Below, piece after piece: positions 1-42,421 of a stretch of 42,421 bases of DNA (within the stretch, counting starts at the first letter, position 1; each line of letters starts with the position of its first letter). The notes beneath the pieces are model-generated. The model was not told the DNA's origin. It did no database searches and was given only the letters and a program-made list of their open reading frames with translations. The DNA is from a virus (lineage: Duplodnaviria > Caudoviricetes). Location: positions 1 to 42,421 of IMG/VR virus record IMGVR_UViG_3300028599_000009. One strand, 5' to 3'. The translations under genes were made by a program, and so were the position numbers.

Positions 1-139
1 AGGATTAGCATCTAATGGGTGGGCGAGCATATTTATCTTAAAACTACATTTATAGGTGGTTAGCTGCCAAGCATTATCACTAAGCTATTCTCCTTTGAGG
101 TTATTTCTATCTACTCCCCTGTAGATATTAGCCGGGAAC
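1..139. repeat. Terminal direct repeat, left copy (circular overlap)
   Basis: 1-139 matches 42285-42421 except for a 2-nt indel (GTAGATATTAGCC vs GTAGATTAGCC). Confidence 0.95.
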
Positions 140-160
140 TTAACGGAACCCGGCATTTTT
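131..160 (+). terminator. Intrinsic terminator between convergent operons
   Basis: GCCGGG-N12-CCCGGC hairpin followed by ATTTTTT; on the circular map it lies between the end of the right operon and the convergent SpoU gene. Confidence 0.65.
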
Positions 161-188
161 TAATACCGTCATCAATGTAAAAGCTGAA

Positions 189-623
189 TCATGATTTACT
201 TAGCCTGTCATATAGAATTACATTGACGGATGCTGCTAGATTCATACAGCCATTAGTAGGGACATATATAATATCCCTGCAAAAATCAGTAATTTGTTTG
301 CCTAGTGCGCCATCTTCAGGGCCAAATATATAGAACGCTCGTACAGGGTGCGTATATTCTATTAAGTTTGTAGCTCCTTCAATTAGATCGACAGCAACCG
401 GAACACAATCGTTGGGGATCGCTTCACGCAAATCATCAAAATAGAGTAAAGGGATGCGGCGATGGTATTTTGCCGGGTCTGTAACAAATTGTTTTGATTT
501 TTTGTATCGATGCCCGGTATAAGCTAAAAATGCGGCATCATAATTACCGCATGCACGCATAGCACTGCCAACGTTTGCGGGTGTTTTTGGATTAAAGAGC
601 CCAACTGCACAGTATCCTCTCAT
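189..623 (-). CDS. SpoU/TrmH-family (SPOUT) RNA 2'-O-methyltransferase, minimal TrmL-sized domain
   Basis: SPOUT motifs: PKTPANVGSAMRAC (motif 1), YIFGPEDGAL (motif 2), IYVPTNGCMNLAASVNVILYD (motif 3). Confidence 0.9.
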   Translation of the reverse strand: MRGYCAVGLFNPKTPANVGSAMRACGNYDAAFLAYTGHRYKKSKQFVTDPAKYHRRIPLLYFDDLREAIPNDCVPVAVDLIEGATNLIEYTHPVRAFYIFGPEDGALGKQITDFCRDIIYVPTNGCMNLAASVNVILYDRLSKS

Positions 624-805
624 GTATTCACCTTCAATTTGATAGATTCAAGCTCCCGGTCATGCAATACCCGGTGTTTAAGCGCTGTTTCTGGTGAGAT
701 CCAGGCATTAAGCGTATGGATTGAATAGCCGGTAATCTTGGCAATTTCAGGCCATGTCTTACCGGAATCGAGTTTGAGCTGTTTGAGTTGATCGGCGTTA
801 GTCAT
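620..805 (-). CDS. Small helix-turn-helix DNA-binding protein
   Basis: TWPEIAKITGYSIHTLNAW HTH pattern; ATGA overlap with the SpoU gene. Confidence 0.7.
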   Translation of the reverse strand: MTNADQLKQLKLDSGKTWPEIAKITGYSIHTLNAWISPETALKHRVLHDRELESIKLKVNT

Positions 806-971
806 TTAGATCTCCATCAAAAGTAAGAGCAAAGTCTTTTGCAGTTTCAGTCATTACCCAAGACTCAACATCTATGTAATCGCCAGATGAGTTATTAAAA
901 ATACGAACATCGAAATGATCATAAGTAGAGTCAAATTGATTTAGTAATTCTTTTAATTCTTTAAATGTCAT
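798..971 (-). CDS. Hypothetical protein (57 aa, MTFKELKELLNQFD...)
   Basis: Read manually; GAG RBS; overlaps the start of the HTH gene. Confidence 0.65.
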   Translation of the reverse strand: MTFKELKELLNQFDSTYDHFDVRIFNNSSGDYIDVESWVMTETAKDFALTFDGDLND

Positions 972-1022
972 AATAAATTCTCATTAGTCGAGTTTGAGCT
1001 GATCGGCGTTATTCATACATCC

Positions 1023-1184
1023 TCACTTATATTTATAATATGTTGATATAGGGCCGGGAACGCATGTATACCAGAAATGAACAGCGCTTTTCATGTCAAT
1101 TCTTGCAAGATTTGGATAGGTAACGCCCCGTTTCGATAATATGCCTTTGATGCTAATTTTCTCTTGTAGTGTTAGTTTTCTCAT
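1023..1184 (-). CDS. Hypothetical protein (53 aa, MRKLTLQEKISIKG...)
   Basis: Read manually; GAGGG RBS. Confidence 0.6.
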   Translation of the reverse strand: MRKLTLQEKISIKGILSKRGVTYPNLARIDMKSAVHFWYTCVPGPISTYYKYK

Positions 1185-1287
1185 AATAAGCCCTCATTAA
1201 GTGAGTTTAAGTAGTCTTCCTGACACTCCATCTCTACCCGGTAAAGGAGGATAAAAAGCAGAGCGCCAGGGATAAGGGTTAAGAAGA

Positions 1288-1620
1288 TCATGCGAACAGG
1301 TCTAAAACATCTTGATATCTGTCATCATCCTGATGGATTGATTCAGACATATATTGCATATTTGATTGCATGACAGTAATAAACCCATAGTTTGATAGCC
1401 CTATGATGTATGTTTTACCGTCGTCACCATCAACGATACGCATTTTTCTGTCAAAGGTTAGCTTTTTAGGCTTATTCCATCCACCGCGTGGGTTTTCAGT
1501 TACACGGACAGCGCGTTCGCCTTTTTTACCTGATTCAATCGAGAAAATAGCGGTAACTCGATTTTTACCATAAGGCCAATCGTTTACCGTGAGTTCTTTT
1601 TGTGGGTTTGAGTAGTTCAT
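1288..1620 (-). CDS. Hypothetical phage early protein
   Basis: 110-aa ORF, coupled to the upstream ORF. Confidence 0.75.
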   Translation of the reverse strand: MNYSNPQKELTVNDWPYGKNRVTAIFSIESGKKGERAVRVTENPRGGWNKPKKLTFDRKMRIVDGDDGKTYIIGLSNYGFITVMQSNMQYMSESIHQDDDRYQDVLDLFA

Positions 1621-1811
1621 TTGAATTCGCTCCTGATTTCGTCTTCAATGCGATGCTTTATGCCTTTACTAGCGGCACTTGCATCAAAGGCTACAACAAG
1701 CGCTCTATTGACTGGCATACCAGCTTTAATAAGGCCGCGTACTGAGGTATTGAGGTCGCTGTAAACGATGTCATACCAGCCTTGTGGGCCGTTTATACGT
1801 TGTTTCATCAT
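1617..1811 (-). CDS. Hypothetical protein (start MMKQRING)
   Basis: AGGGGA RBS before the ATG at 1811. Confidence 0.65.
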   Translation of the reverse strand: MMKQRINGPQGWYDIVYSDLNTSVRGLIKAGMPVNRALVVAFDASAASKGIKHRIEDEIRSEFK

Positions 1812-1871
1812 AATTCCCCTGTATAGGCAGTATTGCCACATTAACGCCCCGCAAGGCGCTAATATTGCAAG

Positions 1872-2483
1872 CTATGCCCGCATTGGCATGACAACAGCTA
1901 TTTTATTTTCATCTTTAATCAATACAGGAGACATTTCATCTGTGTATTGAATAACGGGGTCCGTAAACACAGAACACGCTTGCTTTAGGTACGCAGAATC
2001 GATAGTTATGTCATTGATTTGATAAACAGGCCGCGTTTTTCCTCCATAAATATGATCAGCTAGTGAGGCCTCAGATAAAAACATGTGCTTATCGCACTTA
2101 GGAATAATACGGTCGACGTCTGGAAACCTGGCATTGGCCTCGACCTTGATCATTTCTTTATTGTAGAATCCAGTCTCAATAGATTTATGTACAATATGTA
2201 ATCTATGCCCGTCTGTAGCCATAATCCGATTACCGTCTGAATAGATGTATTGCAGATAATGACGAACATCGTTCTTTGCCATTGCGAGCGCAACCCATTG
2301 TTCGTCGGTTTTGGGCTTTGCTGGTATGTTTGGCATGAAATAAGCATAAAGACGTGCCATTTCGATTTCATCAAATTGACCGCCATTATTCAGGGCTTCA
2401 CGAAAAGACGCATAGATAGCCCTTTTGCTGTACTCTGATTTATTCATACGGTCTGCTATTTGTGCTACTTTATTGATATTCAT
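1872..2483 (-). CDS. DNA polymerase III beta-clamp-like (partial DnaN fold) protein
   Basis: DVRHYLQYI, IMATDGHRL, RFPDVDRIIP and C-terminal VVMPMR resemble conserved DnaN motifs; only ~200 aa; AGGGGA RBS before 2483. Confidence 0.7.
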   Translation of the reverse strand: MNINKVAQIADRMNKSEYSKRAIYASFREALNNGGQFDEIEMARLYAYFMPNIPAKPKTDEQWVALAMAKNDVRHYLQYIYSDGNRIMATDGHRLHIVHKSIETGFYNKEMIKVEANARFPDVDRIIPKCDKHMFLSEASLADHIYGGKTRPVYQINDITIDSAYLKQACSVFTDPVIQYTDEMSPVLIKDENKIAVVMPMRA

Positions 2484-2523
2484 AGTAATTCCCCTTTCTG
2501 CTGTTTTCATGTCTCTATCCCCT

Positions 2524-2755
2524 GGTTAAATGTAATCTAGTTTGCTAAGTGAGAGTAAATACCATTAATTGCATGAGTAAAATTCAAGCCTAATTGCTTG
2601 CACTTCCATCTTATCTGCTGGATATAATCGCTCCATTCATAGCCTTCAGCGCGGCAAATTAATGAGCATTTAATTTCTCGCTCGTAAGCATTAACAGCTA
2701 GTAGTAACTCAGTCAGGTTATGCATGTCGCCTCTCATTAGGTTAAATGTAATCTA
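2524..2755. repeat. 16-bp direct repeat GGTTAAATGTAATCTA (2524-2539 and 2740-2755)
   Basis: Exact copies flank ORF 2537-2737. Confidence 0.85.
2537..2737 (-). CDS. Hypothetical protein, first gene of the left early island
   Basis: ORF directly downstream of the leftward promoter; start may be the internal Met. Confidence 0.55.
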   Translation of the reverse strand: MRGDMHNLTELLLAVNAYEREIKCSLICRAEGYEWSDYIQQIRWKCKQLGLNFTHAINGIYSHLAN

Positions 2756-2763
2756 CATAACCA

Positions 2764-2791
2764 AGTATAATGATAATACAGGGTATTGCAA
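2764..2791 (-). promoter_or_regulatory. sigma70-like leftward promoter
   Basis: Minus strand TTGCAA-16 nt-TATACT. Confidence 0.6.
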
Positions 2792-2838
2792 TACAATAGA
2801 GTAAATAAATATATAAATAGGCGCAATCGGTCAAGTTT

Positions 2839-2867
2839 TTGACTTGGGGATGTTATGTCATTAGAAT
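2839..2867 (+). promoter_or_regulatory. sigma70-like promoter for the packaging/structural operon
   Basis: TTGACT-17 nt-TAGAAT. Confidence 0.7.
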
Positions 2868-3078
2868 GAAAACATAATAACCATAAGCCGGGATCTGACT
2901 CGATCCGATCAAACTGTAGACCAGACAGCGATCATAAAGAAGATATCATAAACGGCAAAATGAACAGGTAAAGCTGCGACTGGATCAAAGGATAGTATAA
3001 ATCGGCAGGAGCCAATGTAACCGAGTTCCCTAGTGCCTGCATGGAACGCATAACTAAACATCCTGACAGGATAGAGAT

Positions 3079-3558
3079 ATGGCAGTAAACCAACAAGAAC
3101 TATCAGATAATCTCAAGAACTCTCAAGTCAAGCCTAAACATCCTGGCGGTAGACCTACCAAATACAATACAGTAACAGTCAGAAAGGCTAGAGAGTATCT
3201 ACAAGGTAAATTTAAGTCAGTGCCTACTATTGCAGGACTATGTGTTGCTCTGGGAGTGACAAGAGAGACTATTTATCAATGGATTAAGGATGAAAATAAG
3301 AAAGAGTTTTCTGACACTATTGCCTTAATGCCTGAAATTAAAGAAGAATTACTGATTCACAAGTCCCTAATTGGTGAGTTCAACAGCAATGTTTCCAAGC
3401 TTTTACTAGCTAGTGATCATGGTTATGACGGTGAGGCTAAGAGAGATTCAGGCATCACAGTCAACGTGGATCGAGGCAGAGTGGCAATAACTCAAGGTAA
3501 TCAAACAGTTAGCGTTGATACTGAAGTAGATGTGACACCAGTTATAGAGCATGAGTAA
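3079..3558 (+). CDS. terS: Terminase small subunit (P22 gp3-like)
   Basis: HPGGRPTKY and PTIAGLCVALGVTRETIYQW HTH; upstream of terL. Confidence 0.85.
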   Translation: MAVNQQELSDNLKNSQVKPKHPGGRPTKYNTVTVRKAREYLQGKFKSVPTIAGLCVALGVTRETIYQWIKDENKKEFSDTIALMPEIKEELLIHKSLIGEFNSNVSKLLLASDHGYDGEAKRDSGITVNVDRGRVAITQGNQTVSVDTEVDVTPVIEHE

Positions 3559-4063
3559 ACCCGCACGAAACAAGCTTAAGACATGGCATTACCGTACTAG
3601 CTCGCGCATATGGCTAGGTAGACACGACAGAAGCCCACTATGGTATGCATATTGCCATATAAACTGGCTGTTATATCAAGAGCTTAGCAGGTAGGTGGAA
3701 GGGGGTGGGTTGAAGGCAGGGCGGGCATGGAGTGTAGGGGTGGTAGAAGCCACATTACTGACCAATCAGTTTTACATGTTTGGGTGGCTGGTATCGGTAA
3801 GGGCCGCGAGGGGATCTAAATAGCCGTGATCCAACCAGCCATCCTCTCTCATATTATTGACTGATGGATTTTGAGATGAGTACTAAAGGCACATTGGGTT
3901 ATATCGACAACTGGTTCATTCACTATCACAGGTATCACGAATCGCTGGATCAGACTATTAGAGTTGATTTGAAAATACTTGGTATCACTATACTGAGTCA
4001 TTTCAAGATTAGAGATGTAGACTGGTAGATCCATATTGCGGTGTATGCGAGAACTATTTAGAG

Positions 4064-4303
4064 ATGGTCACGGATAAATTTACACAAACCAGACAGGTGA
4101 ATGTGATGAAAATACCAGAATATTTTGTTAAGGAAGGCGTTGAATTGTCTAAGGATATGACGCTATTTGGCGTCAGGATGGAGGAGTTATCAAGGGATGA
4201 GCTGCTGGCGGGGTGTGCTCGGGGCTGGAAGATGTATAACGACCAGGTACAGGAGAGCATTCGGACAATGGATACTTTTGCAAAACTGAAGTCAAGAATG
4301 TAA
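4064..4303 (+). CDS. Hypothetical protein
   Basis: ORF immediately upstream of terL; true start may be internal (MKIPEY). Confidence 0.6.
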   Translation: MVTDKFTQTRQVNVMKIPEYFVKEGVELSKDMTLFGVRMEELSRDELLAGCARGWKMYNDQVQESIRTMDTFAKLKSRM

Positions 4304-4306
4304 ATC

Positions 4307-5746
4307 TTGAACATAAATCTCCCACATAACTGGAATCCGCGTGATTATCAGGTTCCGTTGTGGAATGCGCTGGGATCGGACATTAAGAGGTTTCTTGCTG
4401 TCTGGCACAGGAGGGCTGGCAAGGATGATGTGATGATGCATCACAACGCCTGCTCAGCCTTTGAGCGAGTAGGGAACTACTGGTACTGCCTCCCTGAGTA
4501 CAACCAATGTCGCAAGGCCATATGGGATGCCATCAACCCTCATTCTGGGAAAAAGAGGGTAGAGGAAGCCTTTCCAGAGGAGATATGTGCGAACGTAAAT
4601 AATCAGGAAATGAAGATCACCTTCAAGAACGGCTCAATGTGGCAGTTGATGGGATCTGACAATTACAATTCACTGGTAGGCTCACCACCTATAGGGATTA
4701 CCTTTTCTGAATACGCTCTCTCTAATCCGACTTCATGGGGTTATCTCCGGCCTATATTATTGGAGAACGGTGGCTGGGCTAGTTTCAATACTACTCCCCG
4801 AGGTAAGAATCACGTCTACAGAATGGCTAATATGGCCGAGGACTCTGACGAGTGGTTCTATCAAAGACTCACCGCAGACGAGACCGGAGTCTTCACGCCT
4901 GAACAACTTGATGCTGAATTACAAGAACTTATAGCAGAGCACGGTGATGAAGCCTACGCCAGAGCCCTGTGGATGCAGGAATACTGGTGCTCCTTTGACG
5001 CTGCTCTACCCGGAAGTATATGGGGTTCTGCTACCGCCAATCTGGTCAAAAGGGGTGGTCTGAGGACTGTTCCATACACTCCGGGATATCCGGTTCACTC
5101 CGCCTGGGACTTGGGCAGGGATGATTTTACTTCTGTCTGGTTCTACCAGGCCATAGAAGGAGAACTGAATGTAATCGATTGTCATGAAGACAATTTCAAG
5201 GAGATTGAGGACTACGCTAAGGTACTGTATGAGAAGGGCAGGGACAGAAAATTGCGTTATGGCAAGCACTGGCTACCGCACGATGCCAAACCTACCCGAA
5301 TGGGTATGGGTGGTAAGTCTATCCTTCAGCAGTTCATGGACCAGAAAGAAGAGTACAAACTAGACAAAAACTTTGATATAGGTCAATTTGACATCTGTCC
5401 TAATTTCTCCACTCAGGACGGCATCCAGGCCGCCAGAAAGACTTTTCACATCGCTAATTTCGATAAACGCTACTGTGAAGACCAGTTTGATCACTTAAAG
5501 TCGTATCATAGGAAACGAGATGACGATACTAAGATGTTCTCCAAGGAACCTGTCCATGATATGCATTCTCACGCAGCAGATGCCTGGAGATACCTGTCGT
5601 TAACGTGGAAGATGTCAAAACAGACACAAATAATTATATCTGATGAGGAAAAACTTGTAATGGGCTCTGTAAGTGCTATAACATTTGGTGAAATAAAGAA
5701 GGAACACTTCAGGAAAATGAGAATGGCGCGGAATAACCGACTATGA
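4307..5746 (+). CDS. terL: Terminase large subunit
   Basis: WHRRAGKD Walker A, GITFSEYA Walker B, TPRGKN motif, AWDLG and HAADAWRY nuclease motifs. Confidence 0.95.
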   Translation: MNINLPHNWNPRDYQVPLWNALGSDIKRFLAVWHRRAGKDDVMMHHNACSAFERVGNYWYCLPEYNQCRKAIWDAINPHSGKKRVEEAFPEEICANVNNQEMKITFKNGSMWQLMGSDNYNSLVGSPPIGITFSEYALSNPTSWGYLRPILLENGGWASFNTTPRGKNHVYRMANMAEDSDEWFYQRLTADETGVFTPEQLDAELQELIAEHGDEAYARALWMQEYWCSFDAALPGSIWGSATANLVKRGGLRTVPYTPGYPVHSAWDLGRDDFTSVWFYQAIEGELNVIDCHEDNFKEIEDYAKVLYEKGRDRKLRYGKHWLPHDAKPTRMGMGGKSILQQFMDQKEEYKLDKNFDIGQFDICPNFSTQDGIQAARKTFHIANFDKRYCEDQFDHLKSYHRKRDDDTKMFSKEPVHDMHSHAADAWRYLSLTWKMSKQTQIIISDEEKLVMGSVSAITFGEIKKEHFRKMRMARNNRL

Positions 5747-5961
5747 AATATCAATACGAAGAATTCTACATTAAAAAGCCATGCAGGATTGGAGCGCGCC
5801 AAAAAAAATATGGCAAATGGTTTGATGCGTGGTGGTATTCAAAGCATTGGAAGTTAAGAAAAAACATGAAATTTGGTCATTCATTCACAGAAAAGAAATC
5901 TCTTATTAATCAGGTCAAGGCCCATCTAACAGGAAATACATTACGAAGGACTCAGTGCTAA
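5743..5961 (+). CDS. Basic hypothetical protein between terL and portal
   Basis: Overlaps terL (ATGA) and portal (TAATG); AT-rich. Confidence 0.55.
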   Translation: MKYQYEEFYIKKPCRIGARQKKYGKWFDAWWYSKHWKLRKNMKFGHSFTEKKSLINQVKAHLTGNTLRRTQC

Positions 5962-8240
5962 TGAACTATGATGATAGTGTTCAATATTGGCTCAACGAGA
6001 TTGAAGATGCCAGAAAAAGGGACAAGCACTTTCGTAAGGACGGTGAGACGATAAAATGTCTTTACAACGGTGAAAAGCCGGACGAAAACCCGTTCAATAT
6101 CCTCTATTCCAATACAGAGACACTTCAGCCCACATTATACTCTCAACTTCCACGTCCCCAGGTTAAGGAGAGATTTCCCCAAAAAGACAGCAAGGGCTTT
6201 ACTGTAGTCAATCCTCTCAATAAGGCGGTATCTGAAGCCTCTAACCATATGCTGTCGTACTTGATCGACACCAATGTAGAAGGGTTTGAAAAGTTCCACG
6301 ATGCGATGAAAGAGGCGGTTTTAGACGCACTCCTGCCCGGTAGAGGCGTGACTGCGGTTCAGTTCGATGCCGAGATCAAGAAAGACGCTGATGAGGTCGA
6401 ATGGGCCTGTGTCGTCGCCAATACCAAAAAATACAACAGGTTCTATCACGGATTTGCCACCAAGTGGGAGAAAGTCCCCTGGATAGCTTACGAGGAATAT
6501 ATAGATGAGGACGAGGCTAAGGATAAGTTTGGCGCTGAAATAGCCGAAAAGGTCCAATTCACGATTTCGGAGGAAGATGAAAAAAATCACACTGAAACAG
6601 AAGAACGCAGAAAAACCGCCCTCGTTTACCAGATATGGGAAAAGAACTCTAAGACTATCAAATGGGTCAGTCCTGCATACGACAGTTATCTTAAGGAAGA
6701 CGACGATCCTCTGGATATAACCGGGTTTTTCAACACACCAAAACCTTTAATGTTGCACAGGAAGTCAAATGACCTGACTCCGACCCCGCTTTATCAATTA
6801 TACGAAAACCAGGCCAAAGAGTTAAATAGACTAACAAGATCGATCAATAAAGTAGCCCATGCCATGAAAGTCAGGGGTGGGTATGACGGTAATCTAGGCG
6901 AATTAATGGAGCGCATCCTCGATGGAGAGGAAAATACATTAGTTTCGGTTGAAAACGTCACCGCCCTGATGGACGGGGGTTTCGAGAAGCACATCTGGCT
7001 GCTTCCTCTGGGAGAGCTTGCCGGAGTACTTCAGCAGCTCTATGCCTCAAGGGAGCAGTGTAAACAAACAATTTACGAGATTACCGGAATATCGGATATC
7101 TTGAGAGGCCAGAGCAAAGCCTCTGAAACTCTTGGAGCCCAGGAGAAGAAAGAAGCCTGGGGCATCATGCGTATCAAGAATATGCAGGGTGATGTTCAGG
7201 ACTACGTTAGAAGTATCTTGAGGATGATGCTCGATGTTGCGGTGAACAAAATCCCACAGAGATTGTGGATAAAAGTCACCGGACTACCCTATCCTACTCG
7301 GGAGAAGAAGGAAAAAGCATTAGAGCTTATTAATGCACTGAAGCCTCAAATACAGGAGTTGATGACTTCAGGCCAGGAACCACAGAGGCTTCAAAAATAT
7401 CAAAAAGAAGCAGGAGAGCTAACTGAACTACTATCCCAGCCCTCATGGGAGGACATCCTCGAAACACTTAATGAGGACTATATACGTTCGTTCAAGGTTG
7501 ATATCGAGACAAACTCGACCCTGGATGTCGAGGCGACCGAGGACAAAAAGAACATCTCCGAGGCTATGAATGCAATGGCTCAGTTCATGAACGGACTGAT
7601 GCCAATGGTTCAAAGCGGAATACTCCCGTTCGGTGCCGCCAAGTCACTTTTACTGGATATCTGCAAAAGGTACAGGTTTGGCCCCGAGGTCGAGGACGAA
7701 ATCAACGCGATGACCGAGCCCAAGGGTCCGAATGCGGAACAGGTCCAGGAACAGCAGAAAAAGCTGGCCGAAGAGAAGAAAAAGCTCGATCAGGAAAAAC
7801 AGAAATTCCAGGAAGAAATGAAGAAGGCTGGCGATAAATTAGACAAACAAGCGAACGATATTGAAAAAGACAATATGCGCTTTGAGTTCAAGAAGGAACT
7901 CTTCAAGCAGCAGCAAGAGATGGAGAAGAAACTCGCCTTAGAGGAAATCAAGAACGCAGACAAGGTAATGAGTGCTCAACAATCGTCTAATCAGGTCAAG
8001 GCCGAGACCAAGTTAACTCAAATCGTGACGAAATCTGAAAATTCCGTCAAGGACATGATCGAAAAACACGCACGAACAATTCAATCGATGGTGGACAAGC
8101 AGAATGCCAATATGGAGAAGGGCGAGAAGGCAGAGCCTCAATCGGTTATTATAAATGAAGCATCCCAACCAACCAGAAAGATAATCTCAATCAAAGAGAA
8201 TAACGGCGAGATGATTGGCGAAATCACCTCTGAAGAATAA
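5961..8240 (+). CDS. Portal protein with long C-terminal coiled coil (P22-like barrel)
   Basis: Follows terL; FNILYSNTETLQP and IYEITGISDILRG...ETLGAQ motifs; Q/E/K-rich heptad C-terminus. Confidence 0.9.
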   Translation: MNYDDSVQYWLNEIEDARKRDKHFRKDGETIKCLYNGEKPDENPFNILYSNTETLQPTLYSQLPRPQVKERFPQKDSKGFTVVNPLNKAVSEASNHMLSYLIDTNVEGFEKFHDAMKEAVLDALLPGRGVTAVQFDAEIKKDADEVEWACVVANTKKYNRFYHGFATKWEKVPWIAYEEYIDEDEAKDKFGAEIAEKVQFTISEEDEKNHTETEERRKTALVYQIWEKNSKTIKWVSPAYDSYLKEDDDPLDITGFFNTPKPLMLHRKSNDLTPTPLYQLYENQAKELNRLTRSINKVAHAMKVRGGYDGNLGELMERILDGEENTLVSVENVTALMDGGFEKHIWLLPLGELAGVLQQLYASREQCKQTIYEITGISDILRGQSKASETLGAQEKKEAWGIMRIKNMQGDVQDYVRSILRMMLDVAVNKIPQRLWIKVTGLPYPTREKKEKALELINALKPQIQELMTSGQEPQRLQKYQKEAGELTELLSQPSWEDILETLNEDYIRSFKVDIETNSTLDVEATEDKKNISEAMNAMAQFMNGLMPMVQSGILPFGAAKSLLLDICKRYRFGPEVEDEINAMTEPKGPNAEQVQEQQKKLAEEKKKLDQEKQKFQEEMKKAGDKLDKQANDIEKDNMRFEFKKELFKQQQEMEKKLALEEIKNADKVMSAQQSSNQVKAETKLTQIVTKSENSVKDMIEKHARTIQSMVDKQNANMEKGEKAEPQSVIINEASQPTRKIISIKENNGEMIGEITSEE

Positions 8241-9166
8241 TGTCCATTACCAATACAGCAGATCGGGTCAGGCTTGAGAGCAATGCTAAAAATGGCACGT
8301 TGAGTACACAGGGCGTTCTCAATGCAGATCAGATAAAGTTTGATACCAACATATCGACAAACAACGGCAATCTGGAAACAAGCCCAACCTTTGATGACCG
8401 CCATATTATTTTGCGAGAAGGTACAAGTACGGAAGAATTTAATATGGTTACGAGTATAGATGTCGATGGAGTGACCTGTACTTGTATAAACGATTGGGAC
8501 ACTGTCCCGGCCAGCGGTGATGCCTATGAAGTTCTGTATATTCCAGAAGACGTAAGCACGGTGCCGGGCTGTGATTTTGACTCTGTTTCTAGACAATTTA
8601 TAATGACGAAACGCCTTATTATCGGTGTCACGACAACGACAAAGGGCGGGCTTGGTATATCCAGGGGCAAGATTCTACGCACAGATGATCGTGGAACATT
8701 GAGTAATATACAGGTTAATTCACTTGGCTGGCTGTTGATCGGTATTCAGAAAAACCTGCCAAATGGCAACATCCTCTCGGAACGCGGTGGCTTGATCATT
8801 TTCGACAAAGCTACCAGTAATCAATTAGCCATGGACATCGACGGGCATGCTTATATGTATGACTTCGGCATGTTTTCGATGCGTTCACACGAACAAGTCG
8901 TTGGTTTGAAAGTTACCCACGATGCAAGTTCCACGATTCACTGGTCAGGTTTCCAGGGACATGGTATGGACACGCCTTACAAGAGAAGGAAAAAGCGATT
9001 CAAAAACATTGATGGCAATCTCCTATTATCAATCACTGACATTAAAGGTTCTGCGCCCTACAAGGGACATTTAAAGTCTGAGCTTGATCAAGTCCTATTC
9101 CAGTATATCGATGATGCTGGTGAAGCTGCTGACAATGAGATCATGATCATACTTGAGGACGGATAA
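8240..9166 (+). CDS. Hypothetical, probable virion-associated protein
   Basis: 308 aa, TAATG-coupled to portal; Thr/Asp-rich beta-type composition. Confidence 0.75.
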   Translation: MSITNTADRVRLESNAKNGTLSTQGVLNADQIKFDTNISTNNGNLETSPTFDDRHIILREGTSTEEFNMVTSIDVDGVTCTCINDWDTVPASGDAYEVLYIPEDVSTVPGCDFDSVSRQFIMTKRLIIGVTTTTKGGLGISRGKILRTDDRGTLSNIQVNSLGWLLIGIQKNLPNGNILSERGGLIIFDKATSNQLAMDIDGHAYMYDFGMFSMRSHEQVVGLKVTHDASSTIHWSGFQGHGMDTPYKRRKKRFKNIDGNLLLSITDIKGSAPYKGHLKSELDQVLFQYIDDAGEAADNEIMIILEDG

Positions 9167-10848
9167 TGGCGATCAGTGTCGGAGTGACCGCAAACGGTGG
9201 TGATTTCACTCAAATCTACAACATGCAGGATGCCACGGATAATGATGCCGAGGGTAGTATTTTTGGCACCATTGGAACAACCAATATCACTATATTTGTA
9301 GAAGGTACAGCCGGGATTCCTTATCAGGCTAAAGGTGCTGGTCATGGCTGGGCGGGCATGTGGAATAACAGCAATAGTTATAACATTGCCAATAACCATC
9401 TAAGGATAGCGGTTTCCTCGCTAGACCCGTTTCAAACTGAAGGTCATGCCACAGGTGGGGTAAATATGCGTGTCTCGCAAACTCAGGGTGGAGCTACCAA
9501 TTGGGGGGAGTGGGAAGCTGGTGGTCAGGATACGCTACGCGTCAAGATTGATAACTTCATTCATCTGTGTATTGATACCTCAAGAACCTACGATTCTACA
9601 GGAGGAACCCCTTCATTAACCGCATGTAAAGGGTTTTATGGTGGCGGCACCATGCAATCCGGTTCCGGTCAGAATACGTTCCTGGTTGATAATATTTCTT
9701 ACGGGGAAAAGATTCAGGTCTACGGAGGTACGGCCATCGCTCCAGGCACTAGCGCGGAACTTGCTGCTGTTACTCAAGTTCGGGAACATGGCGCGTTCCT
9801 TGATGTTGGCGGTGTTTATTATCTTCTTGCAGGAATAGACTTTGGTGAGACTGGTACAGCCTCAAGTTATTTTAAGGAAACCGGCCAGGTCTGGAACTGT
9901 CAGGGACAAAATGTCGCAAATGATCTGTATAGATTTACTTTTGAGGGTAATGCAACCGGCACCAATTCGTTTGATGTCGGCACCAAAAGCGGAACAGGAA
10001 AGACGGCAACAGGCGTCGGTGGTAATACCGTTATTGCTACTCAGGCACCCTTCAGCTTTGACGTTACTGATGCTAATTTTGACGAGCCGTATTTCTATGG
10101 CTGGGTGTTCAAGAATTCAGGGCATACGTCTGGAACCCACAACATCACTGCTGCCAATGCTGAGTATGTCAGCTGCTTGTTTGATAGCAACAGCAAAATC
10201 ACTATTGCCAATAGCCCGCTATATGTTAATAACACAATAGCTGACTCGGTTGTTGCAAGCACTGAGGCAGCGATTGATTTAGGCACAAGCAAACCAAGCG
10301 CAAATACTTTTGCCAATATTATTCAATCAGGATGTAACGCTCATGGCTTGCGCATCTCAGGCACCAGTACCACAGGAGATACATGGGATCTGGACAATAT
10401 TGCTATGTCGAGCAATACCACGGCTGACATACTGGTTGATTATCCGGCGCAGACAAGTGGCAAGGTTACTATAAATCTGAATAACGGTTCGGCGGCTAAT
10501 TCGACGACTCAGGTAGCGGTTACAGGCGGCATTGCACTTATTGATGTAGATCTAGTTCAAAGTGTGTCTGTTACAGTGACCGTTCTTGATGAAGATACAG
10601 ACTTACCGATAAACCTTGCTCACGTTCAAATATATCTGACTTCTGATTATTCGACAGTGGTGTTAAGTGGTGCGACAAATGCAAGCGGCATAATAACAGG
10701 CAGTTATGGCGGAACAACCCCAGCGGGTATAACTGGATGGGCTAGACAGATGGATATATCAGGAACAGATTATGTGCCTAAAGATTTTGCAGGATCAATT
10801 ACATCAACAGGATTTACTTTGACAGTTAAATTAAAACCCTTAACTTAG
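9166..10848 (+). CDS. Thr/Gly-rich probable virion protein; beta-helix-like middle, Ig/carboxypeptidase-regulatory-like C-terminus
   Basis: 560 aa; VTVTVLDEDTDLPINLAHVQIY...GATNASG C-terminal pattern. Confidence 0.7.
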   Translation: MAISVGVTANGGDFTQIYNMQDATDNDAEGSIFGTIGTTNITIFVEGTAGIPYQAKGAGHGWAGMWNNSNSYNIANNHLRIAVSSLDPFQTEGHATGGVNMRVSQTQGGATNWGEWEAGGQDTLRVKIDNFIHLCIDTSRTYDSTGGTPSLTACKGFYGGGTMQSGSGQNTFLVDNISYGEKIQVYGGTAIAPGTSAELAAVTQVREHGAFLDVGGVYYLLAGIDFGETGTASSYFKETGQVWNCQGQNVANDLYRFTFEGNATGTNSFDVGTKSGTGKTATGVGGNTVIATQAPFSFDVTDANFDEPYFYGWVFKNSGHTSGTHNITAANAEYVSCLFDSNSKITIANSPLYVNNTIADSVVASTEAAIDLGTSKPSANTFANIIQSGCNAHGLRISGTSTTGDTWDLDNIAMSSNTTADILVDYPAQTSGKVTINLNNGSAANSTTQVAVTGGIALIDVDLVQSVSVTVTVLDEDTDLPINLAHVQIYLTSDYSTVVLSGATNASGIITGSYGGTTPAGITGWARQMDISGTDYVPKDFAGSITSTGFTLTVKLKPLT

Positions 10849-10858
10849 GAAATAAGAA

Positions 10859-12604
10859 ATGGCTATTTATGATACCGATGCAGACAGCTCGACGGCAATA
10901 ACCGCCTGGCTAGCACAATTCAAAGTTGCGGCAACAGGGGCTATTACATTTGTCTCCGGTACGCATACATTCCACGTAAAGTGGATTAACAGGTCACTGC
11001 AAAAGATTCACTGGGATTTCTTAATCTCCGGTGATGATGAGGCCAACTTATCTTTCCCCAACCCATCAAAAGAGGAAGCACTTGGCAAGATCGTTACACT
11101 TAATGACCACACAACAAACTACAGCGTTAACTACACGGTTACAGACACGGTGATGCAGTACCACTTCGGCGGCTCGGTATCACAGAATAACGGTGATGAT
11201 ATTTATTATGGTTTGATCGTTCTTGGGTCAAACTCAACACCACTGCCATTAAAGATACTGCGAAACAATGTAGAACTGACCTCACACTGGGGCAATGGTA
11301 AGAACCAAACAGACTCAAACACGTTGCTTCGCGTGATGGTGAAAGGCCGAAGTGCCGGTGCTGATATTGATAACCTGCTGGTTCATGTAAAGGCCAGTAC
11401 TTGGCTGGAGACGTATGCTATTTGGGGCACAACCCTTGCCCTTGGTGAATCCGTTGCATCTATCACCACGGCAGATGACCCACAAAATACAACCGCATTG
11501 CTCACGGTACAGGGTTACGGAATTACCAAGTCAGAAGGGTATAAATTGGTCGATCTGGATGGTAACGGCAATAAGCCTTACCTTGGAGAATGGTCTTATG
11601 CAGGTGCTGGAGCGGGTACAAAAAAATCCCTATACGAATTTGTCAAAGCGATTCTAGTCGATGGCACAACAGATACGCTCTACGGTGTTGATGGGGATTT
11701 ATGGACAGGTCGCGTTTATGACTGCGTGATTACCACGACTCGATCAGGAACGTGGGTGCAGAATGAAACCTTATCTTGGGGTACTGGAGCCACAGCCGGA
11801 ACGGGTCACTTGATGGGGGTTGATACCCTGACAGGCACGTCTACAACAAGGCTGGTATTCCATCTTGATACGGGCGTCTTTCCTGCTGCCGCACTGGTGG
11901 TTACTGGCGCAGGTCTTGCAACCGGAACGATATCCGGCACACCGGTATTATTGTCAACCAAACCAGAACATTTAGCGCAGTTCACAGGAAACTGGATTGG
12001 CGCGTACGGTATTGGTTTCTTGGCGGCAGAGGTTGGTCTAGGCGATTCGTTTATCGACCTGGATGGAAACATTGTTACACCTCCAAACAACGTTGCGATA
12101 TCTGGCACTGTTGAAGCACTTAACTTATCAGACGATCTGCACGTATTTCTTGCGCCGAAAGACGCTGTGCTTACCGCTCCGGATATGACGGTTTATACCT
12201 GTGTTGGCGAAATCATCGGGGCTGGTGTTATTAGAGTGAATGAAGCGATTGCTGCGGATACGCCGCAGACGGGTTGGTTCGGCGTACTTAAAACAGGTGA
12301 CACCACTTACAAGTTCTATGAATACAGTTCATGGGCTACCAGCACCTTCACGCTAGTCAGTACAATAGCAGGCACCGCGATTACCGCAAGTGATCCTGGT
12401 ATGCACGCCATCTTCTACGATTCGATGACGGGGGCAGGCACTACCAAGACGCTGACTAACTCATTGATTCACTCATCTGATTTTGCGGTTATTGGCTGGA
12501 TCAGGCATGGCGACGCATCTGGCGTTGATAAGATCGTGCCGATATCCGGGACGGTTACATCTGCCGGGTTTAGCTTCTCTGGCACGATGGAGGCCGAGGT
12601 TTAA
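10859..12604 (+). CDS. Thr/Gly-rich probable virion structural protein
   Basis: 581 aa, AGGA RBS, beta-rich composition. Confidence 0.75.
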   Translation: MAIYDTDADSSTAITAWLAQFKVAATGAITFVSGTHTFHVKWINRSLQKIHWDFLISGDDEANLSFPNPSKEEALGKIVTLNDHTTNYSVNYTVTDTVMQYHFGGSVSQNNGDDIYYGLIVLGSNSTPLPLKILRNNVELTSHWGNGKNQTDSNTLLRVMVKGRSAGADIDNLLVHVKASTWLETYAIWGTTLALGESVASITTADDPQNTTALLTVQGYGITKSEGYKLVDLDGNGNKPYLGEWSYAGAGAGTKKSLYEFVKAILVDGTTDTLYGVDGDLWTGRVYDCVITTTRSGTWVQNETLSWGTGATAGTGHLMGVDTLTGTSTTRLVFHLDTGVFPAAALVVTGAGLATGTISGTPVLLSTKPEHLAQFTGNWIGAYGIGFLAAEVGLGDSFIDLDGNIVTPPNNVAISGTVEALNLSDDLHVFLAPKDAVLTAPDMTVYTCVGEIIGAGVIRVNEAIAADTPQTGWFGVLKTGDTTYKFYEYSSWATSTFTLVSTIAGTAITASDPGMHAIFYDSMTGAGTTKTLTNSLIHSSDFAVIGWIRHGDASGVDKIVPISGTVTSAGFSFSGTMEAEV

Positions 12605-12605
12605 T

Positions 12606-13262
12606 GTGGCATATTCCGTTAATTGGGTCACTAAGGTATTAACGATACCCACTGCTGATCTGACGCTGGTATCGGGGACGCGGTATAAACTCCTGATGTC
12701 TGATTTCCTTGCGGAATGCAGGCGTCTGGAGTGGGATTTTGCCGAGGGTCTATGGGCACCGCCTATACTCGATCATTCAAATACTCGCGTTGATTTCGCG
12801 GGCGTTGACTATGCGCCGTTTGATGAGGTTGTTAATGGCTATACCGTCCAGGTGACAGGTGCAGCGACACGGGTCGATTTAATCGGGTCAAACAACAACA
12901 TCATTGACGTGTTGATCGCCACAGGCGTTTCAGTGGTTCCAAATAACTCCGCTGGATTGCAGATTGTATCCACTGGATCAGGTCTTAGCGCAGGTCAAGA
13001 TGCCAAGCTGACTAATGTTGATTCAGCTGTCAACGCAAACCTGAAAAACATTGAAGGCACTGACAGTCACGCTATGGTAATGCGCGTAATACGTGCCGCA
13101 CTTTGCGGAACGGCGAAGGATGCCGACACTAATGAACCAATCACGGAGGATACTGTACGGATTGCTTATATGAGTTCGGATGGTTCCAAACCACGCCTTA
13201 TCTTTGATGTGGTCAATCTGTATGGCACCAGAACAGGTGCAACACTGGATATGTCCCCCTAA
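12606..13262 (+). CDS. Probable virion structural protein (GTG start, VAYSVNWVTK...)
   Basis: In-frame GTG just after the preceding stop with GAGG RBS; VSVVPNNSAGL motif. Confidence 0.7.
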   Translation: MAYSVNWVTKVLTIPTADLTLVSGTRYKLLMSDFLAECRRLEWDFAEGLWAPPILDHSNTRVDFAGVDYAPFDEVVNGYTVQVTGAATRVDLIGSNNNIIDVLIATGVSVVPNNSAGLQIVSTGSGLSAGQDAKLTNVDSAVNANLKNIEGTDSHAMVMRVIRAALCGTAKDADTNEPITEDTVRIAYMSSDGSKPRLIFDVVNLYGTRTGATLDMSP

Positions 13263-13690
13263 TGGCTACTGCTTTTAGTCCAGCTGTTTTTGCACCCCAT
13301 GTTTTCGCTCAAGGCGCTTTTGGCAATGGGCCAGGTCCAGGGCCAGGCGGACCACCTGAAGATACTGGGGCTGGAGCTGGCTATCCGGTAATTATCTATA
13401 AAAAGGAAGATAAAAGGCTTAAGCCGCCTAGAAAGAAAATTAAAAAGCAGCTAACTGAAGCCGAAATAAATAATGATGAGCTTCTTTTTGATGAATATAA
13501 TGAAAAGCTTATAGAGAAAACGGCATTATCAGTAAACGCGAAGTCTATTAGCGAAATTATACTTGATACAGAGCTAATAAAAGAACTAAGATATATCAAT
13601 ACATTAGAAAATAGTTATAAGGCAGATGCTCAAAAACTTAAAGCAAAGTATAGAAAAATATTATTAATGCTGATGATGGATGAAATTTAA
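13262..13690 (+). CDS. Hypothetical protein (Pro/Gly-rich N-terminus, charged C-terminus)
   Basis: TAATG-coupled at both ends. Confidence 0.7.
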   Translation: MATAFSPAVFAPHVFAQGAFGNGPGPGPGGPPEDTGAGAGYPVIIYKKEDKRLKPPRKKIKKQLTEAEINNDELLFDEYNEKLIEKTALSVNAKSISEIILDTELIKELRYINTLENSYKADAQKLKAKYRKILLMLMMDEI

Positions 13691-14106
13691 TGCCAATTTA
13701 TGTATATAAGTGTGAAAGCGGCCATAAATTTGATGTTTTCCTTAAGCTTTGTGACTATGACACTCCTCAAACCTGTGAATGCGGTCAATCCGCAGCCCGC
13801 ATAATCGTTCCCACCATGATCAATTGTGATATGCAGTCATGGGACTATTACGAATCTCCTGTAAGTGGTAAGCCGATCCGGTCCTATAAAGACAGGCAAG
13901 AGGACATGGCGCGACATGGGTGTGTAGATTACGAACCTTCGATGAAGCAGGTTCAAACGAACAATATTAAGCAAATGGACGACGCCTTAGATAAAAAGGT
14001 TGATGATACGGTAGAAAAGGAATGGGCTAAAATGCCCTCAGATAAGCGAGAGGATCTTGCAAAAGAGTTATTATCAGGTGCAGATGTTGAGCTAATAAGA
14101 CAATGA
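13690..14106 (+). CDS. FmdB-family zinc-ribbon protein
   Basis: MPIYVYKCESGHKF...CECG signature. Confidence 0.8.
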   Translation: MPIYVYKCESGHKFDVFLKLCDYDTPQTCECGQSAARIIVPTMINCDMQSWDYYESPVSGKPIRSYKDRQEDMARHGCVDYEPSMKQVQTNNIKQMDDALDKKVDDTVEKEWAKMPSDKREDLAKELLSGADVELIRQ

Positions 14107-14130
14107 ATTATACAGAAAGGAATATAGAGC

Positions 14131-14283
14131 ATGATGTATAAATATCCATTTAAATCAGTAGGATATAAAACTACAAAGGCACAATTTAAAACATTTGCTG
14201 GTGATTTAACGCTTACAAATTATTTAGTTAGGTTTGTAACCTTCGATTATGGAGATTATAAAATAAGCATAATCCAGGACTAA
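14131..14283 (+). CDS. Small AT-rich hypothetical protein (50 aa, MMYKYPFKSVG...)
   Basis: Read manually; AAAGGA RBS. Confidence 0.45.
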   Translation: MMYKYPFKSVGYKTTKAQFKTFAGDLTLTNYLVRFVTFDYGDYKISIIQD

Positions 14284-14346
14284 ATTAACCATCGTCGTGA
14301 TGACGATAAATTCCCATAGAGCCCAGACAGGGCCGCAGGAGACATT

Positions 14347-15393
14347 ATGAGCGCAGCAGAGCAAGAAGTAACCGAAGCTATAGCAGAAGCCGAGCAACCT
14401 ACAGTTGAGCCGGTAGCAGCCCCCCATGACTTTGATATCGAAGCGGCCAGTGATTCCATTGCTGCCGATCTTTTCCCTACTCGTGAGAAAAAAGATGACG
14501 AACCTGATAACGGCGAAGCAAATGAGAAAGTGGCTGAAGAAGGAGAGAAGGAAGCAGGAGCAGAACCAGAAAAACCTGAAGAAGCTGAAAAACAAGAAGA
14601 AGTAGAAAAAACCCCAGCACCACAGTCGTGGGCCAAAGATACTCATGAATTATGGGATTCGATGACCAAAGGCCAGCAGGATCAGGTTATTTTACGCGAA
14701 ACCCAGATGAAAGAGGGCGTAGACGTAAGAAAGCAGGATGCTGAGCTTGGCATGAAGGCAAGAGATGCTTTTGCCCCATTTGAAAACGTCCTCAAGCAAA
14801 ATAACATAGATCCTATTGCCGCTTCACAAAAGATGATGGCAAACCACATCAGACTTGCTTCCGCACCAATGGAAGAAAGAAAGCAATTATTCAACCAACT
14901 GGCCAAGAACTACGGCATAACCAACGAGCCGGTTGACGAAGAAACCAGCAAGATTACCCAAAACCCGTTTGTCAAAAACCTGATGAACGAGGTAAATCAA
15001 TTAAAGCAAGATGTAAATGCGAGCAAAAACGCCTCTCGACAGGAGGCTGAAGTTCGCATAAGTAGCGAGGTCTCAGACTTCGCCAGCAAGCATGATCACT
15101 TTGATGATCTTTCAGATGAGGTAGCACGCCTTATCCGAGCAGATTATAGCCTTGATGATGCTTACAAAATCGCCTATCGCGCATCTCCCTATTTTGAAAA
15201 AGACTTGGAGAAGCAGAGGGAAGAAAAGCAAAAGGAAGCCGAGAAAGCGAAAAAGTTAGAAGCGGAAAAGGCCAAAAAGGCTAAATCCGTAAATGTCAGA
15301 GGTCGAGACACCGGAAAAGCGCCGACCGCGCCCAAAGGAACGATGGAAGACACAATGCGTGAAACTATGCGCGAAATCAAAAACCGTAACTAA
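14347..15393 (+). CDS. Capsid scaffolding protein
   Basis: Acidic disordered N-terminus, APQSW motif, helical; directly upstream of the major capsid gene. Confidence 0.8.
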   Translation: MSAAEQEVTEAIAEAEQPTVEPVAAPHDFDIEAASDSIAADLFPTREKKDDEPDNGEANEKVAEEGEKEAGAEPEKPEEAEKQEEVEKTPAPQSWAKDTHELWDSMTKGQQDQVILRETQMKEGVDVRKQDAELGMKARDAFAPFENVLKQNNIDPIAASQKMMANHIRLASAPMEERKQLFNQLAKNYGITNEPVDEETSKITQNPFVKNLMNEVNQLKQDVNASKNASRQEAEVRISSEVSDFASKHDHFDDLSDEVARLIRADYSLDDAYKIAYRASPYFEKDLEKQREEKQKEAEKAKKLEAEKAKKAKSVNVRGRDTGKAPTAPKGTMEDTMRETMREIKNRN

Positions 15394-15406
15394 ATAGGAG
15401 AAGAGA

Positions 15407-16372
15407 ATGGCTACTAGTCCAAACTCAACCTTTACGGAACTGGTGTCAACCACATTCCGTAAGCATCGGAAGGAAGTCAAAGATAACGTTTCCAACCGTA
15501 ATGCACTTTGCAAGCGCCTGATGAAGAAGGGTAATTATGAAACCGAAGACGGTGGTCTGACGATTGTAACCCCGCTTGATTATGCCGAGAACTCGACTTA
15601 TCAACGCTACAGTGATTGGGATACCCTGGATATTGGTGCTTCTGATGTTATCAGCGCAGCTGAATACCAGTGGCGTCAGATTGCTATTAACGTAGTAGCA
15701 AGTGGTCGTGAGCTGCGTATCAACTCGGGCGAGTCTCGCATTATCAAACTGGCGAAAGCTCGCCTGAAGAATGCGATGAGAACGTTTAATAACAACTTCT
15801 CTGAAGACCTGTATTCTGATGGAACAGCCTCTAACCAGATCAATGGCCTCCAAGCTATTATTTCCGATCTCGGTACGGGCACAGTCGGTGGTATTAACTC
15901 CACTCCTTTCCCATTCTGGCAGAATCAGATTTTCGATGCTTCCGATAACTCAGTAACGATATCGTCCAGCACTATCGAGAATTCAGCCATGCTGCCCTTG
16001 TGGTTAGACCTTGATCGTGGTCCAGATGACCAGACGGACCTGATTGTTTCCGATAACAACTACTATCAGTTTTTCGAGGCTTCACAGGTGTCGATCAAAC
16101 GATACATGGATGCAACAACTGCTGATGGTGGTATGGTGTCGCTGAAGTACAAGGGTGCTGACGTGATGTTTGACGGTAACTCAGGTATTCCCGCTAATCG
16201 CATGTACTTTATCAATTCGGATTATTTCGGCTTGTGTGTACACCGTGATGCAGACCTGGAAGTTGTCGAAGAGCAGCGTCCGATTAACCAGGATGGAGTT
16301 GTTATTCCGATCCTCTGGATGGGCAACCTGACTTGCTCCAACCGTAATCAGCAAGGCGTGATCTTGCCTTAA
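15407..16372 (+). CDS. Major capsid protein (HK97 fold inferred)
   Basis: ELVSTTFRKHRKEVKDNVSNRNAL N-terminus and WMGNLTCSNR C-terminus typical of a widespread podophage MCP group; AGGAG RBS. Confidence 0.9.
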   Translation: MATSPNSTFTELVSTTFRKHRKEVKDNVSNRNALCKRLMKKGNYETEDGGLTIVTPLDYAENSTYQRYSDWDTLDIGASDVISAAEYQWRQIAINVVASGRELRINSGESRIIKLAKARLKNAMRTFNNNFSEDLYSDGTASNQINGLQAIISDLGTGTVGGINSTPFPFWQNQIFDASDNSVTISSSTIENSAMLPLWLDLDRGPDDQTDLIVSDNNYYQFFEASQVSIKRYMDATTADGGMVSLKYKGADVMFDGNSGIPANRMYFINSDYFGLCVHRDADLEVVEEQRPINQDGVVIPILWMGNLTCSNRNQQGVILP

Positions 16373-16385
16373 CAGGAGAACTATT

Positions 16386-16877
16386 ATGACTTTTAGAATC
16401 ACTGATACAGTGGCAGGTACTCAGCCAATCGCTGATACTTCAACCACTCAGGAACATCCTCTGGGTACGATTGTTCGCGCAAAAGATCCTACTTACGGTG
16501 AAGGCGAGTTTGTTTATTGCTCAGGTGTGGCATCGACAGTAGTTGGGTCTTTTGCCACAATCCATGAGGATGGATGGACCACAACTTTACTGGCGGCCAA
16601 TGATATTGGTCGAGTTGGTATAGCCATGTCGATAAACGTGGCTAGTCAGTATGGCTGGTATCAAATCAGCGGTAAGGGTGTTGGCAAGGTAGCAACAGGC
16701 TTTGCAGACAATGGTCTTGTTTATGCAACAGCAACAGCTGGAACAGTAGATGATGCCGTAGTAGCTGGTGATCGTGTGAAGCAGTGTATTGGCGCTTCGG
16801 CTATTGATACACCGTCAACAGGACTCGCGGAAATGGAAATGGATCGTCCGTTCATGGATGATGCAACAGCAGCATAA
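16386..16877 (+). CDS. Capsid decoration/cement protein
   Basis: Follows the MCP; HPLGTIV...GEGEFVY...QYGWYQISG; followed by a terminator. Confidence 0.7.
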   Translation: MTFRITDTVAGTQPIADTSTTQEHPLGTIVRAKDPTYGEGEFVYCSGVASTVVGSFATIHEDGWTTTLLAANDIGRVGIAMSINVASQYGWYQISGKGVGKVATGFADNGLVYATATAGTVDDAVVAGDRVKQCIGASAIDTPSTGLAEMEMDRPFMDDATAA

Positions 16878-16884
16878 GCTGAAT

Positions 16885-16910
16885 GGAGGGGTGTAAAAAC
16901 CCCTCCTTTA
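16885..16910 (+). terminator. Intrinsic terminator after the capsid genes
   Basis: GGAGGGGT-GTAAAA-ACCCCTCC-TTTA. Confidence 0.75.
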
Positions 16911-16937
16911 TATACATAATCCAGACAGGAGAAAAGT

Positions 16938-17705
16938 ATGAATGTAGGTGAATCGCTAGACAAAGAAGAACGACCGGCGTATGTCCAATTCGAGACAAGA
17001 GCCGTTGAGAATAAGCAAGAGACTTTAAGGCAGGGGCATTATGTCGGCAGAGATGTTGATTTTGTTCTTGTTACATTGCCAGGTGGAAGGGATATTTACG
17101 AGAGTAAGGTTGATCCCTGGTTTGAGAATAAGGAGCGCCAGGCCCGTAATGGCAGGGTAGATCCTGCACACTTGGATTATTACCATAGGGCTTATAAAGC
17201 ATGGAAAGAAGGTCAGGAGATCCCCGTAGATGGCACTCCGGTGAAGGGATGGGGCCTGGTCTCACCGATGCAGGAGAAGACTATACTGATGGCAGGAATC
17301 AAGACTATTGAAGATCTGGCGGCCAGCAATGACGAAGCCTTGAGGCGTCTTGGTATGGGCGGGCGTGATCTCGTTAATAAGGCGAAATCCTGGTTAAGCT
17401 CAGTCAGTGATCACGGAAAAGTTGCAATGGAGAATGCCACCCTGAAGAAGGATAACGAGAATCTAAGGACTACGGTCGAGTCTCTGGAGGAAAAAGTTAA
17501 TTTCCTGATGCATAAAATGGATCAAAAACAAGTAGATAACGGAATATCTGAAAGTGATATAGATGATGTTCCACATGAAACAATCATGGCTGCTGATATC
17601 ATACCTTCAGAGGCATCTATTTCTGATCAGTATTTTTCCAAGTTCGGCAAGAAACCGCATCACTTAATGAAAGAAGAAACCATTCGCAAGAAACTGGAAG
17701 AATGA
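16938..17705 (+). CDS. Conserved hypothetical head-tail region protein
   Basis: GTPVKGW and GIKTIEDLA motifs plus coiled coil; usual position in this podophage type. Confidence 0.75.
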   Translation: MNVGESLDKEERPAYVQFETRAVENKQETLRQGHYVGRDVDFVLVTLPGGRDIYESKVDPWFENKERQARNGRVDPAHLDYYHRAYKAWKEGQEIPVDGTPVKGWGLVSPMQEKTILMAGIKTIEDLAASNDEALRRLGMGGRDLVNKAKSWLSSVSDHGKVAMENATLKKDNENLRTTVESLEEKVNFLMHKMDQKQVDNGISESDIDDVPHETIMAADIIPSEASISDQYFSKFGKKPHHLMKEETIRKKLEE

Positions 17706-17706
17706 T

Positions 17707-18417
17707 ATGAGCCTATTGACAATCGTGCAGCGATTCTTTGAAGAGATCAATGTTGATCAAAACATAACAACGGTTATGGGTGCAACAGATCCGCAGGTAC
17801 GTCAGGCAAAGGCTTTACTACAGAAGGAAGGTGATGATCTCTCAGGCCGAGGTGATTGGGAGGCTTTAGTCAATGAGGCCACCCATACGACATTAGCCAC
17901 TGAAGACCAGGGCGCTATTGCCACTATTGCTTCAAATGGTTTCAGATACGTCAGGAACGACACCATATGGGACAGGGATCTGAGGCTTCCTGTTTACATT
18001 ATCGACGCAACTGACTGGCAGCAGGTCAAGGCTATTGCGGTCACAGGTCCAAGATACCAGGCCAGGATTAGGGGTGGCAGGTTAATATCCAACCCCGTAC
18101 CTATAGCCGGGCATGTATGGGCGTTTGAATACGTTACCTGGAACTGGATGACCGATTCCACTGGCGCCACTCAGAAACAATATTTTACCAATGATGGTGA
18201 CATCCCTCTCTTACCCGAGCTTCTCTTAGAGTCCGGTCTTCAATGGCGATGGAAGAAGCAAAAGGGCATGGAATATGCGGAAGACTTTAGGACTTATGAG
18301 ACTCTGGTTGCCAATGAGCTATCAAGAAATGGTCTGAAAAGACCCGTCAGGCTTGATCAGAGCGCAGCTACACCCAAGCCTAAAGTATATGTCCCTGAGG
18401 GGAGCTGGAATTTATGA
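17707..18417 (+). CDS. Head-to-tail adaptor (tail tubular protein A-like)
   Basis: MSLLTIVQ start, LQWRWKKQKGMEYAE motif, synteny. Confidence 0.75.
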   Translation: MSLLTIVQRFFEEINVDQNITTVMGATDPQVRQAKALLQKEGDDLSGRGDWEALVNEATHTTLATEDQGAIATIASNGFRYVRNDTIWDRDLRLPVYIIDATDWQQVKAIAVTGPRYQARIRGGRLISNPVPIAGHVWAFEYVTWNWMTDSTGATQKQYFTNDGDIPLLPELLLESGLQWRWKKQKGMEYAEDFRTYETLVANELSRNGLKRPVRLDQSAATPKPKVYVPEGSWNL

Positions 18418-19973
18418 GAGCACCACTCAGGACAAAAGGTTATCAGAGGCAGGTATCAATACCTCAGTCATTGCCTGCGCCCATTGGTGGATGGAATACC
18501 CGTGACTCGGTTGCTGCAATGCCCCCAGAAGATGCGGTCAAGCTGGATAACTTCTTTTGCACAACTGAAGATGTAGAAATAAGAGGCGGGCAATCTGATT
18601 ATGCCACTACGATAACGGGAACAGTTGAGACCTTGGCGACGTATACCGGGCTTGATGGAACTGAGCAGTTTTTCGCGGTATCTGATACGGATGTTTACGA
18701 CATATCGTCAGGTGGCGTGGCGAGTGCAGAAGTCTTAACGGTAACAGATGGCAAGTTCCAATACCTTAATATGGGTGATGGAACAAGCGAATGGCTGCTA
18801 ATGTTCAATGGAGTTGATGCGCCTAAATATTACAATGGTACAGCATGGACGCAGGTTACTGGCGCAACATCACCCGCCTTGACGGGTGTTACCCCGACAA
18901 CCGTTATAACAGCTTGCACCTATCATGGCCGTCTGTTCCTGATTCAAAAGGATACCTTAACATTCTGGTATCTGCCTGCTGGTGTCGTTGGCGGTTTAGC
19001 GGTGGCTTTTGACCTATCTCCCTTCGCTTCCCTTGGTGGTTATATCGAATGGGCTGCGACATGGACATTTGACGCCGGTGATGGCATCGATGACATGATT
19101 GTGTTCATGACGTCAGAAGGGCAGGCCATTATCTACAAAGGAACAGATCCGGCATCAGCTTCGGCATGGCTGAGAATTGGGACTTACTTTCTTGGTAAGC
19201 CTCTTGGCCGGCGCTCATATACTCAATATGCTGGTGATCTTCTTGTTAACACACAGGAAGGCATCTTTCCGATGTCTGAGGGTATAAGAAAAGCGACTAT
19301 AAATGATCGGGTTGCAGTGAGTGACAAGATCAAAAAGACCTTCAATACTGCGGCAAGGGATTATGGCGGTAGCTTTGGCTGGCAGATCCAGCATTACCCG
19401 CTAAAGAATGCGATTATATTTAATATTCCAGTATCGCCAACGGGTCAGCATCAATACGTAATGAACACAATTACCCAGGCATGGAGCCGGTTTATGGCAT
19501 GGCCCGCGCAGTGTTGGGGTATGTACAATGACGAGATTTATTATGGCCTGAGTACGGCTGTACAAAAAGCATGGACAGGACGAAGCGATGACGGTGAAAA
19601 TATTGTAGCAGAAGGGCAGACGGCATGGACTAATTTCGGTGCATCCACTCAGTCAAAGGACATGAAAATGTTCAGGCCAATGGTCCAGACTAATGGATCT
19701 ATTGATTATTTAACGGACATAGATGTTGATTTCAGAAATACACCGATAACGGGTGTTGTCAGCTTTACTCCTGAGGTGGGGGGTGCCTGGGGTACTGGAT
19801 TATGGGGTACGGCCACATGGTCAGGATCACTCGACACTATATTGAAATGGACCTCACCTGATACGTACACTGGCTATTATTTTTCAGGGAAATTGAAGGT
19901 CGAAACAAAAACAGTTGATTTGCACTGGCTTGCAAGCGATTATGTATATGAAACAGGCGGAATATTATCATGA
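18414..19973 (+). CDS. Tail nozzle / tail tubular protein B (P22 gp10-like)
   Basis: LPAPIGGWNTRD start; beta-propeller-like composition; synteny. Confidence 0.8.
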   Translation: MRAPLRTKGYQRQVSIPQSLPAPIGGWNTRDSVAAMPPEDAVKLDNFFCTTEDVEIRGGQSDYATTITGTVETLATYTGLDGTEQFFAVSDTDVYDISSGGVASAEVLTVTDGKFQYLNMGDGTSEWLLMFNGVDAPKYYNGTAWTQVTGATSPALTGVTPTTVITACTYHGRLFLIQKDTLTFWYLPAGVVGGLAVAFDLSPFASLGGYIEWAATWTFDAGDGIDDMIVFMTSEGQAIIYKGTDPASASAWLRIGTYFLGKPLGRRSYTQYAGDLLVNTQEGIFPMSEGIRKATINDRVAVSDKIKKTFNTAARDYGGSFGWQIQHYPLKNAIIFNIPVSPTGQHQYVMNTITQAWSRFMAWPAQCWGMYNDEIYYGLSTAVQKAWTGRSDDGENIVAEGQTAWTNFGASTQSKDMKMFRPMVQTNGSIDYLTDIDVDFRNTPITGVVSFTPEVGGAWGTGLWGTATWSGSLDTILKWTSPDTYTGYYFSGKLKVETKTVDLHWLASDYVYETGGILS

Positions 19974-19982
19974 GGATATATT

Positions 19983-20978
19983 ATGGGTTTTAGCCTTCCA
20001 TTCTTTAGCTCACCAGATCTCCCGCCTCCACCTGACTATACAGGGGCGGCAGAGGCCACGGCAGCGGGAAATCTGGAGTCATCGAGAGCAGCAACAACAG
20101 CTAACCGATATGATCAATTTACTCCGTTAGGCAGTCTGGAATGGACCAATCTGGGTGAAGAGGTTTTTGATGAAGCCGCTTATAACGAAGCAATGGCCGC
20201 CTATGAAGCCCAAGCACAGGCTCCAGCTTCTCAGGGCTATTACTCATCTGCTCAGGATGAATTTATATACCCAGGCGGCGAGCCGACAGCTCCAGTAGGA
20301 ACAGCGCCGGATAAAGCTGATTTCACCACAATGACGAATGAGGATAAGTGGCGCTCTGATGTAACCCTGTCGCCTCAAGTTCAATCTCTATTCGACAAGG
20401 GATTGATGATGCAGGACATCTCAGCAGATATCGGACTGACGGCTGGTGATCAGATTAAGGACACCTTCTCGACGCCGTTTGAACTGGATGACTTTGAGGG
20501 TTATCGAGAAGATGTCTATGACGCCATGCTTTCACGTCTTGAAGAAGATATTGACAAGGACTGGCAGAGTCGTAACGCAGAGCTATACGCAGGCGGCATA
20601 GGACGTGGTACAGAGGCTTACGGCTGGGAGCAGACCCAAAGGGACAGGATGTTAAATGATGCTCGCCTACAGGCTTATACGGGCGCTACAGACCAAGCCT
20701 TGAGGGAGAGAGGCCAAACAGTCAAAGAGGCTCTCCTGGAGAGAAACCAGCCATTGAATGAATATAATGCATGGAGAACAGGTGCTCAGGTCGATCTGCC
20801 TACCTTCCAGCCTGGAGGCCAGCAACAGACCACTGCGGGACCGGACTACACCAGTGCTGCAATTGAGCAGGGTCAATACGATTTGGCGGGTTATAACGCT
20901 GATGTCATGGGTCAGAATGCCATGATGAGTGGCCTATTTTCTCTTGGTGCCGGTGGGCTGATGGGAGGGTACTTTTAA
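19983..20978 (+). CDS. Ejection (internal virion) protein 1
   Basis: PPPPDYTGAA...NRYDQFTPLGS; Gly/Ala-rich hydrophobic C-terminus. Confidence 0.7.
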   Translation: MGFSLPFFSSPDLPPPPDYTGAAEATAAGNLESSRAATTANRYDQFTPLGSLEWTNLGEEVFDEAAYNEAMAAYEAQAQAPASQGYYSSAQDEFIYPGGEPTAPVGTAPDKADFTTMTNEDKWRSDVTLSPQVQSLFDKGLMMQDISADIGLTAGDQIKDTFSTPFELDDFEGYREDVYDAMLSRLEEDIDKDWQSRNAELYAGGIGRGTEAYGWEQTQRDRMLNDARLQAYTGATDQALRERGQTVKEALLERNQPLNEYNAWRTGAQVDLPTFQPGGQQQTTAGPDYTSAAIEQGQYDLAGYNADVMGQNAMMSGLFSLGAGGLMGGYF

Positions 20979-22153
20979 TGCCTAGTTTCTTTAACGATCT
21001 ACCCCCTGAAATTGCGTCCCAATATGAAGAGATTGTCCGCAGAAAGAAGATTCAGGAAGCTATGATGGGCCAGACCCTACAGCCGCATAAACAGCAGGTC
21101 GGCAGGAGTGGCCGTTATCAGGTTGCTGTACCCTATTCTCCATTAGAAGGTGCTACTAAACTAATTCAAGCCGCCATGCTTAATAAGCAGGCAGGGAAAA
21201 GCGACGAGGCCATGCGCCAGTTAGGGCAAGACTATCAATCCGGTGGTAATGAAGTCGTTAGAAACATGCTTGCCCAGAGTCGTGGTGATGTTCCCTGGAG
21301 AGAGCCTGATCCTGCTGGAGCAGCAGTAACGGGTGCTGGAAGCCCCTACCCACAAGGCCAAAGGGCTGCGGAGGCAATGCTGGAGCAGAATTGGTCAAGA
21401 GGTCAGCCTGCTCGTCCAACTGGATCGACGGAGGGTTATTTCGTGATGGAAAACGGTAGGCCCAAGATGGTTGAAAACCCAGAAACAGGATCACCATTGA
21501 TGCCAGCCTATGCTGATCCCTCTATGCGCCAAGCTTTTCAATTCGCAGGTGAAACCGGAACCGGGGCGGCAAAGATGGGTTATGTACCAGAGCTTGAGCG
21601 CCAGAAGCAAGTGCAGCAAGCGATTGGTGAAAAGCAGGGCGAGCTAATAACGACAGAGAGGCAGAGACAAACGGCGCTAGGATCAGAAAAAGCTAAATTC
21701 CAGAATCTTAATAACACGGTTGATACCGCTTTGGAGCAGGCGGAAGGGTTAACTACTACCGGGCTTGGTGCTCAGTTAACAAGCTGGATAGGTGGTACGC
21801 CTGCTGGCGACCTGGCTGGAACACTAGCAACCATCGAGGCTGAAGCTGGTTTTGGTAGATTGCAGGAAATGAGGGATTCCTCAAAAACGGGGGGTGCATT
21901 AGGGCAGGTATCAGAAAGAGAACTTGAGCTATTGACCTCCGCATTTGCATCATTAAAGCAGAAGCAATCGGGTGATCAGTTAACAAGAAATCTCAGAAAA
22001 TTCAAAGATCAGTATAAAAACTCATGGAAGAGAATTAATGAGGCTTATCACAAGGATTATGGCGAATATTACATGGACCCGAAAACATTTGAAGATAAGC
22101 CAACACCTGACGCACCCATTGAAGACATTCTGAAGCATTTAGGAATAGAGTAA
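20978..22153 (+). CDS. Ejection (internal virion) protein 2
   Basis: Q/A/G-rich helical; TGGALGQVSERELELL motif. Confidence 0.7.
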   Translation: MPSFFNDLPPEIASQYEEIVRRKKIQEAMMGQTLQPHKQQVGRSGRYQVAVPYSPLEGATKLIQAAMLNKQAGKSDEAMRQLGQDYQSGGNEVVRNMLAQSRGDVPWREPDPAGAAVTGAGSPYPQGQRAAEAMLEQNWSRGQPARPTGSTEGYFVMENGRPKMVENPETGSPLMPAYADPSMRQAFQFAGETGTGAAKMGYVPELERQKQVQQAIGEKQGELITTERQRQTALGSEKAKFQNLNNTVDTALEQAEGLTTTGLGAQLTSWIGGTPAGDLAGTLATIEAEAGFGRLQEMRDSSKTGGALGQVSERELELLTSAFASLKQKQSGDQLTRNLRKFKDQYKNSWKRINEAYHKDYGEYYMDPKTFEDKPTPDAPIEDILKHLGIE

Positions 22154-23986
22154 GTGGCAACTAAAGAGCAGCTTGAGCAGGGTATAAGAAAAGCCTATGA
22201 AAGTGGCGAGATAGACCTCGCCAAGCGTCTTGCTGTTGAATATAAAAAAATCCCTACTAAGTCTGAATATGCGGGAATTGCAGGGCATCCTGCAACACGG
22301 GTTGCCTATGGTGCTGCGGCTGCGCCCATAGGTGCTGCTCAGTTAGTCGCTGAAGGGCTTAGTGGTGCGCCACAGGCCGCGCTACCAACTCCATTGCGAG
22401 CTTTAAAGCTTGGGCTGATGGGTGCTGATGCAGCAGCAGGCGAGCAAAATGTTGTAGCAGAGGCGATAAAAGAAAAATTGCGCCAATACGAAACAGCCAA
22501 AGAACAAGGGCGGAAAGAAAGAGGCTCTGAGGGATTTGACTGGTGGGAGCTTGCTGGAATGGGGACAACCCCATTTGCATTAGCTAAAGGAGCAGCTATA
22601 AAAGCACCTGCATCATGGTATGGAAGAATGGGGGCAGCGGGTGCTGAAGGTGCTGGCTATGGAGCATCAATGCCTGTTACTGGTGATGATTTTGGTACGG
22701 AAAAAGTGAAGCAAGCACTGACGGGCGCTGCATTAGGGACTGCGTTTGGTGGCGCGCAGGAACTAGGGCGAAAAGGCTTTCAATATGGTAAAGAACTGTT
22801 TAGTCCGAAAAAGACAGCTGAAGATTTCATTAAAAAGAAATTTGGTGGTGATACTGCAAAATATAAAGAAGCTGTAGAAGGCTATCAGGAAAGACTTCCC
22901 GGCCATCAGCCAACGGTCGCGGAGGCTTTAGGCCAGCAGCAACGAAAACTTCAAGGAGAGGGCACGGCTGATTTATACTCAAAAGAAGCTGTTCAATTAT
23001 CAAAGGATTTACAGAAAGTCGGGAGAAGTCTCGATGAAGCAGACATAGGCGCTGATATCAAGATGAGAGAGCTAATTACAGGAGAAAAGCTAACCAGGGC
23101 AGGCGAAAGGACAGTTATGAAAGAGATTGGAAAGCAGGCTGATATTGATTATTCAAAAGCGACAGGTCAAATAGAAATACCTTCAGAGTTAACAAAACGC
23201 CCTTCTGTAAGAAAAGCAATAACAAAGGTAAGGCAGGCAATTATGGAGGCGCCTGAAAGATATGGAAAGCTTCCAACAGAAAAAAATAAGTTAACTGTTG
23301 CTCAATTTGGTAGATTGAAGCGTGAGATTGGTGAGACGGTTTCCAGAAAAGTCGGTAAAGGGAAAATGAATAAAACGGAAGCAAGCGAAATTCAAGGGAC
23401 TTTGAATAAAGTTAATGAATCGTTAAAAGAGGCTTCGCCAGAATATAAGCTTGCAGACGAGCAATTTTCTAAAGGTATGGTTCCGGTAACAAAGGGCAGG
23501 CTATCAAGAGGATTGGAAGAAAAGTTATTCCCAGAAGGGAGGGCAAGGCAAGGCGCTGCCTATATGAAATCTATTGAAGACGAAGCAATTCTTACAAAAT
23601 TAACCGGGAAGCTCACAACATCAATAGATGATGTTTTTGAAAAAAGCAGCGCAAATCAAAAGCGCGCAGTCAAGGAAATGCTGCTCGACCAATGGCAAGC
23701 GAAGCGCGTTAAAGGCGCGTCTCAGATAGCTGAAATTGATGGAAAGATTACATTAGAGTTGCCTCATATACTGTCAAGGCCAGTAGTGATAACAAATGCG
23801 GTATTGAAGCATTTTGGTAAAGACTTAACACCAGAATTACATAAGCATCTTGAGTTAATAATGAGAGATCCAAGCAGGTTCATTAAGGTTCTTGATGGTC
23901 CTGTCGAATCTACAGAAACTAAAGCAGCGGTTGATCTTGTGAGAAGATTGGGCGCTATGGCTGCGGCCAATGAAGCAGGAGAGTAA
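22154..23986 (+). CDS. Ejection (internal virion) protein 3
   Basis: Ala/Gly-rich membrane-like segments followed by a charged helical region; synteny. Confidence 0.7.
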   Translation: MATKEQLEQGIRKAYESGEIDLAKRLAVEYKKIPTKSEYAGIAGHPATRVAYGAAAAPIGAAQLVAEGLSGAPQAALPTPLRALKLGLMGADAAAGEQNVVAEAIKEKLRQYETAKEQGRKERGSEGFDWWELAGMGTTPFALAKGAAIKAPASWYGRMGAAGAEGAGYGASMPVTGDDFGTEKVKQALTGAALGTAFGGAQELGRKGFQYGKELFSPKKTAEDFIKKKFGGDTAKYKEAVEGYQERLPGHQPTVAEALGQQQRKLQGEGTADLYSKEAVQLSKDLQKVGRSLDEADIGADIKMRELITGEKLTRAGERTVMKEIGKQADIDYSKATGQIEIPSELTKRPSVRKAITKVRQAIMEAPERYGKLPTEKNKLTVAQFGRLKREIGETVSRKVGKGKMNKTEASEIQGTLNKVNESLKEASPEYKLADEQFSKGMVPVTKGRLSRGLEEKLFPEGRARQGAAYMKSIEDEAILTKLTGKLTTSIDDVFEKSSANQKRAVKEMLLDQWQAKRVKGASQIAEIDGKITLELPHILSRPVVITNAVLKHFGKDLTPELHKHLELIMRDPSRFIKVLDGPVESTETKAAVDLVRRLGAMAAANEAGE

Positions 23987-23989
23987 ATA

Positions 23990-25009
23990 ATGCCGTTTAA
24001 CGGATCAGGTATATATAACCTACCAGTAACAACAGTAACCCCTGCTGTTGCTGGGACCACGATAGATGACTCAGAATTCAATACATTCACTGCTGACTTG
24101 AAATCTGCTTTGACTAATTGCATCGTTAAAGACGGGCAAACAGTCTCCCCCATCTTAATTAATCCAAAGATCCTTACAAAGGTTCTTGATACGAACGGCA
24201 ATGAAGTATTGGATTTAGCTGGCACTGCATCTGCTGTCAATAATATTCTAATTCAGAATCAGACAACAGGGGTTAAGCCGATTATAAGAACAATAGGTGA
24301 AGTGGATGTAGGGATATCGTTTCAGGACACTGAAAATGAGCAAATGCTTAATCTTGAATCTGTTGCAAACGCAGTTAATGAGGTTTCAATCACAAACGCG
24401 GCAACAGCCGGTGCGCCATCAATAGCGCCTACTGGCGGCGATGTTAATATCGATCTTGAATTATCAGGTAAAGGCACAGGCGATGTTGTTGTTACTAATT
24501 TAGCTGCAACAAGCGCGACATTAACAACTCCGACATTAACAACTCCGACATTAACAAGCCCTGTTATAAATACAGGCGTATCGGGTACTGCTGGTGTTAG
24601 GGGTATTTTTATTTTAGACAATCCTGAAACGTTGTATAGCAGCGCAACATATACATCAGGAGCATGGACATCTTCAAGCGGATTCGCGTCCACAACATTG
24701 CCGACAGCTGGCGCAACAGGGGCAATAGTCAGGTTATTTGTAAGAATGCATTGGCTAACTGATACAGATGTTCAGGGATTATGCGCGATACGTAAAGCAG
24801 GGGAGATTGATACAGGCATCCCAACCTATATTAATATGCAGCGGGCAAACCTCAATAGTAACGGGCTAAACCAAATATCTCCAAGCGGAGAAGGGACAGT
24901 TGCTCTTGATGCAAGCTCTGATTTTGAATTCAATTTTAGTTGGGACACGTTGGTTGCGCCAACAATCGACCAAAACTTCACTGTAACGCTTATCGGTTAT
25001 TATGTTTAA
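23990..25009 (+). CDS. Tail fibre/spike attachment protein
   Basis: MPFNGSGIYNLP...LTNCIVKDGQ N-terminal anchor; TLTTP repeats. Confidence 0.75.
   Translation: MPFNGSGIYNLPVTTVTPAVAGTTIDDSEFNTFTADLKSALTNCIVKDGQTVSPILINPKILTKVLDTNGNEVLDLAGTASAVNNILIQNQTTGVKPIIRTIGEVDVGISFQDTENEQMLNLESVANAVNEVSITNAATAGAPSIAPTGGDVNIDLELSGKGTGDVVVTNLAATSATLTTPTLTTPTLTSPVINTGVSGTAGVRGIFILDNPETLYSSATYTSGAWTSSSGFASTTLPTAGATGAIVRLFVRMHWLTDTDVQGLCAIRKAGEIDTGIPTYINMQRANLNSNGLNQISPSGEGTVALDASSDFEFNFSWDTLVAPTIDQNFTVTLIGYYV
24518..24558 (+). repeat. Intragenic 15-bp tandem repeat ACATTAACAACTCCG (about 2.7 copies; TLTTP)
   Basis: Seen directly. Confidence 0.8.
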
Positions 25010-25422
25010 TGGACTTTAACGACCCTACATATTTTCTGGATATAAACGGACTGTCAAAGCATATTGGCGGCCAGGATTACGACTATAACGAGACTAATCC
25101 AGGTATAGGAATAACCAGGGAAACAGTAAATGATAAGGTGGTAAAAGCTCTGATGGCTGGTGTTTACGAGAATAGCTTTGAAGATACATCGGCGTATGCT
25201 GGGGGCCATATAGCAAAAAGATTTGGTGATGATTATTATCTCGATCTTGGAGTATCAGGCGGCCTTATAACAGGATACGATGATAATGCATTAACTCCAA
25301 TGGCAGCATTAATGGCTCAGGTTGGTAAGAAAGGGTTAGGCAGATTAAAGTTTCAATATGTACCAAGTATTGAATCAAAGCAGCCTGCTCTTTTAATGAT
25401 GAATGCAGGATATGAATTTTAA
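25009..25422 (+). CDS. PagP-like outer-membrane beta-barrel protein
   Basis: SKH...YNETNPGIG...GVYENS pattern; alternating strands; C-terminal YEF; ATG overlaps the previous TAA. Confidence 0.6.
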   Translation: MDFNDPTYFLDINGLSKHIGGQDYDYNETNPGIGITRETVNDKVVKALMAGVYENSFEDTSAYAGGHIAKRFGDDYYLDLGVSGGLITGYDDNALTPMAALMAQVGKKGLGRLKFQYVPSIESKQPALLMMNAGYEF

Positions 25423-25437
25423 ATATATAGGTGATAT

Positions 25438-25932
25438 ATGACTCAAGCAGTAGTAAATACAGAACATAATGTAGTTAATACGGTTAGTACCGATGCGAAT
25501 GGCGATGTAGTAACAGACGCATCCGGGAATCAAGCGGGGAATATCGTTGCGAAAACAGATTCAGTTATTTATGCAAGCGGAACTCTTGACGCCACGCTAT
25601 TAAATGATAGCGATGTTATTCCAGATTTCCAGGACTGTGATGGAGTGATGCTTGTAATATCTGGAATAGCCGGTGGGGCGCTTGTTTCTTGCAAGCTCGA
25701 TGTTTCAAGCGATCAGTCAGGGGTGTATACATCTAAAATAGGATGGCGTGGTATTAATAATACCGATAACCATCTGGCTGCGCCAGTTGTTGATATTGCT
25801 GCATCATCGACCTATGAGCGTACATTCGCAACTGGAGGGAGTGCGTTACAAATTTATGTAAGTACGGTAGGAACGGGGACAATTGCTTATCAGATTGTAG
25901 GAAGAGGTAAGGCTGTTGGAAAAAAGTTGTAA
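25438..25932 (+). CDS. Probable virion protein; candidate -1 frameshift extends it to 25997
   Basis: 164-aa beta-rich ORF ending GGA AAA AAG TTG TAA. Confidence 0.75.
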   Translation: MTQAVVNTEHNVVNTVSTDANGDVVTDASGNQAGNIVAKTDSVIYASGTLDATLLNDSDVIPDFQDCDGVMLVISGIAGGALVSCKLDVSSDQSGVYTSKIGWRGINNTDNHLAAPVVDIAASSTYERTFATGGSALQIYVSTVGTGTIAYQIVGRGKAVGKKL

Positions 25933-25998
25933 AAGGTGCAACTTATTTTGATGGTGATACTATTACTTATTATGACAATACAGCATTGAGTTATTAAT

Positions 25999-27498
25999 AT
26001 GCATTTATTTGATAAATTCGCAAGCGACACCACACCATCAATAGAGAGCGCGCTTTATTATGCCATGTCAGGCGCTATTGGTGGGAGATCGCAGGTTGGA
26101 AGGGCTGTTATAAACTACACTGAGTTCGATTATATTTTAAAAGGTGATGGCTCAACCATATGGAGTATTGAAAGAGAAGGATCAGCAACAGACCAGGGTG
26201 CGGACTTAGGACTTGCCCTAGCGACTATATGTACAGCAGCCAACATGCCTAATGGCGGCAAAGTCCTGATTGATTATGATGGTACTTTGCAGGTAACAAG
26301 CTCTCAACTAATAGATTCAGTTAATAATCTTCATATAGTGGGTACTCCAAATCTAACAGTTCAGGCGTCTGGGTTTTCATCTGGAACGGTGTGGGACTGC
26401 ATAAAATTTAACAACTGTGATGATGCGATTATTGAAGGATTCACTATAGATGGTAACAGGTCTTCTTATATATGGACTATTCCAGTCACTGACGATGCCG
26501 GAAATTGCCTTCATTTCGATTCATGTGAACGCTACATGATTAGAGATATGTACCTAAAAGCAGGATTGTTTCATGGTTTCTTCGGTTCCGGGCAAACAAT
26601 ATCAGGAACCCTGATGTATACCAAAATGACCGGCAACGGGTACAGGGGGTGCCACATACATGGCGGGGCAGTCTTTAGTATTGATGGATTCAGAACCCTG
26701 TTTAACGAAGTATGGGCTAATGGCCAATACATATCAGCAGGGTTGTCTACCGGACTGTTTATGGCGTTTGATAATGCCTATGATGCAATTATTATGGGTA
26801 ATCACATACACGATGAAACAGGCGCAGGGATGGAGTTATCTGGTTTGCTATCTAGTACAGTATCAGCTCAGAAAGTTTCTGTTATTGGCAATACACTAGA
26901 TGGAAATGCTTATGGTATACGTTGCTTATTAACCATGATCGATATGGTTGTAAGTGGCAACACTATAAGAGGCTGCACAAATTGGGCAATGGAGCTTAAT
27001 ACAGTCCAAAATACATCTATTACTGATAACATTATCGCAGATAATGCTGATTGGGGTATTTACTGTAATAACTCCATTCAAAAGCATATTAATATGTCAG
27101 GCAATATTCTTAAAAGAAATCAGGGTGGGGCAATGAGGCTCAGGGGTGAGCATTTCTCTGTGTGCAATAACCAGTTGGCTGATAACACAGTTTCGGGTGG
27201 TGGCGCAAAAGATCAGATATCCTGCAATACATTATTAAAAGCTAATATAAAGAATAACAACATTTCAGACGATAACTGGGCTAATACGCTAAGAGCAATA
27301 TATGTTGCTGGTAGCTGTAAGGATGTGCATGTAGTGGACAACATGTGTGGCAATACTGGTCCAACTGCGGATATCCGCTTTGATAATGGTGCGGTAGGGT
27401 GTCTAAACATGAACAATAGATATACTACACTTGTAGATAATACAGTGACTGCGCCGGCTCTTGTTACTGTCAACGATGTAGCGAGCGCGTTCAATTGA
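25999..27498 (+). CDS. Tailspike with right-handed parallel beta-helix (pectate-lyase-like depolymerase)
   Basis: IEGFTIDGN and repeated I/V-x-G/D-N-x-I (PbH1) motifs. Confidence 0.8.
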   Translation: MHLFDKFASDTTPSIESALYYAMSGAIGGRSQVGRAVINYTEFDYILKGDGSTIWSIEREGSATDQGADLGLALATICTAANMPNGGKVLIDYDGTLQVTSSQLIDSVNNLHIVGTPNLTVQASGFSSGTVWDCIKFNNCDDAIIEGFTIDGNRSSYIWTIPVTDDAGNCLHFDSCERYMIRDMYLKAGLFHGFFGSGQTISGTLMYTKMTGNGYRGCHIHGGAVFSIDGFRTLFNEVWANGQYISAGLSTGLFMAFDNAYDAIIMGNHIHDETGAGMELSGLLSSTVSAQKVSVIGNTLDGNAYGIRCLLTMIDMVVSGNTIRGCTNWAMELNTVQNTSITDNIIADNADWGIYCNNSIQKHINMSGNILKRNQGGAMRLRGEHFSVCNNQLADNTVSGGGAKDQISCNTLLKANIKNNNISDDNWANTLRAIYVAGSCKDVHVVDNMCGNTGPTADIRFDNGAVGCLNMNNRYTTLVDNTVTAPALVTVNDVASAFN

Positions 27499-27501
27499 TT
27501 T

Positions 27502-27891
27502 ATGCAAATAAACTGGAACGGAATGGTTACAGCGGGCCTTGTGGCTGCAATCGGAGCAAACTTTACATTTACCGCCTGGCTGACTGTTATGTGGATTGAG
27601 ACAGAGACAACACAAGGTATTGTCGAAAAGACGCTGGAGTCACATAACGACAGAATTCAGCATATAGGCGAAGAACATTCGGATATGCATAATAGAATTG
27701 ACCAGCTTCCATTAATGTATACCGACAGGTACAGGGGTGTAGATGCATTAAGGGATCAAAACAGCCAGTTGAAGGTGGATGACGTGCAGAATGGACGCAT
27801 AAAAGACCTTGAGGAAATGCATTTATTCAGACACAATCTAAACAGACATTCTGAAAGGGAAGGCTATAATAGGAGATCAAATGACAACTAA
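27502..27891 (+). CDS. Membrane-anchored coiled-coil protein (lysis-region candidate)
   Basis: N-terminal hydrophobic helix followed by a coiled coil. Confidence 0.6.
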   Translation: MQINWNGMVTAGLVAAIGANFTFTAWLTVMWIETETTQGIVEKTLESHNDRIQHIGEEHSDMHNRIDQLPLMYTDRYRGVDALRDQNSQLKVDDVQNGRIKDLEEMHLFRHNLNRHSEREGYNRRSNDN

Positions 27892-28006
27892 ATGCACGGA
27901 GCCTGGTATGGACTATATTAGATGGATATTTGTTGCAGCCCTAGTAGCACTATTGTTTGTAATTGGGCCTAATCTTTATCTCTATTTTACACAGTATTTT
28001 CAATGA
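27881..28006 (+). CDS. Small membrane protein (41 aa, MTTKCTEPGMDYIRWIFVAALVALLFVIG...)
   Basis: Read manually; AGGAG RBS; one TM helix. Confidence 0.6.
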   Translation: MTTKCTEPGMDYIRWIFVAALVALLFVIGPNLYLYFTQYFQ

Positions 28007-28224
28007 ACCTACCAACCTGGGAAGAAGCTGGAATAATTGGAACCATCGGTGTGTTTGCCGCCCCTGCTGTTATTGTGGGTTGGTATTTGTGTGATAACGC
28101 TGTAAGAACAACCGTTGAATTTCATGAGGAAATGTCCAGATCCTTACTAAATATGATAGCTGATCTATCTGATTGCTCAGAAGCATCCGAGAAACCAGAT
28201 GGATCCGATTCAGCAGATACTTGA
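28003..28224 (+). CDS. Small membrane protein
   Basis: One TM helix; ATGA coupling. Confidence 0.6.
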   Translation: MNLPTWEEAGIIGTIGVFAAPAVIVGWYLCDNAVRTTVEFHEEMSRSLLNMIADLSDCSEASEKPDGSDSADT

Positions 28225-28408
28225 ACTGTCATTCGGTGACAGGATATTTGAGCAGTATCCGGTTAGCTTCATCATAATGGTATTGTCCGGATTCGGGTAT
28301 TTGCTGAGATATATTATTTACTGGAAACAGACTAGAACGGTAGTTGAGTTTAATAAAACATTGCTTTCACAAATCGAATACCTTTTACAGAAGAGGGATA
28401 TAAAATGA
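28199..28408 (+). CDS. Small membrane protein (holin-like candidate)
   Basis: One TM helix followed by a charged tail. Confidence 0.55.
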   Translation: MDPIQQILELSFGDRIFEQYPVSFIIMVLSGFGYLLRYIIYWKQTRTVVEFNKTLLSQIEYLLQKRDIK

Positions 28409-28806
28409 CAATAAAAGCACCTGTATTTTTAATGATTATCGTAATCCTGGTTATGGTAATACCGCAGATCGTTTCAGCGGCGGACACTACTCCCGTTAAT
28501 TGGGTTCATCCAACCGAGCGAACTGATAATAGCTTAATTCTGCTGACTGAGATAAAGGGAACATGGATACAATGGGCAGACGACAGAACGCTTGTGTTTC
28601 CAAACATAATACCTGTTGCATCAACATCAACAACCATTCAAGGCGGACTTACAGACAGAGCTATTGTGTTGATAACAGAAGACACAGATGGTAGAAAATC
28701 AGCACCTAGCCTTGCATTTGTCATTAAAGCGAGTAAAGCGCCCCCAAAGTCCCCGACCGTAGTTACTGCGCCAGTCGCTACAGATCGTGCCTCGCCGATT
28801 CAATAA
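28405..28806 (+). CDS. Secreted fibronectin type III-like protein
   Basis: Signal peptide ending VSA-A; W.HPTERTDNS.I...EIKG and DTDGRKSAPS resemble a proteobacterial FN3 subtype. Confidence 0.6.
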   Translation: MTIKAPVFLMIIVILVMVIPQIVSAADTTPVNWVHPTERTDNSLILLTEIKGTWIQWADDRTLVFPNIIPVASTSTTIQGGLTDRAIVLITEDTDGRKSAPSLAFVIKASKAPPKSPTVVTAPVATDRASPIQ

Positions 28807-28868
28807 CGGCAAAATACTGCATCGATATGTTGGCTTGCTGTCTGAGAATTGCTGGGGACATTAAATAA

Positions 28869-28893
28869 GCCGGTATCGGGGCACGTCACCGGC
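28869..28893. terminator. Hairpin between convergent late and early operons
   Basis: GCCGGT-N13-ACCGGC; followed by TTATTT on the minus strand. Confidence 0.5.
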
Positions 28894-28932
28894 AAGGCGC
28901 TGAAAAGGAGTTTAAACCTAGCCCCAGGGGAG

Positions 28933-29157
28933 TTAATGTTTTAACGATCCTTTTTCTATATTTAGGTTCATTGAACCAAGATTCGCTCCACTAGGGGCCA
29001 TGCAGTTTCTGGCTCCATCGCATCCACAATCAGGAAATGAGCAATTCAGGAAGTCTTCTTCAGTATTTCCATATTCATCAACCTCAAGACTGCAATGGCT
29101 ACAAGTCTCTTCTGGTTCATGGTCAAAAGCATATTCACAATAAGTTTCTTTTTCCAT
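28933..29157 (-). CDS. Cys-rich hypothetical protein
   Basis: CxxC and CSFPDCGCDG; AGGAG RBS. Confidence 0.7.
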   Translation of the reverse strand: MEKETYCEYAFDHEPEETCSHCSLEVDEYGNTEEDFLNCSFPDCGCDGARNCMAPSGANLGSMNLNIEKGSLKH

Positions 29158-29166
29158 TTCATTCTC

Positions 29167-29295
29167 CTAACCTACACCTCTAAACGCAGTACTCATATCA
29201 GTTAAATACTCACCAATACGCTTGTCTGAATACTTAAATGCAATTATAGCGCCTATTATGGTGCCGAATATGAGCCCTATTAAAAAGAAAGTCAT
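29167..29295 (-). CDS. Small membrane protein (42 aa, MTFFLIGLIFGTIIG...)
   Basis: Read manually; coupled to the upstream ORF. Confidence 0.55.
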   Translation of the reverse strand: MTFFLIGLIFGTIIGAIIAFKYSDKRIGEYLTDMSTAFRGVG

Positions 29296-29579
29296 TTGAA
29301 TTTATCCCTGATTGCTCGTTTTATATCAAACCTATTTACACTCACATAATTACCATTATTGAAAACCTCATCAACAGCCTCACAAGCCTGCTCGACAAAT
29401 TGTTTAGTATTACGAGTATTCCACTTTAATCTCGCTTGAGCTGACGCGTCTGGTTGAAATGCGTGTACAGAGCCACCGCAAGATGTACATTTCACTTCCC
29501 TCCCATCTCTAATATATACATCAACAATTTTCTCGCCGCCGCAAAATGGACATGGTAAAAGATCAGTCTTATCTGTCAT
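29292..29579 (-). CDS. Lar-family (restriction alleviation-like) zinc-finger protein
   Basis: LLPCPFCGG...CTSC...WNTR. Confidence 0.75.
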   Translation of the reverse strand: MTDKTDLLPCPFCGGEKIVDVYIRDGREVKCTSCGGSVHAFQPDASAQARLKWNTRNTKQFVEQACEAVDEVFNNGNYVSVNRFDIKRAIRDKFK

Positions 29580-29784
29580 GCCTAATCCTCATCTTTGCCG
29601 CCAGTATACGGTGCCATGTCGATCTCACAGGCAGTCTTTCCCTTTCCCTGGATCTTAATAACATTCTTTCCCTGAATTCAGTATCATCTATCTGTCTTCG
29701 CTTGCTGCGATCTTTCCTCCTTCTTCGTATTGCAGATGCATCATATTCACTGTGGCCCCAATCCCATTCTACATTGCAGCTCAT
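29569..29784 (-). CDS. Arg-rich hypothetical protein
   Basis: Coupled ORF within the operon. Confidence 0.55.
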   Translation of the reverse strand: MSCNVEWDWGHSEYDASAIRRRRKDRSKRRQIDDTEFRERMLLRSRERERLPVRSTWHRILAAKMRIRHDR

Positions 29785-29981
29785 GACTCGGGCCTCAGTT
29801 TGCCGATTGCTTCAATGTGGTTAAACTTACTTTCTCTGCCTTCACAATCAATGATTGCCTGCATAGCAGCATCCAATACCTTGTTGATGATTTCTTTTGC
29901 TGATTCTGTATCAGGACAATCCATTCCATTGACGTGAACATCTGGTAAGTACTCATCGGCTATTTCATCTTGTAAGCTCAT
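29781..29981 (-). CDS. Hypothetical protein
   Basis: Coupled ORF. Confidence 0.65.
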   Translation of the reverse strand: MSLQDEIADEYLPDVHVNGMDCPDTESAKEIINKVLDAAMQAIIDCEGRESKFNHIEAIGKLRPES

Positions 29982-30127
29982 TCTGATTCCTCTCGTTTAA
30001 CCCATATCGCCCATAAACCACAATGCGGGCATTTGGTCTGTTTGTGTGTTTTCCTTTTCTTCTCTACCCATTCAAACCATGCCATATAAGCAGAAGGGCA
30101 TGGGGTGTGGTTGCATTTGCTTTTCAT
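29978..30127 (-). CDS. Small zinc-binding hypothetical protein (49 aa, ...QTKCPHCGLW)
   Basis: Read manually; ATGA coupling. Confidence 0.6.
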   Translation of the reverse strand: MKSKCNHTPCPSAYMAWFEWVEKKRKTHKQTKCPHCGLWAIWVKREESE

Positions 30128-30233
30128 CTTATCCACTCCATATCCACCATCCGACAAACAGTCCGAGTGAAAAATAAACCGCTAATGCAAGTATTATAAG
30201 TGTCGTCTTCATTTAATCCCCCTGGCGATATAC

Positions 30234-30524
30234 CTACGCCTGTTTTCTATCCCATAATTCGGTTAATTTAGCTCTTTCCTTGGTAGTAAAAGGACCGCCA
30301 AAAGTAGGTGCTGTAATAAGTAAATTCTGTGTATGCTCATCTAGTTCATTCCATGCCTCAGAAGCCCCTAGATCGTCCTCCTGCTCCAATCTAAGCTTTA
30401 TCTCATCTATGGACGGCCAGTTGCTCCAAATCGCCTTACACAGCCTTACAGTGCGTTTGAGTTTGTTTTCAAGTGCGGACAACTCCTTTTGTCGCGCATC
30501 TTCTTTGATATTACTTATATCCAC
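30234..30524 (-). CDS. Hypothetical protein
   Basis: GTG start overlapping the SSB stop. Confidence 0.65.
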   Translation of the reverse strand: MDISNIKEDARQKELSALENKLKRTVRLCKAIWSNWPSIDEIKLRLEQEDDLGASEAWNELDEHTQNLLITAPTFGGPFTTKERAKLTELWDRKQA

Positions 30525-30928
30525 TAGAACGGGATATTATCGTCAAAGTCATCTACAGGCTGTGTAGGCGCAGCTTCAGAGGTTTGTGTCTGAACAGTCT
30601 GTCCAGGTGCATCAGGCCGAATCCGCACCCCTCCAGTCAGCTTTCCGGCATATGAGACAGTCTTGTCATTAAACATGGTTATCTGTTTGCCGATCCAGTT
30701 ATCAGTTTCAGGACTTTTCAGTGCCATAGCGGCTAATTGCCCGTTGGTTGAATTCAATACCAGTGGCTTGCATTCCTTGAAATTAAGAATGTATTTATAT
30801 TCTGGCGGTTCGTTATCTCTTGCGAGGTTTTCTTTGCTTATTCCTGCAATCGTCGCGGTCAGTTCATTTTCAACGTCATGCTTGGTCAGGTACTTGCTCT
30901 CTTTCAGATCATCAATGTGCATATTCAT
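30524..30928 (-). CDS. Single-stranded DNA-binding protein-like
   Basis: SKYL...KPLVLNSTN...WIGKQI core; acidic DDFDDNIPF tail like the bacterial SSB C-terminus; GGAG RBS before 30928. Confidence 0.7.
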   Translation of the reverse strand: MNMHIDDLKESKYLTKHDVENELTATIAGISKENLARDNEPPEYKYILNFKECKPLVLNSTNGQLAAMALKSPETDNWIGKQITMFNDKTVSYAGKLTGGVRIRPDAPGQTVQTQTSEAAPTQPVDDFDDNIPF

Positions 30929-30950
30929 GCTCCAGTTCGTGTGATAGCCA

Positions 30951-31145
30951 TTAAAACGGAGGGCTATCGGACTCCGTATCTTTGTGTTCATTAATTAATT
31001 CCTGCTCAAACTCTACGGCATCCTCTTCAGATGAGAAATAAGCCGCCTCTGGGAAGGGATTATCATCAATATAAAATTGCACAACCCAATGCGCCGGAAT
31101 TCCCTGGAAAGCCGCCTGATAGAAAGTTTCTTTATGACGGCTCAT
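30951..31145 (-). CDS. Hypothetical protein
   Basis: ORF within the operon. Confidence 0.6.
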   Translation of the reverse strand: MSRHKETFYQAAFQGIPAHWVVQFYIDDNPFPEAAYFSSEEDAVEFEQELINEHKDTESDSPPF

Positions 31146-31320
31146 TTTCTTTCCCCTTTATATATCTAACTTCACCCACTACCCCTTCAATCTGAGGATA
31201 GATCCCATCCCACCTTTCAGCTAATTCATGCATCTTGCGGGTTTCTTCCTGCCACTTACCTCTCCATCCTTCCAGCTTCTCTTCTTCAGCCTGGATGACT
31301 GCATCGCCTATCTTGCTCAT
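31132..31320 (-). CDS. Hypothetical protein
   Basis: Coupled ORF. Confidence 0.6.
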   Translation of the reverse strand: MSKIGDAVIQAEEEKLEGWRGKWQEETRKMHELAERWDGIYPQIEGVVGEVRYIKGKENEPS

Positions 31321-31592
31321 GATTCATGACCTATTGCCAGAAGCTCTTGCTTACGTGTTTTCAGCACAGTGATGCTAGCTTCAGATTTCGCCATGATTTC
31401 AGTTATTTTTTTATCAATAGATGCGATTTCGTTATTAACTACAACCTCCTTTGGTAGCTCTGGAAAATCAATCTCTACAGCTTCAGTCAATATGACATAA
31501 CCCTGATCTGTGTAATATGATAAATCTCCATCATCCTCGACTGGACGGCTATCACTGTAATCTGTCTTCAATAATACAATCTTCTTTTTCAT
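31317..31592 (-). CDS. Hypothetical coiled-coil protein (start MKKKIV)
   Basis: AGGGGA RBS. Confidence 0.7.
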   Translation of the reverse strand: MKKKIVLLKTDYSDSRPVEDDGDLSYYTDQGYVILTEAVEIDFPELPKEVVVNNEIASIDKKITEIMAKSEASITVLKTRKQELLAIGHES

Positions 31593-31594
31593 AT

Positions 31595-31909
31595 TTATTC
31601 CCCTATCTCTTCGCAAAACTTGCGGAATTCCTCGACATTAATTGGCTGGAATTTCCCATTACAATCAACTTTCGCATATTCGGTTTCAGATTCACCACTC
31701 GCAAAATCAATACCGATAAATATTTTATTTGTCAGATCATCACACCTCGACCCCTCGTACCCTGTCAGATAATGCTCAGGCTTGCCGGTTAGCGGCCTGT
31801 CAGGGTTTAGTGACTTGTCGCCGTATTTAGGTCCAGCATTAGCGTTTGCTAATGATTGACTTTGAGCAATTGCAACATCTCTCCACAGTTTTTTCAAAAT
31901 CTCATTCAT
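31595..31909 (-). CDS. Hypothetical protein
   Basis: Coupled ORF. Confidence 0.65.
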   Translation of the reverse strand: MNEILKKLWRDVAIAQSQSLANANAGPKYGDKSLNPDRPLTGKPEHYLTGYEGSRCDDLTNKIFIGIDFASGESETEYAKVDCNGKFQPINVEEFRKFCEEIGE

Positions 31910-32186
31910 GATTCAGTTTCTCATCAATGGCGATATATTCAGCTTCACTCAATACAGGCATTCCAGTAATGTCGGTATATGATTCTGCGCTTATAGCGAT
32001 TGATTCAAGTAGATCATCGTTGTCATCGTGCAGATCAAGGATGAAATCACCATTATCAACGCCAACATCTTTAAGCCGAAGTGCTTCAAAAGCCATTAAC
32101 ATTGACTCATACGAGTCGTATTCAGCTCCGATACCTGTTAATCGAGCATCATTATTTGAATCAATAAATATCATTTGCATATACAT
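31902..32186 (-). CDS. Acidic hypothetical protein
   Basis: AGGGGA RBS; strongly D/E-rich. Confidence 0.7.
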   Translation of the reverse strand: MYMQMIFIDSNNDARLTGIGAEYDSYESMLMAFEALRLKDVGVDNGDFILDLHDDNDDLLESIAISAESYTDITGMPVLSEAEYIAIDEKLNHE

Positions 32187-32201
32187 ATCTAATCCCCTGT
32201 T

Positions 32202-32390
32202 TTAGTCTGTTTGCGGTGCCGTTTTGGCTGTTCTTTCGGGCTTAGGCTTGGATACCGGCCTAACGGGGTGCAGTGAGCACGTTGTCACCGTGCAGGCCCC
32301 TACCTGCTGCCTCCAGTTGCCTTCTCCGTATTCGTCATATATGCATGATTTACACATATCGTTGATGGCTTTTCGTAGGCTCAGTTTCAT
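32202..32390 (-). CDS. Cys-rich zinc-binding hypothetical protein
   Basis: RKAINDMCKSC...C....C.LHPVRP. Confidence 0.7.
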   Translation of the reverse strand: MKLSLRKAINDMCKSCIYDEYGEGNWRQQVGACTVTTCSLHPVRPVSKPKPERTAKTAPQTD

Positions 32391-32602
32391 TCTTGATCCC
32401 CGTATTTCTTATCTGATTGCTTCTTTGCCCCTTCCATAGCCAGCTTTATGTTTGCGTGTACATTGTCATAGTCTTCTTGCAGAAGCTGGCTCATGCTCTC
32501 TTCTTCGCTTTTGACAGCTGGCGGGATGACCTCGATTGCCAGCAATATGAGGGCGATGAGTATTGAGATATGCAACCAGTATTGTGTGAAGAAATCAGTC
32601 AT
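32387..32602 (-). CDS. Membrane-anchored hypothetical protein
   Basis: N-terminal TM helix. Confidence 0.6.
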   Translation of the reverse strand: MTDFFTQYWLHISILIALILLAIEVIPPAVKSEEESMSQLLQEDYDNVHANIKLAMEGAKKQSDKKYGDQE

Positions 32603-32768
32603 TTAATTTATACTCCTGATTGAGATCCTTAAGCATTTCATGCTTGCCCTCAAGAATGGCAATACGTAAAGGCGACTCAAAAAGTTTAATCAATTCATCA
32701 TCGTCTACCCTTCCGTCAAACTGCCTGAAAAGCTTCAGTAATTTTTCAGCGACTTCTCTAGTATTCAT
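32595..32768 (-). CDS. Hypothetical protein (57 aa, MNTREVAEKLLKLF...)
   Basis: Read manually; fills the gap with overlaps on both sides. Confidence 0.6.
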   Translation of the reverse strand: MNTREVAEKLLKLFRQFDGRVDDDELIKLFESPLRIAILEGKHEMLKDLNQEYKLND

Positions 32769-33054
32769 CGCTTAGATCCTCAATTGTTTTTATGTAGCCT
32801 TTAGTGTCCCAGTTACCAGATTCATACTCCTCTTGCGTTAGCCACCAAGCAGGTGACTGTGATCTGTCACTAGGATTAATCCAAAATACTCGCGGCTCTG
32901 GCTTTATGCGCCATTCAAAGCCAATATTGTTAAAATTCGCTGGTGAACATAAATCTTCCCATCCGTCAGCATAGTTCCTGCGCAATTGTATGGATTTACC
33001 ATCTGCAAATGCCTGAATAATCGGCAGTAACTCTTTAGCTCTTTCTCTATTCAT
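32758..33054 (-). CDS. Conserved phage hypothetical protein
   Basis: MNRERAKELLPIIQAFADGK...WRIKPEP pattern common in phages. Confidence 0.75.
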   Translation of the reverse strand: MNRERAKELLPIIQAFADGKSIQLRRNYADGWEDLCSPANFNNIGFEWRIKPEPRVFWINPSDRSQSPAWWLTQEEYESGNWDTKGYIKTIEDLSDEY

Positions 33055-33370
33055 TGTCCATTACCTCTCTGACTTTAGTTACATAAGCCTCGTCCCAATC
33101 GCCTGGGTTTTCTTCCCGCAATTCAGTCAAGTGTCTGATTGCTTCCTCTTCACTGCCTTTCGATGTAGACATGTTATTACCGTTGTTGAAAATCATCGTC
33201 CAATATTCTTTTGTGCTCTTCTGCTGATCCTTAATGTATTGCTTACCATCAGCAAATGATCGTTTCATCAGATTATTAATGATGGTAATAGCATCTGCTT
33301 CGGTGTATGTGTTGTGAGCCTTCAGGATCTCGATAGTTTCCAGGGCTCGTTTTGCGTCGTCTCTGTTCAT
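33047..33370 (-). CDS. Hypothetical protein
   Basis: Coupled ORF. Confidence 0.7.
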   Translation of the reverse strand: MNRDDAKRALETIEILKAHNTYTEADAITIINNLMKRSFADGKQYIKDQQKSTKEYWTMIFNNGNNMSTSKGSEEEAIRHLTELREENPGDWDEAYVTKVREVMDNE

Positions 33371-33582
33371 GAGTAAAGTTCCTCTCTTGCTCTTAGTTCC
33401 GCCTCAGATTCATAATTCCACCACTTTTTAGGCTTTACGGGACAGCTGATCATTCTTTCTCTGCCCTCATGGATATCGTCGAATTCCCTGGAGGGCTGTA
33501 AGCCCTTCGCCTTTGTCTTAGGAATATCGTAATAATCATCATTATCAGGGTCGTAATAGTGCTTGTTGTACCCGAATCTCAT
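33367..33582 (-). CDS. Hypothetical protein
   Basis: Coupled ORF. Confidence 0.6.
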   Translation of the reverse strand: MRFGYNKHYYDPDNDDYYDIPKTKAKGLQPSREFDDIHEGRERMISCPVKPKKWWNYESEAELRAREELYS

Positions 33583-33848
33583 TATTTAGTACCAAGGGTT
33601 AGCTTGACTTTAAACTCTTCGCCACAGGACGCTCCGTTAGCGTCACTGGTGGTTACCCATTCACGTTCTACTGCTATCAGGCTTACTTTCATGCCTGTAT
33701 CGCCTTGAACCTGATTAGCCAGGTTATTAATCATTCTAGCCATGTTCTCTTCTGTTGCTTTTACGTCGTCGTTAATCATTGCATCCACCTCGTTGGAATT
33801 AGCCTCAATGTCTTCTATGTTGCGTTCTTTGAGTTGGTCGATGTTCAT
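33582..33848 (-). CDS. Hypothetical protein
   Basis: TAATG coupling. Confidence 0.65.
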   Translation of the reverse strand: MNIDQLKERNIEDIEANSNEVDAMINDDVKATEENMARMINNLANQVQGDTGMKVSLIAVEREWVTTSDANGASCGEEFKVKLTLGTK

Positions 33849-34078
33849 TACAGTAGTTCCATCAATGCTTCATGGGTAGCCTCATATGCCGGTTTCTGTC
33901 CATGTCCTGACCTTATCGCCTCTCTTATTTTATCGCTATCAATATTTCTGCATGTTTGAACAATCTGGGTGTGATTAAAAAGTGCATATAGGTCCGCAGC
34001 TTCGTCTGGCGATTCAATTGTTATAATTAAATTGAATGGCTCATAAGTTTTCGTCTCTTTGTGTGTCTTTACTTTCAT
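33848..34078 (-). CDS. Hypothetical protein (start MKVKTHKE)
   Basis: AGGGGA RBS before the ATG at 34078. Confidence 0.7.
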   Translation of the reverse strand: MKVKTHKETKTYEPFNLIITIESPDEAADLYALFNHTQIVQTCRNIDSDKIREAIRSGHGQKPAYEATHEALMELL

Positions 34079-34234
34079 ATCTATTCCCCTGTTAAGTTGG
34101 TGCCGGTTACGCTGTCCGGCGTCACGCTCTACCAAAGGTTCGAGTTGACTGATTTGTGGCGGCAGGCTTTGGGCGCGGCTTAATCTTAATGCGCGTTATG
34201 GCGTTAGCTCCGAATCCGCCTACTTGTCTGCCAT

Positions 34235-34394
34235 TATTTAGTGATATGGGCTGGTCATTACTCCAGCGACCCCACAAGCGATTATTTGATTCCGTGCCAG
34301 CTACAGCACCCGATGGGGCTACGGTGAGCCTTTTAAGTGCATCCTCATTCAACACTGCGTTTCTATGATTTCAACGCCGCCATATCAGTAAATA
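34235..34394 (-). ncRNA. tRNA-like unit A
   Basis: Closing stem 14/15 bp; CG linker; GCGTT-loop-AACGC arm; GCTGG-AGTAATGA-CCAGC arm abutting the 3' strand. Confidence 0.6.
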
Positions 34395-34403
34395 TTAAAG
34401 CTC

Positions 34404-34540
34404 TTATAAGAGAGGGCTGGTCGCTAGTCCAGCTGGCGTTTATCGTCGTCACCAAGACGTTACTGCTCCTACGTTTTTAAAGGCCGAGCCGTTCTGCCTA
34501 TATAGCGTGTCTCCGATTCTCCACGCCTCCTCTCATATAA
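34404..34540 (-). ncRNA. tRNA-like unit B
   Basis: Closing stem 11/12 bp; AG linker; GCGTG-loop-CACGC arm; GCTGG-ACTAGCGA-CCAGC arm. Confidence 0.6.
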
Positions 34541-34546
34541 AAACTC

Positions 34547-34660
34547 TTATAGGTGAGGGCTGATGAACCTTACAGCTCCTGTCGCAGACCCCATGCCTTG
34601 ATTACTTTCGGGTACCCTGCTCTTGACGTATAAGCGCATGTTATGCCACCTCACCTATAA
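34547..34660 (-). ncRNA. tRNA-like unit C
   Basis: Perfect 12-bp closing stem TTATAGGTGAGG/CCTCACCTATAA; TG linker; GCAT-AAC-ATGC arm; GCTG-TAAGGTTCAT-CAGC arm. Confidence 0.55.
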
Positions 34661-34664
34661 AAAC

Positions 34665-34747
34665 TTTATAGGGTGTGCTCTTCCTGCCTTGCTCTGCCTG
34701 GCCGCACTAGACACAGCAGACATGCGACGAAGAACACACCCTGTAAA
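34665..34747 (-). ncRNA. Long-stem unit D
   Basis: 17/19 bp inverted repeat enclosing a TCTGC...GCAGA hairpin. Confidence 0.55.
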
Positions 34748-34945
34748 ACTCTATGCACGTCCTTGTGCGATTGTCCTGTTTGGCCGTAGCCACGAATGCT
34801 GTCTATCCAAGCTGTCTTAAGCTTTCGCCATCCGAGTCGTATCGGAGTCCACCTTTAATCCAAGGTCGGTATTACTCAATTATCATAGTAATAATAATAA
34901 ACATCTAATCTCATAATCGGATTGACCGCTGCTAACGGCTAGTTA

Positions 34946-35464
34946 TCAGGAAGGTTTAGTCTCCTTTGTTGCTTGAATTGCCTCAATATTTTTTAGATAA
35001 TATATCGAAGCCTCGACTTCTTCATCAGTCAGATCTCTGTCTCTTACCAGCCTTGATATACTGAATACGATGCCTCCGTGGCGCGGACACATACCAATGG
35101 AATGGTCAGACCTTTGGTCGCCAAAACCATCGTAATTCTTCACGCCAATATAGCTGCTAGTTAATGCTGCAGGATTTTCCGCTAACTTTAGAATGGCGTC
35201 ATTGATTGCGTCTTTTCTACAGCTTTTGCCGTGTCCACGACTGCCTACAACGGGCCTTGATGCAGAGCCACTAATTTTAATGACTGATTCAGCAAGAGCT
35301 ATAGTATCTGTATTAAGCCCGATATTTTCTTGCTCAAGCATTGATTTTGTGGTGTGAATATTAATATCTAATGCTTTAAGTTCACGCTCATGGTTTGTAA
35401 TCAATATTTTGCGTTCTTTTTCTAGGCGATTAACCTGTTTGAATAAATTCGCCAGCTTGCCCAT
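34946..35464 (-). CDS. Conserved phage hypothetical protein, first gene of the left early operon
   Basis: 172 aa; N-terminal coiled coil; GVKNYDGFGDQRSD...GMCPRHGGIVFSI motif. Confidence 0.8.
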   Translation of the reverse strand: MGKLANLFKQVNRLEKERKILITNHERELKALDINIHTTKSMLEQENIGLNTDTIALAESVIKISGSASRPVVGSRGHGKSCRKDAINDAILKLAENPAALTSSYIGVKNYDGFGDQRSDHSIGMCPRHGGIVFSISRLVRDRDLTDEEVEASIYYLKNIEAIQATKETKPS

Positions 35465-35504
35465 CTCATTCCCCCGTGTTAAATATATTTGCTTCGATGT
35501 GGTT

Positions 35505-35533
35505 AGTGTGGCACAATTGTATTACACGGTCAA
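35505..35533 (-). promoter_or_regulatory. Leftward early promoter in the divergent control region
   Basis: Minus strand TTGACC-17 nt-(TGc)CACACT; spacer contains GTGTAATACAA, a possible RHH operator. Confidence 0.55.
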
Positions 35534-35553
35534 GCACATTTAGGAATTATTTT

Positions 35554-35697
35554 ATGGCAATAGAAAAACTAGAAAAATATGTCATTGTAAGGGTGACAGA
35601 ATCAGAAAAGCTGAAGCTAGATAAGGTGGCGGATCAGAGAAGCAAGACCCCGAGCATTATGCTACGGGAATATATAAAGAGACTGAGGGTTAAATAA
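35554..35697 (+). CDS. Ribbon-helix-helix (CopG/Arc-like) regulator in the Cro position
   Basis: YVIVRVTESEKLKLDKVA...TPSIMLREYI; AGGA RBS before 35554. Confidence 0.75.
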   Translation: MAIEKLEKYVIVRVTESEKLKLDKVADQRSKTPSIMLREYIKRLRVK

Positions 35698-35894
35698 TGA
35701 ATGTAAAAAAGAAGACACCAATAAAAATGTATTCTGTTGTGTATTGGAGTAAAGATAATGGCTGGTGGACACAATTATATGGAAGTAAATTGAATGCCGA
35801 ATGCTGCAGTAGAACAAAGAATTTTGTTGGCATGAGTGAAGTAGACTGCTTATTACCGCTTGATAAGGTGACAGATAATGAAGAAAAAAGCTAA
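35697..35894 (+). CDS. Hypothetical protein
   Basis: TAATG coupling. Confidence 0.6.
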   Translation: MNVKKKTPIKMYSVVYWSKDNGWWTQLYGSKLNAECCSRTKNFVGMSEVDCLLPLDKVTDNEEKS

Positions 35895-36033
35895 AAAGAA
35901 AAGCCAGAAGACAAAAAGCCAGTTCAGGAAGCGCAGGGATATTTTTGTATATGAAATTAGTCTGCGAGTAAATTCTAAAGATATTGAATTCTTTGACTTC
36001 ATAGCCAAAGCCAGCCGGGAGGGGAGATTGTGA
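35878..36033 (+). CDS. Basic hypothetical protein (51 aa, MKKKAKKKSQK...)
   Basis: Read manually; AAGG RBS; coupled to the next gene. Confidence 0.55.
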   Translation: MKKKAKKKSQKTKSQFRKRRDIFVYEISLRVNSKDIEFFDFIAKASREGRL

Positions 36034-36221
36034 GGGAGCTTATTAATTCTATATTTATTATTATTTTCCAAGTAACGGCTATTTTAGCTGCTGCTATATT
36101 TCTATATGACGGTGATTGTAAGTATCTAATGGTTGCTTTAAACATGATGATATATTCAAAACTTTTAATGGTGGAAAGGAAGCTGGCGGACGAGGCAGAG
36201 AGGTTAGCGGGGGAATCATGA
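36030..36221 (+). CDS. Small membrane protein
   Basis: Hydrophobic helix; coupled. Confidence 0.55.
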   Translation: MRELINSIFIIIFQVTAILAAAIFLYDGDCKYLMVALNMMIYSKLLMVERKLADEAERLAGES

Positions 36222-36454
36222 GTGATCGAGTACAAGAAATCATTGAAGAACTAATATTAACTGCGCCATTAGATGACATTCCATCTGAGGAGGACAGGGC
36301 GAGCGCAGCCAAACAAATTCGTCAGCAGATAGGGCGGGAACTGCTTGATAAAACAGGCAATGCCGTGTCTATACCTGAAAGCAATAAGTGGGCAGACGGG
36401 TGGAATGATTGTAGGGATGTAATAAGCGAAGCCTGCCAACTGGAGGAAGCATGA
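36218..36454 (+). CDS. Hypothetical protein
   Basis: ATGA coupling; DGWNDC motif. Confidence 0.65.
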   Translation: MSDRVQEIIEELILTAPLDDIPSEEDRASAAKQIRQQIGRELLDKTGNAVSIPESNKWADGWNDCRDVISEACQLEEA

Positions 36455-36744
36455 CAAAATCAATCGATGAATGGGCTGCTGAGCAGTGTGGTGTTGACTT
36501 TATTGCGAATCGTTATGGTTGGTTTTTGTATCCAGTTAATCATGCGATCACTGAAGACGTTCATGCTGTCAAATGGACCATCAAAGATCCGCGATGCCGG
36601 GAGATTGTACTTGATTGGATAGCAGAGCATCCTGAATATTATAGATTCCTTCATGGTTATATTAACAACTGGATGGCCGGTAAGATGAAAAAATCAGAAG
36701 CAGAAATATCCTGCATAACCGCAATATACGAGGCAGAGAAATGA
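36451..36744 (+). CDS. Hypothetical protein
   Basis: GGAGG RBS, coupled. Confidence 0.7.
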   Translation: MTKSIDEWAAEQCGVDFIANRYGWFLYPVNHAITEDVHAVKWTIKDPRCREIVLDWIAEHPEYYRFLHGYINNWMAGKMKKSEAEISCITAIYEAEK

Positions 36745-36938
36745 GCGAATATAAAATAGTAACCGCAGCTGAACAGGACGTCTTTTTTGATGGCGAACCA
36801 AGGCTAAAGTTCTCGCCAATGTCATTAGTGCTTGCAGTATTAAATCACTGGTCTGATGATCCTGAAAATATAATTGACGATGGTGGTATACCAAGAGAAT
36901 ACACAGTTAGGGTAACTGTTGAGGTAAAAGAGAAATGA
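36741..36938 (+). CDS. Hypothetical protein
   Basis: Coupled. Confidence 0.65.
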   Translation: MSEYKIVTAAEQDVFFDGEPRLKFSPMSLVLAVLNHWSDDPENIIDDGGIPREYTVRVTVEVKEK

Positions 36939-37111
36939 CAGATATATCACAAGCAACATTCTACCGATCCAGAATCAAGGATCTATCAGACCAGGCTGGA
37001 ATAATGGACCCTATGGAGCTATCCAGAGCCCTGGCAGAGCTGGCCTTTCAGATCCATTCAGAAGCGGCGGTGAATATGGTACAAGAACTTGAGCTTGGGA
37101 GGGTGAAGTGA
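36935..37111 (+). CDS. Hypothetical protein (58 aa, MTDISQATFYRSRIKD...)
   Basis: Read manually; coupled at both ends. Confidence 0.6.
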   Translation: MTDISQATFYRSRIKDLSDQAGIMDPMELSRALAELAFQIHSEAAVNMVQELELGRVK

Positions 37112-37335
37112 GTGAGGAATTAAAGCCGTGTCCTTGCGGAAATGTACCTGATGAACTGCATGTTATTGATACAGGCCAAGGTAGTAAATGGGCAATGTGT
37201 TTTGGGTCATGCTGTAATGAATGGAGTATAGAATTTAAAACACAGTATCATGATTTTTCGTCTCAGGAATGCATGGAATTAGCAATAGAGGCATGGAATG
37301 CAGCGCCAAGAGCCAACAAACCAACAGAGGAATAA
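37108..37335 (+). CDS. Lar-like zinc-finger protein
   Basis: EELKPCPCG...AIEAWN. Confidence 0.65.
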   Translation: MSEELKPCPCGNVPDELHVIDTGQGSKWAMCFGSCCNEWSIEFKTQYHDFSSQECMELAIEAWNAAPRANKPTEE

Positions 37336-37345
37336 CGGGGGAGAT

Positions 37346-37513
37346 ATGAGTGATTTACATCCAGGGTTAAAACATGAGCAGCCTGAATATGCGGCTGGAT
37401 ATGAGCAAGGCAGAGCAGATGAGCGGGAGCGGTGTATGGATGCTATTTACAAATGCGAAAACTTAACGCCTGCACAACAATATTTTGCTATCGAAGCCAT
37501 AAAAGCCGAATAG
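37346..37513 (+). CDS. Hypothetical protein (start MSDLHPG)
   Basis: GGGGAG RBS; GYEQGRADERER motif. Confidence 0.6.
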   Translation: MSDLHPGLKHEQPEYAAGYEQGRADERERCMDAIYKCENLTPAQQYFAIEAIKAE

Positions 37514-37522
37514 GGGGTTGAT

Positions 37523-38269
37523 GTGAATATAGTTAGTTATGGTGGTGGGATTAATTCAACAGCTATGTTAATTGAATGCGTGAAGCGTGAAATTCCAATT
37601 GATCTTATCTTGTTTGCGGATACAGGCGGGGAAAGGCCGGATATTTATAAATATATTCGTCATTTCAATAAATGGTTGATCAAAAATAAAATGCCAGAAA
37701 TCACAAGGGTGCAAAGAACCAATATAAATGGGACATATATCACGCTTGAGGGTTATTGTTTTGCAAAGAAGCAATTACCCAGCCTGGCTTATGGGTTCAA
37801 GAGCTGTAGCCAAAAACACAAAATACAGCCACAGGATAAGTTTCTAAATAACTATAAGCCAGCAAAAGAAGAATGGAAGGCAGGCAGAAAGATTACCAAA
37901 TTTGTAGGATATGACGCCGATGAGCCACAACGCGCAAAAGACTATACAGACAATAAATACATTGTTGAATACCCGCTGATCGAATGGGATATGGGGCGTG
38001 ATGAGTGTATTGATACGATCCGCGATTTCGGATTAGATATTCCAGGTAAAAGTGCCTGTTATTTTTGCCCGAGTAGTAAAAAACACGAAATCAAGAAACT
38101 TCAGCAGGATTATCCAGAGCTTGCAGCTAGGGCTATAGATATGGAGAAAAATGCGGATCTAACAAAAATCAAAGGGCTAGGCCGTAGTTTCTCATGGGGA
38201 GAGTTCCTTTCTGGTGAAGAGGTCCAAGAATGCAGTATTGAAATCGATTGTGGTTGTTATGACGGTTGA
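37523..38269 (+). CDS. PAPS-reductase-family (PP-loop, adenine nucleotide alpha-hydrolase) protein
   Basis: VSYGGGINSTAM PP-loop, FADTGGE, YPL, KSACYFCP. Confidence 0.85.
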   Translation: MNIVSYGGGINSTAMLIECVKREIPIDLILFADTGGERPDIYKYIRHFNKWLIKNKMPEITRVQRTNINGTYITLEGYCFAKKQLPSLAYGFKSCSQKHKIQPQDKFLNNYKPAKEEWKAGRKITKFVGYDADEPQRAKDYTDNKYIVEYPLIEWDMGRDECIDTIRDFGLDIPGKSACYFCPSSKKHEIKKLQQDYPELAARAIDMEKNADLTKIKGLGRSFSWGEFLSGEEVQECSIEIDCGCYDG

Positions 38270-38675
38270 GATAGAAAAGCCCCATCCGAAGACAGGGCTT
38301 TAGGGGCTTGACTTAATGATGGGAATCAGTCAAAAATGTGCTTGCTTACGACACGGTCATATATTATCACTTCTTAATACTTCCGTGCAAGAGCCAGCCC
38401 GATGCGCTGTGAGTCTGCGTGGTCCATTTTGTGCCAGTCCATCAGAAAAGCAAATAAAGCGGAAGAATAATAATTGTCACCGCCTGGACCAGCGGGAAAA
38501 CGAGTTTTGTGATGCCATTAGGGGGTTTGGCCGACATCCAAGGAAGGTAAGAGGTGCTCGACAATCTGACAGTTATTATCGGTTACGGAAGATTAACAAT
38601 ACAGGCTATATGAGATAGGGCATCCTACGGTCATTAGTCGTATATGCGCAATAAACAATAACTTAAGAGGTAATT

Positions 38676-38969
38676 ATGAACATTGACAGAAAATTCAGGA
38701 TACTGGCGGTTAATCCATGTAAGGCTGATAGCGTTTACACCGAGAATGAAGGTGTGTTCTTTTGCGCTCATGATGCGGCGCTGATACCGGCCATCAAAGC
38801 CTATCGCGAGGAATGTGTAAAGCTCAGATGTAATCCAGAGCATATTGAGAGCATAAATCTTCTTATTGAGCGCGTGAGCGAGTACCAGGACAATATAAAG
38901 TCGAAGACGCCAGATACCGACACTGACTGTGAGATTGATCGCTGCTTAGGCGGTATAGGGGTTGAATAG
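38676..38969 (+). CDS. Conserved phage hypothetical protein
   Basis: GAGG RBS; DRKFRILAVNPC...FCAHD. Confidence 0.75.
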   Translation: MNIDRKFRILAVNPCKADSVYTENEGVFFCAHDAALIPAIKAYREECVKLRCNPEHIESINLLIERVSEYQDNIKSKTPDTDTDCEIDRCLGGIGVE

Positions 38970-39044
38970 CAGCACTGTATCGGCAAGGAGCCATAATGCG
39001 GGGTATTCTTTTGTCTTTAATAAATGCAAAAAAGAGGGTCTACA

Positions 39045-39275
39045 ATGAAAGATTTACGTATGGATGCTTATTACTACGGATTTGAAAAAACAGGTGTTCC
39101 CGAAATAGATAAGATTCTTTCAGCTGTTGCTTGTGCTGGAAAGGCTTTTCACCATACAGAAGATTGGGATGAAAATATAGAATTCCTATATGGGCCACAC
39201 AAAGGCAGGACAGTGGTTGAATGGATACAAAATGCAGCCAATGAAGCAGCAGAATCCATTAAATCAAACACTTAA
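39045..39275 (+). CDS. Conserved phage hypothetical protein
   Basis: RMDAYYYGFEKTG...ILSAVACAGKAFHHTEDW. Confidence 0.75.
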   Translation: MKDLRMDAYYYGFEKTGVPEIDKILSAVACAGKAFHHTEDWDENIEFLYGPHKGRTVVEWIQNAANEAAESIKSNT

Positions 39276-39289
39276 CAGAGCGATTAACT

Positions 39290-39520
39290 ATGGAAATATC
39301 AATAAGAAGAAATACTTGTGATCCAGAAATAGGCGAGGCAACTATAGACATAGGCACATCAAAAATAACTTGTGATTATGATCGTGAGGATTTTGCCCAT
39401 GAATTAGTAAATGCTTATAGAGATTTATACATGGATGATGCCAAGTGGATTGAGCATTTATCGTTATATTTAACTTTTCAAGAAGTCTCAGAACTAGCTG
39501 AAAAGCTAAAGGATGAATAA
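39290..39520 (+). CDS. Hypothetical protein
   Basis: ORF within the operon. Confidence 0.65.
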   Translation: MEISIRRNTCDPEIGEATIDIGTSKITCDYDREDFAHELVNAYRDLYMDDAKWIEHLSLYLTFQEVSELAEKLKDE

Positions 39521-40168
39521 ATGACCCTCCAAGAATTCACAACCAGAATGTGGACAGAATACCCAAGGGATCTCTGTCACAACCGCCCAGGACACAAAGC
39601 CAGGTTAGAAACAGCAGCAAAAAAGATTGACAAATCGCTATATAAGCAAATACTGTTAGACATGGATGCATTAAAACGATACGACAGAAAACAGCACCGG
39701 CCTGATCGGTGGCCGTTAATTAGCACGTTTCTCAATCAAAGATGCTGGGAAAGGCTGATTGATTCTGTAATGGAGCTGAAAAAGAAAGAAGAAAAGCCTA
39801 CTCAATATTGTAAATGTGGGAAAGTTGTCGATATCGCGCCATCAGGGGAGTGTGTTGAATGTTACGCCAAAAGAACCGATCAAAACCAACAAAAGCGGAA
39901 GAGCGTCTTAGAGAATATCTCGCTGTACAAGCCAGGCCAGTCGCGAGCGGAAGTTATCGAGAACTGCAAGGCCGCAATGCTACCAAAACTGAGGTCTGGA
40001 GAAGCATACAAGACTCAGGGGATACCTTTCTTGCAGAACTCGCAAGAGGATTCAACGGAGACGGAAAAGGACTTGACGCAATCGAGCACGCCGGTCTGCT
40101 ATGGAGAAGAGTGGTTCAGAGAAAACGCTGACCGGATCTACGGGGCTTTGGGCGTGAAGTTTAAATGA
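39521..40168 (+). CDS. Putative replication-associated protein with zinc finger
   Basis: F..MW.EYPR...STFLNQRCWE resembles phage replication-initiator C-terminal domains; CKCG...CVEC. Confidence 0.5.
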   Translation: MTLQEFTTRMWTEYPRDLCHNRPGHKARLETAAKKIDKSLYKQILLDMDALKRYDRKQHRPDRWPLISTFLNQRCWERLIDSVMELKKKEEKPTQYCKCGKVVDIAPSGECVECYAKRTDQNQQKRKSVLENISLYKPGQSRAEVIENCKAAMLPKLRSGEAYKTQGIPFLQNSQEDSTETEKDLTQSSTPVCYGEEWFRENADRIYGALGVKFK

Positions 40169-40223
40169 GAATACAGTTGTTCGGAAAAATCGAACAACTG
40201 CTAGAGATGGCGATATATAACGC

Positions 40224-40589
40224 ATGAAAAAAGTAAGCGAATCAGCACACCAGAGAGCCGTACTGGATTGGGCAAGTAATTACCATCAACTTGACTGGCT
40301 TCATGCCATACCAAATGGAGCTGTACTGGCCGGAGACGCACGGAAAAGGGCTATCCAGATGAGTAACCTGAAAGCCCAAGGGCTCAAGACGGGTGTAGCT
40401 GATCTGTTCCTCCCGTTACCCGTAAGCCCCTACCACGGGCTGTATATCGAGATGAAAACAAAGGGTGGCAAGCAATCTGACAGGCAGAGTGAATTTGAAG
40501 ACTTCTGCACCCTTGTGGGTTATAAGTATGTGCTTTGCTATTCGTCAATCGAGGCTATAGAGCAGATTAGGGACTATACCGGGATATGA
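40224..40589 (+). CDS. VRR-NUC domain nuclease
   Basis: HAIPNG...GVADL...GLYIEMK...Q PD-(D/E)XK motif. Confidence 0.85.
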   Translation: MKKVSESAHQRAVLDWASNYHQLDWLHAIPNGAVLAGDARKRAIQMSNLKAQGLKTGVADLFLPLPVSPYHGLYIEMKTKGGKQSDRQSEFEDFCTLVGYKYVLCYSSIEAIEQIRDYTGI

Positions 40590-40885
40590 AGCAGGATAAG
40601 TACACAAGATCAGCAAAAGGCCAGCCTTGTCAGGTTCGTATTCCAGGTGTGTGCAGGGAGACTCCAGAACACGATACAACCGTTTTAGCGCATTTGAATG
40701 GTGGTGGCATGGGTGGAAAGCATTCGTCCATTCATGGGGCTTATGCTTGCGCTGAGTGTCATACATGGCTTGATGGTGGTTATATCAAAGAGGGTAGAGT
40801 CAAAACAGTTCGTGATTTGTGGCATTTGGAAGCCGTAATCAGAACACAGCAGATAATGATAAAAGAAGGGGTATTGAAGATATGA
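40586..40885 (+). CDS. DUF1364 (YbcO-like) putative nuclease
   Basis: SAKGQPCQVRIPGVC...TTVLAH...GMGGK...GAYACAECH. Confidence 0.85.
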   Translation: MKQDKYTRSAKGQPCQVRIPGVCRETPEHDTTVLAHLNGGGMGGKHSSIHGAYACAECHTWLDGGYIKEGRVKTVRDLWHLEAVIRTQQIMIKEGVLKI

Positions 40886-41073
40886 GTGAAAAAGAAGAGT
40901 CAAGTGATGATTTCATTACAGAGCTGGAGTCATTAATTAACAAGCATTCTATGGAAAACGGCAGTAATACGCCTGATTTCCTGCTAGCAAAATACCTGTA
41001 CGGTTGTCTTAGAAATTATGAGGTGATTGTGAGCAGGCGTGATCAGTGGTATACCGCTGACGTTAAATCATGA
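40882..41073 (+). CDS. Conserved phage hypothetical protein
   Basis: LINKHSMENGSNTPDFLLAKYL; ATGA coupling. Confidence 0.7.
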   Translation: MSEKEESSDDFITELESLINKHSMENGSNTPDFLLAKYLYGCLRNYEVIVSRRDQWYTADVKS

Positions 41074-41399
41074 AAGATTGGTACAAACAAGCAGAAGCCG
41101 CTGTTAATTATCTAACCGAATCCGAAGAAGAGTACGCGAGATACAGAGGTCTGATGAAAGCTATATCTGCCAGGGAAAAGATAGTGCTTGCTAGGTTGAT
41201 GCAGGAATGTGAGGAAAGTTCAGCAGCCGCCAAAAAGATATGGGCGGAAGCTCATCCAGATTACGAAAAGGCCGTGGACGAATCTCAGGAAATCCAGACA
41301 GAATGCGATCTACTCACGGCGAAGAGAGATAAAGCTAATCAGGTTATAGAGATATACCGGAGTGTGAACAGCTCGTTAAAGCGGGGGAATATAGCGTGA
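41070..41399 (+). CDS. Helical coiled-coil hypothetical protein
   Basis: Coupled ORF. Confidence 0.7.
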   Translation: MKDWYKQAEAAVNYLTESEEEYARYRGLMKAISAREKIVLARLMQECEESSAAAKKIWAEAHPDYEKAVDESQEIQTECDLLTAKRDKANQVIEIYRSVNSSLKRGNIA

Positions 41400-41653
41400 A
41401 CAATGAGAAAATAGAACAACTTATCATTGATTTCCTGCAAAAGAACGGGCCTAGTTGTGTTAGTGGGATAATTATAGATATTTATAATTGCGAATATATA
41501 TCTGATGATTACATGGAGCACATGCCGAAGGTATTGAGTGCGGCATGGATGCTAAAGAACGCTGGTAAAATAATAATGGATGACCCAAATAACCCGGAAA
41601 TACCCTTTAGATTGCCAAATCAGCAGTTATCTGATTACAGATTGAATGCTTAA
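41396..41653 (+). CDS. Hypothetical protein (possible winged helix)
   Basis: GGGGGA RBS; GTG start. Confidence 0.6.
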   Translation: MNNEKIEQLIIDFLQKNGPSCVSGIIIDIYNCEYISDDYMEHMPKVLSAAWMLKNAGKIIMDDPNNPEIPFRLPNQQLSDYRLNA

Positions 41654-41668
41654 GCGGGGGAATATAGC

Positions 41669-42073
41669 TTGAATATAGATGAAGAGTTACATTTGACTAA
41701 AAAGGATTTCAGAATAGAGTGGTTTTCTGGTTCTGGAGCAGGCGGACAACACAGGAATAAGCACCAAAATTGCTGTAGAATCATACATATAGCAACAGGG
41801 TTAAGGGCGCAAGGTACGGAATCGCGTGAACGGGTATCTAATCAACGGACAGCATTTGAGAGATTAGCAAAGCTTGTAATTGCGCATTTCTATGCTGAAG
41901 ATCCAGAGATAAGATACAAAGCGAGGGAAACAATAAGAAATTATCATGGCGTTAGGAATGAGGTCCACGACAAAGCGAGTGGATTAAAATTACCTTATAA
42001 AACCATTGTTGATGATGGGGATATAGCTCCTATGGTTGACGCGCGAAGAAACTCAATAGTTGATATAGCTTAG
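41669..42073 (+). CDS. Class I peptide chain release factor-like protein (GGQ domain plus RF C-terminal region only)
   Basis: FSGSGAGGQHRNKHQNCCRIIHIATG...RERVSNQRTAF; ETIRNY...VHD and DGDIAPMVDA match the RF1/RF2 C-terminus; TTG start with GGGGGA RBS. Confidence 0.9.
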   Translation: MNIDEELHLTKKDFRIEWFSGSGAGGQHRNKHQNCCRIIHIATGLRAQGTESRERVSNQRTAFERLAKLVIAHFYAEDPEIRYKARETIRNYHGVRNEVHDKASGLKLPYKTIVDDGDIAPMVDARRNSIVDIA

Positions 42074-42102
42074 AAGAGAGCAGGCAGATAGGAGATTTTA
42101 CG

Positions 42103-42264
42103 GTGAAAATTGAATACAATCTAACAATAAGAAACCCGAGCAATCATGGCTTAATGTCAAAGGAAGAGTTTGAGTGGTATATACCAATTCTTGCTAGATT
42201 AATAACATACACACCTATTGTCATGCTGTGGGTGCTATTTATGGTGTTGCTGAGTATGGCTTGA
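42103..42264 (+). CDS. Small membrane protein (53 aa, GTG start)
   Basis: Read manually; AGGAG RBS; hydrophobic C-terminal half. Confidence 0.5.
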   Translation: MKIEYNLTIRNPSNHGLMSKEEFEWYIPILARLITYTPIVMLWVLFMVLLSMA

Positions 42265-42284
42265 CCCAAGCATGGCTTGATATT

Positions 42285-42421
42285 AGGATTAGCATCTAAT
42301 GGGTGGGCGAGCATATTTATCTTAAAACTACATTTATAGGTGGTTAGCTGCCAAGCATTATCACTAAGCTATTCTCCTTTGAGGTTATTTCTATCTACTC
42401 CCCTGTAGATTAGCCGGGAAC
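42285..42421. repeat. Terminal direct repeat, right copy
   Basis: Repeats bases 1-139 (137 vs 139 nt). Confidence 0.95.

Follow-up and report, generated by a model that had tools for sequence, protein, structure and literature searches.

Tandem tRNA-shaped RNA units with exchanged inserts in the leftward operon of a 42-kb tailed phage

Some phages encode stable RNAs that look like tRNAs without being tRNAs. In the record of phage T5 (NC_005859.1), RNA1 and RNA2 are annotated as 'tRNA-like stable RNA with unknown functions', and passages of two papers describe the species 1 and species 2 RNAs of phage T4 as stable phage RNAs whose role is unknown (PMC3014915, PMC9697503), a Northern blot in the latter showing RNAC as a discrete RNA. 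The two T5 RNAs (125–144 nt) combine an acceptor-like stem, a 2-nt linker, a D arm, a long insert where the anticodon arm would be and a T arm stacked on the 3' strand, with no CCA at the stem end. T4 species 1 RNA (rnaC) is a looser fit: its 7-position acceptor-like stem has two mismatches, its middle is long and its T arm carries a canonical loop. Species 2 RNA (rnaD) did not fold to this plan. Also comparable are the C4 antisense RNA (RF01695), a multi-hairpin RNA of phage early regions that is cut from a precursor by RNase P according to the part of PMC5320573 that deals with it, and tmRNA and the YrlA Y RNAs, in which a tRNA top half is joined to a non-tRNA module.

The DNA analysed here, which we refer to as the window, is a complete virus record of 42.4 kb (42,421 nt, IMGVR_UViG_3300028599_000009, Caudoviricetes), whose best matches among metagenomes came from marine sediment; one of these metagenomes, X1, may be its source. 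Terminase, portal, major head and tail genes lie on the plus strand (PHROG and ORF annotation), and a leftward run of small genes without assigned function extends from 35464 to about 28900. Between the first of these, a 172-aa gene ending at 34946, and the next start at 34078 there are about 870 nt without a convincing gene, and this gap holds the array described below (Table 1). Four small ORFs overlapping the array region had no Pfam match, and rearrangements in relatives appear to cut through them. No terminator was called between the array and the downstream genes of the operon, and ARAGORN found neither a tRNA nor a tmRNA gene in the window. Two translation-related genes were seen in this 42-kb phage, coding for a SpoU-family RNA methylase (TrmL-like, under the curated cut-off; 189–623, minus strand) and a stand-alone RF-1-domain protein (41669–42073, plus strand). 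PHROG matches were also obtained for PagP-like, PAPS-reductase-like and Lar-like proteins (24940–25422, 37523–38269 and 29292–29579, respectively).

Table 1. Features of the array and its surroundings, in the order of reading on the minus strand (positions in the window).
Feature	Position	Strand	Description
Promoter-like hexamers	35505..35533	-	17 nt spacing; by eye only, absent from the promoter-scan calls
172-aa first gene of the leftward operon	34946..35464	-	PHROG 13608, function unknown; upstream of the array; another gene instead in relative L086
CsrA/Rsm-type predicted site	34755..34768	-	hairpin with CANGGANG hexaloop; array head; pairing probability 0.98
Slot D	34655..34752	-	long simple hairpin framed by array linkers; folding z -6.18; fourth slot, upstream of C
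Four AU-rich linkers between slots	34390..34752	-	near 34750, 34665, 34545, and 34401-34395; RNWUU matches
Unit C	34540..34667	-	7-bp G1-C72 stem 34655-34649 with 34558-34552; linker TG
Unit C arms	short D-like 34646-34636; insert; T-like 34576-34559	-	insert 59 nt; one mismatch in T-like arm; weakest of the three units
Unit B	34397..34547	-	acceptor-like stem 34535-34529 with 34415-34409, first position U-U mismatch; linker AG
Unit B arms	D-like 34526-34505; insert; T-like 34433-34416	-	insert 71 nt
Unit A	34235..34394	-	7-bp G1-C72 acceptor-like stem 34386-34380 with 34249-34243; linker CG
Unit A arms	D-like 34377-34357; insert 34356-34268; T-like 34267-34250	-	insert 89 nt; discriminator A, no CCA
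Element E	34098..34120	-	5-bp hairpin, 9-nt loop, then ACCA; immediately ahead of the following gene's ribosome-binding site

Three tandem tRNA-shaped units, A, B and C, occupy this gap. They had been proposed in an earlier note made from the sequence alone, and the observation is confirmed: the six arm sequences and the linkers CG, AG and TG given there are all found in the minus strand as written. The top half of each unit has the 7+5 layout of a tRNA, after which the closing helices continue until they reach 14, 18 and 19 pairs in A, B and C, with one mismatch each; the pairing of these stems holds as proposed, while their length had been put a little too low, at 12–15 bp. Features of a tRNA gene that are present include the 7-bp acceptor (in A and C; the first pair is mismatched in B), the 2-nt linker, the D arm and the five-position T-like stem (one mismatch in C), which here carries an 8-nt non-canonical loop. 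The third acceptor pair is U-A or A-U. Absent are the 7-nt anticodon loop, the TTCRA T loop, a CCA after the discriminator and detection by tRNA models, and A and C also lack the D-loop GG. The anticodon arm is replaced by inserts of 59–89 nt, which agrees with the unit-specific 55–90 nt given in the earlier note, and neither ARAGORN nor Rfam called a tRNA, in line with the earlier view that these are not tRNA genes.

Such an arrangement is hard to obtain by chance. We used a strict descriptor consisting of six Watson-Crick inner pairs, a 2-nt linker, a 4-bp hairpin, an insert of 25–130 nt, a second 4-bp hairpin abutting the 3' strand and at least 12 closing pairs, and on both strands of the 42-kb window it matched A, B and C only. 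Among 1000 shuffles of the 870-nt region, one contained a single match and none contained two, and 15 shuffles of the whole window gave one match in total. A loose descriptor produced many chance matches. Rfam had nothing matching the window at E 1 or the array region at E 10.

The array is larger than first described. Its extent from A to C stands, but three neighbours had been missed, namely slot D, a Csr/Rsm-type hairpin upstream and the ACCA hairpin downstream that we call element E. Slot D is missing in both homologous loci found in metagenomes (L080 and L086, see below), and in a relative from metagenome run X7 a canonical T arm followed by CCA stands directly before the linker at this position (a loose end behind 34669). 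The slot D hairpin is a possible RNase III substrate, and no metagenome run in the comparison reached its middle. The linkers contain all eight matches to RNWUU in 34226–34775, none falling inside a unit (consensus as given in the portion of PMC5222698 that treats it).

Both L080 and L086 retain the CANGGANG hairpin at the array head (motif as set out in part of PMC4894983), differing at free positions only, and it is also present in run X7 (loose end); it is one of six full matches in the genome (p 0.055), so from the window alone it could be due to chance. A CsrB/RsmZ-type sponge was considered and rejected, since GGA is not enriched in the 867-nt region (20 against 16.1 in shuffles, p 0.12) and ANGGA occurs twice against 4.7 in shuffles, with a single full site that lies upstream of the array. 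Element E was found in 62 viral loci and is widespread in phage leaders. Its 9-nt loop is fixed, and ACC often comes after the hairpin; in early leaders it frequently stands after another hairpin, and it occurs in P2-like tail operons too. None of the 20 element E loci scanned belonged to an Rfam family, and element E was the only part of the array region to find cultured phages by BLAST (six records).

Thermodynamic folding alone supports the tRNA-like plan only in part, and the structural case is comparative. In the context of the array at 37 C, pairing probabilities were high for the acceptor and T-arm of B (1.0 each), the T-arm of A (0.88) and the acceptor of C (0.83), and low for the acceptor of A (0.23), the D-arm of C (0.20), the D-arm of B (0.09, a rival pairing of its D strand reaching 0.91) and the T-arm of C (0.01). 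Unit A folded alone adopts the full plan. Point variants give no support for structured inserts: seven of the nine that fall in predicted insert pairs break them, and none is compensatory. We also considered a kissing pair between the D and T loops, suggested by a 3-nt complementarity seen by eye in A, B and C, and rejected it, as L080 has the T-loop end of B without its partner.

The comparative evidence begins with close relatives. A metagenome scan gave 15 loci, of which one was the record of the window itself, two were homologues (L080 and L086) and 12 were unrelated. In L086 the inside of unit C (85/88 identical) is enclosed in the stem of unit B: the two strands of this stem are identical to B at 15/15 and 16/16 positions and to C's own at 13/15 and 13/16 (31/31 against 26/31). 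In L080 the stem of B surrounds an unrelated D-like arm and insert, with a T-like arm that has a longer loop. A chimeric assembly is an unlikely source of these combinations because the junctions share fewer letters than assembly words usually have. Contig joints from six metagenome runs, belonging to six studies, agree with exchange. Five joints retain both ends of B and omit the part between them (X5 has all five, and X3 shares one of these), another retains both ends of A and omits the middle (X5), and the others omit C and D, or A and E; the sides of these joints are 19–31 letters at 80% likeness, which makes them supportive and not proof. In run X7 unit C lies on a 53-kb contig, and the inserts of A and C reappear with hardly a change in other studies. 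The shell evolves separately from the insert, inserts are swapped between close relatives, and the proposal of interchangeable cargo on a shared scaffold is thus borne out by L086, by L080 and by the contigs of other studies.

The inserts themselves showed no significant similarity to one another (p 0.06–0.78). Their longest exact complementary matches to the phage's own genome were 10–11 nt, as in shuffles, loop targets of 7–9 nt lying beyond the reach of this test. At this level of complementarity we rejected a long-antisense reading of the inserts, and the antisense or guide role once suggested for them finds no backing in the phage's own genome.

Units of the same plan are not confined to this phage. 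Running the descriptor on both strands of 538 kb of retrieved loci revealed a unit with the same plan and junction letters in a provirus (L013), located in a leader beside a divergent gene; other descriptor matches in the retrieved loci were without the shared junction letters and were taken as chance. Of the matches from BLAST searches with L013 and its relatives, 14 were examined. Seven are complete units, found in Caulobacter phage DMCA, Pseudanabaena phage Pan3, Komagataeibacter phage phiKX1, Alcaligenes phage QDWS595, Acidovorax phage AP1, Iodobacter phage PhiPLPE and Roseomonas plasmid p1-AD2; two are tRNA-length genes, four are single arms (L194, L195, L196 and L199) and one lies inside a tape-measure gene (L190). 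These family units resemble those of the window in their junction letters, 8-nt T-like loop, extended closing stem and lack of CCA, and some have D and T stems identical to those of unit B. They differ in being single units with conserved D and T loops, the loops of the window having diverged: an ATCAAG signature in the T-like loop and a D-loop GG are invariant in 8/8 family units, while ATCAAG is absent in A, B and C. Family inserts range from 60 to 112 nt. Rfam had no family over any shell among the loci scanned.

Pairing is preserved through sequence change in both sets. Among the eight units from outside the window, the seven junction-side pairs are paired in 8/8 and each has changed on both sides, whereas the four pairs beyond these inner seven are looser; double-sided changes also affect four of the five pairs of the D stem and one of the five of the T stem. 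This covariation was matched by 0/500 shuffles, and slid controls were 28–43% paired, although the units had been chosen partly for having the structure and the counts are inflated to that extent. All three helices have a pairing probability of at least 0.9 in six of the eight. For five units of the window type, 5 of 12 closing pairs have changed on both sides, a figure reached by 4 of 500 shuffles. The suggestion that closing stems differ while selection maintains their pairing is therefore upheld, in units of the window type and in those of the wider family.

We built a covariance model, R1, from six of the eight family units, with no window or T5 sequence. The two units kept out of it scored 64.5 and 47.6 bits, and in the window A, B and C were the top three of 11 matches (20.1, 19.6 and 10.8 bits; rough E-values 0.013, 0.016 and 1.2). 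With a stem profile, B scored 37.4 bits against 33.2 for the best of 100 shuffled windows, and A, at 28.1, fell inside the shuffled range (mean 27.0, sd 2.0). On these results the window units are distant variants of the ATCAAG shell family, alike in their stems and diverged in their loops.

The two tRNA-length genes have a bearing on origin. In phages Rb1 (L197) and DSS3P8 (L198) the family T-like arm closes tRNA-like genes of normal length that score 42.5 and 39.5 bits against the Rfam tRNA model, which points to a tRNA ancestry of the shell. The surrounding DNA holds unannotated RNA clusters, consisting in DSS3P8 (L198 1005–2020) of GOLLD, a permuted tmRNA and a tRNA-like gene whose T loop has 8 nt, and in Rb1 (L197 1446–2402) of a tRNA-like gene, a permuted tmRNA and a tRNA-Phe. 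The insert of the Pan3 unit (L186 1493–1665) is itself a nested tRNA-like RNA with an odd anticodon arm (34.9 bits), followed by a terminator-like hairpin, and suggests that the shell tolerates any folded cargo. An early intergenic region of phage phiAH14a (L004 2216–2314) contains a further tRNA-like unit, not detected by ARAGORN or Rfam, in which the T loop is canonical and the closing stem is much extended.

Searches for more copies of the array itself gave little. Pattern scans of viral contigs with the letters of the window type found no homologue (0 loci, or 7, 5 and 1 unrelated loci), and the scan of genome contigs gave two loci, neither with an array. In L001, a relative through the 172-aa gene, no array lies behind that gene. 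BLAST of the array against capsid relatives (49 of 80) and L001 gave matches of 15–23 nt only, in 4 of 50 records. R1 applied to 44 records had three matches, which were L013 itself, L203 (without proper arms) and L202 (47 nt), and the T-arm pattern was found in one of 401 sampled genomes of one class, as a lone arm.

How, then, do the units relate to the described RNAs? R1 finds T5 RNA2 at 19.5 bits, level with A and B, while RNA1 was not among its matches at E 3; T4 rnaC and rnaD were matched neither by R1 nor by the descriptor. The T5 RNAs have a canonical 7-nt TTCRA T loop and belong to the tRNA cluster of a 122-kb phage, whereas the window units have 8-nt non-canonical loops and closing stems of 14–19 pairs and form a tandem array in a putative early operon of a 42-kb phage without a tRNA gene. 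By plan the window units appear to be of the T5 RNA1/RNA2 and T4 species 1 kind, as a variant and not as members of a sequence family. The earlier note could assign no named family: there is indeed no Rfam family, but there are named precedents, since T5 RNA1/RNA2 and, loosely, T4 species 1 share the plan. The kind itself is already known, and what is new is that the T-loop signature has been lost, that the units stand in tandem in a putative early operon with no tRNA cluster, and that exchange is documented.

The remaining systems are more distant. C4 RNAs (L181–L183, about 77–88 nt) have a mirrored geometry, their hairpins stacking on the 5' strand and their 3' linker being unpaired. Unlike tmRNA, the window units have no G3-U70 pair, CCA or called tag, and ARAGORN gave no hit. 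YrlA has its acceptor stem-loop placed between the T arm and the D arm and Ro60 encoded alongside (as described in part of PMC4201824), whereas the window has D and then T inside an open stem and no Ro60 name among its 72 ORFs with PHROGs or 22 with Pfam. Literature searches found no description of the window's shell family, with the motif letters occurring only in unrelated papers. For PMC10690425 the search covered six supplementary files, none with a motif match, and the family may already have been predicted computationally.

Beyond the observed plan, covariation, exchange of inserts and whole units, and kinship of plan with T5 RNA2, the function of the units can be approached through a model to which we give about an even chance: the units may be stable carriers, cut from an early transcript, that offer their insert to a host protein in trans. 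Transcription would run through the array together with the rest of the leftward early operon, host RNase E would cut in the U-rich linkers, and RNase P would mature the 5' end at the 7-bp stem (described as an RNase P determinant in a section of PMC4201824). The long closing stem would protect the ends of the RNA. With these ends paired and no CCA encoded, aminoacylation would not be expected. The insert would then be presented in trans to a host protein, for example a defence or translation factor, and inserts would be exchanged when the conserved stems and linkers recombine. The selected function would thus reside in the insert, and the array would be a variable accessory cassette made of RNA. 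The confinement of RNWUU matches to the linkers fits this model. The DMCA and Pan3 units, which lie before an opposite-strand gene and have no same-strand gene downstream, together with the terminator-like site of Pan3, fit action in trans. Several observations weigh against carriers: with neither an ATCAAG nor a TTCRA T loop, a tRNA elbow may fail to form and RNase P may fail to recognise the units; predicted rival folds exist in B and C, and the predicted acceptor of A is weak in the array; the R1 scores that suggest kinship are modest and the profile score of A is within the null; point variants within the inserts brought no compensatory pair; and the search of the phage's own genome yielded no target for any insert. 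The extended closing stems could also block RNase P and leave only 1–3 unpaired linker bases for RNase E. More tentatively, and with considerable doubt on our part, the array could be an exchangeable arsenal of RNA effectors, with a tRNA-derived shell as the cassette frame, release by host tRNA processing and swapped, aptamer-like inserts directed against different host defence proteins.

The active part could instead be the shell, which resembles a tRNA without an anticodon and would bind and sequester host proteins that recognise tRNA (anticodon nucleases, tRNA-cutting toxins or modification enzymes), the insert being a replaceable spacer. Only the shell is conserved across hosts, the similarity between inserts being non-significant, the wider family keeps both its D-loop GG and its T-loop signature, and the SpoU-family methylase and RF-1-domain genes would suit a phage that meddles with translation. 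We nevertheless regard such a decoy as unlikely, because the window units are without the T-loop signature, and A and C without the GG, and because several copies with different inserts would be redundant. The near-unchanged recurrence of the inserts of A and C elsewhere is unexpected for a spacer, though recent descent could explain it. Quite unlikely, in our estimate, is that the units serve in cis as processing or stability signals (sites for RNase P, E or III) in the early mRNA, adjusting the small genes downstream and having no role as free RNAs. A cleavage signal needs no large and distinct inserts, unit number and content vary between close relatives, and the DMCA and Pan3 units have no same-strand gene to tune; such a role would nonetheless suit an array inside an operon with no terminator called before the downstream genes, leader positions of the L013 and PhiPLPE units, an acceptor and T stem that would stack to 19–24 bp, and the CsrA-type site at the array head.

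It seems to us improbable that the units are functionless remains of tRNA genes, or of a cluster of them, that are decaying and have been shuffled by recombination. Their tRNA ancestry is evident, the window loops are degenerate, the folds are partly unstable and the capsid relatives searched have no array, but decay would hardly produce compensatory changes in the closing stems, stems extended beyond 7 bp or the same plan in phages of unrelated hosts. Least of all do we expect antisense immunity RNAs of the C4/CI type, with loops pairing to the phage's own early transcript, for which the chance seems very slight. The RF01695 covariance model has no match in the phage genome, genuine C4 copies have the mirror geometry just described, and no complementary site exceeds chance (for exact matches, loop targets of 7–9 nt being outside the test). 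What speaks for this reading is the early-operon position, the presence of 5-bp GC hairpins resembling element E and the G with which A and C start at the 7-bp stem, in C as the GGT start that is reported for C4 processing in a part of PMC5320573.

The carrier model and its alternatives concern more than one phage. The stable tRNA-like RNAs of T4 and T5 are still without a known role (T5 record; for T4, passages of PMC3014915 and PMC9697503), and single units of the same plan occur in cultured phages such as Caulobacter phage DMCA, Iodobacter phage PhiPLPE, Acidovorax phage AP1 and T5. The separate evolution of shell and insert turns the question into which of the two parts carries the function. 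Should the inserts be effectors, the shells would be natural versions of engineered tRNA scaffolds, and phage anti-defence would include a hidden and variable RNA layer. If an exchangeable arsenal of this kind is real, it would parallel, at the level of RNA, the hypervariable arrays of anti-defence genes, and it would account for T5 RNA1/RNA2 and T4 species 1.
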